Made by a program: the position numbers and the translations under genes. This document shows positions 1 to 64,000 of a DNA stretch of 64,000 bases, piece after piece. The notes below the pieces were generated by a model. It searched no databases, had not been told where the DNA came from, and saw nothing but the letters and a program-made list of their open reading frames with translations. Origin of the DNA: Chloroflexota bacterium (GTDB taxonomy: Bacteria; Chloroflexota; Dehalococcoidia; Dehalococcoidales; UBA5760); assembly GCA_015222205.1 (NCBI GenBank), contig JADFUW010000002.1, positions 1,303 to 65,302 on the forward strand. The letters run 5' to 3'. Position 1 is the stretch's first letter. Each line of letters opens with the position of its first letter.

Positions 1-781
1 TAATCTGCATCATTTGATTACGAGCACGGCTGGCTTCATCATTGAGGATAAGAAGTCGCCCTGATGACTCCATAGCATTTTCCCAAGTTTTTCTACAAAA
101 GGCGCGCTCATCTAGTGTTTCAAAGGTCTTAGCATGGGCTACAAACCATTCACCTCCAGTGGCTGTAACTGAATGTTGAAGACCTGCTAATTCTACAGCA
201 TCGTAATAGGTGCCCACGCTGGCTCTAGAGAATCTTCCGCCAAACCTTGATAACGATTTGTAGAAAGTATCTGCTTTCCTAGCAAGGTTTTTAACCTTCT
301 CCTTAATATCTATGGGGACGCCTTCTTTTGGTCCTGCAAGGAATGGGGAAATGTCTCGTTTAATAGTTTCTATATGCCGAAGTTCGTCTCTAGTCCTATC
401 TTGAATTCCTCTCATGGCATCCTTAGCACTGCCAAACCAGAATGTTAAGAAAGCGAACATAATAGTTAGGATGGCAATACTGGCATACAGAATTGCAATT
501 CCTAGTGTAGAAAGGGAATTATTGGTGATTGAAAAAGGACTCTCTGAATGAAAATAATAAGAAGGAACATAGTGAATCAACAATGCTGCTATAGTGGCAA
601 TGCTGATAGCAGGCACATTGACCTTTACCCAACTGAAGAATAGAGTCTTCTTAATGCTTGAACGTTGGGCTAGGAAGATTGAACGCCATAGAGGCAAGCT
701 CCAAAAATCCTTTTGTGTTTCATCAAAGCCACTAGGTGGAGGGGGGACACTCTTAGAACCTGAACCACTTTTCTTTTTCAT
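1..781 (-). CDS. hypothetical membrane protein, C-terminus cut by window edge
   Basis: Hand translation of the minus strand from ATG (781-779) stays open to position 2 (260 codons). It is absent from the ORF track because no stop lies in the window. Starts MKKKSGSGSKSVPPPP. Two hydrophobic helices (VPAISIATIAALLIHYV; LGIAILYASIAILTIMFAFLTFWF) are followed by a soluble region. No family recognised. Visibly AT-richer than mutS. Confidence 0.55.
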   Translation of the reverse strand, partial: MKKKSGSGSKSVPPPPSGFDETQKDFWSLPLWRSIFLAQRSSIKKTLFFSWVKVNVPAISIATIAALLIHYVPSYYFHSESPFSITNNSLSTLGIAILYASIAILTIMFAFLTFWFGSAKDAMRGIQDRTRDELRHIETIKRDISPFLAGPKEGVPIDIKEKVKNLARKADTFYKSLSRFGGRFSRASVGTYYDAVELAGLQHSVTATGGEWFVAHAKTFETLDERAFCRKTWENAMESSGRLLILNDEASRARNQMMQI

Positions 782-785
782 CTTT

Positions 786-900
786 CTCTTTACATTATAC
801 CACATACCACTTATGCTACTGTCGGGGCGTCTAAGAGGGGTTTTGCCCCTCTTTTTTATATCTTCCCCTCTCCTTTGAAGGAGAGGGGAAGATATAATCT
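786..900. repeat. composite palindromic intergenic repeat, copy A
   Basis: Hairpin AAGAGGGG-TTTTG-CCCCTCTT (833-853) is followed by a T-run. Next comes a perfect 19-bp inverted repeat TATATCTTCCCCTCTCCTT / AAGGAGAGGGGAAGATATA (857-896). The left flank TTTACAT..TATACCACA.ACC and GGGGCGT.TA.GA are shared with copy B. Confidence 0.8.
794..802 (-). promoter_or_regulatory. extended -10 element (TGGTATAAT) for CDS 1-781
   Basis: The minus strand reads TGGTATAAT (TGnTATAAT) 12 nt before the ATG at 781, implying a very short leader. The motif TGTGGTATAA recurs upstream of CDS 4871-6058. Confidence 0.35.
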
Positions 901-948
901 CTATTTCTTATTTCTTTTAGCCGGAAATTCTAGTAGAATAAGCCTGAA

Positions 949-3537
949 ATGAGAGAAGGTTTAACCCCTATCCGTCAGCAATATCTCAGGATAAAGAGGA
1001 ATTATCACGAGGCTATTGTCTTCTTCCGCCTGGGGGATTTCTACGAGACCTTTGATAAGGATGCTGAGCTTACCTCTCGGGAGCTGGATATTGTGCTGAC
1101 GTCCCGGGAGATGGGTAAGGGGCATCGGGTGCCTATGGCTGGTATTCCCTATCATGCCCTGGATAACTATCTGGCGAGGCTTATTAGTAGAGGCTATAAG
1201 GTTGCTATCTGTGAGCAGGTGACCAGGCCCGGTGAGACGAAGGGACTGGTTGAGCGTGGTGTGGTTCGAGTGGTAACGCCAGGCACGGTAATTGAGCCGG
1301 CTCTTCTTGACGGTAACGCCAATAATTATCTGGTCAGCCTCGTTTTAGGTGATGATGCGGCTGGTATAGCCTATGTTGATATAACCACCAGCGAGTTTGC
1401 TGTTACTCAACTGCCCCGGGAGCGGGCTAACGCTGAACTGGAGCGGCTTAAACCATCGGAGATTATTACGGCGGAGAGTGCTGAACTACCTGATTTAGAA
1501 TTAAAGGCTCCGCTAACCCGGCTTGAGGATTACTGCTTTGAGCTAGAGACGGCCCGCCAAACAGTGCTGGAGCATTTTGGCGTGGCTACCCTTGATGGCT
1601 ATGGCTGTAGTAACCTGCCCCTGGCGATAAGTGCTGCTGGGGCAATCATTCACTATCTTCAGGAAACACAGAAAGGGGTTCTGGGACAGCTAACCCGGCT
1701 TTCTACCTACTCCACTGGTTCATTTATGGCGCTGGATATGCAGACCCAGAGAAACCTGGAGCTATTCCAATCAAGCCGTCTGGGCACTGCTGAGGGCTCA
1801 CTACTATCGGTTATTGACCTGACCAAGACGCCTATGGGAAGTCGGCTATTAAAGAAGTGGCTGGGGCAACCCATACTTGACATAACGGAACTGACCAGGA
1901 GACAGGAGGCTATTGGCTGGTTCTTTGATAATACCCTGGCTCGCAACCAGACGGTTTCCCTGTTTAGCGAGGTGGCTGACCTGGAGCGGTTGATAAACCG
2001 GGTGAGGGGTGATGTGGTTAGTCCGCGTGAGCTAATAAGCCTGAAGCGCAGCCTTGAGGTTATTCCCAAGCTCATAGAGGTAATTACGGCTGGTAAAAGC
2101 AGTAATAGTATTAGCTGGCTCAAGGATAAGCTTAAGCCTCGTCAGGATGTAGTTGACCTGATTACTGAGGCAATAGAGGAGACACCGTCATCAGCTCTGG
2201 GGGAGGGTGGTGTGGTGAGAAAGGGTTTTTCTGAGGAACTGGATAGCCTTTGTCTGGCGTCTAGGAATGCCAAGCATTATCTGGCTAATCTGGAGCGTCA
2301 GGAGCGAGACAAAACGGGAATTAAATCCTTAAAGATAGGCTTTAACAATGTTTTTGGCTACTATATTGAGGTATCCAAAGCTAATCTCGGTCAGGTGCCG
2401 GAGCATTATATCAGAAAGCAGACACTGGTAGGGGCTGAGCGCTTCTTCACCCCGGAGCTAAAGGAGTATGAATCACTGGTTTTGAATGCCCGTGACAGGA
2501 TTAGCGAGCTTGAGTCTGAGCTGTTTCATCGGGTATGTCGCCAGATAGCTACTGCTGGCGAGCGCATCCTAGCCGTTGCCAATGCCCTGGCGAGCCTAGA
2601 TGTCTTCTCCAGCCTGGCTGAGGTGGCGGTGCGTTATGACTACACTAGGCCCAAGCTAACCACGGATAGTGAAGTGGCTATCACTCAGGGACGCCACCCG
2701 GTAGTTGAAAGGAGCTTGACCTATAAGGGCTTTGTGCCCAATGATGCTCATCTTTCCAATGGTGATGCCCAGCTTATTATCCTCACCGGGCCCAATATGT
2801 CAGGCAAGTCAACCTACTTGAGGCAGGTGGCGTTAATCGTCCTTCTGGCACAGACAGGCAGCTTTGTCCCCGCTGATGCGGCAACTATTGGCCTGGTGGA
2901 CCGTATCTTTACCCGGATTGGTGCCGGGGAAGATATTGCCGCCGGTCAGTCTACCTTTATGGTGGAGATGGTGGAGACGGCCAATATCTTAAATAACGCT
3001 ACCCCTCGCTCACTGATTATCCTGGATGAGATTGGGCGGGGCACCAGTACCTACGATGGGCTGTCCATTGCCCGGGCAGTCTGTGAGTATATCCATAATG
3101 CCTCCAGACTGGGGGCGAAAACCCTCTTTGCCACTCACTATCATGAGCTGGTTGAGCTGGCTAGTTTCCTGCCCCGGGTGAAAAACTTTAATGTGGCGGT
3201 AACCGAAGAAGGGGGTAGGGTGGTCTTCTTGTACAAGATTGTGCCGGGCGGGGTTGATAGGAGCTATGGTATCCACGTAGCGCAGCTAGCGGGCTTACCC
3301 AAATCGGTGGTGCACCGGGCACACGAGGTACTGGAGGAATTGGAGGAGGCTAGCCGAGCTACAGGGGCTAAGCCCTTACCCAAGAGGCGCGGTAAGGAGG
3401 TAGCACGGCAGCTAACATTCTTCGGGCAACAATCACCGGTGGCTGAAGAGCTAGAAAAGCTGGACATTAATTCCTTAACACCTCTGGAGGCTCTCACCAA
3501 GCTCTACGAACTGCAACAGAAGGCTAAGGAGGGGTAG
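949..3537 (+). CDS. mutS: DNA mismatch repair protein MutS
   Basis: 862-aa ORF. N-terminal mismatch-binding motif (TPIRQQYLRIKRNY..FFRLGDFYETF), Walker A GPNMSGKST and STFMVEM..DEIGRGTSTYDG are all typical MutS signatures. Confidence 0.97.
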   Translation: MREGLTPIRQQYLRIKRNYHEAIVFFRLGDFYETFDKDAELTSRELDIVLTSREMGKGHRVPMAGIPYHALDNYLARLISRGYKVAICEQVTRPGETKGLVERGVVRVVTPGTVIEPALLDGNANNYLVSLVLGDDAAGIAYVDITTSEFAVTQLPRERANAELERLKPSEIITAESAELPDLELKAPLTRLEDYCFELETARQTVLEHFGVATLDGYGCSNLPLAISAAGAIIHYLQETQKGVLGQLTRLSTYSTGSFMALDMQTQRNLELFQSSRLGTAEGSLLSVIDLTKTPMGSRLLKKWLGQPILDITELTRRQEAIGWFFDNTLARNQTVSLFSEVADLERLINRVRGDVVSPRELISLKRSLEVIPKLIEVITAGKSSNSISWLKDKLKPRQDVVDLITEAIEETPSSALGEGGVVRKGFSEELDSLCLASRNAKHYLANLERQERDKTGIKSLKIGFNNVFGYYIEVSKANLGQVPEHYIRKQTLVGAERFFTPELKEYESLVLNARDRISELESELFHRVCRQIATAGERILAVANALASLDVFSSLAEVAVRYDYTRPKLTTDSEVAITQGRHPVVERSLTYKGFVPNDAHLSNGDAQLIILTGPNMSGKSTYLRQVALIVLLAQTGSFVPADAATIGLVDRIFTRIGAGEDIAAGQSTFMVEMVETANILNNATPRSLIILDEIGRGTSTYDGLSIARAVCEYIHNASRLGAKTLFATHYHELVELASFLPRVKNFNVAVTEEGGRVVFLYKIVPGGVDRSYGIHVAQLAGLPKSVVHRAHEVLEELEEASRATGAKPLPKRRGKEVARQLTFFGQQSPVAEELEKLDINSLTPLEALTKLYELQQKAKEG

Positions 3538-3629
3538 GGGCGGGTTATTGTGCCACTAGAATTCTAGATTCTATAAAAATACATCAGCTCAGGCTGGCTA
3601 TAGAAAGGCGCAAGAAAAGGAGGTAAGAG

Positions 3630-4199
3630 GTGTCCCAGTTCAGATCAAAAGAAGTGGAGAGGGAAGCAGTACGAATGACCGCAGTCATGATGGCATCGAG
3701 TGCTAGGACGGCTCCCAAGGCTAGAGGTCTTGATGCTATAGAAACAATGATTGTCGATGGTAGTGACCTCGAACTTCTGGTAAGTGCTATGGAGGATAAG
3801 GCGAAAGAGCAACCACCCTACCTTTCTTCAATCTTTGACAGGGATGCTCGCAATGTCAGAAACTCCAGTTGTGTATTGTTAATAGGGGTTGTGGGTAACC
3901 CCAAGAAGATTGAGGAATCGTTAGACTGCGGTGCCTGCGGCTACAAAACGTGTAAGGATTTACTCAATGTGAGGAAGCGTGAGGGAAAGGACTTTAGTGG
4001 CCCTATTTGCATATTCCAAGCACTTGACTTAGGTATTGCTCTAGGTTCAGCCGTCAAACTGGCTAGCGGACTCAACGTCGACAACCGCATGATGTACACG
4101 ATTGGGGCGGCGGCGAAGAAATTGCACCTCTTGGATTCTGACATCGTTATTGGTATCCCGCTATCCGTATCCGGTAAGAATATCTATTTCGATAGGTGA
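3630..4199 (+). CDS. DUF2148-like protein (uncharacterised ferredoxin-domain family, COG4739-like)
   Basis: 189 aa, GTG start preceded by AAAGGAGG. ARTAPKARG, CGACGYKTC and GIPLSVSGKNIYFDR match my recollection of the DUF2148 family consensus. Sits between two copies of the mutS 3' end. Confidence 0.7.
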   Translation: MSQFRSKEVEREAVRMTAVMMASSARTAPKARGLDAIETMIVDGSDLELLVSAMEDKAKEQPPYLSSIFDRDARNVRNSSCVLLIGVVGNPKKIEESLDCGACGYKTCKDLLNVRKREGKDFSGPICIFQALDLGIALGSAVKLASGLNVDNRMMYTIGAAAKKLHLLDSDIVIGIPLSVSGKNIYFDR

Positions 4200-4242
4200 T
4201 AGGGCGTTATCGTCCCTACCAGAGAGTCACGGCTCTTTCGTG

Positions 4243-4362
4243 GTCTTTGGGCAAAAATCACCAATATTAGACGAGCTGGAGAAACTTGACATAAACTCAC
4301 TGACGCCCCTTGAGGCCCTCACCAAGCTCTACGAGCTGCAGAAGAAGGCAAGGGAGGGGTAG
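4243..4362 (+). pseudogene. orphan second copy of the mutS 3' end (39 codons + stop)
   Basis: Encodes VFGQKSPILDELEKLDINSLTPLEALTKLYELQKKAREG*, against FFGQQSPVAEELEKLDINSLTPLEALTKLYELQQKAKEG* at the mutS C-terminus (3418-3537). The alignment is gapless and codon-for-codon. No mutS body lies upstream of it. Confidence 0.85.
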
Positions 4363-4375
4363 GGGGGGATTATCG

Positions 4376-4798
4376 GTGACTGGAAGGAGGTGGCTAATTT
4401 TGGAGACTGGGAAATATCGCCTAGTAAAGCGAATGAGGTTGGCAGCGCGGATAATTGGTTTTGGTATGGTGGGGTTTGGTGGAACGATGCTGGTTGGTGA
4501 GGCGGTGAGTGAATATCTTCGGGAAGGCTGGGCAGTAATCACCGAGGTAACCCCGACAGACCCAGGGGTTCTACTAGTTGTGATTGGAGCAGTTGCCCTG
4601 GCGGGCTGTATTCTGTCACGGTGGCGGGAGCGACTGGCTGGCATATTACTGGTTTCCGTTGCTGCTGCACTGGGTGCCCACATTGCTACCTATGCCGGCA
4701 GAAATCATGCCCTGGTGTGGGCTATGGTGGGTCTGCCGTTTCTGGTTTCCGGGTTGCTGTTCCTTAACGCCTGGCGGCTTTCAAAGGAACTAACTTAA
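4376..4798 (+). CDS. small hypothetical integral membrane protein
   Basis: The track ORF 4310-4798 overlaps the mutS remnant. The likely start is GTG 4376 (G-rich SD-like run just upstream) or ATG 4433. It has 3-4 hydrophobic helices (IIGFGMVGFGGTMLVG, VLLVVIGAVALAGCIL, ILLVSVAAALGAHI, WAMVGLPFLVSGLLFL). Confidence 0.55.
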   Translation: MTGRRWLILETGKYRLVKRMRLAARIIGFGMVGFGGTMLVGEAVSEYLREGWAVITEVTPTDPGVLLVVIGAVALAGCILSRWRERLAGILLVSVAAALGAHIATYAGRNHALVWAMVGLPFLVSGLLFLNAWRLSKELT

Positions 4799-4870
4799 AC
4801 AGAATACGCGGTATGCGAATTATAAGAGAAGGTGGAGGGGAGGGGTGAGGATGCTGAGCCGTGTGATTCG

Positions 4871-6058
4871 TCACAATGTTGGAGACTCGAAGGAAATATT
4901 CAGGTCCCCTATTTGAATACCAGATGTGTCGCCGATATACAGTGGTAAAGGCAAGACATCTTTATGCATATTATCATATTGTTCTAGAACTTTTACTTTC
5001 AGTTCCATAAGTTCTGGGGTAAATGTAATGGCGAATTTACTATTCCTGATTAACTCGGCCTTTGAAGATCGGTCTTCTCTTTTCTTTGTCGTGTCCTCTA
5101 ATGAACTCTTTGCATGGTAGAACTGGGACCTAACACGCATATCTTCAATTTTTGCTTTGGCTTTCGGTATTTCCTCTAGCTCTTGTAGCTCTTTACTGAG
5201 CTTCTCTATCTCAATAGAGTAAGAATCAATTTCCTCCAATAGCTCATTGTATTTGGATTCTAGTCTCTTAATAATCACTTGCATATCTGTTAAACATGAC
5301 CTAAGTAATTCTCTAGTGTCGGCTAGCGAAAAGAATAGATATTCCCTCCGCTCTGGATGCCCGAAACCGGTAAACACTGTGTCATTTATGTCATCGTCTA
5401 AAAACCAATTATAGTCCTTCTTCTGATAGCCATTTATCTCTATCGAGCGTATAAACAAGCGTAGTGATATGAGTTCTTCACGTTGATATCCAGCCCTGTC
5501 TTCTTCAGTAATTTTTGCTGCGTCTTTTAGAGCCTTATCTAACTCAGCGGAAATATTTCGAGGCGTGTACTTAATAGTATCATGCGTTTGTATGTTGAAA
5601 GCTAATTCTTGTCCTTCCTTCTGCAAGGGGATTACATACTTGCCTAATGCAGTCATTAGGCCATATTCATAGTAGACATTTGGGTTAGGGATATTTACCT
5701 TCCTCCCGTTTATTAGTTCCATAGTATCATCCAGTATTACAAGGCAAAATTGCGATTCTATTATTTTCCCACATATTTTTGTACAAAATATGTCCTGTCC
5801 ATAAGCTCTCTCTTTGATTGCGATTACAGGTTCAATACCGATTTTTGTAAGTTTTTCAATAATTAGAGCGAGTATAGTTTCTACTTCTTCCTCAGATGGG
5901 CAAGCAACAAAGCATGATTTTGAGGCGCCAAGAAACTTCCCGCAAGAATGGTCTTTGCGAACAAAACATTTAGGGATCTCTCTGAATTGAGTTGATTGTT
6001 GCATTTCCGGAAAGCGTAAAAACCCTCTATTATATCTATAAAATCTGTCCATACTCAT
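4871..6058 (-). CDS. hypothetical protein: N-terminal TIR-like / nucleoside 2-deoxyribosyltransferase-like Rossmannoid domain + C-terminal coiled coil
   Basis: 395-aa ORF, AT-rich. Residues ~48-165 (SCFVACPSEEE..KIGIEPVIAI..QFCLVILDD..NPNVYYEYGLMTALGKYVIPLQKEG) follow the strand/helix pattern and the N-x-x-x-E-x-G-x(4)-GK-x-V-x-L motif of TIR-like (Cap12-type) and N-deoxyribosyltransferase-like domains as I recall them. Residues ~255-330 are a heptad-rich K/E/L coiled coil. Confidence 0.45.
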   Translation of the reverse strand: MSMDRFYRYNRGFLRFPEMQQSTQFREIPKCFVRKDHSCGKFLGASKSCFVACPSEEEVETILALIIEKLTKIGIEPVIAIKERAYGQDIFCTKICGKIIESQFCLVILDDTMELINGRKVNIPNPNVYYEYGLMTALGKYVIPLQKEGQELAFNIQTHDTIKYTPRNISAELDKALKDAAKITEEDRAGYQREELISLRLFIRSIEINGYQKKDYNWFLDDDINDTVFTGFGHPERREYLFFSLADTRELLRSCLTDMQVIIKRLESKYNELLEEIDSYSIEIEKLSKELQELEEIPKAKAKIEDMRVRSQFYHAKSSLEDTTKKREDRSSKAELIRNSKFAITFTPELMELKVKVLEQYDNMHKDVLPLPLYIGDTSGIQIGDLNISFESPTL

Positions 6059-6093
6059 AGTAATATCTCACTAATTTTAGTCCTCTTTAATTT

Positions 6094-6102
6094 ATTATAT
6101 CA
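6094..6102 (-). promoter_or_regulatory. extended -10 element (TGATATAAT) for CDS 4871-6058
   Basis: The minus strand reads TGTGATATAAT ~35 nt upstream of the ATG at 6058. A second TGTGGTATAAG motif lies further upstream, inside repeat copy B. Confidence 0.35.
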
Positions 6103-6104
6103 CA

Positions 6105-6235
6105 TGCCATTGTTTACATGCTTATACCACACACCTCACTCACCAAAGGGGTTAAAGGGGCGTTAGACCCTTAAAGAACAGCTTCCCCCTCTCCTTATCA
6201 AGGAGAGGGGGACTAAGGGGGTAAGGTTACAATGT
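6105..6235. repeat. composite palindromic intergenic repeat, copy B
   Basis: Perfect 13-bp inverted repeat TCCCCCTCTCCTT-ATC-AAGGAGAGGGGGA (6184-6212). Its tail CTAAGGGGGTAAGGTTACAAT resembles the tails of copies C and D. The left flank is shared with copy A. Confidence 0.8.
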
Positions 6236-6296
6236 TGAGGGGAACTATATCCTTATTGGTGGGTTAGGGGATATAATAGGCTGGAGGGTATTAAAT

Positions 6297-7733
6297 ATGG
6301 AGCCTGCCAAGTTTTTTGAGAGACGAACCAAGATAGTTTGTACCATCGGTCCGGCGACTGCGTCGGTGGCTATGATTGAACGGCTGATTACGGCTGGTAT
6401 GAATGTTGCCAGGTTTAATTTATCTCATGGTACTGCTGGTGAGCACGCCCGTTATATCCGAATCGTAAGGAGGTTGAGTCGGCGTCTGGGGATACCGGTG
6501 GGGGTATTGATTGATTTGCCGGGGCCCAAATACCGAATTGGAAAATTGAAGGGTAGCCGGGCTATTTTGGAAAAGGGTGCCCCGGTAATACTTACCACAA
6601 GGGCAATAGAGGGTGATGCCAATTTAGTGCCGGTGAGCCTGCCCTATCTGGCGCAGGATGTGAAGGTAGAGGATACGATGCTTCTTGCTGACGGAGTGAT
6701 AGAGCTTAAGGTGCAGGCGATAGAGGGCGATGAGGTAAACTGCCGGGTAAAGGTTGGTGGTTTGCTTACTGAGGGTTGTGGGTTGGTGGTGCCTGGAATG
6801 CGTAGTTCTGTTCCTTTTATTACTGATACCCTGCGGCAGTATATTCATTTTGCTGTTGAGCAGCAACCTGATTACCTGGCGCTCTCATTTGTGGCTGCTG
6901 ATGAGGATATCACCAGTGTTAGAGCCATCCTGCAGGAGGCTGGTGTTGATATACCCATTATTGCCAAGATAGAGCGGCGGCAGGTGGTGGATACCTTTGA
7001 TAAGGTACTCTCGGTGAGTGATGGTGTTATGGTAGCGAGGGGAGACCTCGGTGTAGATATTCCCCTGGAGAAGGTACCGCTGGTACAGAAGGAGATTATC
7101 AAGAAGTGTAACTGGGTGGGTAAGCCGGTGATTACTGCTACTGAGATGCTGGAGTCAATGGTGAAATCAATCCGTCCCACGCGGGCTGAGGCTGCTGATG
7201 TAGCTAATGCTATATTTGACGGGAGTGATGCCATTATGCTTTCATCGGAAACCTCCGTGGGTAAACATCCGGTGCGAGCAGTGACCCTGATGTCCCGTAT
7301 TGCCCGGGAGGTGGAGAGAAAATTGCCCTATCAGCAAATGTTGACGGAAAGGGGCAGGTGGCTTGAGCATAAGACAGATGAGTTAATAAGCTATAATGCC
7401 TGCTACACAGCGTATAACCTGGGGGCGGTAGCCATAGTGGCCTTTACCCAGTCCGGCAGCACGGCGGGTCGGGTATCAAAATACCGCCCTAGAGTACCCA
7501 TCTTAGCCATAACTTCTAGTAATGTTGTATCGGGCCGGTTACTCCTGCGCTGGGGGGTGTATCCCTTCCGGGTAACTGGGTTATCGTCGGTGGATGAGCT
7601 ATTTGATGCGGGGGCCAAGCTTGTTAAAGAACTTGGGTTAGCTAGAGCGGGTGACCTGATAGTAATTACCGGCGGTGTTCCTATCGGCTTAATCGGGTCG
7701 ACCAATCTGCTGAAGGTGGAAGAGATTAAATAG
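6297..7733 (+). CDS. pyk: pyruvate kinase
   Basis: 478 aa. RRTKIVCTIGPA, NVARFNLSHG and MVARGDLGV..ATEMLESM are hallmark pyruvate kinase motifs. SD GGAGGG lies upstream. Confidence 0.96.
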   Translation: MEPAKFFERRTKIVCTIGPATASVAMIERLITAGMNVARFNLSHGTAGEHARYIRIVRRLSRRLGIPVGVLIDLPGPKYRIGKLKGSRAILEKGAPVILTTRAIEGDANLVPVSLPYLAQDVKVEDTMLLADGVIELKVQAIEGDEVNCRVKVGGLLTEGCGLVVPGMRSSVPFITDTLRQYIHFAVEQQPDYLALSFVAADEDITSVRAILQEAGVDIPIIAKIERRQVVDTFDKVLSVSDGVMVARGDLGVDIPLEKVPLVQKEIIKKCNWVGKPVITATEMLESMVKSIRPTRAEAADVANAIFDGSDAIMLSSETSVGKHPVRAVTLMSRIAREVERKLPYQQMLTERGRWLEHKTDELISYNACYTAYNLGAVAIVAFTQSGSTAGRVSKYRPRVPILAITSSNVVSGRLLLRWGVYPFRVTGLSSVDELFDAGAKLVKELGLARAGDLIVITGGVPIGLIGSTNLLKVEEIK

Positions 7734-7770
7734 CGACACTAGAGACTCGGTTTCTAGGCCTGGGTTGAGC

Positions 7771-8535
7771 CTATTCACCGTTTTTAACGACATAGTTTCT
7801 CAGCGTGCCTATCCCCTCTATCTTTATCTCTACGGTATCACCGGGGTACATGGGCCCGATGCCACTGGGGGTGCCGGTGGCGATAACATCACCGGGCAAG
7901 AGTGTCATGATGTGAGATATAAAGCTCACCAGTTCGGGGATGGGGAAGATGAGGTCGCTGGTAGTGCCTCGTTGCTTGAGTTCCCCGTTAAGATAGGCTT
8001 CCAGATTAGCATTACCGGGGTCAAGCTCGGTCTCAACGCAGGGACCAATGACAGAGAAGGTGTCAAAGCCCTTGGCCCGTGTCCACTGACCGTCCTTTTT
8101 CTGAAGGTCACGTGCCGTAACATCATTAAAGCAGGTGTAGCCCAGCACATAGTCCAGTGCCCTTTCTACAGGTACCCGGTATGCCCGGGTCTTTATCACG
8201 ACCCCCAGCTCTGCCTCATAGTCAACCCGCTCTGAAGAGCCGGGATAAACGATGTTATCCTCGGGGCCGATTACTGATGTGGACGGCTTCATAAAAAGCA
8301 GGGGTTCGGGGGGGATGGGTGACTTGAACTCTTTGGCATGGCTGTAGTAGTTAAGGCCCAGCGCCACTATTTTGGAGGGTGTGCACGGGGGGAGGAGTTT
8401 GACCTCGTTAAGATTATAATGACTATTAGAATGCTTGAGCTGACGGTAGGGGGTACCCGTAGCGCCCTGAATGACTTTACCATTTAATATTCCGTATTCG
8501 GCCTTTTTGCCGGTGGTAAAACATATAATTTTCAT
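7771..8535 (-). CDS. fumarylacetoacetate hydrolase (FAH) family protein
   Basis: 254 aa. DYEAELGVVI, GYTCFNDVTARD and PGDVIATGTPSGIG are typical of the FAH / 2-keto-4-pentenoate hydratase family. Confidence 0.88.
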   Translation of the reverse strand: MKIICFTTGKKAEYGILNGKVIQGATGTPYRQLKHSNSHYNLNEVKLLPPCTPSKIVALGLNYYSHAKEFKSPIPPEPLLFMKPSTSVIGPEDNIVYPGSSERVDYEAELGVVIKTRAYRVPVERALDYVLGYTCFNDVTARDLQKKDGQWTRAKGFDTFSVIGPCVETELDPGNANLEAYLNGELKQRGTTSDLIFPIPELVSFISHIMTLLPGDVIATGTPSGIGPMYPGDTVEIKIEGIGTLRNYVVKNGE

Positions 8536-8594
8536 GACTAACGCTAAGTTTACCAGTGCCTCTCGCGGATTTCAAACGGCAGGGTATCGGCTGG

Positions 8595-9158
8595 TTAAAA
8601 GTGGGGTTTGCAGAGAATCTCCTTGACCTTGAGGTCAAAGAAGTTACGGGTGTTTACCGGGCTGAGCACCAGTGCCGTATCAGCGCCGTGGCCGGTACCG
8701 GCTACGGAGATAATATCCTCGTCGGTGCGTACCAGTCCACTGTCGGCTGCCATCAGGGTTATCTCACAGGCGGCTTTTATCCCCTGACCAAAAATACGCA
8801 GCGTATCGGCGATTATCATGCCGAGGACATAGGTGTTATATTTGGTGCGCATAGCAGCACTCAGCCCGCTGAAGGCATGTGCCGTGGTTAATATTATGCC
8901 CCCCTTGTTTTCCACTATGTGCCGGTTCTCCTCCGTGAATTCTTGAATGTTGGGTCCACGCATGCCGGTAACATGGCTGACCACAATAACCCTTAGTCCT
9001 TGAAAAGCATCCATAGCCTTGACGGCAGTATCACCGGTTGTGGAGGCTACTAATATCTTCTTGATACCGAGTTCTCGTGCCCGCTCTCTGGTGATGCTGA
9101 GGGCTGTCTCGGTGGTCTCAGCGCCGGGATGCTCAAAATAGACTGTCTTTAATTCCAC
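8595..9158 (-). CDS. pyruvate kinase alpha/beta (C-terminal) domain-like protein
   Basis: 187 aa. YFEHPGAETTE..ILVASTTGDTA..FGQGIKAACEITLMAADSGL..ILCKP matches the stand-alone pyruvate-kinase C-terminal-domain-like family as I recall it. Confidence 0.7.
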   Translation of the reverse strand: MELKTVYFEHPGAETTETALSITRERARELGIKKILVASTTGDTAVKAMDAFQGLRVIVVSHVTGMRGPNIQEFTEENRHIVENKGGIILTTAHAFSGLSAAMRTKYNTYVLGMIIADTLRIFGQGIKAACEITLMAADSGLVRTDEDIISVAGTGHGADTALVLSPVNTRNFFDLKVKEILCKPHF

Positions 9159-9204
9159 TTTCGGTTCAAACCTCTCCCTTGATGTGTTGATTACTTATTT
9201 ACCT

Positions 9205-9228
9205 ATTCTACTACTAATTCTACTACTA
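9205..9228 (+). repeat. perfect 12-bp tandem direct repeat (ATTCTACTACTA x2) in the arg operon control region
   Basis: Read directly at 9205-9216 and 9217-9228, in the divergent intergenic region upstream of argJ. Confidence 0.9.
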
Positions 9229-9291
9229 AAGGTTAATCTTTGCCATAAAAACTCATTGCCTAGCTATAGCGACTATGTTATATTTTATTCA

Positions 9292-10509
9292 GTGGAAGGT
9301 GAGATTTCTTTTGTTGCCTCGGGTACGGTTACTTCCCCGAGAGGGTTTCGGGCGGGGGCGACGTATGCTGGGGTAAAGAAAAAGGGGAAGGGTGTCCTTG
9401 ACCTTGGCATCCTCCTGTCTGAAGTGCCCTGTGTGACGGAGGGCTTATTTACTGCTAATCGGATTAAGGCAGCCCCGGTAATCCTGTCGCAGCAACGTTT
9501 ACCGTCGGGGGAGGTGAGGGCAGTGGTGGTAAATAGCGGTTGTGCCAATGCTGTTGTTGGTGAGACGGGGCTTAAGGATGCTGCCAGGATGGCAGCTCTA
9601 GCCGCCCAGAATATAGGGGTATCGCCGGGGGCTGTTTTAGTGGCTAGTACCGGGGTGATTGGGAGGCGGCTACCGATGGAGCTTATAGAGACGGGCATAA
9701 GGCAGGCTACTGTTTCTAGGGATGGTGGTCATAAGCTGGCGAGGGCAATAATGACTACTGATACTGTTCCTAAAGAGGCGGCGGTAGCGGTCAGCGTTGA
9801 TAGGGGTGAGTTTATTATCGGTGGGATAGCTAAAGGCTCGGGGATGATTCACCCCAATCTGGCCACTTTCCTTTGTTTTCTGACCACTGATGCCGCCGTG
9901 GGGCAGGATTTTCTCAGGCTATCGCTAAAAAAGGCGGTGGATGTTTCTTTTAACATGGTTTCTATTGATGGTGATACCAGCCCCAATGATACGGTGCTGG
10001 TAATGGCTAACGGGCTGGCGGGTGGTAAGCCTGTTTTACCAGGGAGCAGGCGGGCTGGGGCTTTTCAGCAAGCCCTTAACCAGCTCTGTATCTACTTGGC
10101 TAAGGATATTGCCCGCGATGGCGAGGGGGCGAGTAGGCTTATTGAGGTTGCGGTTAGTGGGGCGCCCGGTATTGCTGAAGCCAGATTAGCAGCCAGGACA
10201 ATAGTAGGTTCCCCCCTGGTGAAGGCGGCAATACATGGTAGTGACCCCAATTGGGGGCGAGTTATAGCGGCGGTAGGGCGAAGTGGGGTAGAGGTGGTGG
10301 AATCTAAGATTAGCATCTATATTGGCAATATCTGTCTGGTGAAGTCTGGCTGTCCGGTGGCTTTTGATAGGGAGGGGGTGATAAGGTTATTGCGTGATAG
10401 TAAGGTGCTGATAAACCTAGAGCTTAACTTGGGCACGGCGACGGCTACTGCCTGGGGTTGTGACCTCTCGGAGGAGTATGTAACCATTAATAGTGAGTAC
10501 ACAACTTGA
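9292..10509 (+). CDS. argJ: bifunctional glutamate N-acetyltransferase / amino-acid acetyltransferase (ornithine acetyltransferase) ArgJ
   Basis: TSPRGFRAGATYAGVKK.., ATFLCFLTTDA (self-cleavage site region) and SEEYVTINSEYTT are ArgJ hallmarks. The track start 9184 adds an implausible hydrophobic leader, so GTG 9292 is proposed. The start remains uncertain. Confidence 0.9.
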   Translation: MEGEISFVASGTVTSPRGFRAGATYAGVKKKGKGVLDLGILLSEVPCVTEGLFTANRIKAAPVILSQQRLPSGEVRAVVVNSGCANAVVGETGLKDAARMAALAAQNIGVSPGAVLVASTGVIGRRLPMELIETGIRQATVSRDGGHKLARAIMTTDTVPKEAAVAVSVDRGEFIIGGIAKGSGMIHPNLATFLCFLTTDAAVGQDFLRLSLKKAVDVSFNMVSIDGDTSPNDTVLVMANGLAGGKPVLPGSRRAGAFQQALNQLCIYLAKDIARDGEGASRLIEVAVSGAPGIAEARLAARTIVGSPLVKAAIHGSDPNWGRVIAAVGRSGVEVVESKISIYIGNICLVKSGCPVAFDREGVIRLLRDSKVLINLELNLGTATATAWGCDLSEEYVTINSEYTT

Positions 10510-10530
10510 TGGTTTTCAAGGGGGTAGGGA

Positions 10531-11316
10531 TTGAATAGGGTTACTATAGTGAAGCTTGGTGGGGCTACTTTAGGTGGTCATGATACGGCTATTGAGGATA
10601 TGGTCAAGCTTCAGCAGCGAGGCATACCGCTGGTTATAGTCCATGGTGGGGCTAAAGTAGTAACCGAGTGGCTGTCGCGTCAGGGGATTGCTACCAGGTT
10701 TGTCCGTGGTGAGAGGGTGACTGACGAGGCAGCGCTTGAGATGGTAACCGCGGTGCTTGGTGGCTTGGTTAATAAGGGGATTGTGGCGGCTATCAATAAC
10801 TTGGGGGGGCGGGCAGTGGGTATTACCGGTATTGACGGAGCCATGATTCAGGGTAAAATTAGGGATGGAGAGATGGGCTATGTCGCCAGCATAGTTAAAA
10901 TAGATACGGCTCTCCTGGAGGCTTTGTTACGGTCAGGCTACATTCCGGTGGTGGCTCCATTAAGTATGTATTCATTTGAGAGACCAGACGGCGCCCCATT
11001 AGTGCTTAATGTTAACGGTGATACTGTGGCGGGTGAAATTGCGGTGGCTATGGGTGCAGAGAGGCTCATCTTTTTAACTGATGTTGCTGGCATCTGTGAC
11101 CGAGCAGGCAAGCTGCTGCCTTACTTATCGTCCCGTGAGGCTGAAGCGTTAGTAGCTTCAGGCACAGCTTCAGGGGGAATGATTCCTAAGGTTAAAGCTT
11201 GTCTGAGGGCTTTAACTAATGCTTCGGTTACATGCATTATAAATGGGAAACAGCCACACGCATTGCTTAGGGAGGTTGAGGAGGGTGATGTAGGCACAAC
11301 AATACAGCGTAAATAA
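10531..11316 (+). CDS. argB: acetylglutamate kinase
   Basis: 261 aa. IVKLGG...VIVHGGA...NVNGDTVAGEIA is the amino-acid kinase family ArgB pattern. TTG start after AAGGGGG. Confidence 0.93.
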   Translation: MNRVTIVKLGGATLGGHDTAIEDMVKLQQRGIPLVIVHGGAKVVTEWLSRQGIATRFVRGERVTDEAALEMVTAVLGGLVNKGIVAAINNLGGRAVGITGIDGAMIQGKIRDGEMGYVASIVKIDTALLEALLRSGYIPVVAPLSMYSFERPDGAPLVLNVNGDTVAGEIAVAMGAERLIFLTDVAGICDRAGKLLPYLSSREAEALVASGTASGGMIPKVKACLRALTNASVTCIINGKQPHALLREVEEGDVGTTIQRK

Positions 11317-11360
11317 GTGGGGGTGATGGGTTACTAAATAATCTTATGATAGAGGTGAAA

Positions 11361-12548
11361 ATGAGTCACTGGCAGGAGCTTGAGCACAGGTATTTTATGC
11401 CGACCGTGGAGCGTACCCCCGTTACCCTGGTTAGGGGGCAGGGGGTACGGGTGTGGGATGATGCTGGCCGGGAGTACCTGGATTTTGTTGGTGGCTGGGC
11501 GGTTGATAGTCTGGGGCACTGTCATCCGGTGGTAGCTCAGGCGGTGATAGAGCAGGTGCAGACACTTATTCACACCTCAAACCAGTTCTATACTATCCCC
11601 CAGATTCGCCTGGCTGAGCTTTTGGTCAAGAATAGCTGTTTAGACAAGGTCTTTTTCGGTAATAGTGGCACCGAGGCTAACGAGGGAGCGGTAAAACTGG
11701 CTCGTCGCTATGGGAAACGCTATCTGGATGGAGCCTACGAGGTTGTTACCGCTTATGCATCTTTTCATGGTCGCACTCTGGCTATGGTGGCGGCTAGTGG
11801 ACAGGCTAAGTTTCAGGAGCCATATATCCCCCTGCCGGTGGGATTTATCAATGTGGAGTATAATAATGTTGAGGCAATAAAGGCAGCCACCACCAGCCAG
11901 ACCTGTGCCGTGATGTTAGAACCGTTGCAGGGGGAGGGTGGGGTTAATGTGCCTAGCAAGGGTTATTTAGCAGCAGTGCGGGACTGGTGCGAGCAGGCGG
12001 GCATACTGTTTATTCTAGATGAAATTCAGACGGGGTTGGGACGGACAGGAACACTTTTTGCCTATGAACAGTACGGTGTTGAACCTGATATAATGACACT
12101 AGCTAAAGGTTTAGCCAGTGGCTTACCCATTGGGACTCTCTTGGCTAAGGATAGAGCCTCGGTATTTACCCCCGGGGAGCATGGCTCTACCTTTGGTGGT
12201 AATCCGGTGGCTTGTGCGGCTGGTTATGCCACGCTAAAGTTCATTATTGAAAATGACATTGCTGGGAATGCCCGTAGGGTGGGAGAGCATCTGCTTTCTG
12301 GACTGGGGAAATTGAAAGAGAAGTTCAGTTTCATTACTGACGTGCGGGGGCGCGGATTACTAGCGGCTATGGAGTTTAGTAGTGAGATTGCCCAGTCGGT
12401 GGTAACAGCCTGTCTTGATAGGGGCTTATTGGTTAACAAGCTTAAGCCCAATGCCCTACGTTTTATGCCACCCCTGGTTGTTAGTAGCCGGGAGGTTGAT
12501 GAGGCCATAGGTATTTTGGATAAAGCATTATCAAGCGTCAGTAGCTAA
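11361..12548 (+). CDS. argD: acetylornithine aminotransferase
   Basis: Class III aminotransferase motifs (GNSGTEANEGA, LDEIQTGLGRTG, TFGGNP) in an arg operon context. ATG 11361 has SD GAGGTGA. The track start is 11346. Confidence 0.93.
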   Translation: MSHWQELEHRYFMPTVERTPVTLVRGQGVRVWDDAGREYLDFVGGWAVDSLGHCHPVVAQAVIEQVQTLIHTSNQFYTIPQIRLAELLVKNSCLDKVFFGNSGTEANEGAVKLARRYGKRYLDGAYEVVTAYASFHGRTLAMVAASGQAKFQEPYIPLPVGFINVEYNNVEAIKAATTSQTCAVMLEPLQGEGGVNVPSKGYLAAVRDWCEQAGILFILDEIQTGLGRTGTLFAYEQYGVEPDIMTLAKGLASGLPIGTLLAKDRASVFTPGEHGSTFGGNPVACAAGYATLKFIIENDIAGNARRVGEHLLSGLGKLKEKFSFITDVRGRGLLAAMEFSSEIAQSVVTACLDRGLLVNKLKPNALRFMPPLVVSSREVDEAIGILDKALSSVSS

Positions 12549-12563
12549 TGTGAGAACCTGCGT

Positions 12564-13430
12564 ATGAAATTTAGTGAATTAGAGAATCTAATGGAATACG
12601 GATATGAGAGGTATATCACGGTAGGCGGGATGAATATTCGCTATGCAGTGAGGGGGGCTGGCCCTCCCCTTCTATTGCTTCATGGCTTCTGTGAGTTTCT
12701 AGAGACCTGGGATTTTAATCTTCGTCCCTTGAGTGAGTGCTACCGGGTGTACGCTATGGATTTACCTGGGCATGGCTTATCGGATAAACCTTATCGCGAT
12801 TACAATATTTCCTTTTTTACTGACTTTACTATTGGCTTTATGCAGGCGTTAGAAATTGACCGGGCTGATATAGTAGGGCATTCTTTTGGTGGTGCTATAG
12901 GCATAGGTGTTGCCACGAGCTTTCCGGAGAAGGTTAATAAGCTTGTCTTGGAATCTAGTTTTGGTTTGAGTAACGATGTATCCCTGCTTCATAGGCTGTG
13001 TAGTATTCCGGTTTTGGCTGATGTTGGTAAAGGAGAGGGGGTAGCGGTAAAGAGTGCTTTGGAGCAGAGAATAGAGCTGGAGTTCTATCGGCCAGACTTT
13101 GTTGCCCGGGAGATGATTGGACGAAGTTACCAGTTTATGCAAATGCCAGAAGCGAGGCGAGTGATGTTGAACATTATGCATAATTGGGTGGGCGTTAATG
13201 GTTTGAAGCCAGAGGCAGTTATGGTGGACAGGTTACACCTGATTAAATCACCTACTCTGCTCATCCACGGTGAGCAGGATAGCATCCACCCGCTGGTGCT
13301 CTCCCAGGATGCATGTCGCCTTGTTCCGAATGGTATGTTAAAGGTATTTGGCGAGTGTGGCCATTGTCCTCATATAGAAAGGGCGGCTGAGTTCAATGAG
13401 ACGGTCTTAGAATTTCTGGGGGCTAATTGA
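12564..13430 (+). CDS. alpha/beta-fold hydrolase
   Basis: 288 aa. LLLLHGF, nucleophile elbow GHSFGG and C-terminal GHCPHIE are typical alpha/beta hydrolase features. Embedded between argD and argG. Confidence 0.85.
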   Translation: MKFSELENLMEYGYERYITVGGMNIRYAVRGAGPPLLLLHGFCEFLETWDFNLRPLSECYRVYAMDLPGHGLSDKPYRDYNISFFTDFTIGFMQALEIDRADIVGHSFGGAIGIGVATSFPEKVNKLVLESSFGLSNDVSLLHRLCSIPVLADVGKGEGVAVKSALEQRIELEFYRPDFVAREMIGRSYQFMQMPEARRVMLNIMHNWVGVNGLKPEAVMVDRLHLIKSPTLLIHGEQDSIHPLVLSQDACRLVPNGMLKVFGECGHCPHIERAAEFNETVLEFLGAN

Positions 13431-13457
13431 GACTATTTATAGCGACGGAGGTTTACT

Positions 13458-14672
13458 ATGTCAGACAAAGTGGTATTGGCTTACAGCGGGGGGTTGGACA
13501 CATCAGTAGCTGTCAGATGGCTTAAAGAGAAGTATGACCTGGATGTCATCGCTGTTTGCGTTGATGTGGGAAATGAGCGAGACTTTTCGGTAGTTCAGCA
13601 AAAAGCACTGGATGTCGGCGCTATAAAGTCATTGGTGATAGATGCCAAGGATTCTTATGTTAGTGACTATGTTTTTCCTGCCTTGCAGGCAGATGCCATT
13701 TACGAAGGGGAGTATCCCCTGGCTACGGCTTTAGCTCGTCCCTTAATGGCCAGGTTGCTGGTGAATATAGCTCGGCAGGAGGGGGCTTCAGCAGTAGCTC
13801 ATGGCTGTACTGGCAAGGGTAATGACCAGGTGAGGTTTGATGTCAGCTTTAATGCTCTGGCGCCAGACCTGGGGGTCATTACCCCAGCTCGGGAGTGGGG
13901 GATGACGCGCCAGGAGACTATTAAGTATGCTGAGCGCTATGGTATTCCGTTACCGGTTACCGTGGCTAGTCCCTATTCTATTGATGAGGCCCTCTGGGGT
14001 AGGGCTATTGAGTGTGGTGTTCTTGAAGACCCCTGGGTTGAACCCCCGGAGGAAGTATTTACCTGGACAAAGTCGCCCAGTGAGGCACCCAGCGAGCCGG
14101 GCTATGTGGAGATTAGCTTTGAGAAGGGTATTCCGGTTACTATTGACGGGCAGAGATTAGCTGGCGTCGGTCTCATTCAGCGGCTGAATGAGCTGGCCGG
14201 AGAGCATGGAGTGGGTCGGATTGACCACATAGAGAATCGGCTGGTAGGCATCAAATCAAGGGAGGTTTATGAAGCCCCGGCGGCGGTAGTCTTACTTCAG
14301 GCGCACCTGGACTTAGAGCTACTGACCTTATCCAGAGACCAGCTGCGTTTTAAGCAGAGGGTAGCTCAGGTATATGCCGACCTTATTTATAATGGCTTGT
14401 GGTTTAGCGCCCTCCGCCAGGACTTGGCTGCCTATGTCCGGTCTTCACAGCGTTTCGTTACCGGGACCGTGCGCTTAAAGCTGTTTAGGGGAAGCTCAAT
14501 TGTGGTCGGGCGAAAATCACCATTTTCACTATATAAGTATGGTCTGGCTACCTATGATAAGGGCGACGAGTTTGACCAGAGTGCCTCTACTGGGTTTATC
14601 CATCTCTGGGGATTACCGGTTAGAACTCAGGCGCAGGCGCAGCCAATAATAGATAAAGCTGAGGGTTCTTAG
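13458..14672 (+). CDS. argG: argininosuccinate synthase
   Basis: VVLAYSGGLDTS, AHGCTGKGNDQVRF and GRIDHIENRLVGIKSRE are canonical ArgG motifs. Confidence 0.97.
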   Translation: MSDKVVLAYSGGLDTSVAVRWLKEKYDLDVIAVCVDVGNERDFSVVQQKALDVGAIKSLVIDAKDSYVSDYVFPALQADAIYEGEYPLATALARPLMARLLVNIARQEGASAVAHGCTGKGNDQVRFDVSFNALAPDLGVITPAREWGMTRQETIKYAERYGIPLPVTVASPYSIDEALWGRAIECGVLEDPWVEPPEEVFTWTKSPSEAPSEPGYVEISFEKGIPVTIDGQRLAGVGLIQRLNELAGEHGVGRIDHIENRLVGIKSREVYEAPAAVVLLQAHLDLELLTLSRDQLRFKQRVAQVYADLIYNGLWFSALRQDLAAYVRSSQRFVTGTVRLKLFRGSSIVVGRKSPFSLYKYGLATYDKGDEFDQSASTGFIHLWGLPVRTQAQAQPIIDKAEGS

Positions 14673-14703
14673 ACATTATAGAGCTAAAGGGGGAGAGCTT
14701 AAC

Positions 14704-16083
14704 ATGAGTCTTATCAGGGGTCGTTTTTCTAAGGCGGCGGATAAATTGGTAACCGAGTATACTGCCTCTATCCCCTTTGACTTCAGGTTATATTCTCAGG
14801 ATATTACCGGTAGTATTGCCCACGCCAGGATGCTGGCCAGGCAGGGTATAATCTCAGAAAAAGAGGCTGGGGTTATCACTAGTGGGCTGGAGTCTATCCG
14901 GGAGGAGATAGAGCAGGGTAAATTCCAGTTCAAGACCGAGCTGGAAGACATCCATATGAATATTGAAGCCCGGCTTACGGAGAAGGTAGGTGAAGTAGGC
15001 CGAAAGCTCCACACGGCTCGGTCAAGGAATGACCAGGTAGCCCTGGATTTACGCCTCTTTGCCAAGGAGGCAATCTCTGACACTTTGCTTGGTTTGAAAA
15101 ATCTCCAGCGGGTGCTGGTTAGCCTGGCTGAGGCTAACAAGGGCGTGGTTATGCCGGGATATACCCATTTGCAGCCAGCTCAGCCGGTGCTGCTGGCTCA
15201 TCATCTTTTGGCCTACTTTGAGATGCTGAAGCGGGATGCTATCCGATTTAGCGGTTGTCTGGAGCGGGCTGATGTCATGCCCCTGGGCAGTGGTGCCCTG
15301 GCTGGCGTTGCCTATAATGTTGACCGGGAATTCCTGGCCCGTGAGCTGGGCTTTAGCCAGCTCAGCCAGAATAGTATTGATGCTGTCTCGGATAGGGATT
15401 TTGTGCTGGAGTATGAAGCGGCGGCTAGCCTGTGTATGATGCACCTTTCCCGATTGGCGGAAGAGATTATTCTGTGGTCTTCTGAGGAGTTTGGCTTTGT
15501 TGAGCTTGACGAGGCTTATACCACCGGCTCAAGCATAATGCCGCAGAAGAAGAACCCCGATGTTGCCGAACTGGCACGGGGTAAGGCGGGGCGGGTCTAT
15601 GGCCGACTTATGGCACTACTCACTACCATGAAAGCCCTTCCCCTTGCCTATAATAGGGACCTGCAGGAGGATAAAGAGGGCTTCTTTGATACTGTAGATA
15701 CCATACTGGCGACATTAGCGGTGTTTGCTGGTATGCTTAAGACCCTTAAGGTTAAGGCAGAGAATACTGAGCTAGCGGTGAAGCGGGGTTATATTCTGGC
15801 TACCGACCTGGCTGACTATCTGGTTAGGAGGGGTGAAGCATTCCGTACGGCTCATGATATAGTAGCCAGATTAGTAAGCTACGCTATGGGAAAGGGTAGA
15901 TTGTTTAGCCAGCTTAGCCTCAGTGAGTATAAAGAGTTCTCTCCTCTCTTTGAGGAGGATGTTTATGCCATTACTGTGGAGTCATCTGTGGCGGCTAGGG
16001 ATGTAATTGGCGGCACGGCACCCAAGCAGGTAGACCGGGCGCTGGCTATCGCCAAGAAGATACTGGGGGAATCTAAAACTTGA
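14704..16083 (+). CDS. argH: argininosuccinate lyase
   Basis: 459 aa. TARSRNDQV and GSSIMPQKKNPD are fumarate-lyase signatures, and the overall pattern is ArgH. Confidence 0.97.
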   Translation: MSLIRGRFSKAADKLVTEYTASIPFDFRLYSQDITGSIAHARMLARQGIISEKEAGVITSGLESIREEIEQGKFQFKTELEDIHMNIEARLTEKVGEVGRKLHTARSRNDQVALDLRLFAKEAISDTLLGLKNLQRVLVSLAEANKGVVMPGYTHLQPAQPVLLAHHLLAYFEMLKRDAIRFSGCLERADVMPLGSGALAGVAYNVDREFLARELGFSQLSQNSIDAVSDRDFVLEYEAAASLCMMHLSRLAEEIILWSSEEFGFVELDEAYTTGSSIMPQKKNPDVAELARGKAGRVYGRLMALLTTMKALPLAYNRDLQEDKEGFFDTVDTILATLAVFAGMLKTLKVKAENTELAVKRGYILATDLADYLVRRGEAFRTAHDIVARLVSYAMGKGRLFSQLSLSEYKEFSPLFEEDVYAITVESSVAARDVIGGTAPKQVDRALAIAKKILGESKT

Positions 16084-16748
16084 AAAGTCCCGGAGTGAAG
16101 CTGGCTCCGTCTATTCTCTCTGCCGATTTCGGTTGTCTTGGCGAGCAGGTGGCTGAGGCTGCTGAGGCTGGTGCTGACTATATCCATATAGATGTTATGG
16201 ATGGGCATTTCGTGCCTCAGATAACGATTGGGGCTCCGGTGGTAGCTGCTATTCGTCGTTGGACTAACCTTCCCCTGGACGTCCACCTCATGATTAGTGC
16301 TCCTGAGAATCAGGTTGAACAATTTGCTGATGCCGGGGCAGATATTATTACCGTTCATGTGGAGGCTTGCTCTCATGTTTACCGGGTCGTGCAGATGGTT
16401 AAGGGGTTGGGGGTTAAGGTTGGGGTTTCGCTTAATCCAGCCACGTCTATAAGCACGCTTACTGAAATCCTGCCTGAGCTTGATATAGCCCTGGTAATGA
16501 CGGTTAATCCTGGCTTTAGTGGGCAGGCTTTCATTGAGGGTACGCTGGATAAGATAAGCCGCTTGCGTACTGAGCTTGACCGAAGAGGGCTGGCGGCTGA
16601 GCTGGAGGTGGATGGGGGTATCAATGCTGAGACAGCTCCCAGGGTGGTAAGGGCAGGTGCCAGGGTACTGGTAGCCGGCGCAGCGGTGTTTAATCCACAG
16701 CGAACAGTGAAGGAAGCTATAGACAAGATACGAGCTAGCTTTGACTAG
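16080..16748 (+). CDS. rpe: ribulose-phosphate 3-epimerase
   Basis: KLAPSILSADF, HIDVMDGHFVP and MTVNPGFSGQ match Rpe. The start may be GTG 16095 rather than TTG 16080. Confidence 0.94.
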   Translation: MKSPGVKLAPSILSADFGCLGEQVAEAAEAGADYIHIDVMDGHFVPQITIGAPVVAAIRRWTNLPLDVHLMISAPENQVEQFADAGADIITVHVEACSHVYRVVQMVKGLGVKVGVSLNPATSISTLTEILPELDIALVMTVNPGFSGQAFIEGTLDKISRLRTELDRRGLAAELEVDGGINAETAPRVVRAGARVLVAGAAVFNPQRTVKEAIDKIRASFD

Positions 16749-16938
16749 ATAGTTGCTTTTTAGCAGCTTTATGCTGAGTGCGTAGACACCTGGTACAGAG
16801 GTTTAAGCGTTTTGGCTGGCCATCTATAGTAATAGTAACCGGGTGAATGTTAGGTACCCAACGACGGTTGGTGTGGTGTTTAGAATGGCTTACATTGTGA
16901 CCGAACTGGGGTGATTTGCCGCATAAATCACATTTCAT
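16735..16938 (-). CDS. rpmB: 50S ribosomal protein L28
   Basis: 67 aa. MKCDLCGKSPQFGHNVSHSKHHTNRRWVPN is the L28 signature. Confidence 0.93.
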   Translation of the reverse strand: MKCDLCGKSPQFGHNVSHSKHHTNRRWVPNIHPVTITIDGQPKRLNLCTRCLRTQHKAAKKQLSSQS

Positions 16939-17187
16939 AACTAGTGTAAATACCTCTTTACTATTGGATAAATTTGGCGTAGAATTTTAATACAGTAAAT
17001 TATGCTCTCGTTATAATGCTAAAATATTAAGCGTTATAATGTTATCATAGTTGTGGCTAGCTTGGCAAGGATGGGATTAGGTGTTGGTAGGATTTTGCCG
17101 GGTAGGGCCAGTAATATAATTAGCCTTCCTCTTGACAAAGAGGAAGTAGGGGGAAAAATAAAAAATCTTAAGTAAGGAGAGCATAAC

Positions 17188-18819
17188 GTGAAGCACGTTG
17201 ATTCTCTTAGTGGGCAAGAGTTGAGGGATATGTTTGTAGCGGCTACTCACTGGCTGGAGAAGAATGCTTCGGATATTGATGCTTTGAATGTTTTCCCGGT
17301 GCCGGATGGAGATACCGGGACTAATATGTTGCTTACTATGCGTTCCACCATTGAGGAAGCCTACCGGGCTCCTGACCACAGCACTGCGGCGGTGGCTGGA
17401 GCTATGGCCAAAGGGGCTCTGATGGGGGCTCGGGGTAATAGTGGAGTAATTCTGTCACAGATTTGGCATGGACTGGCGCAGGGTTTGGGGGGGAAGGAGT
17501 CATTTGCCGGTAAAGACTTGGCTGATGCCTTACTGATGGCATCGGTAGCGGCTTATAACGGGATAGATAATCCGGTAGAGGGGACTATTCTTACCGTGGC
17601 GAAAGAAGTAGCGTCGGCGGCTAAGGCTCAGGTTGATAGTAGTAATGATGACCTAATATCAATTATGGAGGCGGTAGTTAGTGCTGCCCGAGAGTCAGTG
17701 GCTAATACTCCCAATCTTCTTTCTGTATTGAAGGAAGCCGGGGTGGTGGATGCTGGGGGGCAGGGTCTATACACGATTTTGGAGGGTATCCTGCATTACC
17801 TTAGGGATGAGGTAGAGGAGTTTCAGTCGAGCAAGCCGGGAATAGTCATTGGCAATATGCCTCTAGTGAATAGGACTCCACAAATGATGGTTGCGGATGA
17901 AGTACCGTATGGATATTGTACTGAGTTTCTGATTAAGGGGCAGGGGCTTGACCCGGATAGGCTTAGGACCAGACTGAAGAGGCAGGGGGAGTCTCTAATT
18001 GTAGTTGGGGATAGCTCTGCCGTTAGGGTTCACATTCATACTTTAGACCCGGGTAATGCTGTTCATCTAGCTACTGCTTTAGGCACGGTACATCAGGTCA
18101 GTATTCGGAATATGGATGAACAGCACCAAGGTTTCCTGGAGATGCAGAAGGGCAAGGTGCTGGCGGCTGATATAGCTATTGTAGCTGTGGTCTCTGGGGA
18201 TGGGCTTAGTGATGTTTTTACTAGCCTGGGGGCGGTTGTTGTTCCTGGTGGTCGAACGATGAATCCGAGTACTAAAGATTTGCTCCAGACGGTAAATTCA
18301 CTGGCTTCAGATAAGGTTATTATTTTGCCCAATAACAAAAATGTAATCCCGGCGGCGAGGCAGGCCCGGTCTCTGACCCAAAAAGTCGTTAAGGTGATGG
18401 CTACGGTATCAATTCCGCAAGGGATAGCTGCCCTTTTAGCTTTTAACAGTGAAGCCGACCTGGAGACAAATGTTCAGGTAATGAAGAAGTCACAGGTAGC
18501 AGTAAAGTCTATTGCTGTTACCCGGGCGGCTCGCTTTTCCCGGATAGGTGGTTTGAGTATTAAGCGGAAGCAGCCTATTGGATTTCTGGACGGGGAGTTG
18601 GTTGTTGCCGGTGATGATATCGTTGATACTTTGGGTAAGGTGTTAGCCAAGGTGGATTTGGACGCTGCCGAGGTAGTTACTATTTACTACCGGGGTGACG
18701 CCGAGCGAACTGAGGTGGAACCGTTTATCATTAGTCTTCGTGAGCAGCATCCCGAATTGCAGATTGAGCTAGTTAGGGGTGGGCAACCTCACTATGACTA
18801 TATTGTTTCTGTAGAATAG
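17188..18819 (+). CDS. DAK2 domain-containing protein (YloV-like)
   Basis: 543 aa. The N-terminal DAK2 pattern (LNVFPVPDGDTGTNM..RGNSGVILSQ) and its position directly upstream of recG match Firmicutes-type yloV-recG synteny. Confidence 0.88.
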   Translation: MKHVDSLSGQELRDMFVAATHWLEKNASDIDALNVFPVPDGDTGTNMLLTMRSTIEEAYRAPDHSTAAVAGAMAKGALMGARGNSGVILSQIWHGLAQGLGGKESFAGKDLADALLMASVAAYNGIDNPVEGTILTVAKEVASAAKAQVDSSNDDLISIMEAVVSAARESVANTPNLLSVLKEAGVVDAGGQGLYTILEGILHYLRDEVEEFQSSKPGIVIGNMPLVNRTPQMMVADEVPYGYCTEFLIKGQGLDPDRLRTRLKRQGESLIVVGDSSAVRVHIHTLDPGNAVHLATALGTVHQVSIRNMDEQHQGFLEMQKGKVLAADIAIVAVVSGDGLSDVFTSLGAVVVPGGRTMNPSTKDLLQTVNSLASDKVIILPNNKNVIPAARQARSLTQKVVKVMATVSIPQGIAALLAFNSEADLETNVQVMKKSQVAVKSIAVTRAARFSRIGGLSIKRKQPIGFLDGELVVAGDDIVDTLGKVLAKVDLDAAEVVTIYYRGDAERTEVEPFIISLREQHPELQIELVRGGQPHYDYIVSVE

Positions 18820-18931
18820 CCCTGTCGATACAAACCTAGTAATCGGTGCTCATACTAACCCTCACGTTCTTTTTTATCTGTATTAGGGGGAGAGGGGATA
18901 GGTACTGGCAGAGACGAACGGAGGCAATATC

Positions 18932-21389
18932 TTGGCACTAAATGTTAAGCCTCTGCGCCGGATTCTTGAGCTTGAGCATAAGAAGGGTTACCCGGACTCA
19001 GCCGTAATTGGGGGTCTGGATAGATTCCTCCATCAGTGGGTAAGTCAAGCTATAGAGTCGATAACTAACCCTAAACTCTTAAGTCACTTTCATAAACTCA
19101 ACCTGGTTAACTCTAACTATGCCTCTTTAACCACAGAGCAGCGTCGGCAGTGGGCTGAGGATATGCTTGGCTTTTTGGGTGAGCTAGAACACCAGGGTGG
19201 AGAGAGCACCACAGCTAAATTGATGTCTCCAGCTAGCCCATCAGTGCCAGTACCAAGGAAGTCGAAAGCCACTCCTAGCCAGTCTGTAAACTTGCCCATT
19301 ACGGCTATCAAAGGTATCAGCCCCAACCTAGCTAATAAGTTTAGTAAGTTGGGGGTGAAGACGATTCGGGACTTGCTCTACTTCTTCCCCCACCGCCACC
19401 TTGACTATAGTCAGAGAAAGTATATCTCCCAGCTTGCTGAGGGCGAGGAGGAAACGATAATTGCCAATGTGTGGCAGGCTCAGGAGGTCAGGCTGGGGGG
19501 TCGGCGCAGTACCGAGGCTATTGTCGGTGACGAAACGGGTAATGTCAGGGTAGTATGGTTTAACAACCCTTATCTGGCTAAAAAATTGACCACTAATACA
19601 AGAGTAGTTGTCAGTGGCCGGGTTGGCTTGTTTAACGGCCGGCATGTATTCCAGTCTCCAGAGTGGGAGTTGGTCGGGGATGAGGACCTGATTCACACCG
19701 GGCGTTTGGTTCCCCTCTATCCTCTTACTCAAGGACTGCGCCCACGCCAGGTAAGAAAACTGATGAAAGGGGTTATTGACCAGTGGGCGTGGCAGGTGAC
19801 AGATTTCTTACCCCCAGAGGTGAAAAAACGGCAGAGCCTTCTGGAGCTATCTCAGGCGATATGCCAGGCTCACTATCCCGATGATGAAGCCCTTAAGACT
19901 CAAGCCAGAATTCGGCTGGCTTTTGATGAGCTGTTTCTTCTCCAGCTGGGTGTGCTCAGCAGGAAGCATGACTGGCAGTATAGTCAGCCGGGTAATCCGT
20001 TTAGTGTCCAGGGGATGCTTATGGATACCTTTCTAGAGTCCCTGCCCTTTGAGCTGACCCCGGCTCAGCAAAAGGTACTCGGGGAGCTACTGGCTGACCT
20101 GCAGAAGTCGCAGCCAATGTCCCGGTTACTACAGGGGGAGGTGGGCAGTGGTAAGACAGTAGTGGCTACGGCGTTACTGCTTATGGCGGTGGCTAATGGT
20201 TATCAGGGGGCCTTTATGGCGCCTACCGAAATTCTGGCAGAGCAGCACTTTACCACTATCTGTCAACTCCTGTCCCGACTAGGGCATAAAGATAGTGGGG
20301 AAGATTGTCTCCATAGTTATTCCGGGTTTCTGTCTCATCCGGTTACGGTGGCGCTACTTATTGGTGATATTAACCTCAAAAGTAAGCAGAAACTAAAGCA
20401 GCACATTTTAGATGGCGATATAGGTGTTATTATTGGAACTCACGCCCTCATTCAGAAAGGGGTAGAATTTCACAAATTGGGGCTGGTGGTGATAGATGAG
20501 CAACACCGGTTTGGTGTTACTCAGCGCTCAGCACTCCGGCAAAAGGGGTTTAATCCTCATGTACTGGTGATGACGGCAACACCTATCCCGCGTACCCTAG
20601 CCCTGACACTATACGGAGACCTTGACCTCTCGGTTATTGACCAGTTGCCGCCGGGGAGACAGGTGGTGAAGACAAAGTGGCTTAAACCAGGGCAGAGAAA
20701 TAGCGGCTATGCCTTTTTGCATCGTCAGGTGGCTCAAGGCCATCAGGCATTTATTATCTGCCCTCTGGTTGAGGAGTCAGAGGTGATTCAGGCCAGGGCA
20801 GCGGTTGCTGAATATGAGCGTTTATCTAGAGAAGTCTTTCCTAACTTGAGGTTAGGCTTGCTCCACGGACGCATGACGGCGGCGGATAAAGATAAGGTAA
20901 TGCGTCGGTTTCGCTCTGGCGAGCTGGATATTCTGGTTTCCACTCCAGTAGTTGAGGTGGGTATAGATGTGCCCAACGCTACGGTAATGATGGTGGAGAG
21001 CGCTGACCGTTTTGGTCTGTCGCAACTACATCAGTTTCGGGGCCGGGTGGGACGGGGCCCGGAGCAAAGCTACTGCATGCTGCTTGCCCAGAACCCATCC
21101 GAGGTGGGGTAGAGAGCGGCTTGACATAATAGAAAAGTTTCACGATGGCTTTCAACTGGCTGAGGAAGACCTGAAGCTGCGGGGTCCGGGTGAATTCTTT
21201 GGCACGAGGCAGAGTGGACTGCCCGACCTCAAGATGGCTAAGCTCTCTGATGTCACCCTGCTGGAACTGGCACGTAGTGAAGCGATAAAGGTCTTTGAGG
21301 TAGACCCCCGTTTAGAAAAGCCGGAGCATAAGCTTCTGGCTAAAGAGCTAGCCTGGGTCTGGACAGCCGAGGGTGGTGAGTGGAGCTAG
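18932..21389 (+). CDS. recG: ATP-dependent DNA helicase RecG, reading frame broken by an apparent 1-nt insertion in a G4 run (21106-21109)
   Basis: Track ORFs 18932-21112 (helicase motifs GEVGSGKT, DEQHRFG, QLHQFRGRVGRG) and 21012-21389 (ERLDIIEKFHDGFQLAEEDLKLRGPGEFFGTRQSG, the RecG C-terminus) are consecutive parts of one RecG. Deleting one G from GTGGGGT restores ...SEVGRERLDII.... Confidence 0.9.
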
Positions 21390-21456
21390 ATACCTCATGG
21401 GTCAAATCCTGACCGAGACAGGCAAGAGTGCAGATTATCCTCTCTTGCTAGCTTTG

Positions 21457-21465
21457 TGCTATAAT
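21457..21465 (+). promoter_or_regulatory. extended -10 element TGCTATAAT upstream of argS
   Basis: TGnTATAAT match ~35 nt before the argS start. No good -35 at proper spacing. Confidence 0.35.
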
Positions 21466-21497
21466 TTGGGCATACAGGAGGCTAAGGCGGGATATTA

Positions 21498-23159
21498 GTG
21501 ATTAAACAGAAGTTAGTAGAGCTGCTGACTCAGGCGGCAAGCGAGGCCCAACAGCAGGGCAGGCTGCCGTCAGTCGTTTTGCCTCAGGTTACAGTAGAGC
21601 ATCCCCAGAATCCAGAATACGGGGACTATGCCTCAAGCCTGCCCCTGAAATTAGCCCGGGCAACCGGTGTTAAGCCTCTGGCTATTGCCGAGAGTATAGC
21701 CGGACTTATCATACCCGGCCCGGAGATTGACACTATTACGGTAGCACCGCCCGGTTTTATCAATTTCACCCTTAAGAGCGATTGGTTAACCAGGCAGGTA
21801 GATGAGGCCCTTGAAGCTGGCGATTCTTATGGCAATATTGACCTGGGACAGGGCAGCCGGGTACAGATAGAGTTTGTTAGTGTTAATCCCACCGGGCCGC
21901 TTCATGTCGGGCATGGCCGCGGGGCTATTCTGGGTAGTACTTTAGCCAATATACTCACGGCTACTGGCTATAATGTGGAGAAGGAATACTATATTAACAA
22001 CGCTGGTAGCCAGATAACCGCCTTTTATCGTTCCCTATATGCCCGTTATCAGCAGTGTTTGGGTATTAGTGCCGAGGTACCTGCTGATGGCTACCTGGGT
22101 AGCTATATGGTTGACCTGGCTAAGGAGATTATCGCCGAGGAGGGGGACAGGTTTCTGGCTCTAGCCGAACCAGAAGCAGTGCTAAGCTTGGGTAAGCTTG
22201 GGCTGGACAAGATGATAGCGCAGATCAGGGCTGACCTTGAGCTATTAGGGGTAGTTTTTGATGTCTGGTTCAGTGAGCAAAGCCTTTACGATAATGGTCA
22301 GTATCAGAAGGCAATGTCGCTGCTGCGTGAGGGGAGCTATATTGGCGACAAGGAAGGGGCTACCTGGTTTATGTCTACTGCCCTGGGTGAGGATAAAGAT
22401 AATGTGGTGGTGCGGGGTGATGGTTCTCCCACCTACTTTGCGGCTGATATTGCCTATCACTACAATAAGTTTGTTGAGCGCCATTTTGATAGGGTGATTA
22501 ATATTTGGGGGGCTGACCACCAGGGGCATGTATCTCGCATGAAAGCCGTGGTCGGTGCCTTTGGTATTGCCCCAGAGCAGCTTCAGGTGATAATTTCTCA
22601 GCTGGTTACCCTGCGCCGCGGTGAGGAACTGGTTCGTGTTTCCAAACGCAGTGGTGACATCATTACCCTGCGTGAGGTAGTTGATGAGGTGGGGGCTGAT
22701 GCCTGCCGCTTTTTCTTTCTGTCCCGCTCGGCGGATAGTCAGATGGACTTTGACCTGGAGTTAGCTAAGAAGCAATCAGAGGACAATCCTGTTTACTATG
22801 TTCAGTATGCCCATGCCCGTATTGCTAGCATCCTTCGCCTGGCTAAAGAAAGGGGGATTGACTTTGGGGATGGAGATGTTTCTTTACTAACTACTGAGCC
22901 TGAGCTGAGCCTGATAAGGAAGATGCTACTTTTACCGGAGATAATTGAGGTAGTGGCTGGTACACTGGAACCCCATCATCTTGCCTATTATGCTCAGGAT
23001 TTGGCTACTATATTTCATAGCTTTTACACGCAGTGTCGTGTTGTTTCTCAAGATGACGAGATACTAACCAAAGCCCGTCTCAAACTGGTGGCGGCGGCCA
23101 AGCTGGTGCTGGCTAAGACCCTTTATCTTATGGGGATGACAGCCCCAGAGACAATGTGA
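21498..23159 (+). CDS. argS: arginine--tRNA ligase
   Basis: 553 aa. [14 protein letters not shown] (HIGH region), the class I aaRS layout and the C-terminal DALR-type anticodon-binding pattern are present. Confidence 0.96.
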
Positions 23160-23268
23160 GGGTATAGTAGCCGTCAGGTTTAAAGCCATTGCTTTAATTG
23201 GGGTAGGCTATTACTAATTAACTATCTGCCAGGGGTGAGTTGAACATGATTAAGGAGGAACTTTAGGG

Positions 23269-24243
23269 ATGAAAAACCGTGTTTTTTCTGGGGCTCGTCC
23301 TACCGGCCGGCAGCACTTGGGCAACTACCTGGGTGCCATACAGAATTATGTGAACCTTCAGGACGAGTATGACTGCATTTATTGTATTGTTGATATCCAT
23401 GCCCTGACCACGCTGGATGATACCAGTTCGTTGCAAAAGAATATCCATGAGATGATGCTCGACTGGCTAGCGGCTGGCCTTGACCCCAGAAAAAGCATCC
23501 TTTTTGTTCAGTCTCATGTGCCTGAGGTTACAGAACTGCATACCCTGCTTAGTATGGTTACCCCATTGAGCTGGCTGTTACGGGTACCTACCTTCAAAGA
23601 AAAGGTAAAGCTTCAACCTCAGAATGTAAACTATGGGTTGGTTGGCTATCCCGTTCTGATGACGGCTGACATTGTGCTTTATAAGGCTGGGGTTGTACCC
23701 GTTGGTGAAGACCAGTTACCCCATCTGGAGTTAGCCAGGGAGATTGCCCGCCGTTTCAATAACCTGTTTGGTGATACCTTTCCGGAGCCTGAAGCCAAGC
23801 TTACCACCTTTCCCTTGATACTGGGGCTGGATGGTAAGGAGAAGATGAGTAAGCAACTGGATAATGATATTGAATTAGCCCTCTCCGATGAGGAGACAGC
23901 AGCCCGGGTAATGGAGGCAGTTACTGACCCGGCGCGCCGCTATCGCAGTGACCCGGGGCATCCTAAGATATGTAATATTTTTCGGCTTCACGGATATTTT
24001 AATCCATTCCAGTCAGATAATTTAGCCGAGCAGTGTCGCTCAGCCGAGATTGGCTGCGTTGATTGCAAGAAGGCTCTGGCGCAGGAGATTAATTCTACGC
24101 TTAAATCCTTCCGGGAACGTCGGGCAAAACTGGCTGAGAAACCAGAGTATATCGTTAATGTTCTTGCTGACGGTGCTTCCCGCGCCCGAGTTATTGCCCG
24201 GGAAACCATAAAAGAGGTTAAGCAAAATATGAGGCTTCTCTAG
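23269..24243 (+). CDS. trpS: tryptophan--tRNA ligase
   Basis: 324 aa. SGARPTGRQHLGNYLGA (HIGH-like) and KMSKQ (KMSKS) motifs are present. Confidence 0.96.
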   Translation: MKNRVFSGARPTGRQHLGNYLGAIQNYVNLQDEYDCIYCIVDIHALTTLDDTSSLQKNIHEMMLDWLAAGLDPRKSILFVQSHVPEVTELHTLLSMVTPLSWLLRVPTFKEKVKLQPQNVNYGLVGYPVLMTADIVLYKAGVVPVGEDQLPHLELAREIARRFNNLFGDTFPEPEAKLTTFPLILGLDGKEKMSKQLDNDIELALSDEETAARVMEAVTDPARRYRSDPGHPKICNIFRLHGYFNPFQSDNLAEQCRSAEIGCVDCKKALAQEINSTLKSFRERRAKLAEKPEYIVNVLADGASRARVIARETIKEVKQNMRLL

Positions 24244-24265
24244 ATTTCAGCTACCTAGTACGATA

Positions 24266-24349
24266 TTTGGGGGCTTTGCCCCTCTTAAAATAAATCTCCC
24301 CCTTCCCCTTATTAAGGGGAAGGGGGATACAGGGGATAGGGTTAATAGA
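24266..24349. repeat. composite palindromic intergenic repeat, copy C
   Basis: Small hairpin GGGGC-TTT-GCCCC followed by TCTTAAAA. Then a perfect 15-bp inverted repeat TCCCCCTTCCCCTTA / TAAGGGGAAGGGGGA centred at 24312. Tail ACAGGGGATAGGGTTAAT. Lies between convergent trpS and the aminotransferase. Confidence 0.8.
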
Positions 24350-24362
24350 TTAGTCTTTCGGC

Positions 24363-25535
24363 CTAAGCTACTCGGTGTTTATCTAAAAATCGTTTTATTC
24401 GGGACAGTGCCTCTTCAATTTCAGCCATTGATGTAGCATAACAGGCACGGACATATCCGTCGCCCTGCTCTCCAAAGGCTGTGCCCGGGACCACGGCTAC
24501 CTTTTCCTCCATGATGAGCTTTTCCACAAAGTCCTCTGAGGTCATACCGGTGCTCTTTATTGACGGGAAGGCATAGAATGCTCCATGAGGTTCAAAGCAT
24601 GATAGACCAAGCTCGTTGAATCCCTTGACTATTACCCGGCGTCGGCGGTCATATTCAGCACGCATCTCCTCACCATCGGCATCGCCGGTTTTTAGTGCCT
24701 CTATGGCGGCTACCTGTCCCATTGTTGGTACGCACATAATAGTGTACTGGTGAATCTTGGTCATCGAGGCAATAATTTCTTTATTAGCTGCGGCGTAGCC
24801 AACACGCCACCCGGTCATGGCAAAATACTTGGAGAACCCGCCCAGGAAGATAGTGTTATCCTTCATCTCAGGCAGAGCCGCTATACAGGTGTGTTCCACG
24901 CCATAGACTAGCTTGGCGTAGATTTCATCAGAGATTATCAGTAGCCCATGATGCCGGGCCATCTCAGCTATCTCGGCCAGTTTATGTCTGGGCATTACGG
25001 CGCCGGTGGGGTTGGCGGGGTAGCCAATGAGAATGGCCTTAGTCTTGTCTGTGATTCGTTCTTCAATATCGGCGGCACTGAGTTCAAAGTTATTCTCCTC
25101 ATTGGTGGGTATCATAACTGGTGTGCCGCCAGCCATGATTATAGAGGGGACATAGGAGACATAGCATGGGTCGTGGGTAATGACCTCGTCGCCGGGGTCA
25201 AGGATTGCCCTCATGGCTAGGTCTAATGCTTCACTGACGCCCACTGTTATCAGAAGTTCGCCGTTAGGGTCATACTCTACATTATAATTATCATTCAAGT
25301 AGCGTGATAGCTCCTGACGCAGTTCGGGCATTCCTGAATTTGAGGTATAACTGGTTTTGCCCTTTTCTAGTGAGCGAATAGCTGCCTCAGTAAGATGCTG
25401 TGGGGTGGAGAAATCAGGCTCGCCCACCCCGAGTGAAATGGAGCCTTCCATGCCGGCTAACAGGTCAAAGAACCTTCGTATTCCTGAAGGCGATATCTGG
25501 TTTACTTTTTGTGAGGTAAGACTGCGAGTTTTCAT
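24363..25535 (-). CDS. pyridoxal-phosphate-dependent aminotransferase, class I/II (aspartate aminotransferase-like)
   Basis: 390 aa. GVGEPDF, NPTG and the SKYFAMTGWRVGY PLP-lysine motif are present. Confidence 0.9.
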   Translation of the reverse strand: MKTRSLTSQKVNQISPSGIRRFFDLLAGMEGSISLGVGEPDFSTPQHLTEAAIRSLEKGKTSYTSNSGMPELRQELSRYLNDNYNVEYDPNGELLITVGVSEALDLAMRAILDPGDEVITHDPCYVSYVPSIIMAGGTPVMIPTNEENNFELSAADIEERITDKTKAILIGYPANPTGAVMPRHKLAEIAEMARHHGLLIISDEIYAKLVYGVEHTCIAALPEMKDNTIFLGGFSKYFAMTGWRVGYAAANKEIIASMTKIHQYTIMCVPTMGQVAAIEALKTGDADGEEMRAEYDRRRRVIVKGFNELGLSCFEPHGAFYAFPSIKSTGMTSEDFVEKLIMEEKVAVVPGTAFGEQGDGYVRACYATSMAEIEEALSRIKRFLDKHRVA

Positions 25536-25609
25536 GTACTCCTCCTAGTGTTTATTGATATAAAGTTATACTCGTCATAGCCTGGGGTATTGCTGGCTGC
25601 TATCTGGGT

Positions 25610-25840
25610 TCAGTTATACCGTAGCTCAATTAGAGACCACTGCTTTTCAATTTCATTATAGCAAAGATTGAACAGCCTGTCATCCTTGGTTCTGACCTGA
25701 AAGCATCTTTTTTCCGGCTCCTGCCAGGTCTTTTCTACTTTATCAACTTCGTATTCTATGCCCTGCCATGCAAAAGACCTTGGCTCTTCGGCATAGGTAT
25801 ACCCTGAGTAGCAGCTAACTTTAAGATTATTCACCCCCAT
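25610..25840 (-). CDS. small hypothetical protein (76 aa)
   Basis: ORF with a plausible beta-rich sequence (PRSFAWQGIEYEVDKVEKTWQ..CFQVRTKDDRLFNLCY). No family confidently recognised. Coding status is uncertain. Confidence 0.4.
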   Translation of the reverse strand: MGVNNLKVSCYSGYTYAEEPRSFAWQGIEYEVDKVEKTWQEPEKRCFQVRTKDDRLFNLCYNEIEKQWSLIELRYN

Positions 25841-25963
25841 CCCCCTTTAGGGTTTTTATTGGGTAACTCTCCCCCTTGTGTTCCCCCTCCCTTGATAAGG
25901 GAGGGGGAAGTAGTTATATAAGGGAGGCGAAGCCTCCCTTCAACTCTCTTTAATAAAGAGTCT
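25841..25963. repeat. composite palindromic intergenic repeat, copy D (inverted orientation relative to A-C)
   Basis: 13-bp inverted repeat TTCCCCCTCCCTT-GAT-AAGGGAGGGGGAA (25881-25909). 8-bp hairpin AGGGAGGC-GAA-GCCTCCCT (25921-25939). 6-bp hairpin CTCTTT-AAT-AAAGAG (25946-25960). The reverse complement aligns with copy B, including the tail AAGGGGGAGAGTTACCCAAT. Confidence 0.8.
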
Positions 25964-25974
25964 GGCATTACCCC

Positions 25975-26003
25975 TTGACAAAAATAGGGTTAAATGTTAT
26001 AGT
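25975..26003 (+). promoter_or_regulatory. near-consensus sigma70-type promoter (TTGACA-17 nt-TATAGT with TG) pointing antisense into CDS 26118-26870
   Basis: TTGACA at 25975-25980, a 17-nt spacer ending TGT, and TATAGT at 25998-26003. A second CTTGACAAAA box lies at 26018-26027. No plus-strand ORF follows. Confidence 0.35.
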
Positions 26004-26117
26004 ATGGACGGTTAGGTCTTGACAAAAGGCAACTAAGCGTATATCGTACAAAAGAGAACATAAATTAAGTTATTTATAAAGTAGGCTGATGTTTATGATT
26101 TGCCAAGATTGGCATCC

Positions 26118-26870
26118 TTAAGTAAGTGGTTCAAAGTCGTTCCATCTCTGTTTCCATTTATCGAATCGGGGATGTTCCTTTAAGCTATTAAGTTTTTGCT
26201 TAGCTTCCTCGCGGTCTTTAGATCCTATACGAGGAAGTACATAACGAGAGAAGTAAATTGTTTCTTCTGTTGATTGTGACTCGTGAAGAGGCATTTCGCT
26301 TTTATGTTTTTTTAACAATTCTTCTAGTTCATGACCCACCTTGTAGGCTAAGTTTGTATCACCTAAGTCATGCCTCTCTGACAATGCCATTAAGTAGTTG
26401 TTAAGTGCCATTCCTTTTAATTCCCAATGGGTCTTTTCGTCAATTTCTCTAGCATAATTTACTGCCTTCTCTGCTTCGGTAACCGCATAGTCAATAAGGT
26501 AGGTGGCCGTCTTATCATGTTCATAGAGGCGACCCCACAACGGTGCGACTTTCATGTGTAGGGTGCTAAAGAAGTCGTTCTTACACTCTTCAATAGCACC
26601 GCTAAGTTCAGCCCTGAGATCACGTAATAGCATATTTCGAAGAGCCCAGCCAAGTATAGCTATTAGTACTGCCGTAAGGACAGTCAAAACTGCTATCACA
26701 ATCAAAATCACATCACGTAGAACATTATAGGCATCCTCCCCACTAGTGAGCAGAATTGGATGTTGTGAAAAATACAAATACGCAAAAAAGCCTGCTAATC
26801 CACCAAATATAACTACTAAAAGAATTAGTAAGGGCGGTAGTAATGACAGCCTCCTCGTTCTCATCGTCAT
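26118..26870 (-). CDS. hypothetical membrane protein (two N-terminal TM helices + helical soluble domain)
   Basis: 250-aa ORF, AT-rich, SD AAGGAGG before the ATG. Helices LSLLPPLLILLVVIFGGLAGFFAYLYF and VILIVIAVLTVLTAVLIAILGWAL. No family recognised. Confidence 0.6.
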   Translation of the reverse strand: MTMRTRRLSLLPPLLILLVVIFGGLAGFFAYLYFSQHPILLTSGEDAYNVLRDVILIVIAVLTVLTAVLIAILGWALRNMLLRDLRAELSGAIEECKNDFFSTLHMKVAPLWGRLYEHDKTATYLIDYAVTEAEKAVNYAREIDEKTHWELKGMALNNYLMALSERHDLGDTNLAYKVGHELEELLKKHKSEMPLHESQSTEETIYFSRYVLPRIGSKDREEAKQKLNSLKEHPRFDKWKQRWNDFEPLT

Positions 26871-26894
26871 CCTCCTTATCCTGTTTTTAATAAT

Positions 26895-26942
26895 TTATAT
26901 CTCCGGTCTCCTCTTATGCCACTCGGTTGCCTGCTGGTAGGC
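26895..26942 (-). pseudogene. orphan second copy of the gatA 3' end (15 codons + stop)
   Basis: The minus strand encodes [15 protein letters not shown], identical to the gatA C-terminus (27088-27135). 5 of 48 nt differ and all are silent (including TAG vs TAA). Confidence 0.85.
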
Positions 26943-26975
26943 GATTTTCATTTTTCACCTTTTACCAAGTAACTA

Positions 26976-27004
26976 TTGACAAATGTCTGATTATCTGATA
27001 GTCT
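26976..27004 (+). promoter_or_regulatory. promoter-like element (TTGACA-17 nt-TAGTCT)
   Basis: TTGACA at 26976-26981, a 17-nt spacer, and a weak -10 TAGTCT at 26999-27004. It lies ~30 nt upstream of the terminator hairpin. Confidence 0.25.
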
Positions 27005-27030
27005 TAAGGCTAGAATCACGACGAAAAGCA

Positions 27031-27069
27031 CCCTGTGAGGTTCCGTCCTTACAGGGGGTTTTTCTTTTT
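27031..27069. terminator. bidirectional intrinsic terminator (gatCA on minus strand; strong U-tract on plus strand)
   Basis: 10-bp stem CCCTGTGAGG / CCTTACAGGG with a 6-nt loop. It is followed by GGTTTTTCTTTTT on the plus strand. On the minus strand the hairpin is followed by TGCTTTTCG. Confidence 0.7.
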
Positions 27070-27087
27070 ATACTCCAATTTTCCACT

Positions 27088-28557
27088 CTAAATTTCCGGT
27101 CTCCTCTTGTGCCACTCGGTTGCTTGCTGGTAGGCGTAGGCAATTTTTAAGATAGTTTCCTCAGCAAAGGGCTTGCCGATAATCTGCATGCCTATGGGCA
27201 GCCCGTCGGCAAAGCCGGCCGGGATGGAGATAGCCGGCACTCCGGCGATATTTATCGGCAGGGTGCAGATATCGCTTAAATACATCTGAAGGGGGTCGTC
27301 TACCTTCTCCCCGATTTTGAAGGGGACGGTGGGGGAGGTGGGGGTTATCAGGGCATCAAATTTGCTAAAAGCCTGGTCAAACTCCTGCCGTATTAAGGTG
27401 CGCACCTTTTGGGCTTTTAGGTACCAGGCATCATAGTAGCCGGCGGACAGGGCATAGGTTCCCAGCATAATACGCCTTTTCACCTCAGGTCCAAAGCCAT
27501 ACTGGCGGGTCTTTTCCAGCGCCTCCCACATATTGTCGGTCTCCTGATAGGAGAAGCCATACTTTACCCCGTCGTAGCGAGCCAGGTTGGCTGAAGCCTC
27601 TGATGGGGCGATGATATAGTATGCCGCCAGGGCATAGGGGGTTGATGGTAGTGATACTCCCCACTCTATCTTGGCCCCCAGTTCTTTAAGTTTAGCGATA
27701 GCGGCTCGTATGGCTGTTTCTACTTCTGTCTGCATTCCCTCAACGAAATACTCCTTGGGGACACCGAGGCGAAGGCCATTAAGGTTGCCGGTTAGGCACT
27801 GAGTGTAATCGGGCGTAGGCTCGGGAACCGAGGTAGAATCTCTTGGGTCATAGCCAGCGATGGCGTTTAATACTAGGGCACAATCAGTAACATCCTGGGT
27901 TAGCGGTCCAATCTGGTCAAGGGAGCTGGCAAAGGCGACCAGACCGTATCGGCTCACCCTGCCGTAGGTAGGTTTGAGGCCGGTAACACTGCAGAAGCCA
28001 GCCGGCTGGCGAACACTGCCGCCGGTATCCGAGCCCAGGGCATAGATGGCTTCGCCAGAGGCTACCCCCACGGCTGAACCCCCACTACTTCCGCCAGGCA
28101 CGCGGCTCAAGTCCCAGGGGTTATGGGTGGGGAAGAAGGCGGAGTTCTCGGTAGACGAACCCATAGCAAATTCATCCATGTTTGCCTTACCTATAATTAC
28201 GGGGTGATGCCCGTTTAACCTTTCGACTACAGTGGCGTCATAGGGTGGCACAAAATTTTCCAGCATCTTTGATGAGCAGGTGGTTTTTATCCCTTTGGTG
28301 CACATGTTGTCCTTGATTAGCACCGGGATGCCGGTAAGTGGGTTAGTATTGCCAGTCGCAATAAGCTCGTCAGCCTCTTGAGCTTGCTTTAGTGCTAGCT
28401 CATCAGTAACAGTAACCAGGGCACTAATCTTTGGCTCGATTTCATGTATACGCGCTAGATGGGCTTTGGTTAGTTCAACTGAGGAAAGTTGCTTGGTTTT
28501 AAGTAGCTGATGTGCCTCATGGATTGTCAAATGGTTATGATTAGTTATATTACTCAC
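27088..28557 (-). CDS. gatA: Asp-tRNA(Asn)/Glu-tRNA(Gln) amidotransferase subunit A
   Basis: 489 aa. Amidase signature [20 protein letters not shown]. Located downstream of gatC. Confidence 0.97.
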
Positions 28558-28565
28558 CCCTTTGA

Positions 28566-28859
28566 TTATGTATTACCAAGTACAGCTCGCACTCTAAAGA
28601 AGTCTCCGTCCTTTCGGGGGGCATTGGCTAGAACCTGGTCTTGGGATAGGGAGGCTTGGGCTTCATCACTGCGGACTACATTCTGGAGGGCAATAGATTG
28701 GGCTGTAGGTGGGATACCAGTGGTATCTACCTGCTGTAGTATCTCAAAGCTCTCTAAGAGATTGGATAATTGCTTGCTAAACCTATTCACCTCAGCTTCG
28801 GTCAAACCAAGTCGAGCCAGGAGAGCAATATGTAATACCTCTTCGCGGCTAAGTTTCAT
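28566..28859 (-). CDS. gatC: Asp-tRNA(Asn)/Glu-tRNA(Gln) amidotransferase subunit C
   Basis: 97 aa. [14 protein letters not shown]...D is the GatC pattern. Immediately upstream of gatA. Confidence 0.93.
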
Positions 28860-28932
28860 TCTTTACCTCTAATTATGACTACATCGGCTAATTATAGCAC
28901 CCATATTTAATTATCAGCAACAGGGGCATTCC

Positions 28933-28941
28933 TGCTATAAT
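28933..28941 (+). promoter_or_regulatory. extended -10 element TGCTATAAT upstream of the NfeD-like gene
   Basis: TGnTATAAT match 18 nt before ATG 28959. Confidence 0.3.
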
Positions 28942-28958
28942 AGATGTGGTGATAGGAT

Positions 28959-29369
28959 ATGAATATGAGGCTTAGATTTGTACTGGCTATTTTGTCTACT
29001 TTGATAGAGGAGATAGCTATAGTAGTTATTGTGCTTTGGGGTTTGCCCACTCTGGGGGTTCAGATACCTTTGGGTGGTGTTATTGGCATTGTGTCGGGAC
29101 TAGCTGTCTACGCCGTTTTCTCTTACCGTCTTGGTAGCCGAGCCCTGATGCAGAAACCGATAATTGGTTTGCCGGATATGGTTGGTAGTAGGGGTGAGGT
29201 AGTAAAACCTTTAGCCCCCCAGGGGGTTATCAGAATTAGTAGCGAACTCTGGGAGGCTAAATCAGCCAGCCGGAAGATAGACATGGGCAAGGAAGTCGTT
29301 GTCGTGGGGCAGGATGGCCTTAAGCTCACTGTGCGTAAGAGTGACCATGGTAGTGCGAGGGGGAATTAG
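28959..29369 (+). CDS. NfeD-family membrane protein
   Basis: 136 aa. Two TM helices followed by a C-terminal OB-like segment (GSRGEVVKPLAPQGVIRISSELWEAKS...G..V.V), typical of NfeD. No SPFH/stomatin partner lies adjacent. Confidence 0.7.
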   Translation: MNMRLRFVLAILSTLIEEIAIVVIVLWGLPTLGVQIPLGGVIGIVSGLAVYAVFSYRLGSRALMQKPIIGLPDMVGSRGEVVKPLAPQGVIRISSELWEAKSASRKIDMGKEVVVVGQDGLKLTVRKSDHGSARGN

Positions 29370-29537
29370 GTACATATTGACATCGTGAAGCTCTACTGCC
29401 GTTGGCTTTAGATCTCGTGGGAATAGATTAACCTTGCTTTAGTGATACGTGTAATAACCTCAATGGTCTGGCTTTAGAACCTTTCCTGAGGAACTCAACC
29501 TAGGCTGCCGGCTGGAATGTGCTTGCTGCCCACGAGA

Positions 29538-30308
29538 CTATATTATTACCGGTACCCCTTTTTCTTTTAGATATAGTTTGGCTTGTGGTATAGATATTTC
29601 CTTAAAGTGGAATATGGACGCAGCCAAAACCGCAGATGCTTTACCTACTACCACGGCTTCGTACAGGTGCTCTAGCTTCCCGGCACCCCCGGAGGCAGTA
29701 ACTGGAATGTGGACGGCTTCAGCAACGGCTTTTGTCATCTCTAAGTCATAGCCTGCCTTGGTTCCATCAGCATCCTTACTGGTGAGTAGAATCTCCCCGG
29801 CTCCTAGTCCCTCTACCCTCTTGGCCCAGTCAACAATCTCGATGCCGGTAGCCTCATTGCCACTTTTCACCACTACCTCTAGTCGAGGAAGATTGCTGTC
29901 TGGTGGGTTCTTCCGGCCGTCAATGGCGACCACGAGCCTTTCCTTACCAAATTCTCTGGCTGCTTTGGTTATAAGCTCAGGGTTCTGCACTGCGGCGGTA
30001 TTTATAGAGACCTTATCTACACCGAGGTCAATCAGTGCCTTCATATCTTCAATACTACCTATGCCACCACCGACGGCAAAGGGAACGGTCGTTACCTCTC
30101 GAACCTTCTTGACCCATTCCAACCTTGTTTTTCTGTTTTCAACAGTAGCGAAGATATCAAGGAATACAAGTTCGTCGGCTCCCTCTCGGCAGTAGGCTGC
30201 TGCTGCTTCTGCAGGGTCACGGGCGTCTTTCAGGTTGACAAATTTGACCCCTTTGACCACTCTGCCTTCTTTGATATCCAGGCAGGGTATGACTTTAACC
30301 TCTTTCAT
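29538..30308 (-). CDS. hisF: imidazole glycerol phosphate synthase, cyclase subunit HisF
   Basis: 256 aa. IPCLDIKEGRVVKGV..., VPFAVGGGI and ASGGAG are HisF motifs. Confidence 0.96.
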   Translation of the reverse strand: MKEVKVIPCLDIKEGRVVKGVKFVNLKDARDPAEAAAAYCREGADELVFLDIFATVENRKTRLEWVKKVREVTTVPFAVGGGIGSIEDMKALIDLGVDKVSINTAAVQNPELITKAAREFGKERLVVAIDGRKNPPDSNLPRLEVVVKSGNEATGIEIVDWAKRVEGLGAGEILLTSKDADGTKAGYDLEMTKAVAEAVHIPVTASGGAGKLEHLYEAVVVGKASAVLAASIFHFKEISIPQAKLYLKEKGVPVII

Positions 30309-30430
30309 CTCATGGCTCCTTAATTTTGATTAAATTTTGGTATTATAAGATTTTCGTCTCCGATACTAAGTCGGGTAAAACAAAAGTGCCTGGAATCCTG
30401 TATTATATCTCAGACACAGAGGTTTCGGGT

Positions 30431-30784
30431 TGGTGGAGACGGGGGAGAGTTGAACTCCCCGTCCAGAGGAAGCTACCCAAAATATCCTACAAGCTTAGTC
30501 AGCTCTTTTTCTTACTTAGCTAGCCTCTGCTAACCGAGTTTAGCCAAGCCAGCCAATAAATCTTTCGTCACTCTTTATTGGCATCAGAGCGGCGGCACCT
30601 CAACTTTTCGTCACCCAATCCTAACCCATTGAGGCGAGGTCAGGTTGGATGTGCAACCTATTTAATTAGGCTGCAAGAGCGAATTCAGGTTCGCCAGTTA
30701 TTTCTGCCACTTGTTTTATGAGGGTAGCGGCACCTCAGCTTGCAATTCTGCAGCATACCTCCCCTGTCGAACCCATGCGTCCCC
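30431..30784 (-). ncRNA. ssrA: tmRNA (SsrA)
   Basis: The minus strand reads 5' GGGGACGCATGGGTTCGACAGGGG ... GGACGGGGAGTTCAACTCTCCCCCGTCTCCACCA 3'. It has a tRNA-Ala-like acceptor stem with a G3:U pair, a T-arm and an encoded CCA. The internal tag ORF ends ...GGC GAA CCT GAA TTC GCT CTT GCA GCC TAA, giving (AEIT)GEPEFALAA*. The resume codon is not determined. smpB is adjacent. Confidence 0.95.
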
Positions 30785-30811
30785 ACTTATTAGGGAGGGT
30801 TTAGATGTGAA

Positions 30812-31276
30812 CTACCTCCTTTTGTATTTCTGTCTCTTTAAGGCTCGTCCTATTTCCCGCTCTGTCTCACGACGGGCTATTGACTCTCGCTTGTCGTATA
30901 ACTTCTTGCCCTTGGCTAGTGCAATCTCAACCTTGGCGATACCGTCTTTAGTATAGAGTTTTAGGGGAACCAAAGCAAAGCCCTTTTCCAGCACTTGACT
31001 GCTAAGATTATCTATCTCCTTGTGGTGCAAGAGAAGCTTCCGAGGTCGGGTTGGTGTGTGGCTCATATAGCTACCCGCTTCATAACGGGCAATGTGAGCG
31101 TTTAGTAACCATAGTTCCCCAGCCTCAGGCTTAACATAAGCATCCCCAAGACTTACTCTACCGGCTCGGATTGACTTTATTTCCGTACCGGTGAGCACCA
31201 TTCCAGCCTCTATACTCTCCTGTATATGATAATTATGATATGCTTTGCGGTTGGTAGCTACCGTCTTTATAACCAC
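30812..31276 (-). CDS. smpB: SsrA-binding protein SmpB
   Basis: 154 aa. NRKAYHNYHI..EAG..L.GTEIKSIR and a basic C-terminal tail fit the SmpB signature. Confidence 0.96.
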   Translation of the reverse strand: MVIKTVATNRKAYHNYHIQESIEAGMVLTGTEIKSIRAGRVSLGDAYVKPEAGELWLLNAHIARYEAGSYMSHTPTRPRKLLLHHKEIDNLSSQVLEKGFALVPLKLYTKDGIAKVEIALAKGKKLYDKRESIARRETEREIGRALKRQKYKRR

Positions 31277-31435
31277 GGTTTTTACCTTTAGATTATATCA
31301 TATAATTAAGGACTAGACCAAAAGTCAGGAGTAGTCAAGGAGCACTCAGTCTAGCCTAGTATCAAATCAGGGGCAGGAAATGAGGCAACTCCCTAAAGAC
31401 CAACGGCTTCAGGTAGGGTGGTTGACAGTATCATG

Positions 31436-32980
31436 CTATTGCTTTACCAGTATGATGTGGTGCTGCCACTCGGGTAGAGTCTGGGGAAAGTCAGAGCGAA
31501 AGTGGGCGCCTCGGCTCTCTTCTCTAAGAAGGGCAGCCTCAGTTACTAATCGTCCGGTTATCACCAGGTTATTTAGTTCATGTGAGGGGCGGTCTGTAGG
31601 CTGGGGCAAGCATTTTTGCCAGGTAGCCAGGACATCTGCCGCCTCAGTCAGGTTCTCTTTGTTTCGTATGATGCCAACTTTATCCCAGTGTAGCTGTTGT
31701 AGGGTGGAGAGGTTGGGTGGGGGTGCTGTTTCAAGAGGTTCCCTCTGACTCAGCGAGCAGCGAACTCCGGTGCCTTGGTCAGTGTCGGGTGTCTTGGGCG
31801 CAGTCTTCTTAATTGTTCTTTCCACGATTCTCTGGCTGAAGACAACTGCCTCAAGCAGTGAGTTTGATGCCAGGCGGTTGGCTCCGTGGACATCGGTGCA
31901 GGCGGTTTCACCGACAGCGAATAAGCTGGCGATATTGGTCTCCCCCCAGCTATTGGTTTTGATACCGCCCATTATGTAATGGGCTGCTGGAGACACTGGT
32001 ATCAGATCTTTGGTAATATCCAGACCATGGTCTCGGCAAAAGCGGTAGATCTGGGGGAACCTGGTGGTGGTAACATAGGGCGGGAGTTGGGTAATATCAA
32101 TGAATACCCTGTCTGAGCTCGTTTTTCTCATCTCGTAGAGTATGCTACGAGTGACCACATCTCGTGGTGCCAGGTCAGCCTCTGGCGTATAGTCGGGCAT
32201 GAAGCGATAGCCGTCTACATTACGCAGTACCCCGCCTTCACCCCTGACGGCTTCTGATATGAGGAACGGGGTCACTCCTGGCAGGTGGAGGGCGGTAGGG
32301 TGGAACTGGAGGAACTCCATGTCAATCATCTCAGCCCCGGCGTTATAGGCAAGAGCTATACCATCACCGGTAGCTACGTTAGAATTCGTAGTGAACTTAT
32401 ATAACTGCCCGGCACCACCGGTGGCCAGTACTAGAAAGTGACAATCAAACTTCTCCACCGAGCCGGTATGGCAATCAAGTGCTTTTACCTGCTTAACTGT
32501 CCCTCTATCTACCAAAATCTCGGTAACTAAGCAGTCTTCAAGTACCTGGATTTTTGATGAACGCACCCGGCTACTGAGAGTGACTTCAATGTGTTTGCCG
32601 GTGGCATCACCCCCGGCATGAAGGATACGGGGCACACTGTGAGCTGCTTCCTTAGTGAGGGCGACCTCTCCATTAAGGGTGTCGAAGGGTACCCCTAAAT
32701 TGACGAGGTCAGCGATACAAGCCGGGGCTTCGCTGGCTAGAATATGCACTGTCTCTATATTGCACAAGCCGTCTCCAGCGGCTATGGTGTCCTTAAAGTG
32801 ACTCTCCGGGGAATCATTTTTGCCTACAGCGGCGGCAATGCCTCCCTGGGCATGTTTGGTATTACAATCATCAATGCTGCCTTTGGTTATGATAAGCACA
32901 CTGCCGTGCTCCTTGGCCAGCAAGGCAGTATAGAGTCCAGCAATGCCGCTGCCAACTATGATATAGTCATACTTACCCAT
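31436..32980 (-). CDS. nadB: L-aspartate oxidase
   Basis: 514 aa. FAD motif YDYIIVGSGIAGL, QGGIAA, HPTAL and ESRGAHFR fit the succinate dehydrogenase/fumarate reductase flavoprotein family. The length and sequence pattern fit NadB. Confidence 0.9.
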   Translation of the reverse strand: MGKYDYIIVGSGIAGLYTALLAKEHGSVLIITKGSIDDCNTKHAQGGIAAAVGKNDSPESHFKDTIAAGDGLCNIETVHILASEAPACIADLVNLGVPFDTLNGEVALTKEAAHSVPRILHAGGDATGKHIEVTLSSRVRSSKIQVLEDCLVTEILVDRGTVKQVKALDCHTGSVEKFDCHFLVLATGGAGQLYKFTTNSNVATGDGIALAYNAGAEMIDMEFLQFHPTALHLPGVTPFLISEAVRGEGGVLRNVDGYRFMPDYTPEADLAPRDVVTRSILYEMRKTSSDRVFIDITQLPPYVTTTRFPQIYRFCRDHGLDITKDLIPVSPAAHYIMGGIKTNSWGETNIASLFAVGETACTDVHGANRLASNSLLEAVVFSQRIVERTIKKTAPKTPDTDQGTGVRCSLSQREPLETAPPPNLSTLQQLHWDKVGIIRNKENLTEAADVLATWQKCLPQPTDRPSHELNNLVITGRLVTEAALLREESRGAHFRSDFPQTLPEWQHHIILVKQ

Positions 32981-33070
32981 TAGACTATCTCTTGAGCTTT
33001 AATCTGAATTTTTGTGTTTTACAGGTTTCTTTATTCCTGGGTTTAATTGGCTTCTAGAGCTAATATACTT

Positions 33071-33622
33071 CTAGCCTATCCTGTATTTGGCTTTTCCCTC
33101 CTCGTAGAGGTCTCCGCCATAGATATCATTTATCACCGTGACTGGGAAATCTTCTACCTCCAGGCGGCGCACTGCCTCAGTGCCAAGCTCCTCATAGGCT
33201 ATCACCTCTGACTTTTTGATTCTCTTGGAGATGAGGGCACCGGTGCCGCCAATGGCTCCAAAGTACACTGCTTTATATTGCTTCATCGCTTCTTTAACTG
33301 CTACTGAGCGCATCCCCTTGCCAATCATACCTTTAAGTCCCTCAACTATCAAGCGGGGTGAGTAGCTATCCATACGGCCACTGGTGGTTGGGCCGGCTGA
33401 GCCAATTACCTGCCCTGGTCTAGCTGGGGAAGGCCCCATAAAGTATATTGTTTGCCCTTTAATATCAAAGGGCAGAGGTTTTCCCTGGTCTAGAGCCTCA
33501 ATCATTCTTTTATGGGCAGCATCTCGTGCCACATATATAATGCCAGTAAGCAAAACATCATCCCCGGCTTTAATGTCTTTTGAGGCCTCGTCAGTTAGAG
33601 GGAGTATAATCTTTTTAGCCAT
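33071..33622 (-). CDS. class I (Fe-S) fumarate hydratase / hydro-lyase, beta (C-terminal domain) subunit
   Basis: 183 aa. GIIYVARDAAHKR, GPTTSGRMD and AIGGTGAL match the FumA/TtdB C-terminal domain family. Confidence 0.88.
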   Translation of the reverse strand: MAKKIILPLTDEASKDIKAGDDVLLTGIIYVARDAAHKRMIEALDQGKPLPFDIKGQTIYFMGPSPARPGQVIGSAGPTTSGRMDSYSPRLIVEGLKGMIGKGMRSVAVKEAMKQYKAVYFGAIGGTGALISKRIKKSEVIAYEELGTEAVRRLEVEDFPVTVINDIYGGDLYEEGKAKYRIG

Positions 33623-33658
33623 TACTAGCCCCTTTTACTTAACTAATTGCTTAATAGT

Positions 33659-34504
33659 TTAGATAGTTGCTTCTTTATGTCGGGCACACCAGCACTGCAG
33701 GTTAACCGCTACTGGTAGGCTGGTGGTATGGGTGGGGAAAACCTCAATATGAACTGCCAGAGCCGTAGCTCGGCCACCGTATCCCATCGGGCCGATGCCC
33801 AGGTTATTGACTCGCTTGAGAATTTCTCTCTCCAGTTCAGCAACCTCAGCCTCCGGGTTGGGCTCACCTACCTTTCGTAATAACGCTCGTTTTGCCAGCA
33901 TAAAAGTCTTTTCTGCAGTGCCGCCAATGCCGACACCAACAATAACCGGGGGGCAGGGATTGCTGCCGGCTCTGTCCACAGTATTAACCACAAAGTCTGT
34001 GACCCCTTGACGGCCTTGCGCCGGGGATAGCATAGCCAGGCGAGCCATGTTCTCAGCGCCACCCCCCTTCGGCAGGGCAATAATTTTAAGCTTGTCGCCA
34101 GGGACAATATCGGTATATATAATAGCCGGTGTGTTGTCCTTGGTGTTAATTCTAGCAGTACAAGGCTGGCTCACCATAGACTTGCGTAGATAGCCCTCGG
34201 TATATCCCTGCCTCACTCCTTCATTTATTGCTGAGCCTAGGTCGCCGCCAACTATGCAGGCATCCTGCCCTAGCTCTAAAAAGACTACGGCGGTTCCTGT
34301 ATCCTGACACAGGGGGATTTTCTCTCTGGCTGAGATGTCGGCGTTCTCTAGTATTCTATCCAGCACCTCACGCCCTATGGACGATTCCTCTGTCTCTCGT
34401 GCCCGCTTGATAGCATTTAGCACATCCTCAGGGAGGTAATGGCAAGCCTCTTGGAAAAGCCGAGATACTGTCCTTGTTATTTCCTTTGCTTCAACCTCTC
34501 TTAT
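33659..34504 (-). CDS. class I (Fe-S) fumarate hydratase / hydro-lyase, alpha (N-terminal domain) subunit
   Basis: CQDTGTAVVF and GGGAENMA motifs are present. Homology-like sequence (IREVEAKEITRTVSRLFQEACHYLPED) continues 27 codons upstream of the track's GTG start (34423), up to an in-frame TAA at 34513-34511. The only start-like codon there is ATA (34504-34502), 9 nt after GGAG. The 5' end is therefore uncertain. Confidence 0.85.
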   Translation of the reverse strand: MREVEAKEITRTVSRLFQEACHYLPEDVLNAIKRARETEESSIGREVLDRILENADISAREKIPLCQDTGTAVVFLELGQDACIVGGDLGSAINEGVRQGYTEGYLRKSMVSQPCTARINTKDNTPAIIYTDIVPGDKLKIIALPKGGGAENMARLAMLSPAQGRQGVTDFVVNTVDRAGSNPCPPVIVGVGIGGTAEKTFMLAKRALLRKVGEPNPEAEVAELEREILKRVNNLGIGPMGYGGRATALAVHIEVFPTHTTSLPVAVNLQCWCARHKEATI

Positions 34505-34568
34505 AGTCGCTTACTCCTTTCCCTACCCGCCGGTAAGTCAACAACTCTAGGCATCAATCATAAGCCAG

Positions 34569-35924
34569 TTATTCTTCAGGCACAGGTGGTATCAGCCCTG
34601 ATTTCATGAGAAGAGCGGTAGTTTCCCTCGACTCCTTGATCATCTTTTCAGCTTGCTTGGTCAGCTCTTCGTGGTCGGCTGTTTTGCGGGCTACACCCTG
34701 CTCTATGGCCTTCATGCCTACGGCTACCGCCTCTTTGATAAAGACCTCCCATTCTCCCATAGTGGGGATAACATAATCATCGTGTATTCCCCGCTCCTCG
34801 GCACATTTAGCTAACTCGTAGGCGGCGGCAAGGCACATCTCGTCGGTGATGGTTCTAGCTTTGACATCCAGGGTGCCGCGGAAGATAGCGGGAAAACCGA
34901 TGGAGTTATTTACTTGATTGGGGAAGTCTGACCTGCCGGTAGCTACAATCCTGGCGCCGGCCTCTTTGGCTTCCCACGGCCAGATTTCAGGAATAGGGTT
35001 GGCACAAGCAAAGAGTATGGCATCCTTGGCCATAGATTTTATCCATTCCGGCTTGATAGTATCTGGTCCTGATTTAGACAGTGAGATACAGATATCAGCT
35101 CCCCTAAGAGCCTCGTAAGTTCTGCCAGTTCTCTTCTCGGGGTTAGTTCTCTGACACAGGTCCCACTTGTAGGGATTCTCGGCTTGCCTTGCCTCAAGGT
35201 CGGTTCTACCGGTATGCAGGGTACCCTTGCTATCGACAAAGATGGCATTCTGCGGCTTGAAGCCAGCGGTGAAGAGGAGCCTAGCGATGGCTATGTTGGC
35301 CGCCCCGACCCCATTTAAGGTGACGCTTACCTCATCCTTCTTCTTGCCCACTATCTTGAGGGCATTGACCAGTCCAGCCAGGGTAACTGCGGCTGTCCCC
35401 TGCTGGTCATCATGCCATACCGGGATAGCCATTTCTTGGCGCAGGGTGTCCAGAATATAAAAGCATTTGGGGTTAGCAATATCCTCCAGATTAATGCCAC
35501 CAAAGGAGGGTTGAAGCCACTTTACTGCCTGAATTATCTCATCGGGGTCTTTGGTGTCAAGACAGATAGCGACGGCATCAACGCCACCCAGGTATTTAAA
35601 TAGTAGGGCTTTACCCTCCATTACTGGTAGGCCTGCCTCGGGGCCAATGTCACCTAGTCCCAGGACCCTGGTACCGTCGGATACTATGGCTACGGTATTC
35701 CACTTATTGGTATATTCATAGACCTTTTCTTTATCTATCTTTATTGCCTTGCAGACCTCGGCAACACCGGGGGTATACCAGATAGCAAAATCATTAACAT
35801 CACGAACGGCACATTTAGCCGTAGTCTGCATCTTACCCCGGTAAAATGGGTGCAATCTCATAGCGTCTTCTGCCGGTTGGCGTGCTTTAGCCAGGAGCTC
35901 TTCTTTGGTTACTTTTGGCGACAT
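34569..35924 (-). CDS. NAD(P)-dependent malic enzyme
   Basis: 451 aa. [12 protein letters not shown], the [19 protein letters not shown] pattern and the Rossmann motif [10 protein letters not shown] fit the prokaryotic short malic enzyme family. Confidence 0.92.
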
Positions 35925-36087
35925 TGCTTACCTCTTTTAATCAGTGGTCATTCATACTTTCAACGAATATAGGCGTTATAGCTCTTATTAATCTATTAAG
36001 GCATTATTAGTTTAAGGGGTGTAAATTAAGTGAAATGCTTCCCGAAGGTTAAGGCCAGAATTTGAGACGAATATTAAAACCCCTTAA

Positions 36088-37674
36088 TCATGTTGGTATA
36101 ATGCCGTGCTTCTTTTTAGGTCTTGGTTCCATCTTATCTATTACCATCTCCAGTGCTTTTATCAACCTTGGTCTTGTTTCTGCTGGGTCAATTACATCGT
36201 CAACATGGAGGTGTTCGGCGGCCCTATATGGATTGGCGAATATACTTCGGTATTCCTGTATTTTCTCCTGCAGTAGCGCATCAGCATCTTCAGCCTTTTC
36301 CAGTTCTTTTCTGAATATTACCGCCGCCGCTCCCTCTGGCCCCATCACTGCTAGTTCTGTGGTAGGCCAGCAAAATACCGTATCAGCACCTAGATCTTTA
36401 CAGCACATTCCTAGATAAGCACCCCCGTATGCCTTTCTGATAGTGAGGGTGATTTTGGGTACTGTGGCCTCCGAATAGGCGTAGAGCATCTTGGCGCCGT
36501 GCCTGATTATCCCCCCCCACTCCTGGTCGGTGCCGGGTAGATATCCGGGAACATCAACCAGATTGATAATCGGGATATTAAAGGCATCGCAGAATCGGAT
36601 AAATCTTGAGGCCTTATCGCAGGCATCAATATCCAGACATCCTGCCTTTGACATCGGCTGTTGAGCTATTATGCCTACTGACCACCCGTTAAGTCTGGCA
36701 AAGCAGGTGATTATGTTGGTGGCAAATATGGGGAAGAGCTCAAAGTAATTCTTCTTTCCATTCGGTTCCTGGTCAAATACTCGCTCAATTATCTTGTGTA
36801 TATCATACGGTTTGTTGGGACTGGCGGGGACAATATCAAATAGGGTTGGGTCTATACGGTTTGGGTCATCGCCGAGGTCAACCCTTTTCGGTCTCTCCCT
36901 ATTGCTTGATGGCAGGTAGCCCAGCAGCTCCCTTATGCTTTCCAGACATTCAGCCTCGCTATTTTCAGAGCGGCAAGCCACCCCCGCCTTCTTTTGTGCC
37001 GTAATAGCACCGCCAAGCTCCTCGGGGTTAATCTCCTCCCCCATTACGGCCTTGACCACCTGTGGTCCGGTGATAAAGGCATAGCTTATGCCTTTAACCA
37101 TGAATATAAAGTCCATTAGTGCTGGGGAATATACGCCACCTCCAGCGCAGGGACCGAGAATGGCACATATTTGAGGGATTACCCCGGAAAATATCGAGTT
37201 TCTGTAGAAAATTTGACCATAGCCAGCCAGGGCATCAACGCCGTCCTGAATTCTGGCACCCCCGGAATCATTTATGCTGATGATAGGGCAACCTACCTTA
37301 GCGGCGCTATCCATTATGTGGCAAATCTTGGCGGCGTGTATTTCGGATAGACTTCCTCCAACAGTGGTGAAATCTTGAGCGTAGACATATACTTTTCTGC
37401 CATCAATCTTACCGTAGCCAGTAACTACCCCATCGGCGGGCACCTGTATCTTATCCATACCAAGGGCAGTACCTCGGTTGGTGGCGAACATACCCGTTTC
37501 ACAGAAAGTTCCCTTGTCAAGTAATCGGTCAATCCGCTCGCGGGCGGTTAGCTTGCCTCGCTTTTTCTGTTTTGCCACGCCATCCCTGCCCCCCATCGCC
37601 TTAATCTTTTCCTGGCGCTCTTTTAGGTCAGCGAGTAATTTGTCCTTTATTTGTTTATCTTCCCGTGTTGCCAT
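36088..37674 (-). CDS. acyl-CoA carboxyltransferase (methylmalonyl-CoA decarboxylase alpha / propionyl-CoA carboxylase beta family)
   Basis: 528 aa. Two carboxyltransferase domains (DFTTVGGSLSE..., PKITLTIRKAYGGAY). No biotin carrier or other subunits in the window. Confidence 0.9.
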   Translation of the reverse strand: MATREDKQIKDKLLADLKERQEKIKAMGGRDGVAKQKKRGKLTARERIDRLLDKGTFCETGMFATNRGTALGMDKIQVPADGVVTGYGKIDGRKVYVYAQDFTTVGGSLSEIHAAKICHIMDSAAKVGCPIISINDSGGARIQDGVDALAGYGQIFYRNSIFSGVIPQICAILGPCAGGGVYSPALMDFIFMVKGISYAFITGPQVVKAVMGEEINPEELGGAITAQKKAGVACRSENSEAECLESIRELLGYLPSSNRERPKRVDLGDDPNRIDPTLFDIVPASPNKPYDIHKIIERVFDQEPNGKKNYFELFPIFATNIITCFARLNGWSVGIIAQQPMSKAGCLDIDACDKASRFIRFCDAFNIPIINLVDVPGYLPGTDQEWGGIIRHGAKMLYAYSEATVPKITLTIRKAYGGAYLGMCCKDLGADTVFCWPTTELAVMGPEGAAAVIFRKELEKAEDADALLQEKIQEYRSIFANPYRAAEHLHVDDVIDPAETRPRLIKALEMVIDKMEPRPKKKHGIIPT

Positions 37675-38156
37675 ATTAGTCCCTCAGTTCAACTAGTTCG
37701 ATTAGTATTTTTGGTTTCTTCTTATTAATTAAAGTTAAAACAATATTATTATTGCCTAAAGATATATTCCTAAACTTGGCAGGGTCATCCCTGCTAGGTT
37801 GAGCTAAAGCTTAACAACTTTTGCAGCGTTTGTCTATCTCCTGATAGAGTTCCTTGATACCCATATCATTTATGACTTACGCAATGACAACTTGACAGCT
37901 TAAACTGTATTTCTTGTTGTTCTGCCTTTCTCTCAGTTTATTTTACTATATTCCCGCTTCTCTATAAAGGGTGCCTGCTTATTTGAGTTATTGGTAACAT
38001 ATAACTAACCTCTTCAGTCCTCTTTTTCTGTTAACTGCTTTAAGAGCTGAACTGGGAGTCTAGTTGGTGTTAAAGCCTAGAAATCCTAACCCCGCTAGGC
38101 TATAATAAACACTAGTTCAAGTAGCTGGAATGTCGTTCTGAGAACAGGAACGGGTT

Positions 38157-39323
38157 GTGAATATAGATGAACTAAAGACCTTAGTTATTGGCGAAGTGGA
38201 TGCTCACCGTGACCAGCTTAACGAGCTCAGCCTAAGAATTCACTCTAATCCAGAGCTGGCTTTCCAGGAAACTAAGGCGGTAGCCTGGCTAACTCAATAC
38301 CTGGAGGCAAACGGTTTCTCTGTAGAACAAGGAATCTGTGGACTCCCGACTGCTTTCCGGGGAGACTATGGGCATGGAAAACCGGCTATTGCCATTCTGG
38401 CTGAATATGATGCCCTACCCGGGCTGGGGCATGCCTGTGGCCATAATCTTATTGCTACTCTGGCTGTTGGTGCTGGGGTGGCTTCTAGGCTGGCGGTTGG
38501 CCAGCTTGGGGGTAGCATCCTCGTTATCGGCACACCGGCCGAAGAGCTATATGGGGGCAAGATAAAAATGGCTAGCCGAGGAGCCTTTGACAGTGTGGAT
38601 GTAGCTATGATGGTACACCCGGGGACACATGATGTTGCTACTACCCAGGCCCTTGCTTGCCAGACTCTAGAGGTTGAATTCTTCGGTAAGGCAGCTCACG
38701 CTGCTGCCAAGCCGGAGGCAGGCATCAACGCCCTCGAGGCAATGGTTCAATCCTTCGTGGCTATTAATTCACTGCGGCAGCATATCAAGGATAAATCTCG
38801 AATCCACGGTATTATTACTGACGGTGGGCAGGCGGCTAATATAGTCCCCGCCCACAGTGCTGGGATTTTTATTGTGCGGGCTGAGAGTGATGTTTATCTT
38901 GATGAACTAAAGCAAAGGGTCATAAACTGTTTTGTTGGTGCCGCTACAGCTAGTGGGGCTCGCTTAGAATACAGGTGGGAAGATGTCCGTTATGCTAACA
39001 TGCGTAATAATCTAACCCTGGCCCGATTATTCAAGCAGAATATGGAGTTCTTGGGGCGCAAGGTTAAGCTCACTGACCCCGATAGCAGTGTCGGTAGTAC
39101 TGATATGGGTAATGTCAGTCAATTAGTGCCCGGTATTCATCCCACGGTAGCAATAGCTCCAGAGGGTGTAGGTATTCATTCCCCGCAGTTTGCCTCGGCG
39201 GCCGCTTCGGAAGCAGGGAGCCGTGGTCTCTTTGATGCCGCTAAAGCCCTAGCTATGACCGTTGTTGACTTAGTGACCAGCCCCGGGATAATTTTCAGGG
39301 TTAAAGAGGAATTTAGGCAGTAA
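38157..39323 (+). CDS. M20-family amidohydrolase/metallopeptidase (AbgB-like)
   Basis: 388 aa, GTG start. HACGHNLI and GTPAEE motifs and an M20D-type layout. Confidence 0.85.
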   Translation: MNIDELKTLVIGEVDAHRDQLNELSLRIHSNPELAFQETKAVAWLTQYLEANGFSVEQGICGLPTAFRGDYGHGKPAIAILAEYDALPGLGHACGHNLIATLAVGAGVASRLAVGQLGGSILVIGTPAEELYGGKIKMASRGAFDSVDVAMMVHPGTHDVATTQALACQTLEVEFFGKAAHAAAKPEAGINALEAMVQSFVAINSLRQHIKDKSRIHGIITDGGQAANIVPAHSAGIFIVRAESDVYLDELKQRVINCFVGAATASGARLEYRWEDVRYANMRNNLTLARLFKQNMEFLGRKVKLTDPDSSVGSTDMGNVSQLVPGIHPTVAIAPEGVGIHSPQFASAAASEAGSRGLFDAAKALAMTVVDLVTSPGIIFRVKEEFRQ

Positions 39324-39379
39324 CCGCTGCTGGTGATGGGGCTACGGCGGCCATTAGTGCCGAAAAATTTCTCACCTAA
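39317..39379 (+). pseudogene. orphan 3'-terminal fragment of a thioredoxin-disulfide reductase (trxB-like) gene
   Basis: 20 codons + stop encode AVTAAGDGATAAISAEKFLT*. This matches the conserved TrxB C-terminal pattern QA(I/V)TAAG(D/S)G..AA..AEK(F/Y)L. An in-frame TAG lies immediately upstream, no trxB body exists, and the fragment overlaps the last two codons of the M20 gene. Confidence 0.65.
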
Positions 39380-39439
39380 CCGTTTGATAAGCTTTTACTT
39401 GGTTGTCTGGTGAAGTATAATTAGAGAGAAGGGGAAACT

Positions 39440-39916
39440 ATGAAGGTTATTTTCCTAGAGGATGTATCCAATATGGCTAGAGCCGGTGACATAAAAGAGG
39501 TGGCTGATGGCTACGGCAGGAATTTTCTTATCCCTAAAAAGTTGGCTCTTCTGGTGAATTCTCAGGCTATTAGCCTGGTGGAGGCACGGCGTCAAATAAG
39601 GGTCCGACAACAGGCCGAAAGCGAAGCCGAACTACTTGACCTGGCTAAGCAGCTAGACGGGAAGGAGATTACCCTGAAGGCTCGGGTAGGGGCTAAAGAC
39701 CGTCTGTACGGCTCAATTACTAGTGCCGATATTGCAGATGAGCTTAAAGGTAGTGCCGGTCTGGTGGTTGACAAGAGAAAAATAGAGTTGGCTGAGCCTA
39801 TCCGTAAACTCGGTAGCTATGAGGTAGTGGTTAAGCTGGGTAAGGATATACTGCCCCAGATAAGGGTTAGGGTGATAGAGGAGGAGGTTACAGCAACAGA
39901 GGGGGCGTCAGAATAG
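39440..39916 (+). CDS. rplI: 50S ribosomal protein L9
   Basis: 158 aa. MKVIFLEDV...G..G.IKEV.DGY.RNFLIP is the L9 signature. Upstream of dnaB as in many bacteria. Confidence 0.95.
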   Translation: MKVIFLEDVSNMARAGDIKEVADGYGRNFLIPKKLALLVNSQAISLVEARRQIRVRQQAESEAELLDLAKQLDGKEITLKARVGAKDRLYGSITSADIADELKGSAGLVVDKRKIELAEPIRKLGSYEVVVKLGKDILPQIRVRVIEEEVTATEGASE

Positions 39917-39917
39917 A

Positions 39918-41297
39918 GTGAACGGCGAGAAATTACCGCCACATGATATTGATGCTGAGGAAGCCGTAATCGGCTCGCTCCTGATAGAGGGCACAGCCAT
40001 CTACAAGATTACTACCCTTATTGAGCCATCGGATTTTTACGGTGAGAGAAACTCACAGATATATCGGGCATGCCTGGCACTTTACCAACGCAGTGAAGCC
40101 ATAAACCAGATTACCGTAGCCCAAGAGCTTGACCGACAGGATAAGCTGGAGGCATGCGGCGGTGCTGCTTATCTAAGCCACCTGATATCTATAGTGCCTA
40201 CGTCACTCGATATTGAGCACTATGCCCAAATTGTTTACCGTCTATCAGTAATGCGTCGTCTTATTAATGCGGGTAATCAGATTGAGGCTATTGGTTATGA
40301 AGCTGACCCGAGTGTTGAAACTAGCCTGGGTCGGGCGGAGAATATTCTATTTAGGCTGCGTCAGGGGGAAAGTGCTCAGGACCTAGTTCCTATCCGCCAA
40401 GTGCTGGATAAGTATTTTGAAGCCGTTACTCCTACCCTGGCTACTGAAGAAGGCCGTGCTGAGTCAATCCCTTATGTGCTATCCGGTTTTGCTGGCCTAG
40501 ATGAATTTCTTGGTGGATTTCAACACTCCGACCTGACTATTGTTGCTGGTAGGCCCAGCATGGGCAAGACCAGCTTAGCCCTTAACATCGCCCGAAATGC
40601 GGCGGTGGAGCAAGGAGCTTGCGTGGCTCTGTTCAGCATGGAGATGGCGCGAGAGTCACTGGTGTTGCGCCTCTTGTCCAGTGAATCCGGGGTTAATTTG
40701 AGGCAGGTTCGTCTTGGGCTGCATACGGAAGCAGAGGAAAAAAGGATTATGGACGCTACCGGTGTCCTTTCAGAGGCGCCGATTTATATTGACGATACCC
40801 CTCAGCTACGGGTAGTAGAGATGCGAAGCAAGGTCCGGCGACTGCAATATGAGCGTGGTGTCAACCTCATTATTGCTGATTACCTGCAGTTGATGCAGGG
40901 GGATAGTAGAGCCGAAAACAGGGTTCAGGAGGTTAGCTATATCTCTCGTTCCCTTAAAGGAATAGCGCGTGAGCTTAATGTGCCCGTGATAGCTGTATCT
41001 CAGCTCAGCCGCGCGGTGGAGTGGCGGGCTTCACATAAGCCTCAGCTCTCTGACCTGCGTGAAAGTGGCAGTATTGAACAGGATGCCGATGTTGTTCTGT
41101 TTATCTACCGGGATGAAGTACGCTATGCTAACCAAAAAGCCTGGGAGGATGAGCATCTCGGTGAGGCCTATCCACCTCCAGCTGAGATTATAATTGGCAA
41201 GCATCGTAATGGCCCTACCGGAGAAATAAATCTGCGTTTTATCCCAAGACTGGCTAAGTTTGAAAATATTGCTAATGCCGAGCCGAGCCTGCTATGA
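39918..41297 (+). CDS. dnaB: replicative DNA helicase DnaB
   Basis: 459 aa. PPHDIDAEEAVIGSLL, Walker A GRPSMGKTS, IADYLQLM and SQLSRAVE are present. Length is normal, so no intein. Confidence 0.96.
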   Translation: MNGEKLPPHDIDAEEAVIGSLLIEGTAIYKITTLIEPSDFYGERNSQIYRACLALYQRSEAINQITVAQELDRQDKLEACGGAAYLSHLISIVPTSLDIEHYAQIVYRLSVMRRLINAGNQIEAIGYEADPSVETSLGRAENILFRLRQGESAQDLVPIRQVLDKYFEAVTPTLATEEGRAESIPYVLSGFAGLDEFLGGFQHSDLTIVAGRPSMGKTSLALNIARNAAVEQGACVALFSMEMARESLVLRLLSSESGVNLRQVRLGLHTEAEEKRIMDATGVLSEAPIYIDDTPQLRVVEMRSKVRRLQYERGVNLIIADYLQLMQGDSRAENRVQEVSYISRSLKGIARELNVPVIAVSQLSRAVEWRASHKPQLSDLRESGSIEQDADVVLFIYRDEVRYANQKAWEDEHLGEAYPPPAEIIIGKHRNGPTGEINLRFIPRLAKFENIANAEPSLL

Positions 41298-42013
41298 AGC
41301 AGTTTAGCGGTTTCCCGGCTAAGATGCAGTTTATCCCCCTGCCCAATCTTTTCTTTAGTGCACTCTTGCCGCAAATCAACGATATGGCTGAGCTAAAGAC
41401 AACTCTATATATCTTAGCCACTCTTTACCGCAAGCGGGGCTACCCTCGCTTTGTCAGTTATAGAGAGCTATTAAGCAGCACCAGCCTGATATGTAGCCTT
41501 AAAGAAATAGCTGAGCCACCCGAAAAGTTATTGCGTAAAGCCCTGGAGATGGCGGCCAAGCGGGGCACTGTCCTTCATATAGTAGTGGATAGGGATGGGG
41601 TGTCTGAGGATATTTATTTTTTGAATACTGAGGAAAGTAGACAGGCGGTAGCTAAGATTGAGGGTGGTGAGCTTATCCTCCCTGGACTGGAAACTGCGGG
41701 GCGAACTTATCTTGGTGCCGGGGTTGGTGAGCAGTCTAACATCTTCACCCTCTACGAGCAGAATATTGGTATGCTAACCCCGATGATTGCTGAGGAGCTA
41801 CGGGAGGCGGAGAAGCTTTATCCTGCAGCCTGGATTAAGGATGCTATCAAGGAGGCAGTTAACCAGAGTAAACGCAAATGGAGCTATATTTCGGCAATAT
41901 TAGAGCGCTGGTCATCAGAGGGTAGGAGCGATGGAACCTATAGGCGAGATTCTGAAAAGACAGACCCGGATAAATACATCAAGGGCAAGTATGGGCACAT
42001 GGTCCGGCGCTAG
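41294..42013 (+). CDS. DnaD-domain (DnaB_2-type) replication protein
   Basis: 239 aa. ATGA overlap with the dnaB stop. The C-terminal NIFTLYEQNIGMLTPMIAEEL...WIKDAIKEAVNQSKRKWSYISAILERW is the DnaD C-terminal domain pattern. Confidence 0.75.
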   Translation: MKQFSGFPAKMQFIPLPNLFFSALLPQINDMAELKTTLYILATLYRKRGYPRFVSYRELLSSTSLICSLKEIAEPPEKLLRKALEMAAKRGTVLHIVVDRDGVSEDIYFLNTEESRQAVAKIEGGELILPGLETAGRTYLGAGVGEQSNIFTLYEQNIGMLTPMIAEELREAEKLYPAAWIKDAIKEAVNQSKRKWSYISAILERWSSEGRSDGTYRRDSEKTDPDKYIKGKYGHMVRR

Positions 42014-43340
42014 CGAGACTGAAGAAGACCTCCCAGGTGCAAACTGCCCTATTTGTGGCGGGGCGGGGTTTGTTCACCCTCTTCTCCCCACCGGGAAGGC
42101 CGATTTTAGTCGGGTTATCCCCTGCCGTTGTAGCCGGGAAGCCTTGGATAAGGAGCGCCAGACTCACTTGCTCAGTTACAGCAACCTGGGAGCACTGACC
42201 CGCTTCACTTTTGCCAATCTATTACCCCAAGGGAGAAGTGGGGACCCGATAAACCAGGAGCAGTTTACCCGTGCTCATGAAGCTGCCAAAGCCTTTGCTA
42301 GTCAGCCCGAGGGATGGCTAGTCCTGACTGGCCCCAGTAGCTGTGGTAAAACGCATCTAGCGGCGGCTATTGCTAACGAATGTATTAGCCGAGGTCAGCT
42401 AGCCTTTTTTATCTCTGCGCCTGACCTCCTAGACCGTCTGCGCTCTGCCTTCAGCCCCAATAGTGAAATGCCCTATGACGAATTCTTTGACCGGGTGCGT
42501 AATGCTCCGCTATTGGTTTTAGATGATTTAGGGGCTCAAACCAGTACCACTTGGGCCAAGGAAAAATTGGACCAACTGCTAAATTATCGCTTTAATAGCC
42601 AGTTACCCACGGTGATTGTTACTATTGCTCTTGTTGAACAGCTTGAGGAGCGAATACGCACTCGCCTGACCGACCCTGATTTGTGTCATATATGTGTCGT
42701 TGAGGCAGAGCCAGTCCTGTCAGAATATAGCTGGGGTCCAGAGTTCGAGCTACAAAAAACTATGACCTTTAAAAGCTTTGACCGTCGGCGGCTTAATCTG
42801 CCACCAGAGCAGCGCGAGAACCTGGAGTCAGCATTTGATTTGGCTTTTAACTTTGCCAAATCACCTGAGGGTTGGGTAGTATTTATGGGCGTTACCGGCT
42901 GTGGTAAAACGCATCTAGCGGCGGCTATTGTTAACTATTGTTATCAAGCCCAAAAGCCTGCCCTGTTCGTGGTGGTCCCTGAGTTCCTTGACCATTTGCG
43001 TTCCACTTTCAGCCCGGAGAGCAAGGTTTCCTATGACCAGCTGTTTGAAAGAATAAAGACGGCGCCGTTACTCGTTCTGGATGACTTTGGTGAGCAGTCA
43101 ACCACACCCTGGGCACAAGAAAAGCTCTATCAGGTTATTAACTACCGCTATAACGCGCGATTGGCGACAGTAATTACTGCCCGCGGTTCACTAGATGAGA
43201 TCGATAGCCCTATCAGTTCCCGGCTAGCAGACCCTAAAATAAGCACCCCATTTAATATCATCGCTCCTGATTATCGGGGTGATTTACAGTCCAGCCGGAG
43301 GAAAGTATCCCATGGTGGTAGGAAAAGGCGCTGGGATTAG
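41991..43340 (+). CDS. tandem-duplicated DnaC/IstB-like AAA+ helicase-loader protein with N-terminal zinc ribbon
   Basis: Two consecutive DnaC-like modules, each with Walker A (GPSSCGKTHLAAAI / GVTGCGKTHLAAAI) and Walker B (LLVLDDLG / LLVLDDFG). They are preceded by CPICGG...CRC. The start is ATG 41991 or 41931. Confidence 0.8.
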   Translation: MGTWSGASETEEDLPGANCPICGGAGFVHPLLPTGKADFSRVIPCRCSREALDKERQTHLLSYSNLGALTRFTFANLLPQGRSGDPINQEQFTRAHEAAKAFASQPEGWLVLTGPSSCGKTHLAAAIANECISRGQLAFFISAPDLLDRLRSAFSPNSEMPYDEFFDRVRNAPLLVLDDLGAQTSTTWAKEKLDQLLNYRFNSQLPTVIVTIALVEQLEERIRTRLTDPDLCHICVVEAEPVLSEYSWGPEFELQKTMTFKSFDRRRLNLPPEQRENLESAFDLAFNFAKSPEGWVVFMGVTGCGKTHLAAAIVNYCYQAQKPALFVVVPEFLDHLRSTFSPESKVSYDQLFERIKTAPLLVLDDFGEQSTTPWAQEKLYQVINYRYNARLATVITARGSLDEIDSPISSRLADPKISTPFNIIAPDYRGDLQSSRRKVSHGGRKRRWD

Positions 43341-43461
43341 GAAGCCATAAGCCAGGCTTGTATACCCAGAGAGTTTTTAGTAAAATGGGTAAACCTACCT
43401 GTGGGAAGAAGCTTTTCGAACAAGATACTTAAGCCTGTTTGTGGAAAGAGAGCTTATAAAC

Positions 43462-43965
43462 ATGGTAAATCAGTCAGTCCTAGTATTAAATCAGAGCTAT
43501 GAGCCACTCAATATATGTCTAGCCCGGCGAGCAGTAGTGCTGGTTTATCAAGGCAAGGCTGAGATGTTAGAAAACGGTGCTGGCTTTATCCAGTCAATCA
43601 GTTGTAGCTTTCCCCTTCCCTCAGTAATACGGCTACACCGTATGGTTAAACGCCCCCGACCTAGGAGAAGGCTGACTCGCCTGGAGGTTTTCAGCCGTGA
43701 CCAATACACCTGCCAGTATTGTGGCCGGGAAAGTCGACAGCTTACATTGGACCATGTTATCCCTCGCTACCGAGGTGGTGAGCAGACCTGGGAAAATGTG
43801 GTTAGTGCTTGTATCTCCTGTAATCGGCGCAAAGCCGGCAGGACGCCTGAAGAGGCCGGGATGAAATTAAGACACCGTCCGTCCCCTCCGCGAGATAACC
43901 TTCTTTTTTATATCCCTCTCCCCCTCAAAACTCAGGTTCAGTGGCAAAAGTATCTCCCTCATTGA
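43462..43965 (+). CDS. HNH endonuclease
   Basis: VLVLNQSYEPL...RRAVVLVYQGKAE at the N-terminus and CQYCG...LTLDHVIPRYRGG..TWENVVSACISCNRRK (HNH with zinc-finger cysteines). The start is ATG 43462 (the track uses GTG 43441). Confidence 0.88.
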   Translation: MVNQSVLVLNQSYEPLNICLARRAVVLVYQGKAEMLENGAGFIQSISCSFPLPSVIRLHRMVKRPRPRRRLTRLEVFSRDQYTCQYCGRESRQLTLDHVIPRYRGGEQTWENVVSACISCNRRKAGRTPEEAGMKLRHRPSPPRDNLLFYIPLPLKTQVQWQKYLPH

Positions 43966-43984
43966 AATCGTAAGTAGTGACCTG

Positions 43985-44821
43985 TTAAACTTCAGCCTGT
44001 TTCGTCTGCTTAGGGGGATGCTTAGCCTCAGCAGTTACCTCACTGAGAGCAAGTTCTACAGTTGCCCCACTCTCTAGTTCAGCCAGTACCGTTTTCTTGA
44101 GTAGGTTATTCCCAACCACAGTAGCTCTGCCCATGGGGGTCAATACCTGCTGGCCCTTTTTGGGTAATTCATCTCGCATAGCATGATAGAGCTCACACTC
44201 ATAACCTAAACAGCACATTAAACGCCCACAAACACCCGATATTTTCATAGGATTAAGAGGCAGGTTCTGTTCCTTGGCCATTCTAATAGAAACCGGGGCA
44301 AACTCAGTTAAAAAACTCCCGCAACATAGCGGACGTCCACATCGGCCGAAGCCACCTACCAGCTTAGTCTCATCTCTAGGCCCTACCTGTCGTAATTCCA
44401 CCCGTACTTTAAGGTAATTAGTTAACTCCCGCACTAGCTCACGGAAATCAATCCTCTCGGCAGCACTGAAGAAGAAAGTAAGACGGCTCCCATCAAGGTT
44501 GTATTCAGCTGATAGTAGCTTCATCGGTAAGTGTAGCCGCTCAACCTGCTTGCTGCATTCAGCTAGGGCCTCTATGCTTTTTTGCTCCAGCTCCTGTTCC
44601 TGTTTGATATCATCGGGTTCTGCCTTGCGTATTATTGGCTTGAGTTGTTCACCCAACTCACTATCTACTACCTGCTTGGGGGCAATGACCACGTATCCCA
44701 GCTCCGGGCCGCGGGTCGTCCTGACTACTACCCGGTCATTTACCTCCAGTTCAATACCGGTCGGGTCGAAGTAGTACACCTTCCCGGTTCTCTTGAAGCG
44801 TATGCCAACTATATCAGCCAT
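43985..44821 (-). CDS. PSP1 domain protein (YaaT/RicT-like)
   Basis: 278 aa. RFKRTGKVYYFD and the C-terminal Cys-rich GRCGRPLCCGSFL...CGRLMCCL are typical of PSP1/YaaT. Downstream of holB as in Firmicutes. Confidence 0.88.
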   Translation of the reverse strand: MADIVGIRFKRTGKVYYFDPTGIELEVNDRVVVRTTRGPELGYVVIAPKQVVDSELGEQLKPIIRKAEPDDIKQEQELEQKSIEALAECSKQVERLHLPMKLLSAEYNLDGSRLTFFFSAAERIDFRELVRELTNYLKVRVELRQVGPRDETKLVGGFGRCGRPLCCGSFLTEFAPVSIRMAKEQNLPLNPMKISGVCGRLMCCLGYECELYHAMRDELPKKGQQVLTPMGRATVVGNNLLKKTVLAELESGATVELALSEVTAEAKHPPKQTKQAEV

Positions 44822-44824
44822 CCT

Positions 44825-45841
44825 TTACTCTCCTCTTCCAGGTATACTAAGCATTAATACCTCAAATACTAGCTGTGGATTGGCGTTCTGCCTGAGCTGT
44901 TCCCCAGCCGCTTGAATACTACTAATAAAGCCCTTTATTTGCGATAGACTGTAATTCCTGGCTTGCTCGACAAGTATAGCTGAAATATCGGTGTTAGCAA
45001 TAGCATCAATACAGCCTATCTTAACTAACAGGAGGTCGCGCCACCAGTCAAGCCAAAAATCCAGAGTCTCCTGGACTAACCCCCTGTTTTGGCTGAATTG
45101 GGTTGCCAACTGGGTGGCATAGCCAATACATTCCTCGCAATCAGTATTGATAATGTGAAGTAGTCTCTCTGTCTTTTCCGTTCGTTGCTGAAGCCAGCCA
45201 TCATCTTGGAAGGCTGATAGCGCCCAACCCAGGCGGCCGTGGGAAAGTCTAGCTAAAAGCTTGGCTTTTTGGGACTCAACGGCCCAGCGATTATTAAGGG
45301 CAGTCTCTACCTCTCTGGCTGTTAGTGGGGGTAACTCTAGACGCTGGCAGCGAGAAATAATAGTAGCTGGCAGCGACCTCTCACTAGTGGTTAGCAGGAG
45401 AAAGATTACCTTCCCTGTCGGCTCTTCCAGGGTTTTAAGCAAGCAGTTGGCCGCTTCGTTTGACATTAGCTCTGCCCCGTCAATAATAAATATCTTGTAC
45501 TTGCCTTCAAATGGTGGCAAGCTGGCTGAGTGTTGCATTTGTCTGACCTGGTCAATGCTGATTTCTATCTGAGGCTTGGTCTCAACTGAATCTCCGTTTC
45601 TAATCACACCTATAATCTGGACATCAGCGTGCTTACCTGAAGCTATTCTCTGGCAGGAGACACATTCTCCACAGGGAGGCTCAGCTGCCTCACAGTTTAG
45701 CGCCTTGGCTAAATCCAGAGCCAGGGTCATTTTGCCCACCTGGGGTGGGCCAACCAGAAGATAAGCGTGAGCCACCGCCTCCCTCTCCAGGCTACGCTGG
45801 AGTAAAGAGATAGCCCTGGTCTGACCAACTACCTGCCACAC
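44825..45841 (-). CDS. holB: DNA polymerase III subunit delta'
   Basis: 338 aa. HAYLLVGPPQVGK, the zinc module C..C..C and SRCQRLEL are clamp-loader delta' motifs. Confidence 0.9.
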   Translation of the reverse strand: MWQVVGQTRAISLLQRSLEREAVAHAYLLVGPPQVGKMTLALDLAKALNCEAAEPPCGECVSCQRIASGKHADVQIIGVIRNGDSVETKPQIEISIDQVRQMQHSASLPPFEGKYKIFIIDGAELMSNEAANCLLKTLEEPTGKVIFLLLTTSERSLPATIISRCQRLELPPLTAREVETALNNRWAVESQKAKLLARLSHGRLGWALSAFQDDGWLQQRTEKTERLLHIINTDCEECIGYATQLATQFSQNRGLVQETLDFWLDWWRDLLLVKIGCIDAIANTDISAILVEQARNYSLSQIKGFISSIQAAGEQLRQNANPQLVFEVLMLSIPGRGE

Positions 45842-45861
45842 CCTAAATCTCCTCTTGCTCT

Positions 45862-47169
45862 CTAAACTAAGTCACAACTGGTCAGGTCGGCGAGGTTTTC
45901 CCGCCGACGAATAAGGCGTGCTTTGCCCTCCTTGACTAGAACAACTGCCGGTTTAAACGAGGCATTATAGTTACTAGCCATCGGTAGGCAGTACGCACCG
46001 CAGGTGGGTAAAGCGATGATATCGCCAGCTGAAACTGAGGGCAGGGTAATATCCTTAATCAATATATCACCCGACTCACAAAACTTACCGGCAATAGTAA
46101 CCTCTCTGGCTTCTGTCTCCCTCATCTTGTTAGCCACCACTGCCTCATATTTAGCCCCGTAAAGGGCGGGGCGGATATTGTCACCCATGCCGCCATCTAC
46201 CGAGACGTAGCGTCTGATGCCAGGTATGTCTTTGATGGCGCCTACTTCATATAGTGCCACTCCAGCCTGCCCTATAATAGCTCTGCCTGGTTCAACAACA
46301 AGCCCAGGTAGTGCTAGACCTAGCTTCTGGCAGTTACTGACAACCTTTGTGGCTATCGCTTGAGCATAGACGGAGACGGGTGATACCGGTCTGTCCTGAG
46401 TATACTGAATAGCAAATCCGCCACCAATATTTAGCTCTCTGGGTTCCAGCCTGTACCTTGACTTCATGTCATTGGCAAAATTAAGGACAATCTCAATAGC
46501 TTGCAAGTATGGCTCAACCTCAAAGATAAGGGAGCCAATGTGAAAATGCAGGCCGACAAGGTTAAGGTTAGGCGATGACATGGCTTGAGCTACCGCCTCT
46601 GCGGCGCCTGACAGGAAGAAACCGAACTTACTATCGGTAACGCCGGTGGCAATATATTTATGGGTATGAGGGTCAACCCCGGGGGATAAACGCAACAGTA
46701 TGTCGGGTTTAGCCCCTTGCTTCTTGGCTATTTCATCAAGCATTCTAAGCTCGTGGAAGTTGTCTACTACTATGCGGCCGATATGCCACTTTAAGGCTAG
46801 TTGTAGTTCCTCGGCTGATTTATTATTGCCATGAAAGTAGACCTTATCCAAAGGGAAGTGAGCTGATTGGGCAATACTCATCTCTCCAGCCGAGACCACA
46901 TCTAACCCTAGCCCCTCCTCTTTAAAGATAGTAGCCAGAGTTCTACTGATGAAGGCTTTGCAGGCATAGACAACTTTAGTATCAGTATAGCACCGGCTAA
47001 ATTCGTCTCTGAACTCAGCGCACTTGTGGCGCAGGCTAAGCTCATCAAAGATATATAGCGGCGTGCCAAATTCAGCCGCCAGCTCTATGCTGTCACAGCC
47101 GCCGATTACGAGGTGTCCAGCATCGTTTGCCTTAGTAGTTAATGGGAATAAAGAAAGCTTGCTCATCAT
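45862..47169 (-). CDS. lysA: diaminopimelate decarboxylase
   Basis: 435 aa. YACKAF (PLP-Lys region), HFHIGS, GGGF and CESGD are Orn/DAP/Arg decarboxylase group IV motifs with a LysA-like pattern. Confidence 0.94.
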   Translation of the reverse strand: MMSKLSLFPLTTKANDAGHLVIGGCDSIELAAEFGTPLYIFDELSLRHKCAEFRDEFSRCYTDTKVVYACKAFISRTLATIFKEEGLGLDVVSAGEMSIAQSAHFPLDKVYFHGNNKSAEELQLALKWHIGRIVVDNFHELRMLDEIAKKQGAKPDILLRLSPGVDPHTHKYIATGVTDSKFGFFLSGAAEAVAQAMSSPNLNLVGLHFHIGSLIFEVEPYLQAIEIVLNFANDMKSRYRLEPRELNIGGGFAIQYTQDRPVSPVSVYAQAIATKVVSNCQKLGLALPGLVVEPGRAIIGQAGVALYEVGAIKDIPGIRRYVSVDGGMGDNIRPALYGAKYEAVVANKMRETEAREVTIAGKFCESGDILIKDITLPSVSAGDIIALPTCGAYCLPMASNYNASFKPAVVLVKEGKARLIRRRENLADLTSCDLV

Positions 47170-47481
47170 TTCCCTTAAATGTTACCAGTGCCCTGAAGCG
47201 AAGTCAATCTATTGTCTTTGTTCATTCTACGGGCTGAGGGCAACAGACTGGTATTTTATTATATCTTCTAAGTAGTCTGCTGTGGAGCCGGCGGTAACTT
47301 TTCTTGCTTATCCTCATTGACGAGGTAGTAATCTATAGCTTATTATCACAGAGGCTTATTCGGCAACATGAGGCTAGATTGGGAGGCAGTAAGATATAGT
47401 TTTACTCTATAAGCTGAGCTCTAAGAACCTAAATATGAACCAGGTTGCATGGTGTTTACGGTCTAATTATGGGGGAGACAG

Positions 47482-49176
47482 ATGAAATGCTATAGAGTTT
47501 TCTGCGGGGTGGCGTTGGGTATTATCTTTGCCTTGTTAATGGCGGTATTTCCGACTATACCCGTCCACGCTGAGGGTGAACTTATTACCCTCTACCCTGC
47601 TGAGGGGGAAATTGGTGAGAAGATTGATATTGAGGGTGGGGGCTTTGGTGAAGGTAGCTATGTTTATATCTACTTCTCCGGCGATGCTGCCAATGAAGGC
47701 GATGACATTGATGGGGAGGTTACCCACTATAAGCTGTTGGAAAGAAATATTAGGGTTAGTGAAGAAACTTCATTGCATCCGGGTGAATTTAATACCTATT
47801 TCAAAGTGCCAGAGGAGCTTGATGACGGTGAAAGTAGGGAAGATGTGCATTGTGGCGACTATTATGTTTACGCTACTTATCGTACCAGTAAGGATATAAT
47901 TGCAGTGGCTAGATTTGCTGTAATTGGCTGTAAAATTGAGTTAGCCCCTGAGGAAGGCACAGTGGGTACTGAGGTTAAGGTTAGCGGTGAGGGTCTGTGT
48001 AGTAATAAAGAAATTACCGCTAGATATGATGATAGTGAGGTTGACATAATAAGTGGTGATACGAGGAGCGACGAAGAAGGTCAATTTGTATGTACTATTA
48101 TTGTACCAGAGAGTACTGTTGGTAACCATATTATAGCCGTTGTTGATGAATCGGGTAGTAAGCCTGAGACCGGGTTTTGTGTAAAGCCAGCAATAACTGT
48201 AAATCCTTCGTTACAGGCTGTAGATGGGATAGTAAATATTAGAGGCACCGGGTTTGAGGGGAGGGAACGTATCACCATCGTTCTTGATGGTGGTGAGATT
48301 TTCACTACCCCGGTAACCCTGTATACATCCCTACATACATCCCTACATACTAACTACTATGGTAGCTTTAATGGAAGTTTCATCGTGCCTCCCTATCCCG
48401 CCTATGTAGGTGGCGGCACCGGGAAGGTAAAGGCCTACGATGATAGCTTTAATGTGGCTGAGTCAGAACTAACTGTTGTGGCTATTCCAGCCAGCATCAG
48501 CCTGTGCCCGACTACTAGTCTTGCCTCACCTGGCCATGCTGGCATGGAGCTTACCGTTGATGGTACCTGGTTTATAGCCGACACGACGGTTACTATTACC
48601 TATACTAGTGGTGATATCCTCACTGTGGCTACAGCCAGGACTAGTGAAAGCGGGGATTTCTCAGTGACCTTTACGGTACCACCCAGCGCTGTGGGAGGCC
48701 ATGCCGTAACTGCTACCGATGGTACCAACAGGGTAACAACCATCTTTACTATGGAATCAGAAACACCACCAATGCCAGTGCCACGGCTACCAGAGGTTAC
48801 CGCTACGGTAGAAGGGGAGACATATTTTGATTGGGAGGATGTTACTGACCCCAGTGACATAACCTATGTTTTGCAGATTGGGGCTGATAGCGATTTTGCC
48901 GTTATAGTGTTGGAGAAGGAGGGGCTGGCTGCCTCAGAATATACCCTTACTGAAGAAGAGAAGCTAGAATCAAGTGAGAAGGAGATGCCTTACTACTGGA
49001 GGGTAAAGGCGATAGATGGTGCCTTCAATGAAAGTGGATGGACAGCCCCTAGCGCATTTTATGTTGGCACTTCCTGGGTATCAATTCCTACCTGGATTAG
49101 ATATATATGGATAGGGCTCGGTATATCGTTGGCTGCTATCCTTATCTTCCGGATGCGGAGAAGGGTCAGCGAGTAG
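47482..49176 (+). CDS. secreted, C-terminally membrane-anchored surface protein with repeated IPT/TIG-like Ig-fold modules and a C-terminal FN3-like module
   Basis: 564 aa. Signal peptide (...PVHA-EG). At least four repeats of the pattern P.EG.(I/V)G..(I/V).(I/V).G.GF......D..G.F...F.VP....G.H. C-terminal TM helice WIGLGISLAAILIF followed by RMRRR. Confidence 0.7.
   Translation: MKCYRVFCGVALGIIFALLMAVFPTIPVHAEGELITLYPAEGEIGEKIDIEGGGFGEGSYVYIYFSGDAANEGDDIDGEVTHYKLLERNIRVSEETSLHPGEFNTYFKVPEELDDGESREDVHCGDYYVYATYRTSKDIIAVARFAVIGCKIELAPEEGTVGTEVKVSGEGLCSNKEITARYDDSEVDIISGDTRSDEEGQFVCTIIVPESTVGNHIIAVVDESGSKPETGFCVKPAITVNPSLQAVDGIVNIRGTGFEGRERITIVLDGGEIFTTPVTLYTSLHTSLHTNYYGSFNGSFIVPPYPAYVGGGTGKVKAYDDSFNVAESELTVVAIPASISLCPTTSLASPGHAGMELTVDGTWFIADTTVTITYTSGDILTVATARTSESGDFSVTFTVPPSAVGGHAVTATDGTNRVTTIFTMESETPPMPVPRLPEVTATVEGETYFDWEDVTDPSDITYVLQIGADSDFAVIVLEKEGLAASEYTLTEEEKLESSEKEMPYYWRVKAIDGAFNESGWTAPSAFYVGTSWVSIPTWIRYIWIGLGISLAAILIFRMRRRVSE
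48323..48350 (+). repeat. in-frame 12-bp tandem repeat (ATACATCCCTAC x2.3) inside the surface-protein gene
   Basis: Read directly. Encodes the duplicated TSLH-TSLH. Confidence 0.9.
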
Positions 49177-49252
49177 TTAAAATATGTTAGCTTAAAGAGG
49201 CGTAGTAGATTTAACCAGGGCAATAAAGACTAGTCTTTAATATTTAATATGG

Positions 49253-49768
49253 CTATTCTGGTTTTAGCCTAATCTGGATTTTCTTGCCCTTCTTAACCAC
49301 CTGCTCTACAGGCGGCATTTCCCTTAAGATGTCTATTAAGGGGATGGATTTTTCCGCTGAGATAATAATCTCGCTACCTTCAGCTACTGAGCCACCAATC
49401 AATACTAGGCGTAGGTCTTGAACTTGGTGCAAGCACTCTTCTAACTTCCTAACCTGACCTAAATCTATCGGCGATACTATCGTTAGTTTTACTATTCCCC
49501 TATGAGGTTCAGCATTTACTGCTTCTTTAGCTCCTCTCTTGGCTGTCTCTTTGGCTGTCTGCTCAGCCTTCTTTTTAGCCTTTGCCTCAGCTTCTTTGGC
49601 TTTCTTAGCTTCTTCAGCTTCCCTCATTGCTCTCTCCTTGGCTTCTTGCTCGACCTTCTTTTTTGCCTTTGCTTTCCCGGTTGAGTCACCTCTCATTATA
49701 ATAGGGTAACCGCACCATCGGCAAAAGTCGCCATCAGTTCTTTGACCACAGCTAGGACATTTTGGCAT
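49253..49768 (-). CDS. hypothetical zinc-ribbon protein with K/A/E-rich low-complexity linker and conserved-looking C-terminal domain
   Basis: 171 aa. N-terminal CPSCG..(9)..CRWCG, then ~60 aa of K/A/E repeats, then an 80-aa alpha/beta-looking domain. No family recognised. Confidence 0.55.
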   Translation of the reverse strand: MPKCPSCGQRTDGDFCRWCGYPIIMRGDSTGKAKAKKKVEQEAKERAMREAEEAKKAKEAEAKAKKKAEQTAKETAKRGAKEAVNAEPHRGIVKLTIVSPIDLGQVRKLEECLHQVQDLRLVLIGGSVAEGSEIIISAEKSIPLIDILREMPPVEQVVKKGKKIQIRLKPE

Positions 49769-50134
49769 TCTACGCCCAGCTTAGTGTTAAATCTAAATTG
49801 CACTTATCACAGTATCATTAAACCAACGCCTCGGGAGCAGCCGGGCTATTCTTGAGTGCTTGTTAGTATAATCACAGTTAAAAGTGCCTGTCAATCACTG
49901 CTGTAGGGGTTCGTTCCTCCCTATTTCTCATCCTGAGATGGTTTCTCAGTTACCTATCTTCTCCTCGTCCTATTATTTGATTATTGTGGGATTATCTGCT
50001 ACCCTAGCCACCCTCCTACTATTAGGGGGTTGTTTATTATACTAATTGGTCCATTTGGGTGATTGCCTTGGGAATTAAGATAAGGTAGCATAGGGAGAGG
50101 TAAGTTTAAGGTAGTTTATGAGAGGAAGGAGAAT

Positions 50135-50371
50135 ATGGGGAATCACGAAGGGATTAACCCTATGCTGACAATAGGCGATGTTGCCCGCCTTCTTAATGTG
50201 CATATCAACACGGTAAGGCGATGGAGTAATCAGGGGATACTAAAGACATACCGTATCGGCTCTCGGGGTGATCGAAGATTTGAACGGGAGGATATTGCTA
50301 GCTTTCTTTTGCAACAGAGGTCAAAGATGGCAGAGGCAGGTGTGGAAAGAAAACCCCTCTCATCAAGCTAA
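50135..50371 (+). CDS. helix-turn-helix DNA-binding protein (excisionase/MerR-type HTH_17-like)
   Basis: 78 aa. LTIGDVARLLNVHINTVRRWSNQGILKTYRIGSRGDRRFEREDI is the excisionase-family HTH pattern. Strong SD GGAAGGAG. Confidence 0.8.
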   Translation: MGNHEGINPMLTIGDVARLLNVHINTVRRWSNQGILKTYRIGSRGDRRFEREDIASFLLQQRSKMAEAGVERKPLSSS

Positions 50372-50443
50372 GCCCGGGAGGATGAGATAACATATTAGAA
50401 GTCTGCCGGATATAAATATAGTACTTAAATGAGGAGCAGTTGG

Positions 50444-51139
50444 ATGAATAAAATCGTGGTGATGGTAATTGATGAGGAGTCATTTTTCAGGGTTGGTGTG
50501 CGCCAGGCACTATCTCAACAATCTGACTTCAGCATTTTAGATTGTGACCCGGCTCAGGACCCATTAGAAATGATTGAAGCCCACCTCCCCAATGTTGTGC
50601 TATTAGGTTCTAACCTTGCTGCCCACGACGGCCTTGAACTGGGTAGAAGAATTGCCCGATATTACCCAAATACTAAAGTAATAATGCTGAGTCCCAACCC
50701 TGGTGACGAAGAGCTTTTTGAGGTTATTAAGACGGCAGCCGTGGCTTGCTTAAGTAGGAACATCGCTACGGAAGAGCTGGTTAGCACGATAAGACGGGCG
50801 TACCGAGGTGAATACCCCATTAATGATAGCCTTATAACTAGACCTAAGGTTGCCCAGCGGGTGTTAAATCAGTTTCAAGAAATGTCGTCAATGGGGAAGG
50901 CCATAGAGACTATAGTCGCCCCTCTCACCCGTCGGGAAACACAGATTCTGAACTATGTTGCCGAGGGCAACACCAATAAACAGATTGCCCATACCCTGGG
51001 GATTAGTGAGCAGACGATTAAGAGTCATATCAGCGCTATCCTGCGCAAGCTGAATGCTAATGATAGGGCCCATGCTGTTGCCCTAGCTATACGTAATGGC
51101 TGGATTTCAGTGGAGGGGATATCAGGAGAGGCATACTAG
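50444..51139 (+). CDS. LuxR/NarL-family response-regulator-like transcription factor with degenerate receiver domain
   Basis: C-terminal LuxR HTH (LTRRETQILNYVAEGNTNKQIAHTLGISEQTIKSHISAILRKL). The N-terminal receiver fold lacks the phospho-acceptor Asp: VVLLGSNL appears where VVLMDLxMP is expected. Confidence 0.85.
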   Translation: MNKIVVMVIDEESFFRVGVRQALSQQSDFSILDCDPAQDPLEMIEAHLPNVVLLGSNLAAHDGLELGRRIARYYPNTKVIMLSPNPGDEELFEVIKTAAVACLSRNIATEELVSTIRRAYRGEYPINDSLITRPKVAQRVLNQFQEMSSMGKAIETIVAPLTRRETQILNYVAEGNTNKQIAHTLGISEQTIKSHISAILRKLNANDRAHAVALAIRNGWISVEGISGEAY

Positions 51140-51209
51140 ATTTAATGAAATTTAGACGCTGGTTTTATAGATATTTAATCCCAGCGGTTTAAAATTAAGG
51201 ATAGGTAAG

Positions 51210-53621
51210 GTGAGCAAAGAAGGAATTGGGAACATGGGTGATACCCTTGATTTTTGCCAGTTGGCGGATTACACCCCACTGGAGTGGTTGCAAGAGGAGG
51301 ATAAGGTACCCCAGTTGAAAATTGACTCAAAGCTAAGAGACCAGATTCGTGAATATCTGCAGAAGCAGGGTTACGAGATAACCGAGGGAGCTAGGCTCGC
51401 CGGTAAGTCGGGGATTGAGCATAGCTTTGACATGGTGGCGCAAAGGGAAGATGGTTTTACTAACTATACTGTGGCTATCTGCATTGCGGCTGGGGGTGAT
51501 AGAGAAACAGAAGTGAACACAATTTTTGGCTTTGCCAACAAAGCCTACGATACCGGTATCCATGACCGGGTTCTCATTGCCGTTCCTGAGCTTAGTCGAG
51601 AGGCGAAACAGTTGGCCCGCAAGCAGCGAATAAAGGTCATTGATGGAGAAAAAATAGGGGCGTTATTAGCCCTGGAGCCTATGCCACCAGTTAAACTAAA
51701 CGAGCCCTTTAGCTTTGAGACAAAGGAGCAATTGGTGGAATCGTTAGTGAACCGAGGCTATGTGGTTGAGGAGAATGCCAAGGTTCAAAGCCGCTCAGGG
51801 GTTGAGTATAGCTTTGATATATTGGCTCATATTGATATGGATAACGTTGGCCACAGCCTAGGCATAGATTTCCTGACTGGGGAGAGGGAGATAGGTCTGG
51901 AACAGGTGTCCTTATTTGATACTAAAGCCTACGAGACCGGCATCGACGATAAGGTCATTGTTGTGTCGCCGGGGCTTAGCCCTGAAGCGAAGCAATTTGC
52001 CCAGCACCAGCGGATAAGAGTCTTTGGGTTAGGTCGAAAGTCGGTTTCTAAAGACTCAGTAACTGAAAAAACCCCTACCCAGCCAGTGGAGAAACCAACT
52101 AAGTTAGCCCCCACCAAGCCTCGGACTAGGCAGCTGCGGCAAATGGTTCAACCTGAGGCGTTGCAACTGGTTCCCGAGGTGATGGCGAGAAGGTATAATG
52201 CTATACCTTTGGCTATCTCTGGTAACACGCTGAAGGTAGCTATGGCTGACCCGACGGATATCTTTGCCCTGGAGGCTTTCACTGCCCAGAGTAAGAAGAG
52301 AATTCAGCCTGTAGCCGCTGGTGCCAAGGAAGTTAGGGAGGCTATCGACTTTAGTTATAAAAGCTACGGCGAGATTGAGAAGCAGATTTCTAGTATCTCC
52401 ATCCCATCTGATGCCCTTGATGAGAGGCTGGCTATTGATGCTGCCGTTGATGCTCCTCTAGCTCAGGCTCTCGACCTCATTGTTGGAGAAGCGTTTAAGG
52501 CTCGCTCATCTGATATTCATATTGAGCCAGAAGAGGACAGGGTGAGGGTGCGCTATCGTATCGATGGTACGCTTCAAGATATGATGTCCCTGCCGCTAAA
52601 CATACATCGGGCTATTATTTCTCGAATTAAAATCCTGTCTGATATGAATATTGCTGACCATCATCATGCCCAAGATGGCCAATTCTCTACTGAGGCTAAA
52701 GGGCGGGAAATAGACATTCGTGTAGCTACTAGTCCCACTGTCTCTGGTGAGATGGCGGTACTACGTCTTCTTGACAAATCACGAGCTACTTTAGGGTTAG
52801 CCGACCTTGGTCTCCTGCCGGATAGCCTGGCAAAGTACGAAAGCATGCTCAAGGTTCCTTACGGCATGATTTTGATTAGCGGCCCTACTGGGGCCGGTAA
52901 AACTACTACTTTATATGCTTCAATCAATTCCCTTGATACCCTGGGCAGGAACATCATTACTATTGAAGACCCGGCTGAATATCGGTTCCGGGATATTAAC
53001 CAGATCCAGGTTAATCCTCAAGCTGGTATTACCTTTGCCCGGGGACTACGGTCTATACTTCGTCTTGACCCTGATGTCATATTGGTCGGTGAGATACGTG
53101 ACGCTGAGACAACTAACATAGCGGTTCAGTCAGCTTTAACCGGACACCTGATGCTCTCTTCTATCCATGCTAGCGATGCTGCCGGTGTGCTTACCCGACT
53201 CATTGACCTGGGTGTAGAACCCTTCTTAATAGCCTCATCGGTTATTGGTATTATGGCTCAGCGAATGGTGCGTCGCGTCTGTCCTGATTGCAGCCACCTT
53301 ATTGAGGCGCCTCTGGTAGAACGGATGGCTTATGAAAAGGAAATTGGGGAAGAGAGGACTGAATTTTTATATGGTACCGGCTGTGAGACATGTGCTTATA
53401 CCGGTTATCTGGGTCGGACTGGAATCTTTGAGATTCTAGCTATGAGTGATGATATAAGAACCCTCCTCTGTAATCAAGCTAGTAGCAGCGATATTCGTGC
53501 TCAGGCAGTTAAAGAGGGGATGACATCTATGATGAATGATGGCATGCGTAAAGTAAAAGAAGGTATTACTACTCCTGTTGAAGTGCTGCGTAGTGCCTAC
53601 TCTCCTGATTTGAAGCTGTGA
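51210..53621 (+). CDS. pilB: type IV pilus assembly ATPase PilB/GspE family with two extra N-terminal restriction-endonuclease-like modules
   Basis: 803 aa. T2SSE N-domain (ARRYNAIPLAISGNTLKVAMADP), Walker A GPTGAGKTTT, Asp/His boxes and the tetracysteine CPDC...CETC are present. Residues ~40-270 are an internal duplication of a ~115-aa module. Confidence 0.92.
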   Translation: MSKEGIGNMGDTLDFCQLADYTPLEWLQEEDKVPQLKIDSKLRDQIREYLQKQGYEITEGARLAGKSGIEHSFDMVAQREDGFTNYTVAICIAAGGDRETEVNTIFGFANKAYDTGIHDRVLIAVPELSREAKQLARKQRIKVIDGEKIGALLALEPMPPVKLNEPFSFETKEQLVESLVNRGYVVEENAKVQSRSGVEYSFDILAHIDMDNVGHSLGIDFLTGEREIGLEQVSLFDTKAYETGIDDKVIVVSPGLSPEAKQFAQHQRIRVFGLGRKSVSKDSVTEKTPTQPVEKPTKLAPTKPRTRQLRQMVQPEALQLVPEVMARRYNAIPLAISGNTLKVAMADPTDIFALEAFTAQSKKRIQPVAAGAKEVREAIDFSYKSYGEIEKQISSISIPSDALDERLAIDAAVDAPLAQALDLIVGEAFKARSSDIHIEPEEDRVRVRYRIDGTLQDMMSLPLNIHRAIISRIKILSDMNIADHHHAQDGQFSTEAKGREIDIRVATSPTVSGEMAVLRLLDKSRATLGLADLGLLPDSLAKYESMLKVPYGMILISGPTGAGKTTTLYASINSLDTLGRNIITIEDPAEYRFRDINQIQVNPQAGITFARGLRSILRLDPDVILVGEIRDAETTNIAVQSALTGHLMLSSIHASDAAGVLTRLIDLGVEPFLIASSVIGIMAQRMVRRVCPDCSHLIEAPLVERMAYEKEIGEERTEFLYGTGCETCAYTGYLGRTGIFEILAMSDDIRTLLCNQASSSDIRAQAVKEGMTSMMNDGMRKVKEGITTPVEVLRSAYSPDLKL

Positions 53622-53629
53622 GGTGAAAT

Positions 53630-54841
53630 ATGGATTATGCTTATGTAGCCTATACTAGAGATAGGAGATTGGTTAAGGGTAAGCTCTCTGCTACCAGCGA
53701 GGAAGTGGCGGTTGACATATTGGGTTATGGTGGCTATCAAGTGCTTAGTCTCAAGCAATTTATCCCCTTTTTTGATAAGAGGAAGCTAGCCAGTCGCTTT
53801 TCTCAGCTAAAACCGACAGAAATAGTAATGTTTTCCCGTCAGCTAGCCTTATTGCTTGAAGCAGGTATTGACATTGTTACTTCTTTGGGGCTGTTACAGA
53901 ACCAGACGACCAGTCAAACCCTGAAACGGGTGATTGGTGAGGTGGTTGCTGATATTCGTGGCGGTAGCGCGCTGTCAGTGGCGCTAAGTAAACATCCCCG
54001 AGTTTTCTCGCAACTATACCATCGGGCAATATCTGCTGGTGAGCAAGGTGGTAATCTGGAAGTGGTGCTGAGGCAAATGGCTGACCATATAGAGAAAGGA
54101 GTTACCACCGAAAAGAAGGTGAAGGGAGCCCTGACCTATCCTATTATCGTTGGCGTGGTAGCTATTGTCGTGGTAGGTATACTAGTCTCCTATGTTTTGC
54201 CCAGCTTCACCTCTTTATACGCTGCATTTGATGTTGAATTACCCTTACCAACGAGGATAGTTATGGGGATTAGTGACTGGTTTAGCCAGTACGGACTCTA
54301 TCTTGGGTTGGGGATAGCCGCTATCTTTGGCTCTATCTTTGCTTACGTCAAAACCCCGGCCGGAAAGTATCAATGGGATAGCTTATTACTCAGGTTACCT
54401 GTATTTGGGCGTATTAACCTCCTTAATCAGCTTTCTCGTTGTTGTCGAACAATGGCGCTGTTATTTAAGGTCGGCGTGCCTGTACCGGAGATTATGGTAG
54501 TAGCCATTTATGGCACTACTAATAAGGTTGTGGCTGAAGCTTTGACTGAGATTCAGGGTGAGCTATTAAAGGGCGAAGGCTTATCCCAACCCATGTCAAG
54601 GAGAAAGCTATTTCTACCCTTGATGGTGCAGATGGTCGGGGTCGGTGAGGAAACCGGCAACCTTGATGCCACACTAACCACTGTAGCCCAGAGCTACGAA
54701 GCCGAGGCTGAGGATAAGACCAGTGCTGCTGTTGCCCTTATTCAACCAGCTATGACCATAATTATTGGAGCCGTAGTTGGCTTTATTGCCCTGTCTCTGA
54801 TTTCAGCTATGTATTCTATCTATGGTGAGGTAAGTTTCTAG
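53630..54841 (+). CDS. pilC: type II secretion/type IV pilus platform protein PilC/GspF family
   Basis: 403 aa. Two T2SSF repeats and three TM segments. Immediately after pilB. Confidence 0.92.
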   Translation: MDYAYVAYTRDRRLVKGKLSATSEEVAVDILGYGGYQVLSLKQFIPFFDKRKLASRFSQLKPTEIVMFSRQLALLLEAGIDIVTSLGLLQNQTTSQTLKRVIGEVVADIRGGSALSVALSKHPRVFSQLYHRAISAGEQGGNLEVVLRQMADHIEKGVTTEKKVKGALTYPIIVGVVAIVVVGILVSYVLPSFTSLYAAFDVELPLPTRIVMGISDWFSQYGLYLGLGIAAIFGSIFAYVKTPAGKYQWDSLLLRLPVFGRINLLNQLSRCCRTMALLFKVGVPVPEIMVVAIYGTTNKVVAEALTEIQGELLKGEGLSQPMSRRKLFLPLMVQMVGVGEETGNLDATLTTVAQSYEAEAEDKTSAAVALIQPAMTIIIGAVVGFIALSLISAMYSIYGEVSF

Positions 54842-54853
54842 GAGCTAGAGTCA

Positions 54854-55276
54854 ATGAAAAGTGAAAAGGGTTTTAGTTTAATCGGGGTAGTAATAGCCAT
54901 GGCTTTAGTGGGTATAATTGCGATTGCCTTTCTTGGCGGCTTGGCTAATGCCTCTAAGACTCTGTTTATTGCTGATGAGCGGGAGACTGCCAAAGACCTG
55001 GCAGAAAGCCAGATAGAATATGTTAAGAACCAAGATTATATTGCCGCTCTTGAGGGGGGTGAGGCAACCTATAACAACATTGACGAACCCCTGGGCTACG
55101 CTGTTATGAGTATCAACCGTAACAGTGAAACTGTTGAAGAGATAATAGGTGTTCCCTGGGATACTCAAAATAATCAACCATCAACTACTGACGATGGTAT
55201 CCAAAAAGTAGTAGTTGTCATTAAGCATCTCGGCAAGGAAGTAATCGGGTTAGAAAGCTATAAGGTAAACCGATGA
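54854..55276 (+). CDS. prepilin-type N-terminal cleavage/methylation domain protein (candidate major pilin)
   Basis: 140 aa. Class III signal MKSEKG|FSLIGVVIAMALVGII. Position +5 is Gly, not Glu. Confidence 0.8.
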   Translation: MKSEKGFSLIGVVIAMALVGIIAIAFLGGLANASKTLFIADERETAKDLAESQIEYVKNQDYIAALEGGEATYNNIDEPLGYAVMSINRNSETVEEIIGVPWDTQNNQPSTTDDGIQKVVVVIKHLGKEVIGLESYKVNR

Positions 55277-55824
55277 TATTTCGCAGGCTTAGATTGGTAC
55301 ATAAGAACCAGAGGGGTTTTACTATAATTGGGCTGATTATGGCTATCGCCGTTACCGGTCTTATCAGCACTGGTGTCACGATGACTATTTTCCAGATGCT
55401 TGATTATAATGCTCGTGATACAGCCCGTATGACCGCTGTCAAGCAGCTGGAAAATGCTGTCCATTGGATTAGCCGTGATGGCCAGATGGCTCAAACCGTG
55501 ATAGATTCCGATGACCCGGCAACCGCAGATGTTACTGAGTTCTTTGTCTTGAGCTGGACTGAGTGGAATAATGATGTGCACCGGGTTGCTTATGTCCTGG
55601 AAGGTGGCGAGCTTAAACGGAGCTATTACATCAACCCCGGAGAGCCAAGCGAGACCCTGGTGGAGATTATGGTGGCTCAACATATTGTCCCTAGTGAGTC
55701 AAGCTGTGTTTGGAATGATATTGCGGGCAGGATTACCTTTACCTTAACTACCGCTGTGAGCCATGGCTCAGGGGAGGCTACCGAGGTTCGGGTATGGGAG
55801 GTTACCCCCAGGCCAAGCTTATAA
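55273..55824 (+). CDS. prepilin-type pilin-like protein (minor pilin candidate)
   Basis: 183 aa. ...NQRG|FTIIGLIMAIAVTGLI. ATGA overlap with the previous gene. +5 Gly again. Confidence 0.75.
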   Translation: MIFRRLRLVHKNQRGFTIIGLIMAIAVTGLISTGVTMTIFQMLDYNARDTARMTAVKQLENAVHWISRDGQMAQTVIDSDDPATADVTEFFVLSWTEWNNDVHRVAYVLEGGELKRSYYINPGEPSETLVEIMVAQHIVPSESSCVWNDIAGRITFTLTTAVSHGSGEATEVRVWEVTPRPSL

Positions 55825-55841
55825 CAAACGAGTATAGTGTG

Positions 55842-56987
55842 ATGAGTAAAAGGATAAGAGTGTCACTAAATAAATCCATAAAAGGGGAGAGGGGACAGGC
55901 GCTCGTTTTAGTCTTAATCATGCTGCTTTTGGGCGGTCTTATAATTGCTCCTCTCCTGGCTTATATGGGCACTGGGATTAAGACCGGCCTGGTATTTGAG
56001 AAAAAGACCGATGAGCTATATGCTGCCGATGCCGGTGTAGAGGACGCAGTATGGAAAATAATGAGCGAGGTTGCCAGCCTGCCCAGTGAGGAAAATCCCA
56101 TGCCGCTAACGTATACCGTTGCTGATGTGAATAGTAAAGATGCGGGGGTTACTGTAACCTATGAAGGCAAGGATAGTGAGGGCGGGGATGTTTATTTAAT
56201 TACCTCAACCGCCGATGAAACTGAAATTAAATCCTATGTTGTGCTAAGCGGCGGTTTTGGTATGATATTGGACAGTGTTATCACCTCTCAGGCTGATTAT
56301 ACACTGCAAGGCCCGACTAGTGTCACCCCCGGCGAGGGAGAAGAACACGGGCCTGTAGCTAACTATAACGGGGACTGGCCTACACCTGAGGAGCTTGCTG
56401 CATTTTACTGGCAAGATGTAGAAGATGAAGTCCCTTATGCTTCTGGCACTTTAGATGTCAAAGACTGGGCTGCTACTGGAATTGGGCCACTTTATAGAGA
56501 CGGAACGCTGAGCATACAAAACAGCGGAGCTAGCGGGTTAACATTGCAACTTAATGGAACTGTCTATATTACCGGTGATACACTGATTGGGACGATCAAC
56601 CATGATTTCACTATCAACCTTAACGGGAATACAATATTTGTTGAAAGCGCCACCATAGGTAGCCCATATGCCCTGGAAATCGGGAATAAATGCACCATTA
56701 CCGGCTCGGGGTGCATTATTGCTGTTGGTGACATTCAGTTTAAACCAAATTTGAACGCCAGCCCTGGCGATTATGTTCTTGTTATGTCTGTAACAGGCAT
56801 GACTTATATGCAACCTAACGGTGATTTCTACGGCACTTTGGCCGGTAGCTCTGAAGTTCAGATACAAAATGGTGATGCTTATTGGACTGACCCATCTGAT
56901 GTTGAGGGTGGATTAAACTTCCCTGGTGGGGGTGGTGGGGGCAGCAGCGGTCGTAGTCTAAAGATACATACCTGGGGGATTAGCTGA
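55842..56987 (+). CDS. PilX-N-like pilus-associated protein with C-terminal poly-Gly
   Basis: ATG 55842 (the track ORF starts at 55794). GERGQALVLVLIMLLLGGLII resembles PilX N-terminal segments. The large beta-rich body ends in GGGGGSSG. Confidence 0.55.
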   Translation: MSKRIRVSLNKSIKGERGQALVLVLIMLLLGGLIIAPLLAYMGTGIKTGLVFEKKTDELYAADAGVEDAVWKIMSEVASLPSEENPMPLTYTVADVNSKDAGVTVTYEGKDSEGGDVYLITSTADETEIKSYVVLSGGFGMILDSVITSQADYTLQGPTSVTPGEGEEHGPVANYNGDWPTPEELAAFYWQDVEDEVPYASGTLDVKDWAATGIGPLYRDGTLSIQNSGASGLTLQLNGTVYITGDTLIGTINHDFTINLNGNTIFVESATIGSPYALEIGNKCTITGSGCIIAVGDIQFKPNLNASPGDYVLVMSVTGMTYMQPNGDFYGTLAGSSEVQIQNGDAYWTDPSDVEGGLNFPGGGGGGSSGRSLKIHTWGIS

Positions 56988-57001
56988 AGTAGGAGTGGTT
57001 A

Positions 57002-57682
57002 ATGAAGTTTGGTAAGACAGCCCAGATAATTCTGACAGTCGGCATTTTTGCCGTTGCCCTTATCATGCTGTATAGAATGAATCTGCAACAGGGGGTTGAG
57101 CAGGAGCAGCTAAATATGCAGTTGGCTACGAGTCAGGGTCTTCTGCCCAAGCTCACCGCTGAAGAGGAGGATTTGCAAAGCCAGCTTACCCAGTTAAACA
57201 GCAACCTGGCTGAAGCCACCTTATCACTTGGTGAGGCTAAAGGAAGATTCCCTAGTTCAGTAGAGAGTATTGAATACGACGAGGTATTATTTGAGCTGGC
57301 GTATGAGTGTGACCTGGATATAATATCACTCGTTGCCTCAGAGCCGGCTGATGAGGAGGTAGAGGTTGAGCTGGAGGCGGATGAGGAGGACCAAGAGGTA
57401 GATAATGTTACCTACTCTGTTACTTTTTTTGAAATAGAGGTGCAGGGTAAGGCGGCGACATCAACCCTTGAAACAGAGGCGGAGTGTAAGGAATATATTT
57501 ATCAGACCGTGGCTGACATACTCAGCTATTTTAGCGCAGTAGCCAGTGGAGATTACTTCACTACCGCCACTGCGGAGCTGGTAAAGATTAGTGTTCCTGA
57601 ACCTGCTATAGGGGAAGAAGGAGAAGTTGAGGCAGCGTCAGCTACCATTAAGCTTGGCGTTTACAGCTATGAAGGTGAATAG
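57002..57682 (+). CDS. PilO-like pilus assembly protein (TM + coiled coil + acidic insert)
   Basis: 226 aa. N-terminal TM helix IILTVGIFAVALIMLY, a coiled coil, and an acidic run EPADEEVEVELEADEEDQEVD. The assignment rests on architecture and context. Confidence 0.45.
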   Translation: MKFGKTAQIILTVGIFAVALIMLYRMNLQQGVEQEQLNMQLATSQGLLPKLTAEEEDLQSQLTQLNSNLAEATLSLGEAKGRFPSSVESIEYDEVLFELAYECDLDIISLVASEPADEEVEVELEADEEDQEVDNVTYSVTFFEIEVQGKAATSTLETEAECKEYIYQTVADILSYFSAVASGDYFTTATAELVKISVPEPAIGEEGEVEAASATIKLGVYSYEGE

Positions 57683-57684
57683 TT

Positions 57685-59166
57685 ATGGCTGAAGTTACTC
57701 TATTTATTGAAGATACTGCCATCAGGCTGTTAGTGGCTAAAGGTCGGCGAGTGGAAAAGTGGGCAACACTGCCACTAGAGCCAGGTTTAGTGAGCGATGG
57801 GGTCATTCTTGATGAAGCTCAGGTGGCTAGCCGGCTCAAAGAGCTATTTAGGCTCCAAAGAGTAGGGGTAAGAACGGTCACTGCTGGTTTAAGTGGGTTC
57901 AACTCTATATATCGTCTGGTTTCTCTGCCTGAGCTACCGCCGGCTATACTTCCTGAGGCGGTAAAGCAAGAGGCGAGCCGGGTGATACCGACACCTATAG
58001 ACCAGGTTTACCTTTCATATCAGTCTATTCCTGCCCCAGCAGGGGAGACGCGTGTTTTTATGGCGGCTTTCCCCCGAAATACGACTGATGCTTTACTCAG
58101 GACGCTGAATAAGGCTGGTCTTAAGGCAAGCACTATGGACCTAGCCCCTTTAGCCCTGTGCCGAACTGTTGATGTACCTCAAGCTGTAGTTGTTGATGTT
58201 CGTTCTGCCAGCTTTGATATTGTTGTTATGGTGGATAGGGTGCCCCAGGTAATTCGCGGTCTTTCTCTACCCAGTGAGGCTAAGTCTCTATCGGAGAGGC
58301 TGCCGTCCATTGCTGAAGAACTTAATAGAACTATTGCCTTTTATAATTCTAGCCACCAGGAAAAGCCCTTAGATTCAACCGTGCCTATATTTGTCTCTGG
58401 TGACCTAGCTGTAGAGCCGGACATCTGGCAATCGCTGGTTGGTACCTCCGGTTATTCTGTCTCAGCATTGCCATCGCCTATGCAATCCCTTGAGGGGTTT
58501 GACCCCAGCCAATTTATGGTTAATATTGGGCTGGCTCTCAAGAAACTATCACTGGAGAAGGAGGGGGCGCTTTTCTCTTTGGTGAACTTTAACACCATGC
58601 CTGAGGCTGAAAAGCCTAAGGGTATATCTTTATCTAAGATTCTTATGCCGGTTGGTATTGTAATTGGTACTGGCTTAGTTTTCTGGATGGTAACGCTTGT
58701 CCAGAATAGCATGGCTCATACTGAGACCCTGCGTTCTCAGCTGCTACCTATTGAGAGCCGCATTACTGAGCAGCGCCAGGAGATAGTGGCCGTTATGGAA
58801 GGGATTAAGCTGATAGAACCGCAGGTTGAGCCGTTAGAGGCTACGGCGAGTATTTTTGAGACCACATTTACCAGTCTAGGAGAAGAGCGTGACCAGGTTG
58901 ATGGCGATTTGAGTAGGATTGTTGGCTTGTTGCCCGAGAGTGTAAATTTGACTGATATTAATCATAGCGTTGCTCAGGTGATAGTAAGCGGTATAGCTCC
59001 AGATGAGGATGGCATTTTTGAGTATGCCAGAAATTTAAGGAGTAGTGGTCGTTTCTCTATGGTTGTTATCTCATCTATAGATACTTCTATAGAGGCAGAG
59101 GGGGAAGAAGAGGAAATTACGGGTTTTAGTTTTGAGTTTCTACTTATAACTAACATAGGGGAGTAA
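57685..59166 (+). CDS. PilM (actin-like ATPase fold) fused to a PilN-like TM/periplasmic segment
   Basis: 493 aa. The N-terminal ~300 aa have a PilM-like pattern, followed by TM helix ILMPVGIVIGTGLVFWMVTLV and a coiled-coil plus alpha/beta tail. Confidence 0.65.
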   Translation: MAEVTLFIEDTAIRLLVAKGRRVEKWATLPLEPGLVSDGVILDEAQVASRLKELFRLQRVGVRTVTAGLSGFNSIYRLVSLPELPPAILPEAVKQEASRVIPTPIDQVYLSYQSIPAPAGETRVFMAAFPRNTTDALLRTLNKAGLKASTMDLAPLALCRTVDVPQAVVVDVRSASFDIVVMVDRVPQVIRGLSLPSEAKSLSERLPSIAEELNRTIAFYNSSHQEKPLDSTVPIFVSGDLAVEPDIWQSLVGTSGYSVSALPSPMQSLEGFDPSQFMVNIGLALKKLSLEKEGALFSLVNFNTMPEAEKPKGISLSKILMPVGIVIGTGLVFWMVTLVQNSMAHTETLRSQLLPIESRITEQRQEIVAVMEGIKLIEPQVEPLEATASIFETTFTSLGEERDQVDGDLSRIVGLLPESVNLTDINHSVAQVIVSGIAPDEDGIFEYARNLRSSGRFSMVVISSIDTSIEAEGEEEEITGFSFEFLLITNIGE

Positions 59167-59170
59167 CGAT

Positions 59171-60253
59171 ATGGATATTTTCCCATTGCTTCACACAGCT
59201 AAGTCAAGGGGTGCCTCTGATTTGCACCTGGTTACCTCCAGCCCGCCGCTAGTGCGTGTTAACGGTTGTCTGGAGCCGGTAAACAGTGTGGCGCCACTGA
59301 CTGCTAACGAGATAAGCCAGGCTTTTCTTCAGATAACTACGCCTGAAGAGAGGGAGAACTTCCACCGTCAATTGGAGCTTGATTTTAATTACACCTTATC
59401 CGGGGTTGGTCGTCTCCGTTGTAATGCTGCTCAGCAGCGTGGTGCTATCAGCCTTGCCGTGCGTCTGTTGCCACCAGAAATTCCGACTATAGATGAACTG
59501 GAGCTGCCTCAGATATATAAGGAGCTTTCCCTAAAGCCAAGGGGGTTGATAATAGTTACCGGGCCTACCGGTAGTGGTAAGACTACCTCACAGGCGGCTA
59601 TGATTCGGTATTTAAATGAAAATGAAAGCCGTCATGTGGTTACCATTGAAGACCCGATTGAGTATATCCACCCCAGTACAAAATGTGCTATAACCCAGCG
59701 GGAGCTGGGGAGCGATACCTTGTCCTTTGCTGAAGCACTGAGGCGTGTCTTGAGACAGGACCCGGATGTAATTCTGGTAGGTGAGATGAGGGATTTGGAT
59801 ACAGCAGCGGCGGTGCTTTCAATAGCTGAGACCGGGCACTTGGTATTAAGTACTGGTCATGCCCCCAGTGCCAGCCAGGCAGTAGAGAGGGTAATAGATT
59901 TGTTTCCACCTTATGAGCGGCACTTGGCTCAGACGCGGTTGGCATCTCTACTGATTGCCGTAATGTTTCAGACACTTGTTCCTAGGGCTGACGGCTCAGG
60001 GAGAATAGCCGCTCTGGAGATTATGCTGGCTAATTCACCGGTAAGGAATCTCATTCGTGAAGGCAAAATCTATCAGTTACCCAATGTAATCCGAACTAGT
60101 CGGAATGTCGGCATGATTTCACTTGATGAGTCCTTGGTTAGCCTCTATCTTAAGCGAATCATCAGCGGTGAAAACCTGTTTACTTTCTGTAACGACCGCC
60201 AGGAAGTGGAGAAGCTTATCGGTGGGGTGGAGATGAAAAGCCCGGTGGCTTAA
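59171..60253 (+). CDS. pilT: type IV pilus retraction ATPase PilT
   Basis: 360 aa. GASDLHL, Walker A GPTGSGKTT, ILVGEMRD and AIRNLIREGK-like (PVRNLIREGK) are PilT hallmarks. Confidence 0.93.
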   Translation: MDIFPLLHTAKSRGASDLHLVTSSPPLVRVNGCLEPVNSVAPLTANEISQAFLQITTPEERENFHRQLELDFNYTLSGVGRLRCNAAQQRGAISLAVRLLPPEIPTIDELELPQIYKELSLKPRGLIIVTGPTGSGKTTSQAAMIRYLNENESRHVVTIEDPIEYIHPSTKCAITQRELGSDTLSFAEALRRVLRQDPDVILVGEMRDLDTAAAVLSIAETGHLVLSTGHAPSASQAVERVIDLFPPYERHLAQTRLASLLIAVMFQTLVPRADGSGRIAALEIMLANSPVRNLIREGKIYQLPNVIRTSRNVGMISLDESLVSLYLKRIISGENLFTFCNDRQEVEKLIGGVEMKSPVA

Positions 60254-60302
60254 AGAAAAGCTGCGGTAAAGGCGATAACTCTATCGATTAACATACCCCC
60301 TT

Positions 60303-60330
60303 CCCCTTTGACTGAGAAGGGGTACTTTTT
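60303..60330 (+). terminator. intrinsic terminator of the pilus operon
   Basis: CCCCTT-(8 nt loop)-AAGGGG followed by TACTTTTT, 50 nt after the pilT stop. Confidence 0.55.
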
Positions 60331-60630
60331 GAGCTTACTACTAGGTGCCCTTTCCTCTAATGTTTCCTTGAACTAACTGCTGGGTGGCCTTTCCCCATCT
60401 TGCCGACAAATTGTCTGGCATTCCCCATCACTGGATAGTACATCTAGACACGAAATCCATAGTGGTGATGAGCATAATGATATGTAATGCTAGCTGGTGG
60501 GATTGGGCGGCACATCAAGCTTCTTACTTTTAATAAGATGACATTCAATCTAAAGGTCAAAAAATAGCTAACAAGTAGCTGACCAACGTAATGGTGTGGG
60601 TTATCACCAACTGGTATTTTAGCTTTGAAA

Positions 60631-60704
60631 TCGGGGTGGGCGGATTTGAACCGCCGACCACCTGAACCCCATTCAGGTGCGCTACCTGGCTGCGCTACAC
60701 CCCG
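60631..60704 (-). tRNA. tRNA-Pro (anticodon GGG)
   Basis: Hand-folded cloverleaf. Acceptor CGGGGTG/CACCCCG, D-arm GCGC/GCGC, anticodon arm CCTGA-ATGGGGT-TCAGG (U33, GGG, G37), T-arm GGCGG-TTCAAAT-CCGCC, discriminator A. CCA is not encoded. Confidence 0.95.
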
Positions 60705-60958
60705 ACTGACTCTTAGTACTTTGCAACCACATATTAGCATAATTCATTTTGGTGAGCAAATAAAGCTTATCTGTATAGCTAGGGTAACCAGATTTTCCAC
60801 TTTCTCATTGGATGTGGGGCATTTCTCTTTGGGATTAGGGCTAGTCGCCATCGGTTTGGTTATGGACAGGAACAATACAAATCTGCTAACATTAATATCT
60901 TGGCAAGGGAGATAGAAGATTTTAGTCACTAGTAGAGGAGAGGGGTAGTTATAGCACA

Positions 60959-61453
60959 ATGCCAGCACGGGTAATGCATCGTCTTCCTGATGATTCGGTG
61001 TTGAGGCGGAAGGCCAAGAGGGTACCCACTATAGATAAATCAATCCAGCGTCTGATTGATGATATGTTGGCGACGATGCGTCGAGAGGGGGGTGTGGGAT
61101 TGGCAGCGCCTCAGGTTGGAGTATCCCTGCGGGTTGTAGTGCTCCAAATGCCGGGTGAGGAGCCTGTAGCTATCATCAACCCGGAAATAGTAAAGCGTGC
61201 TGGGGAACGAGAGGTTACGGAGGCCTGCCTGAGCGTGCCTGGCTACGGCGGTGAGATAAAGCGGTCAATTTCGGTTACTGTCAAAGGTCAAGACCGAAAC
61301 GGGAAGACGATTAGAATTAAAGCTGATGGTCTTATGGCTCAAGCTCTGGAGCATGAGATAGACCACCTTGACGGTGTGCTTTACATCGACCATATAGAAA
61401 GTCAGGATAAGCTGCACAAGATTGAGACTGAAACTGGGGCTGAGGGGATGTAA
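60959..61453 (+). CDS. def: peptide deformylase
   Basis: 164 aa. GVGLAAPQVG, EACLSVPG and HEIDHLDG are the three Def motifs. Confidence 0.96.
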   Translation: MPARVMHRLPDDSVLRRKAKRVPTIDKSIQRLIDDMLATMRREGGVGLAAPQVGVSLRVVVLQMPGEEPVAIINPEIVKRAGEREVTEACLSVPGYGGEIKRSISVTVKGQDRNGKTIRIKADGLMAQALEHEIDHLDGVLYIDHIESQDKLHKIETETGAEGM

Positions 61454-61508
61454 GACTATCGCTGGTTTAATATCGCTTGGCTAGCTTGACCTCGGTTCTT
61501 TTAATCTT

Positions 61509-62204
61509 ATGATTAATCCATGTTTTAATGTGGGAGTTACTGGTAGAGCAGTGAAAACCCTTCTTCAGTGTGATTTTGATGGTACTATTACTCAGGAGGA
61601 TGCCAGCTTTTTGATACTGGATGTCTTTGGCAGTAAGGACTGGAGGCAACTGTTTCAAGAGTATGTAGAGGGTAAAATATCTGTCGGTCGCTTTAATATG
61701 ACAGCTTTTGCTAGGGTTAAAGCCGATGAGCCGACCTTAATCAAACTTGTGCAAGATAGGGTAAAGATACGGCCTGGATTGCATAATTTACTGGCGTGTT
61801 GTGATAGGCTGGGCTTTGAGTTTGTCATTGTCAGCAACGGTCTGGACTTCTATATCCAGGCGATTTTAAGAGATATGGGCATAAGTGGTATTAAAGTATT
61901 TGCCGCCAGAACCCGATTTGGTCCTGATGGTATTGAGGCCCGTTATCTAGGACCTGAAGGCAATATTATAGAGGACGGCTTCAAGGAGTCGCATCTCAGG
62001 TTATTTCAGAGTAAGGGTTATCGCATAATATATATCGGTAATGGTGTCTCCGATGTCTCCCCGGCAAGGCAGGCCTATGGCGTTTTTGCTACTGGCGACC
62101 TGCTAGCCTGCTGTAGCGAGATGGGCATTAATTGTATGCCCTTCAATGACTTTAATGATATAGTTAAGGACTTACCATCTCTCCTACAAGTTAAAAACCC
62201 TTAG
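61509..62204 (+). CDS. HAD-superfamily phosphatase (MtnX / phosphoserine-phosphatase-like subfamily IB)
   Basis: CDFDGTIT (motif I), SNG, and GNGVSD (motif IV). The start is uncertain (possible GTG ~61551). Confidence 0.75.
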   Translation: MINPCFNVGVTGRAVKTLLQCDFDGTITQEDASFLILDVFGSKDWRQLFQEYVEGKISVGRFNMTAFARVKADEPTLIKLVQDRVKIRPGLHNLLACCDRLGFEFVIVSNGLDFYIQAILRDMGISGIKVFAARTRFGPDGIEARYLGPEGNIIEDGFKESHLRLFQSKGYRIIYIGNGVSDVSPARQAYGVFATGDLLACCSEMGINCMPFNDFNDIVKDLPSLLQVKNP

Positions 62205-62258
62205 ATAACATAACAGAAGGGTTAATCCTTCGCCATAGCCCGGCATTATTTGCGGCGG

Positions 62259-62678
62259 TTAAACAGGTGAGATGCAATCCTGCTTGTCGCCAACACAATC
62301 AATGCAACATAGAAAGATAACTGGCTCAGAGTCACTGAGATTTTTTATAGCGTGAGGCTCAAAGGAGTAGGTGTAGCCGAAATCGCCTGGGTTAACCGCT
62401 TTTTCTTCCAGCTTCCCATCCTTAGTTAAGCAGCTGCAGACAGCCTTTCCGCTTACCACATACATAATTTGCGTATATCTATGGCTGTGCATGGGAATCT
62501 CACCCCCGGGGCCGATGGTGAAATGCCTCAGGGCATGGTTGTGCTGGTATTCATCGCCACCCAGGTCTTTGTGAGTTAACCACCTCACCAGGGTGTTCTT
62601 AACTTCGTAAATCCTATCCTCATACTTGAGTTCTTTTATCTGGGTCGGTGTGACATCTTTGGTGTGCTTACAAATCAT
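62259..62678 (-). CDS. cupin domain protein
   Basis: 139 aa. G.EIPMHSH......YVVSG and PGDF......PHA are cupin motifs 1 and 2. Confidence 0.8.
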   Translation of the reverse strand: MICKHTKDVTPTQIKELKYEDRIYEVKNTLVRWLTHKDLGGDEYQHNHALRHFTIGPGGEIPMHSHRYTQIMYVVSGKAVCSCLTKDGKLEEKAVNPGDFGYTYSFEPHAIKNLSDSEPVIFLCCIDCVGDKQDCISPV

Positions 62679-62761
62679 TTTTCCCTCCGAGTGTATTTAT
62701 ATTTTCCCTAGCCTATGCAATGCTATTTTAAGGGGCTAAATAGAAAGGGCAGGCAAATGGG

Positions 62762-63445
62762 TTATTGTGGCGTAGCTTGGCTACTTGTGTAATCCCGTTC
62801 CCCAAATAATTTAGTCCCTATTCTTACCATATTGGTTCCTTCCTCTATGGCAATTTTGTAGGAATTTGTCATGCCCATGGAGAGGTATCGCATCTCAACA
62901 CTGGGTAGATTGAGTTTCCTGATTTTTTCAAAGAGCTTTTTCGTTTCCACAAAATAGGGCCTTGAATCTTCGGGGTTGCCCCCAAAAGGTCCCATAGTCA
63001 TAAGCCCCATTATCCTTATGTTTTGATAGGTTGAAACTTCTTCTATCAGCTCTCCTGCCTTTTCGGGGAAGACGCCTGACTTCTGGTCTTCCCGACCGCT
63101 GTTTATCTCGATTAATATCGGCATAATTTTGCCAATTTGGGTGCATCTTTTGTCGATTTCTCTGGCTATTTCTACGGAGTCAACGGTTTCTACCATGTCA
63201 AATAGTCCTACTGCCTTCTTTACCTTATTCTTTTGTAGGTGTCCGATAAAGTGCCATCTTGCCTTATTACCGATTGCTTGATAGGCTCTTTCTGCCTCCT
63301 GAACATAGTTTTCACCGATAATTTTCACTCCGGCATCAACGGCCTCTAGGATTTCTTCGGGTTGCCTTGTCTTAGCGGCGGCTACCAGTTCAACACCATC
63401 CGGTAGCTCACTTAAGATTAGCTTGACATTTTCTCTAATCGTCAT
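62762..63445 (-). CDS. yggS: YggS-family pyridoxal-phosphate homeostasis protein
   Basis: 227 aa. LVAAAKTR, GENYVQE, WHFIGHLQKNKVK and LSMGM are YggS/PROSC motifs. Confidence 0.92.
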   Translation of the reverse strand: MTIRENVKLILSELPDGVELVAAAKTRQPEEILEAVDAGVKIIGENYVQEAERAYQAIGNKARWHFIGHLQKNKVKKAVGLFDMVETVDSVEIAREIDKRCTQIGKIMPILIEINSGREDQKSGVFPEKAGELIEEVSTYQNIRIMGLMTMGPFGGNPEDSRPYFVETKKLFEKIRKLNLPSVEMRYLSMGMTNSYKIAIEEGTNMVRIGTKLFGERDYTSSQATPQ

Positions 63446-63468
63446 GGGCTTCTACCTCGCTTACACTT

Positions 63469-64000
63469 TTATAGCTCAAAGATGGCTCCAGCACCGCAAT
63501 CCCAACATCTGTCTGGGAATAGGTGCTTAATCGCTGACTTATACTGGGTGCAATGACAGGGGCAAATCAGAGATAACGGCTCTAGCCTGTCAAGCTTATG
63601 AAAGCCGTGAAATCCACCAATGATACCGTATACTTTACCAAATCTGGCGGCGGTGTCAAGGATATTGCCGACACCGGGGTGCGAACAGCCGACTATTACC
63701 AGCAGGCCTTTATCAGTATTAATTACCAGGGATTGCTCAATACCCCCAATTTCACCGGTGGTAAAAATATTATGGCGAATCTCAAAGGGTTCTTTAACCT
63801 TGGTTACCAGCTTGGTGGAAACCTCCCCCCTGAACGACTGTGGCAGATAAAGCTCAGCATCAGGATTGGCTTCCATAATATCGTGAAGACCACCGGTATG
63901 GTCGCCGTGAGGATGTGAGATTACGACGATGCCAATGTCACTTGGGTTAATCTTTAGCTCTTTCAGGTTGTGTAGCAGTATCGAGCCGCTAGCCCCGGTA
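63469..64000 (-). CDS. MBL-fold metallo-hydrolase, N-terminus cut by window edge
   Basis: The track ORF starts at an internal Met (63876). Hand translation continues open to the window end and contains the metallo-beta-lactamase motif HPHGDHTGG. Confidence 0.8.
   Translation of the reverse strand, partial: TGASGSILLHNLKELKINPSDIGIVVISHPHGDHTGGLHDIMEANPDAELYLPQSFRGEVSTKLVTKVKEPFEIRHNIFTTGEIGGIEQSLVINTDKGLLVIVGCSHPGVGNILDTAARFGKVYGIIGGFHGFHKLDRLEPLSLICPCHCTQYKSAIKHLFPDRCWDCGAGAIFEL

What the first reader, a model, noticed from the sequence alone, without database searches (positions are those of the whole stretch)
41931..43340. Helicase-loader gene is an internal tandem duplication of a DnaC-like AAA+ module with an N-terminal zinc ribbon, inside an rplI-dnaB-dnaD-dnaC-HNH operon
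Seen:
- The protein contains two full DnaC/IstB-like ATPase modules (about residues 100-270 and 285-455).
- Each has Walker A (G..(S/G)CGKTHLAAAI), Walker B (APLLVLDD(L/F)G), sensor regions and matching flanks (F(S/T)P(N/E)S..(P/S)YD(E/Q)(F/L)FE(R)..).
- A CPICGG-x(22)-CRC zinc-ribbon-like motif precedes them.
- Genes overlap or abut: dnaB/dnaD ATGA, dnaD/dnaC overlap.

Established knowledge: DnaC/DnaI loaders are normally single-AAA+ proteins that oligomerise on DnaB. DnaI carries an N-terminal zinc domain.

Inference: a covalently duplicated loader would fix a dimeric ATPase unit and could change the stoichiometry on the DnaB hexamer. The HNH endonuclease as last gene of a replisome operon is also notable.
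Basis: partly seen in the sequence, partly recalled or inferred. Interest (0 to 1): 0.55.

Follow-up and report, generated by a model that had tools for sequence, protein, structure and literature searches.

The report
Tandem double-ATPase helicase loader of Chloroflexota
The gene next to the replicative helicase encodes a helicase loader built from two fused copies of the DnaC/DnaI-type ATPase behind one zinc ribbon; this old, conserved design occurs across Chloroflexota, where one copy has usually lost part of its catalytic machinery, and it does not appear to have been described.

Summary
ORF 41931-43340 (469 aa) encodes a conserved N-terminal helix, a four-Cys zinc ribbon (C39, C42, C65, C67) and two DnaC/DnaI/IstB-type AAA+ modules (aa 88-262 and 273-452). 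The modules are 48% identical over 147 ungapped residues (E 3e-51) and 56% identical at the DNA level, so this is not an assembly artefact.

The architecture is old and common:
- The 80 best genome loci, from Dehalococcoidia and Anaerolineae, all carry the full-length double.
- A DnaD-like gene lies directly upstream in 79 of 80, usually within rplI-dnaB-dnaD.
- M1 and M2 are each orthologous across the family, which points to one ancient duplication.
- Orthologous loci also hold 1-, 3- and 4-module versions.
- Viral relatives are all single-module.

Single-module relatives nearly always keep the full catalytic motif set. Doubles usually keep a full cis set in only one module. In this window M1 has lost sensor I and sensor II, and M2 has lost the arginine coupler.

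Best reading: this is the chromosomal DnaB loader of Chloroflexota, working as a covalent, functionally asymmetric ATPase pair. The HNH gene downstream is lineage-specific synteny and not part of the conserved core. This is a new variant of a known kind. I found no description of it in the literature I searched.

The parts
39440..39916 (+). rplI (ribosomal protein L9), first gene of the conserved cluster
   Evidence: Pfam Ribosomal_L9_N and Ribosomal_L9_C. Found upstream of dnaB in most of the 80 related loci.
39918..41297 (+). dnaB, the replicative DNA helicase and presumed client of the loader
   Evidence: TIGR00665 DnaB scores 515 bits against a cutoff of 385. Pfam DnaB and DnaB_C also match.
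41294..42013 (+). DnaD-like gene: N-terminal region with only a weak, below-threshold winged-helix match, plus a C-terminal DnaD/DnaB_2 domain. ATGA overlap with dnaB.
   Evidence: PF07261 E 7e-10; TIGR01446 scores 44 bits against a cutoff of 25; phrog_186 DnaD-like helicase loader. Directly upstream of the loader in 79 of 80 loci.
41931..42013 (+). 83-nt out-of-frame overlap between the DnaD-like gene and the loader gene
   Evidence: An overlap of 74-95 nt, always 2 mod 3, is present in 65 of 68 species loci where the start could be placed; 63 of them are 80-95 nt.
41931..43340 (+). Tandem-AAA+ helicase loader gene (469 aa plus stop)
41931..41966 (+). Conserved N-terminal helix (MEPIGEILKRQT). 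It supports the upstream start over the 449-aa database call.
   Evidence: The pattern ME.LG.IL.R is conserved in homologues at 33-52% identity. AF2 predicts a helix at aa 4-12, at low confidence.
42045..42131 (+). Zinc ribbon, C39-x2-C42 ... C65-x-C67
   Evidence: C39, C42 and C65 are invariant in 29 diverse doubles, and C67 is also invariant in 51 closer ones. The same ribbon occurs in viral single-module relatives.
42192..42716 (+). AAA+ module M1 (aa 88-262). Present: Walker A K140, Walker B D198-D199, Arg coupler R241, Arg finger R245. Missing: sensor I (V230) and sensor II.
42330..42353 (+). Walker A of M1 (GPSSCGKT)
   Evidence: G134, G139 and K140 are invariant in alignment A1.
42510..42527 (+). 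Walker B of M1 (LLVLDD)
42717..42746 (+). Variable linker between the modules (aa 263-272)
   Evidence: pLDDT below 50 at aa 260-263. Poorly conserved and variable in length in alignment A1.
42747..43286 (+). AAA+ module M2 (aa 273-452). Present: Walker A K326, Walker B D384-D385, sensor I T416, Arg finger R431, sensor II APDYR (R449). The coupler position is P427.
42888..42911 (+). Walker A of M2 (GVTGCGKT)
43068..43085 (+). Walker B of M2 (LLVLDD)
43263..43277 (+). Sensor II-like motif APDYR of M2
   Evidence: R is present at this column in 73% of M2 modules but in only about 31% of M1 modules across the family.
43287..43337 (+). Basic, disordered C-terminal tail
   Evidence: pLDDT below 50 at aa 452-469.
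43441..43965 (+). HNH endonuclease gene: a neighbour, not a core part of the system
   Evidence: Pfam HNH and HNH_5; phrog_16726 E 1.6e-35. Downstream of the loader in about 22 of 80 loci only.

Best explanation
The gene encodes the chromosomal loader (matchmaker) for the DnaB replicative helicase of this Chloroflexota (Dehalococcoidia-type) organism. It is made from the same rplI-dnaB-dnaD-loader cluster as its client helicase and a DnaD-like co-factor.

Origin. The protein derives from the phage-type loader made of a zinc ribbon plus one DnaC-like AAA+ module. An ancient internal tandem duplication of the whole AAA+ module produced the present layout: N-terminal helix and zinc ribbon (inferred helicase-binding domain), then M1, a short variable linker, and M2.

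Retained in both modules: the P-loop lysine, the Walker B acidic pair, the two-helix insertion typical of initiator-clade AAA+ proteins, the box VII arginine, and equivalents of the ssDNA-contacting residues of E. coli DnaC. Both modules are therefore expected to bind ATP and take part in a DnaC-like ATP- and ssDNA-dependent spiral on DnaB.

Division of labour. In this protein M1 has lost its cis-acting sensor I and sensor II but keeps both trans-acting arginines (coupler R241, finger R245). M2 keeps the full cis set but has lost the trans-acting coupler (P427). This predicts one fully competent composite ATPase site (M1 arginines acting on the M2 nucleotide pocket) alternating with one degenerate, binding-only site. 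The working unit would be a covalent asymmetric dimer, and three chains would supply six AAA+ modules per DnaB hexamer.

Shown: the architecture, its conservation, the synteny, the motif asymmetry, and the contrast with single-module relatives.
Inferred: DnaB binding through the N-terminal domain, ATP hydrolysis at only one site type, which interface is intramolecular, and the 3:6 stoichiometry.
For: Architecture and family:
- Profile hits fall in two stretches.
- The internal repeat has E 3e-51.
- In the AF2 model each module folds as an AAA+ core (mean pLDDT 75.6). Single modules superpose on Aquifex DnaC 3ecc (TM 0.76), DnaI 2w58 (0.70), S. aureus DnaI 5he8/5he9 (0.71-0.72) and E. coli DnaC 6qem (0.62).
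- By sequence the best PDB hits are DnaC and DnaI.

Role as the chromosomal loader:
- All 80 best genome loci hold the full-length double. The DnaD-like gene is directly upstream in 79 of 80, and dnaB and rplI lie upstream in most.
- No transposase is adjacent.
- Brezellec et al. 2016 list one resident dna[CI] gene and no dciA per Chloroflexi genome (PMC5109545).

Age of the duplication:
- The nearest neighbour of M1 is another protein's M1 in 77 of 78 cases. For M2 the figure is 57 of 78.
- Doubles align end to end at 33-52% identity, and 605 clusters (50% identity level) score E <= 1e-30.

Origin: all 72 usable IMG/VR relatives have one module, and 60 of them have an upstream CxxC. phrog_50, 'DnaC-like helicase loader', covers the zinc ribbon plus M1.

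ssDNA residues: E. coli K143, F146, S177 and Y179 align with R171, F174, T206 and W208 in M1 (direct alignment). The M2 equivalents R357, F360, T392 and W394 follow from the ungapped M1/M2 alignment. The residue roles come from Puri et al. (bioRxiv 10.1101/2020.10.21.345918). W208 and W394 are invariant.

Asymmetry across 163 doubles:

| Motif | M1 | M2 |
|---|---|---|
| Sensor II | 30% | 72% |
| Sensor I (Thr) | 69% | 90% |
| Arg coupler | 80% | 55-57% |

- Only 19 of 163 keep a full cis set in both modules; 87 keep it only in M2 and 30 only in M1. The two are anticorrelated (odds ratio 0.20, p 1e-5, not corrected for phylogeny).
- Single-module relatives keep the full cis plus trans set in 90% (cellular) and 71% (viral) of cases, against 29% (M1) and 37% (M2) in doubles.

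Natural experiment: a close lineage with identical synteny (rplI-dnaB-dnaD-loader-HNH-PSP1-holB-lysA) has a 278-aa loader made of the zinc ribbon plus an M2-like module. M1 has been deleted, and the coupler arginine is present again.

In E. coli DnaC, loss of any one of Walker A, Walker B, sensor I, Arg finger or sensor II abolishes ATPase activity.
Against: - There is no biochemical evidence of any kind.
- The relative placement of M1 and M2 is not resolved: pTM is 0.48 and no coordinates were available. It is therefore unknown whether the competent composite site lies within one chain or between chains.
- HMMER's ungapped alignment places the invariant arginine (R245/R431) opposite E. coli R216, the coupler, and not R220, the finger. 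I call it the finger because of the R-x3-R pattern and the 18-residue spacing to sensor II, compared with 17 from R220 in E. coli.
- Loss of M1 sensor II and loss of the M2 coupler co-occur only weakly (odds ratio 2.1, p 0.04, uncorrected).
- Motif calls use simple column and regex rules. The counts are not phylogenetically independent, and 13 of the 20 cellular singles come from one cluster.
- A 4-module orthologue (P0121) in the same dnaB-dnaD context does not fit a strict model of six modules per hexamer.
- In some lineages (P0121, P0272) the last module is the degenerate one, so the direction of the asymmetry is not universal.
Confidence: 0.7

Rival explanations
1. Both modules are equivalent, fully active ATPases. 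The fusion only tethers two ordinary DnaC-like protomers, giving higher local concentration and 1:1 expression, with no division of labour.
For: Walker A and Walker B are retained in both modules in more than 90% of doubles, and the box VII arginine in 88-98%. M1 is, if anything, more conserved overall than M2: 39.6% against 34.9% mean identity between proteins.
Against: Sensor I, sensor II and the coupler are lost asymmetrically, and the full cis sets of the two modules are anticorrelated. Single-module relatives keep the full set far more often. In E. coli DnaC, loss of sensor I or sensor II abolishes ATPase activity.
Confidence: 0.15
2. The protein is not the host's replicative helicase loader. 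It would be a mobile-element protein (an IS21 IstB-type transposition helper, or a prophage replication protein) that happens to lie near dnaB.
For: The best Pfam hit is IstB_IS21. The family resembles phage DnaC-like loaders (phrog_50; viral relatives).
Against: It sits in the same position after rplI-dnaB-dnaD in 80 of 80 species across two classes. No IstA transposase or phage genes are adjacent. NCBIfam IS21_help_AAA scores 124.5 against a cutoff of 200. The flanking genes are housekeeping genes (holB, lysA, an acyl-CoA carboxylase subunit).
Confidence: 0.04
3. One module (M1 in this clade) is a pure pseudo-ATPase that no longer binds nucleotide. It would serve only as a structural spacer or as a docking platform for the DnaD-like protein.
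For: M1 lacks sensor I and sensor II. A sister lineage has deleted M1 altogether and kept the same partners.
Against: The M1 P-loop (G134, G139, K140) and D198 are invariant, and the equivalents of the ssDNA-contact residues (R171, F174, W208) are conserved over 33-78% identity. That is not expected if nucleotide and DNA binding had been abandoned.
Confidence: 0.1

Closest known systems
Bacterial DnaC/DnaI AAA+ helicase loaders (E. coli DnaC, Aquifex DnaC, Bacillus/Geobacillus/S. aureus DnaI)
   Same: Same AAA+ initiator-clade fold: TM 0.62-0.76 per module. Also shared: Walker A and B, the two-helix insertion between strands 2 and 3, box VII arginine(s), a C-terminal [YFW]R sensor II (in M2), equivalents of the ssDNA-contact residues, and an N-terminal non-ATPase domain presumed to bind the helicase. 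The gene is linked to the replicative helicase and to a DnaD-type protein, as in Firmicutes.
   Different: There are two AAA+ modules in one chain behind a single N-terminal domain, and they have complementary losses of catalytic motifs. It scores below the NCBIfam equivalog cutoffs for DnaC (117 against 357) and DnaI (124 against 228). There is no match to the DnaI N-terminal domain. The loader gene overlaps the dnaD-like gene by about 83 nt.
Phage-type DnaC-like loaders with an N-terminal zinc ribbon (PHROG phrog_50; NCBIfam PRK08116 subfamily)
   Same: Same zinc ribbon (CxxC...CxC), the same TF..F start of the module, and the same AAA+ module ending in AP.Y. Identity to viral examples is 27-44%. 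This is the only curated model whose cutoff the protein passes (PRK08116: 204 against 189).
   Different: Those proteins have one module (72 of 72 usable viral relatives) and retain the full catalytic motif set much more often.
IstB, the IS21-family transposition helper ATPase
   Same: Best Pfam domain match (IstB_IS21, two stretches). PDB IstB (IS5376) is hit at E 1e-15.
   Different: There is no adjacent IstA transposase. It scores below the IS21_help_AAA cutoff. Its position in a housekeeping replication cluster is conserved.
Type II (tandem) AAA+ proteins of the classic clade (p97/Cdc48, NSF, ClpA/ClpB)
   Same: Two AAA+ modules in one polypeptide, often with one catalytically weak module. 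Foldseek lists p97 and Cdc48 first because both modules can be aligned.
   Different: They belong to a different AAA+ clade. TM is only 0.20-0.25 with rmsd about 20 A, so the stacked D1/D2 arrangement is not reproduced. Each module here is DnaC/DnaI-like, not classic-clade.

Membership tests
DnaC/DnaI-type AAA+ helicase loader | AAA+ core with Walker A lysine and Walker B acidic residues | tested here: met
   K140 with D198-D199, and K326 with D384-D385. Present in 98-100% (Walker A) and 91-93% (Walker B) of 163 doubles.
DnaC/DnaI-type AAA+ helicase loader | Fold of the DnaC/DnaI ATPase domain, including the two-helix insertion between strands 2 and 3 (initiator-specific motif) | tested here: met
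   Foldseek: 3ecc TM 0.76, 2w58 0.70, 5he8/5he9 0.71-0.72. DSSP on the model shows helices 163-172 and 182-190 between strands 159-162 and 195-198, and helices 349-358 and 368-377 in M2.
DnaC/DnaI-type AAA+ helicase loader | Box VII arginine finger acting in trans | tested here: inconclusive
   A near-invariant Arg is present (R245 in M1, R431 in M2; 88-98%). HMMER aligns it with E. coli R216, the coupler. The spacing to sensor II and the R-x3-R pattern favour equivalence to R220, the finger.
DnaC/DnaI-type AAA+ helicase loader | Sensor I and sensor II in cis | tested here: not met
   Met in M2 (T416, R449). Not met in M1 of this protein (V230, no [YFW]R). The protein therefore has one canonical module and one degenerate module.
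DnaC/DnaI-type AAA+ helicase loader | Residues contacting ssDNA (E. coli K143, F146, S177, Y179) | tested here: met
   They align with R171, F174, T206 and W208 in M1. The M2 equivalents R357, F360, T392 and W394 follow from the ungapped M1/M2 alignment. They are conserved in the family.
DnaC/DnaI-type AAA+ helicase loader | Genomic or functional association with the replicative helicase DnaB | tested here: met
   The dnaB-dnaD-loader order holds in nearly all of the 80 species loci.
DnaC/DnaI-type AAA+ helicase loader | Binds DnaB and loads it onto ssDNA | not testable with these tools
   This needs biochemistry or a multimer model.
E. coli-type DnaC (NCBIfam PRK07952 equivalog) and Bacillus-type DnaI (PRK08939 equivalog) | Score above the curated equivalog cutoff | tested here: not met
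   DnaC scores 117 against a cutoff of 357. DnaI scores 123.6 against a cutoff of 228.
Bacillus-type DnaI | DnaI N-terminal zinc-binding helicase-interaction domain (Pfam DnaI_N) | tested here: not met
   No DnaI_N hit for the whole protein or for aa 1-104, even at E <= 10. A different four-Cys ribbon is present.
PRK08116 subfamily / phrog_50 (zinc-ribbon DnaC-like loaders) | Score above the curated cutoff; zinc ribbon contiguous with the AAA+ module | tested here: met
   PRK08116 scores 204.3 against a cutoff of 189. phrog_50 has E 3.6e-84 and covers aa 26-239.
IstB (IS21 helper ATPase) | Encoded next to the IstA transposase within an IS21-family element, and scoring above the IS21_help_AAA cutoff | tested here: not met
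   It scores 124.5 against a cutoff of 200. The neighbours are dnaB, a dnaD-like gene and HNH, with no transposase.
Type II classic-clade tandem AAA+ (p97/NSF/Clp) | D1-D2 stacked arrangement and classic-clade modules | tested here: not met
   TM is 0.20-0.25 and rmsd 18-24 A over the full chain. The single modules match DnaC/DnaI instead.

The most novel reading that the evidence does not exclude
Chloroflexota load their replicative helicase with a natural 'linked-subunit' loader. This would be the first concatenated AAA+ of the initiator/loader clade. Competent and degenerate ATP sites would alternate around the DnaB-bound spiral, as three covalent dimers per hexamer. The number of concatenated modules (1 to 4) would have been changed repeatedly at the same locus by unequal recombination. 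If so, only half of the loader's ATP sites need to hydrolyse for helicase loading, and the module count per chain is an evolvable parameter of replisome assembly.
Probability: 0.35. Interest if true: 0.7.

Novelty: new variant of a known kind. Interest (0 to 1): 0.58.

Why it matters
Bacterial helicase loading is understood from two single-module loaders, E. coli DnaC and Bacillus DnaI, plus the unrelated DciA. A whole phylum appears to use a covalently duplicated loader in which evolution has silenced parts of one ATP site. That is a ready-made version of the linked-subunit and site-specific knockout experiments used to ask how many ATP sites, and in what arrangement, a ring loader needs. Orthologous 1-, 2-, 3- and 4-module versions with the same DnaB and DnaD partners provide a comparative series for testing stoichiometry models. 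The finding also corrects the annotation: these proteins are labelled only 'ATP-binding protein' or 'DnaC', and the database start for this one is probably 20 aa too short.

Tried and rejected
- Assembly artefact or collapsed repeat: rejected. The modules are only 56% identical at the DNA level, and the same architecture recurs in 80 or more species.
- The genome scan with the 29-sequence alignment A1 failed because no stretch was conserved enough. It was repeated with the 9-sequence alignment A2.
- Inter-module geometry from AF2: pTM is 0.48 and no coordinates or PAE are exposed. I could not decide whether the M1-to-M2 arginine interface is intramolecular. Full-chain Foldseek hits to p97/Cdc48 have TM about 0.2 and are uninformative.
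- N-terminal domain against Pfam at E <= 10: only noise (Anti-TRAP, HMBD) and no DnaI_N.
- Literature searches for a tandem or duplicated DnaC/DnaI loader, or for Chloroflexi or Dehalococcoides helicase loading, found no description. Only Brezellec et al. 2016 list a resident dna[CI] in Chloroflexi, and their main text does not mention the duplication.
- Test for co-loss of M1 sensor II with the M2 coupler: weak (odds ratio 2.1, p 0.04, uncorrected). I treat it as inconclusive.
- HNH as part of the replisome operon: rejected as a conserved feature. The promoter and terminator scans around it were no better than shuffled sequence.
- I ran no further search on checking cultured species such as Dehalococcoides mccartyi or Anaerolinea thermophila.
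Full report
**1. What is there**

The ORF at 41931-43340 (+) encodes 469 aa. An AGGAG lies 4 nt upstream of the ATG.

Domain evidence for two ATPase modules:
- Pfam finds IstB_IS21, AAA and Bac_DnaA, each in two stretches (IstB_IS21 E 8.6e-27).
- NCBIfam finds PRK08116 (204 bits, cutoff 189). DnaI, DnaC and IstB models match in two stretches but below their cutoffs.
- BLASTP of the two halves aligns aa 106-252 with aa 292-438 without gaps: 48% identity, E 3e-51.
- The DNA of the two modules is only 56% identical. A collapsed or expanded assembly repeat is therefore excluded.

- Walker A: GPSSCGKT at aa 134 and GVTGCGKT at aa 320.
- Walker B: LLVLDD at aa 194 and aa 380.
- Zinc ribbon: CPIC at aa 39-42 and CRC at aa 65-67.
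- One small correction: the spacing is C42-x22-C65.

The duplicated unit runs from the 'TF..F' motif that opens DnaC-type modules to the end of the AAA+ core, that is aa 88-262 and aa 273-452. It is preceded by a single N-terminal helix and a four-Cys ribbon.

**2. Surroundings**

Upstream on the same strand:
- rplI, 39440-39916.
- dnaB, 39918-41297 (TIGR00665, 515 bits).
- A DnaD-domain gene, 41294-42013.

Junctions:
- dnaB and dnaD share ATGA.
- The dnaD-like gene and the loader overlap by 83 nt, out of frame.
- HNH (43441-43965) starts 100 nt after the loader stop.
- Behind HNH, on the other strand, lie PSP1, holB and lysA.

**3. How widespread it is**

- The window's protein is in NCBI as 'ATP-binding protein [Chloroflexi bacterium]'. 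That entry is 449 aa and starts at M21 (P0001).
- The best 120 clusters (90% identity level) are all 408-475 aa, apart from one 671-aa DnaD-loader fusion. They are at least 71% identical and come from Chloroflexota or Dehalococcoidales bins.
- An exhaustive search of cluster representatives (50% identity level) gives 605 clusters at E <= 1e-30. Most of the top 150 are 420-490 aa and align end to end at 33-52% identity. My module count finds two Walker A/B pairs in nearly all of them.
- A scan of one genome per GTDB species returned 548 matching stretches. The best 80 loci are 80 different species of Dehalococcoidia and Anaerolineae, with one bin labelled Proteobacteria. All cover the query from residue 1-39 (mostly 1-2) to about residue 437-469.
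- Synteny in those loci: the DnaD-like gene is directly upstream in 79 of 80, dnaB is upstream in about 72, and rplI in about 62. HNH is downstream in only about 22, always together with PSP1/holB/lysA. The conserved core is therefore (rplI-)dnaB-dnaD-loader, and HNH is lineage-specific neighbourhood.
- Brezellec et al. 2016 had already recorded one resident dna[CI] gene and no dciA in each Chloroflexi genome they examined. Their main text does not mention a duplication (PMC5109545).
- Other searches for a tandem or duplicated loader found nothing.

**4. History of the duplication**

- Among 78 representative doubles, the nearest neighbour of M1 is another protein's M1 in 77 cases. For M2 it is another M2 in 57 cases. 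Identity between the two modules of one protein averages 37% and never exceeds 54%. This indicates one ancient duplication before the family diversified.
- Copy number has changed since then:
  - P0121 (827 aa) has four modules and sits in a dnaB(intein)-dnaD-loader context on a 64-kb contig.
  - P0122, P0271 and P0286 have at least three modules, and P0272 has four. The extra copies are M1-like.
  - Conversely, the P0155/P0380 cluster (278 aa; 44 members; contigs up to 532 kb) has the zinc ribbon plus one M2-like module. It sits in exactly the window's synteny, rplI-dnaB-dnaD-loader-HNH-PSP1-holB-lysA, including the 83-nt overlap. The junction falls at the TF..F motif, as expected for unequal recombination between modules.
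- All 72 usable IMG/VR relatives have a single module, and 60 of them have a CxxC upstream. One example is a 274-aa ORF next to a P-loop helicase-like gene.
- phrog_50, 'DnaC-like helicase loader', covers the ribbon plus M1.
- The tandem form is therefore a cellular Chloroflexota derivative of the phage-type zinc-ribbon DnaC-like loader.

**5. Structure**

AF2 run with 51 homologues gives mean pLDDT 75.6. Both modules are confident, but pTM is 0.48, so their mutual placement is undetermined.

Foldseek superposes single modules on known loaders:

| Structure | TM |
|---|---|
| Aquifex DnaC 3ecc | 0.76 |
| Geobacillus DnaI 2w58 | 0.70 |
| S. aureus DnaI 5he8/5he9 | 0.71-0.72 |
| E. coli DnaC 6qem | 0.62 |

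Full-chain matches to p97/Cdc48 have TM about 0.2, so the arrangement is not the D1/D2 type. Each module shows the two-helix insertion between strands 2 and 3 that is typical of initiator-clade AAA+ proteins.

**6. Catalytic anatomy**

The reference residues for E. coli DnaC are taken from Puri et al. (bioRxiv 10.1101/2020.10.21.345918):
- Walker A K112, Walker B E170, sensor I N203, Arg coupler R216, Arg finger R220, sensor II R237.
- ssDNA tetrad K143, F146, S177, Y179.
- Loss of any one of the five canonical motifs abolishes ATPase activity.

From the HMMER alignments and the family alignments, the two modules in this window compare as follows:

| Element | M1 | M2 |
|---|---|---|
| Walker A Lys | K140 | K326 |
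| Walker B | D198-D199 | D384-D385 |
| ssDNA-contact equivalents | R171, F174, T206, W208 | R357, F360, T392, W394 |
| Sensor I | lost (V230) | T416 |
| Sensor II | lost (no [YFW]R) | APDYR (R449) |
| Arg at -4 (coupler) | R241 | lost (P427) |
| Box VII Arg (finger) | R245 | R431 |

One caveat applies to the arginines. HMMER's ungapped alignment pairs R245/R431 with E. coli R216. I assign them to the finger, and the Arg at -4 to the coupler, for two reasons. The family motif is D.R[IL]..R[LM].D. The spacing from R431 to sensor II is 18 residues, against 17 from R220 and 21 from R216 in E. coli.

**7. Asymmetry is a property of the family**

Over 163 doubles:

| Motif | M1 | M2 |
|---|---|---|
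| Sensor II | 30% | 72% |
| Sensor I (Thr) | 69% | 90% |
| Arg coupler | 80% | 55% |
| Arg finger | 88% | 97% |

- Loss of sensor I and loss of sensor II in M1 co-occur (Fisher 2e-8).
- Only 19 of 163 proteins keep the full cis set in both modules; 87 keep it only in M2, 30 only in M1, and 27 in neither. The two are anticorrelated (odds ratio 0.20, p 1.1e-5).
- Single-module relatives keep the complete cis plus trans set in 90% (cellular) and 71% (viral) of cases. The figures for the modules of doubles are 29% (M1) and 37% (M2).
- The single-module orthologue at the window's own kind of locus has the coupler arginine where the window's M2 has proline.
- These counts are not corrected for shared ancestry, and the motif calls are rule-based. 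The direction is nonetheless consistent: after duplication, constraint was relaxed on one module's cis elements and on the other module's trans elements.

**8. Mechanism proposed**

- The protein is the DnaB loader and acts with the DnaD-like protein encoded just upstream.
- The N-terminal helix and zinc ribbon are the likely helicase-binding domain, by analogy with the N-terminal domains of DnaC and DnaI.
- The two AAA+ modules join a DnaC-like ATP- and ssDNA-dependent spiral.
- In this lineage the site formed by the M1 arginines and the M2 pocket is complete, while the site formed by the M2 arginine and the M1 pocket is degenerate. Competent and binding-only sites would therefore alternate.
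- Three chains would provide six modules per DnaB hexamer.
- The 4-module orthologue, and lineages in which the last module is the degenerate one, show that stoichiometry and polarity are not fixed across the family.

**9. Verdict**

It is wrong to treat HNH as part of the conserved cluster, and it is incomplete in treating the two modules as equivalent.

This is a new variant of a known kind: a concatenated, sub-functionalised DnaC/DnaI-type loader that is conserved across Chloroflexota, visible in databases, and not described in the literature I could search. Interest is moderate to fairly high for replication specialists.

Noticed in passing
window 41931-42013; loci L001-L080: The DnaD-like gene and the loader gene overlap by 83 nt, out of frame. 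An overlap of 74-95 nt, always 2 mod 3, is present in 65 of 68 species loci (63 of them 80-95 nt). About 27 codons are therefore dual-coding (DnaD C-terminal tail and loader N-terminal helix), which suggests translational coupling.
   Followed up: partly
window 41931-41990: The database entry for this protein (P0001, 449 aa) starts at M21. The first 20 residues (MEPIGEILKR...) are conserved in homologues at 33-52% identity, and an AGGAG precedes the upstream ATG. The annotated start is probably 20 aa too short.
   Followed up: yes
P0088 (671 aa, JGI contig of 2.3 kb): One homologue is a DnaD-loader fusion that reads across the overlap region. It is seen only once on a short contig, so it is probably a frameshift error, but programmed frameshifting was not excluded.
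   Followed up: no
window 43441-43965: A standalone 174-aa HNH endonuclease (Pfam HNH and HNH_5; phrog_16726 E 1.6e-35). Its HNH part resembles that of IscB and Cas9d (NCBIfam, far below cutoff). It is kept between the loader and PSP1/holB/lysA in about 22 of 80 related loci and also next to the single-module loader. Its function is unknown.
   Followed up: partly
L082 3433-5259: The DnaB upstream of the four-module loader (P0121) is 608 aa and carries an intein (PF14890 Intein_splicing).
   Followed up: no
P0272 (839 aa), P0122 (792 aa): Some multi-module loaders contain nearly identical M1 copies (87% identity between copies in P0122; near-identical copies in P0272). This indicates very recent module amplification, or possibly assembly artefacts in those contigs. 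In P0272 the last module has a degenerate Walker B.
   Followed up: partly
L077 (JAJPGT010000047.1): One full-length double lies in a bin labelled 'Proteobacteria bacterium'. rplI and dnaB are upstream but no DnaD-like match was detected. This may be a mis-binned Chloroflexota contig or a transfer.
   Followed up: no
window 43985-45841 (- strand): PSP1/RicT-like and holB (DNA polymerase III delta') genes converge on the loader/HNH region, so further replication and nucleic-acid genes cluster here.
   Followed up: no

Follow-up and report, generated by a model that had tools for sequence, protein, structure and literature searches.

The window, by which we mean the whole 64,000-nucleotide stretch of Chloroflexota DNA that was analysed, carries a type IV pilus operon on its forward (+) strand, to which all coordinates below refer. 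At the head of the operon lies an 803-aa open reading frame (ORF; 51210..53621) encoding a PilB-like type IV pilus extension ATPase (Pfam T2SSE, E 3.5e-123; MshEN, E 2e-17), which begins with a GTG start codon and has an alternative ATG at codon 9. Directly upstream of it, a response regulator joins a receiver (REC) domain to a LuxR-type helix-turn-helix (HTH) domain (50429..51139; Pfam Response_reg and GerE). The rest of the operon (53630..60253; Pfam T2SSF, N_methyl, PilM_2+PilN and T2SSE) comprises the PilC platform protein (53630-54841; T2SSF), two pilins with the N-methylation motif (54854-55276 and 55273-55824; N_methyl), two conserved proteins of unknown function (55794-56987 and 57002-57682), a PilM-PilN fusion (57685-59166; PilM_2+PilN) and a PilT-like retraction ATPase (59171-60253; T2SSE). 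This pilus gene order is kept across Dehalococcoidia loci. No competence genes were found among the scanned ORFs of the window.

The C-terminal part of the 803-aa protein has a PilB/GspE-type architecture, in which an N1 (MshEN/T2SSE_N) domain (aa 312-383, 52143..52358; Pfam MshEN, 63 bits) precedes a T2SSE ATPase core (aa 413-794, 52446..53591; Pfam T2SSE, 411 bits) whose translation contains the Walker A (GPTGAGKTT), Asp box, Walker B, His box and CxxC...CxxC motifs. Its NCBIfam scores (514 bits for GspE and 498 bits for PilB) miss both equivalog cut-offs (630.25 for TIGR02533 GspE and 675.65 for TIGR02538 PilB); the window ATPase is a divergent member of the PilB/GspE family, and the name PilB rests on context. 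The MshEN match spans profile positions 12-84 only, and the c-di-GMP-binding motif RLGxx(L/V/I)(L/V/I)xxG(L/V/I)(L/V/I) was absent from the window PilB in both a strict and a loosened regular-expression search. The N1 domain is preceded by a Pro/Lys/Thr-rich flexible linker (aa 277-311, 52038..52142), recognized from its sequence and with a pLDDT below 50 where it forms the end of the structural model described below; this succession of linker, N-domain and ATPase is the one that the first-pass annotation had described.

A tandem endonuclease-fold domain at the N-terminus of PilB

The same annotation, made from the sequence alone, had noted an internal duplication at 51300-52040, that is, aa 31-277 of the protein, and comparison of the two repeats bears this out. 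Module 1 (aa 40-152, 51327..51665) and module 2 (aa 172-276, 51723..52037) share 38% identity and 63% positives over 102 residues (E 1e-23), a similarity far beyond chance. Between them, the orthologue alignment defines a linker (aa 153-171, 51666..51722) in which the pLDDT is low (~61) and from which a conserved PFxFETK leads into module 2. The Pfam profile Mrr_cat (PF04471) matched aa 1-300 in two stretches with 46.9 bits (E 3.5e-12) against a gathering score of 21, the best stretch, aa 44-152, falling in module 1. An AlphaFold2 (AF2) model of aa 36-285 (mean pLDDT 84.6, pTM 0.71) was resolved by DSSP into two alpha-beta-beta-beta-alpha-beta-alpha-beta units, with elements H5-17 to H111-118 (numbered from aa 36) falling in module 1. 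Foldseek comparison of this model with the PDB returned AF1548 (PDB 1Y88), to which module 2 aligns, as the top match (E 3e-6), followed by R2 RLE, Can2/Cdn1, NucS/EndoMS, MspJI, Bax1 and EcoT38I, and every confident match (probability 1.00) was to a PD-(D/E)xK domain. Searches of PDB sequences with the single PilB protein and with a profile gave nothing significant, AF1548 appearing only at E 0.85, a relationship that was weak by sequence and afterwards confirmed by structure. The NA-iREase1 profile (PF22722) matched aa 43-145 with 23.9 bits, under its gathering score of 27, and reached up to 33.4 bits in relatives, while PADLOC defence-system models produced only one chance-level match of 15.9 bits to the window protein. 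Thus, the profile and structure searches that had been proposed as a check on the N-terminus assigned it to the endonuclease fold and to no other, as first suggested, and over the first ~280 residues of PilB a PD-(D/E)xK (Mrr_cat-like) domain of this fold is duplicated in tandem.

Both modules retain the first catalytic Asp (D74 and D203), which is 94-96% conserved among 80 orthologues (D74 in 75 of them). As judged from the alignments, the glutamate and lysine of the (E/Q)xK motif are missing from both modules in any plausible register. I90, C91 and I92 stand where ExK is expected in module 1, and the catalytic D, E and K of AF1548 fall on D203, I219 and F221 of module 2. In no register does a K or R fall at 89-93 or 218-222 of the window PilB, and in 80/80 orthologues the E and K columns are occupied by I, V, L, F or M, with zero K or E. 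The complete D ... (E/Q)xK set of an active Mrr-type endonuclease is accordingly not found in the PilB modules, and nuclease activity, already doubted at first pass, is unlikely. The earlier placement of AIC and IDF at the catalytic lysine of the two modules holds in that neither contains a basic residue, but the two columns are not equivalent; the repeat alignment pairs A89-I90-C91-I92 with G218-I219-D220-F221. The reading of the N-terminus as a degenerate tandem Mrr_cat-type domain is supported by three independent tests, namely the Pfam profile, AF2 with Foldseek, and column statistics over 80 orthologues.

A family-wide set of polar residues is strongly conserved, comprising H71, D74, K111 and D114 in module 1 and D203, K239, Y241 and E242 in module 2; F236, D237, K239 and Y241 are invariant in 80/80 orthologues. 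The stretch GARLAGKS in module 1 resembles a Walker A motif (GxxxxGK[ST]), a resemblance that we consider a coincidence because its first Gly is unconserved, module 2 does not have the pattern and the stretch forms a loop between two strands.

Distribution, partners and gene neighbourhoods of the module

A survey of PilB homologues in 80 species-representative Dehalococcoidia genomes, also proposed at first pass, found that 66 of them encode both modules and the ATPase in one ORF, whose stop-to-stop length has a median of 790 codons; those with the fused gene are all Dehalococcoidia or Chloroflexota MAGs. The fused gene heads a type IV pilus operon in every one of the 66, and a homologue of the REC/LuxR-type response regulator lies upstream of it in 52 of the 72 loci without TackOD1. 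The recurrence of this single ORF in 66/80 genomes, together with the preserved synteny of the operon, shows that the fusion is real and conserved. An artefact, whether an assembly error or frameshift joining two genes or the remnant of a decaying restriction gene, could draw on the four loci (L032, L043, L053 and L078) at which the two parts lie in different ORFs; however, the in-frame fusion is shared by independent species-level assemblies at 45-76% identity with conserved motifs, and its occurrence in 66 of the 80 genomes refutes this explanation, the probability of which we put at next to nil.

By sequence, we assign the PilB modules to a distinct subfamily, here named iRE (inactive endonuclease fold), with the signature G(K/R)SG-x-x-H-x-x-D-h-h-A ... 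F-x-x-K-x-(Y/F)-D-x-G. An iRE profile search of 1.84 billion proteins yielded 1026 matches at E<=1e-3, and a domain census restricted to 56 representatives of at least 300 aa recorded TackOD1 on 40, REC on 17, MshEN on 8, T2SSE on 6 and KaiC on 1. The usual home of iRE is the C-terminus of TackOD1 (arCOG06883) proteins, which contain a winged HTH and a multi-zinc-ribbon region, often with an N-terminal receiver domain. Profile matches of ~320 aa, considered as genuine Mrr enzymes, proved on reading of their sequences to be TackOD1 with one iRE module. The window PilB has no Pfam match to TackOD1 (PF18551), and tblastn found none anywhere in the window; with a model of a whole TackOD1-iREx2 protein, Foldseek gave endonuclease-fold matches only and left the TackOD1 fold unmatched.

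In Dehalococcoidia the tandem iRE unit takes three forms. It is fused to PilB, as in the window; it stands alone, as in a 243-aa iREx2 protein (P0025) followed by the PilB core (L053); or it forms part of a separate TackOD1-iREx2 ORF (about 455 aa) directly upstream of a short PilB, as at two loci (L063 and L065) where this ORF abuts a 523-aa PilB without iRE. At four loci (L070, L073, L075 and L077), TackOD1-iREx2 faces PilT in convergent orientation where the same operon ends. Both forms sit on one contig (L055 and L073), and contig DAOUDM010000005.1 represents a genome with both iREx2 and TackOD1-iREx2.

In bacteria and in Thaumarchaeota, TackOD1-iRE genes have genes for type IV pili or for GT2 polysaccharide synthases as neighbours, and the iRE family is linked to GT2 synthases as often as to pili. 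Outside Dehalococcoidia, a REC-TackOD1-iRE gene has an HK/OmpR pair on one side and a GT2 synthase on the other, a thaumarchaeal TackOD1-iRE gene is found 41 bp upstream of a GT2 gene, an iRE-KaiC fusion gene and the beginning of a GT2 gene overlap, and in a T2SSE + 2xT2SSF gene set a TackOD1-iRE gene begins immediately behind the stop of the second T2SSF gene. The parallel association with GT2 polysaccharide synthases suggests that bacteria and archaea have a common way of controlling surface attachment structures. The occurrence of TackOD1/arCOG06883 in thaumarchaeal type IV pilus loci has been noted previously, its function being called obscure (Galperin et al. 2018, PMC5847659; Makarova et al. 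2016, PMC4858521). The words 'endonuclease', 'restriction' and 'Mrr' are absent from the 2018 paper (PMC5847659), as are 'endonuclease' and 'nuclease' from that of 2016 (PMC4858521). The iRE domain is a previously unnoted C-terminal module of TackOD1 proteins, often response regulators, so that pilus-linked proteins flagged in 2016-2018 are seen here to carry an overlooked inactive endonuclease module.

Candidate functions of the iRE unit

Pilus extension ATPases are controlled by N-terminal domains, and to our knowledge little is known of such control outside the c-di-GMP/MshEN paradigm and nothing for Chloroflexota. The iRE unit is a new and conserved kind of N-terminal domain for PilB; in the literature on PilB and restriction endonucleases, on Mrr_cat and pili, and on Dehalococcoidia PilB we found no paper describing this architecture, which the first-pass annotation had likewise supposed to be uncharacterized.

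The iRE module is probably a regulatory adaptor and not a DNA cutter, a reading that comes from the presence of iRE in TackOD1 proteins beside pilus or GT2 genes and from the split tandem module upstream of a short PilB. More specifically, and with slightly more doubt than belief, we propose that the unit is a non-catalytic input domain, placed before the normal N1-N2-ATPase body of PilB, that acts on the pilus motor via protein contacts. The two modules would pack as an intramolecular pseudo-dimer mimicking the homodimer of single-module relatives, and the unit could contact either the ATPase body or, homotypically, the iRE of TackOD1 regulators, such that PilB may be gated or localized in response to two-component signalling. 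The iRE unit would then fill the regulatory role held by c-di-GMP-binding MshEN or PilZ in other pilus motors and EPS synthases. We also counted in favour of the adaptor reading the window MshEN domain without its c-di-GMP motif, the net acidic modules and the lack of a defence-system match. Against it, the partners are very different (PilB, GT2 synthases and KaiC-like ATPases), and a shared small ligand or DNA would be a more economical explanation of this variety; the conserved ancestral Asp and family-wide polar set point to a retained binding pocket, not a plain interaction surface; and the TackOD1 partners bear zinc ribbons and a winged HTH, as nucleic-acid binders typically do.

The main rival is that the module is a putative nucleic-acid-binding one, in which the dead fold still binds DNA or RNA. 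PilB might be tethered to DNA, for competence or nucleoid positioning, or PilB and TackOD1-iRE proteins might act as DNA-binding regulators of adjacent operons. The ancestry of the module is a DNA-cleaving fold, DNA-contacting inactive endonuclease domains are known (Rpb5, for example, is among the Foldseek matches), the catalytic-site Asp is kept in nearly all orthologues as given above, and conserved K/R positions include K66, R79, K111, R120, R140 and K142. The partner domain TackOD1, moreover, has a winged HTH and zinc ribbons, DNA-binding outputs most often follow receiver domains, and regulators commonly adjoin their targets, which would explain the pilus and GT2 neighbourhoods alike. 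We nevertheless regard this as an unlikely, if serious, alternative, because the mean net charge is negative in both modules (-2.6 and -3.75), fusions to PilB and to a KaiC-like ATPase are unlike transcription factors, and DNA-binding regulators are already at hand, an OmpR-type one beside REC-TackOD1-iRE in GT2 loci and the LuxR-type one in the window. The first-pass annotation had offered both a regulatory input and a link to DNA uptake or competence; the former agrees well with the comparative genomics (the module in REC-TackOD1 response regulators and as a separate gene beside PilB), whereas the latter is unsupported, given the acidic modules, the lack of a competence gene among the scanned window ORFs and the links to GT2 polysaccharide synthases, which have no connection with DNA.

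Binding of a small ligand, with the relic pocket accommodating a metal ion or a nucleotide-type second messenger in an input domain like MshEN or PilZ, would explain the company of both pilus motors and EPS synthases; c-di-GMP receptors classically act on two kinds of machinery, GT2 synthases and the ATPases of type IV pili. Consistent with such a sensor, H-x-x-D ... K-x-(Y/F)-D and the G(K/R)SG loop occur in both repeats and in distant members, and the MshEN c-di-GMP motif is missing from the window PilB. It seems to us distinctly improbable, as we found no known example of, or structural match to, a ligand-binding endonuclease-fold domain, the Can2/Cdn1 matches align to nuclease domains and not to CARF sensor domains, phosphorylation is already the input where a receiver domain is present, and in AF1548, whose ExK is intact, the helix positions concerned are likewise R and D, so that these residues may be simply structural. 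The last point also bears on an active non-canonical nuclease, in which a lysine (K111/K239) and a second acid (D114/E242, or D220) would have migrated, as in some restriction enzymes. Here the invariance of K239, D237 and E/D242 in 80/80 orthologues and the position of D220 (Asp in 71/80), across the strand from D203 in the hairpin register of the AF2 model, could be invoked. However, AF1548 has the helix K/R...D pair as well as an intact ExK, so that the pair is not a replacement, module 1 and many TackOD1-type members have G or C at the position equivalent to D220, the modules partially match the inactive-endonuclease family NA-iREase1, and a cytoplasmic nuclease on a housekeeping pilus motor would be hazardous and without obvious role, all of which makes retained cleavage highly improbable.

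Extending the adaptor reading, iRE might be the common adaptor of an unrecognized regulatory system shared by Bacteria and Archaea, in which a dead endonuclease fold, possibly with a ligand-loaded relic active site, acts as an on/off switch for envelope polymer machines, both type IV pili and the polysaccharides that depend on GT2 synthases; this proposal is speculative and, in our estimate, rather unlikely. Its inputs would be two-component signals (REC-TackOD1-iRE), KaiC-like ATPases (iRE-KaiC) or the motor itself (iREx2-PilB). If true, the system would be a c-di-GMP-independent counterpart of PilZ/MshEN, and the long-unassigned TackOD1/arCOG06883 proteins would gain a function. The natural fused and split versions (iREx2-PilB; iREx2 + PilB; TackOD1-iREx2 + PilB) make the interaction idea directly testable in vitro, which is useful because Dehalococcoidia are hard to grow.

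Comparison with known systems

With Mrr_cat (PF04471), the catalytic domain of type IV restriction endonucleases, and with AF1548 (PDB 1Y88), the closest solved structure, the PilB modules share the alpha-beta-beta-beta-alpha-beta core and the first catalytic Asp; unlike them, they have hydrophobic residues in place of the (E/Q)xK glutamate/glutamine and lysine, and the domain occurs in tandem in a pilus operon rather than in a restriction or defence setting. NA-iREase1 (PF22722), the NACHT-associated inactive restriction endonuclease, is similarly a non-catalytic Mrr-like fold used as an accessory domain, in keeping with the weak profile match, but its partners are STAND NTPases in conflict systems whereas those of iRE are pilus and EPS machinery. 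The N-terminal domain of Rpb5 and other non-catalytic PD-(D/E)xK domains likewise keep the fold as a structural or DNA-contacting module, although Rpb5 has only the fold in common with iRE, with no sequence relationship, and belongs to an unrelated complex. Among pilus ATPases, accessory N-terminal domains include the c-di-GMP-binding MshEN of MshE/PilB and the triple GSPII domains of Thermus PilF. The window PilB resembles these in carrying an extra, presumably regulatory domain before its N1-N2-CTD body, and differs from them in the completely different fold of iRE and in the absence of the c-di-GMP motif. The TackOD1/arCOG06883 proteins (PMC5847659, PMC4858521) have the iRE subfamily at their C-terminus and share the type IV pilus neighbourhood. 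The window PilB has no TackOD1/zinc-ribbon part and joins iRE directly to the ATPase, and at L063 and L065 TackOD1-iREx2 occupies the exact place of the fused domain in the window.

Degenerate endonuclease-fold modules on a pilus motor

The window encodes an 803-aa PilB-like ATPase (ORF translation of 51210–53621, + strand) in which Pfam assigned an MshEN/T2SSE_N (N1) domain at aa 312–383 and a T2SSE ATPase core at aa 413–794 (E 3.5e-123). The Walker A motif GPTGAGKTT, Asp box, Walker B, His box and tetracysteine motif can all be read in the translation, and in NCBIfam this body groups with GspE and PilB at scores under both equivalog cut-offs. Upstream of this body, the first-pass annotation had described an internal duplication at 51300–52040 (aa 31–277), which proved to be real: the N-terminal segments align to each other with 38% identity over 102 residues (E 1e-23), and the Pro/Lys/Thr-rich linker said to follow them is present at aa 277–311, ahead of the N1 domain. 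Pfam matched Mrr_cat (PF04471) to two stretches within aa 1–300 (46.9 bits versus a gathering score of 21). We term the modules (aa 40–152 and 172–276) iRE, for an inactive endonuclease-fold subfamily, and the tandem pair iREx2. The sequence GARLAGKS in module 1 (51384–51407, aa 59–66) conforms to the Walker A consensus GxxxxGK[ST], in our judgement by coincidence; its first Gly is unconserved and module 2 shows no such pattern.

An AlphaFold2 model built from an alignment of aa 36–285 with 24 homologues (mean pLDDT 84.6, pTM 0.71) comprised two alpha-beta-beta-beta-alpha-beta-alpha-beta units with a low-confidence linker between them. Foldseek comparison of this model with the PDB returned AF1548 (1Y88) as the top match (E 3e-6), followed by the R2 retrotransposon RLE, Can2/Cdn1/VC1899 nuclease domains, NucS/EndoMS, MspJI, Bax1, EcoT38I and AspBHI. 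As all of these are PD-(D/E)xK proteins, the proposed endonuclease fold is upheld over a different one, and the iRE module belongs to the PD-(D/E)xK/Mrr_cat fold.

In a profile alignment, the catalytic Asp of AF1548 (IDVVA) aligns with D203 and its E-C-K with I219-D220-F221. Across the window PilB and 79 orthologues (80 sequences), the beta2 Asp is retained (D74 in 75, D203 in 77), and the E/K columns hold I/V/L at position 90 and I/V/L/F at position 92 in module 1, and I/V/M at 219 and F/I/V/L at 221 in module 2; none of the 80 sequences has K or E in these four columns. The hairpin register taken from DSSP of the model places C91 opposite D74 and D220 opposite D203. Orthologues carry G/C/D at position 91, D at position 220 (71 of 80) and L/I/M at position 222, and module 2, so aligned, retains two acidic residues and lacks a lysine. 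The window PilB has no K or R at 89–93 or 218–222, whatever the register. The earlier reading of a degenerate site, AIC in one module and IDF in the other, thus stands as to the absence of a canonical site and falls as to column equivalence, the triplets being offset by one column. Judged from sequence, the canonical catalytic site is robustly predicted to be dead, and as a complete catalytic motif was looked for and is absent, we do not count iRE among the active Mrr-type enzymes.

Fusion and fission in Dehalococcoidia pilus operons

With each GTDB species represented by a single genome, relatives turned up in 161 genomes, the best 80 of which were analysed. All 80 are Dehalococcoidia, Dehalococcoidales or Chloroflexota MAGs, apart from two labelled Deltaproteobacteria. 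iREx2 and the ATPase form a single ORF in 66 of these 80 loci (median stop-to-stop length 790 codons), which excludes an assembly artefact; the iREx2–PilB fusion is real, conserved and lineage-specific. The two MAGs labelled as Deltaproteobacteria (L025 and L035) carry a complete Dehalococcoidia-type regulator–iREx2-PilB–PilC–pilin operon at 62–64% identity; faulty binning or labelling is the most likely cause, more so than horizontal transfer.

The conserved gene order runs from a REC-LuxR regulator (REC, receiver domain) through iREx2-PilB, PilC, two pilins, two unknown proteins and a PilM–PilN fusion to PilT, and the window operon has the identical order. It is surrounded by housekeeping genes, such as mutS, recG, dnaB, holB and def, and a PADLOC search returned no defence-system match; rather than belonging to a restriction or defence system, the genes form a chromosomal type IV pilus operon.

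Several neighbouring genes deserve mention. The PilM–PilN fusion (493 aa, 57685–59166, +) is conserved as a single protein in related loci. Between it and the pilins lie two proteins with no Pfam match, of 397 aa (55794–56987, +) and 226 aa (57002–57682, +); the former has a minor-pilin-like N-terminal hydrophobic segment, and its counterparts elsewhere are far larger (742–1164 aa). Located 5′ of the pilus regulator are a 171-aa protein (49253–49768, −) and a 564-aa Ig-like repeat protein (47482–49176, +). The former has a zinc ribbon at its N-terminus that matches DUF7575 weakly, then a stretch rich in Lys, Glu and Ala, and a small domain at its C-terminus; the latter has a C-terminal membrane anchor. 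Because this pair also occurs upstream of regulator-PilB in about 10 other Dehalococcoidia loci, it may be part of the pilus neighbourhood. Further away, downstream of dnaB and a DnaD/DnaB_2-like gene, a 469-aa DnaC/IstB-like AAA protein (41931–43340, +) shares about 80 nt with the ORF before it and apparently contains two P-loop regions (approximately aa 113–247 and 293–388).

In some loci the parts are encoded separately. In L063 and L065, iREx2 is the C-terminal half of a separate protein of about 455 aa whose N-terminal half is a TackOD1 domain (PF18551); its gene runs up to, or into, the beginning of a 523-aa PilB without iREx2, followed by PilC and pilins. A stand-alone iREx2 protein (P0025, 243 aa) precedes the PilB core in L053. 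TackOD1-iREx2 lies at the far end of the pilus operon in L070, L073, L075, L077 and the metagenomic L085 and L091, in all six convergent with PilT and adjoining a prepilin peptidase gene, and a fused PilB and a TackOD1-iREx2 gene share one contig (L055 and L073). This Rosetta-stone pattern of fusion and fission is the strongest evidence for a joint action of the iRE module and PilB, whether in cis or in trans. Two matches of the profile search described below have other layouts: P0107 (1111 aa) is a PilB with iREx2 at aa 9–246, then about 380 unassigned residues, then MshEN, and P0173 (1210 aa) has nine partial matches to the iRE profile and no recognisable partner domain.

iRE modules beyond PilB

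Searching 1.84 billion representative proteins with a profile yielded 1026 matches at E<=1e-3, including 192 at E<=1e-10. Among the best 150, Pfam analysis of the 56 representatives of at least 300 aa found TackOD1 in 40, REC in 17, MshEN in 8, T2SSE in 6 and a KaiC-like ATPase in 1. Matches of about 320 aa consist of TackOD1 plus one iRE module and include Nitrososphaerales/Thaumarchaeota and candidate division WOR-3 members; in the thaumarchaeal ones Pfam gives TackOD1 alone, and the iRE profile made here finds the module at E 3e-15. Galperin et al. 2018 (PMC5847659) defined TackOD1, an output domain of response regulators, and described its function as obscure; Makarova et al. 2016 (PMC4858521) located the corresponding arCOG06883 mainly in type IV pilus loci of Thaumarchaeota. 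The texts of both papers make no mention of an endonuclease-like module.

In a set of one T2SSE ATPase gene and two T2SSF genes, the stop codon of the second T2SSF gene is immediately followed by the start of a TackOD1-iRE gene. For three different proteins, the REC-TackOD1-iRE gene has a GAF histidine kinase/OmpR pair on one side and a chitin- or cellulose-synthase-like glycosyltransferase of family GT2 on the other, and in a thaumarchaeal case TackOD1-iRE precedes a chitin/cellulose-synthase-like GT2 by 41 bp. A single iRE module is joined to a KaiC-like ATPase in P0190 (367 aa; L089, 8001–9104, JGI metagenome 3300029892), within whose gene a GT2 cellulose-synthase-like gene starts; more KaiC-like and REC-KaiC genes are nearby. 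What these proteins share is thus the iRE module, and their genes neighbour two types of envelope polymer machinery. In L081–L084, L086 and L087, chitin/cellulose-synthase-like GT2 genes directly follow (REC-)TackOD1-iRE genes and are accompanied by UDP-glucose dehydrogenase and epimerase genes, or by polysaccharide deacetylase, GlmU-like genes and GlmS, which suggests a regulated GlcNAc-type exopolysaccharide locus.

Possible roles and relation to known systems

Besides its fusion to an intact PilB and its natural split forms, iRE occurs as the terminal domain of receiver-containing signalling proteins. Our tentative reading, which we hold at slightly under even confidence, is that iREx2 may be a non-catalytic adaptor that would gate or position the pilus motor, contacting either the ATPase body or, homotypically, the iRE modules of TackOD1 regulators. 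The tandem copies might pack as an intramolecular pseudo-dimer, as the pTM obtained despite the floppy linker faintly hints. A motif search found no c-di-GMP motif in the MshEN domain of the window PilB, and iREx2 may therefore replace that input.

The main rival is DNA binding, for which the ancestry of the endonuclease fold, the conserved Asp and the partnership with TackOD1, with its HTH and zinc ribbons, all speak; we nevertheless consider it rather unlikely, given that the modules are net acidic (means −2.6 and −3.75), that iRE is fused to ATPases and that ordinary DNA-binding regulators already occur in the same loci. That the module senses a small ligand seems improbable to us. A still active, non-canonical nuclease is the most doubtful of these readings. 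The family has a strongly conserved polar set of its own, G(K/R)SG-x-x-H-x-x-D and F-x-x-K-x-(Y/F)-D-x-G. Since AF1548 carries R and D at the two helix positions alongside an intact ExK, K111 and K239 are probably not catalytic lysines that have migrated.

Databases annotate iREx2 fragments as plain 'restriction endonuclease', and a literature search found no description of the iREx2-PilB architecture. A specialist would not have predicted this architecture, and it may offer a handle on the unexplained TackOD1/arCOG06883 proteins. The window PilB is not itself a TackOD1 protein, nor by score a member of NA-iREase1 (PF22722). In its presumed function iREx2 would resemble the extra regulatory domains at the N-terminus of other PilB/MshE/PilF ATPases, although its fold is unrelated to theirs.
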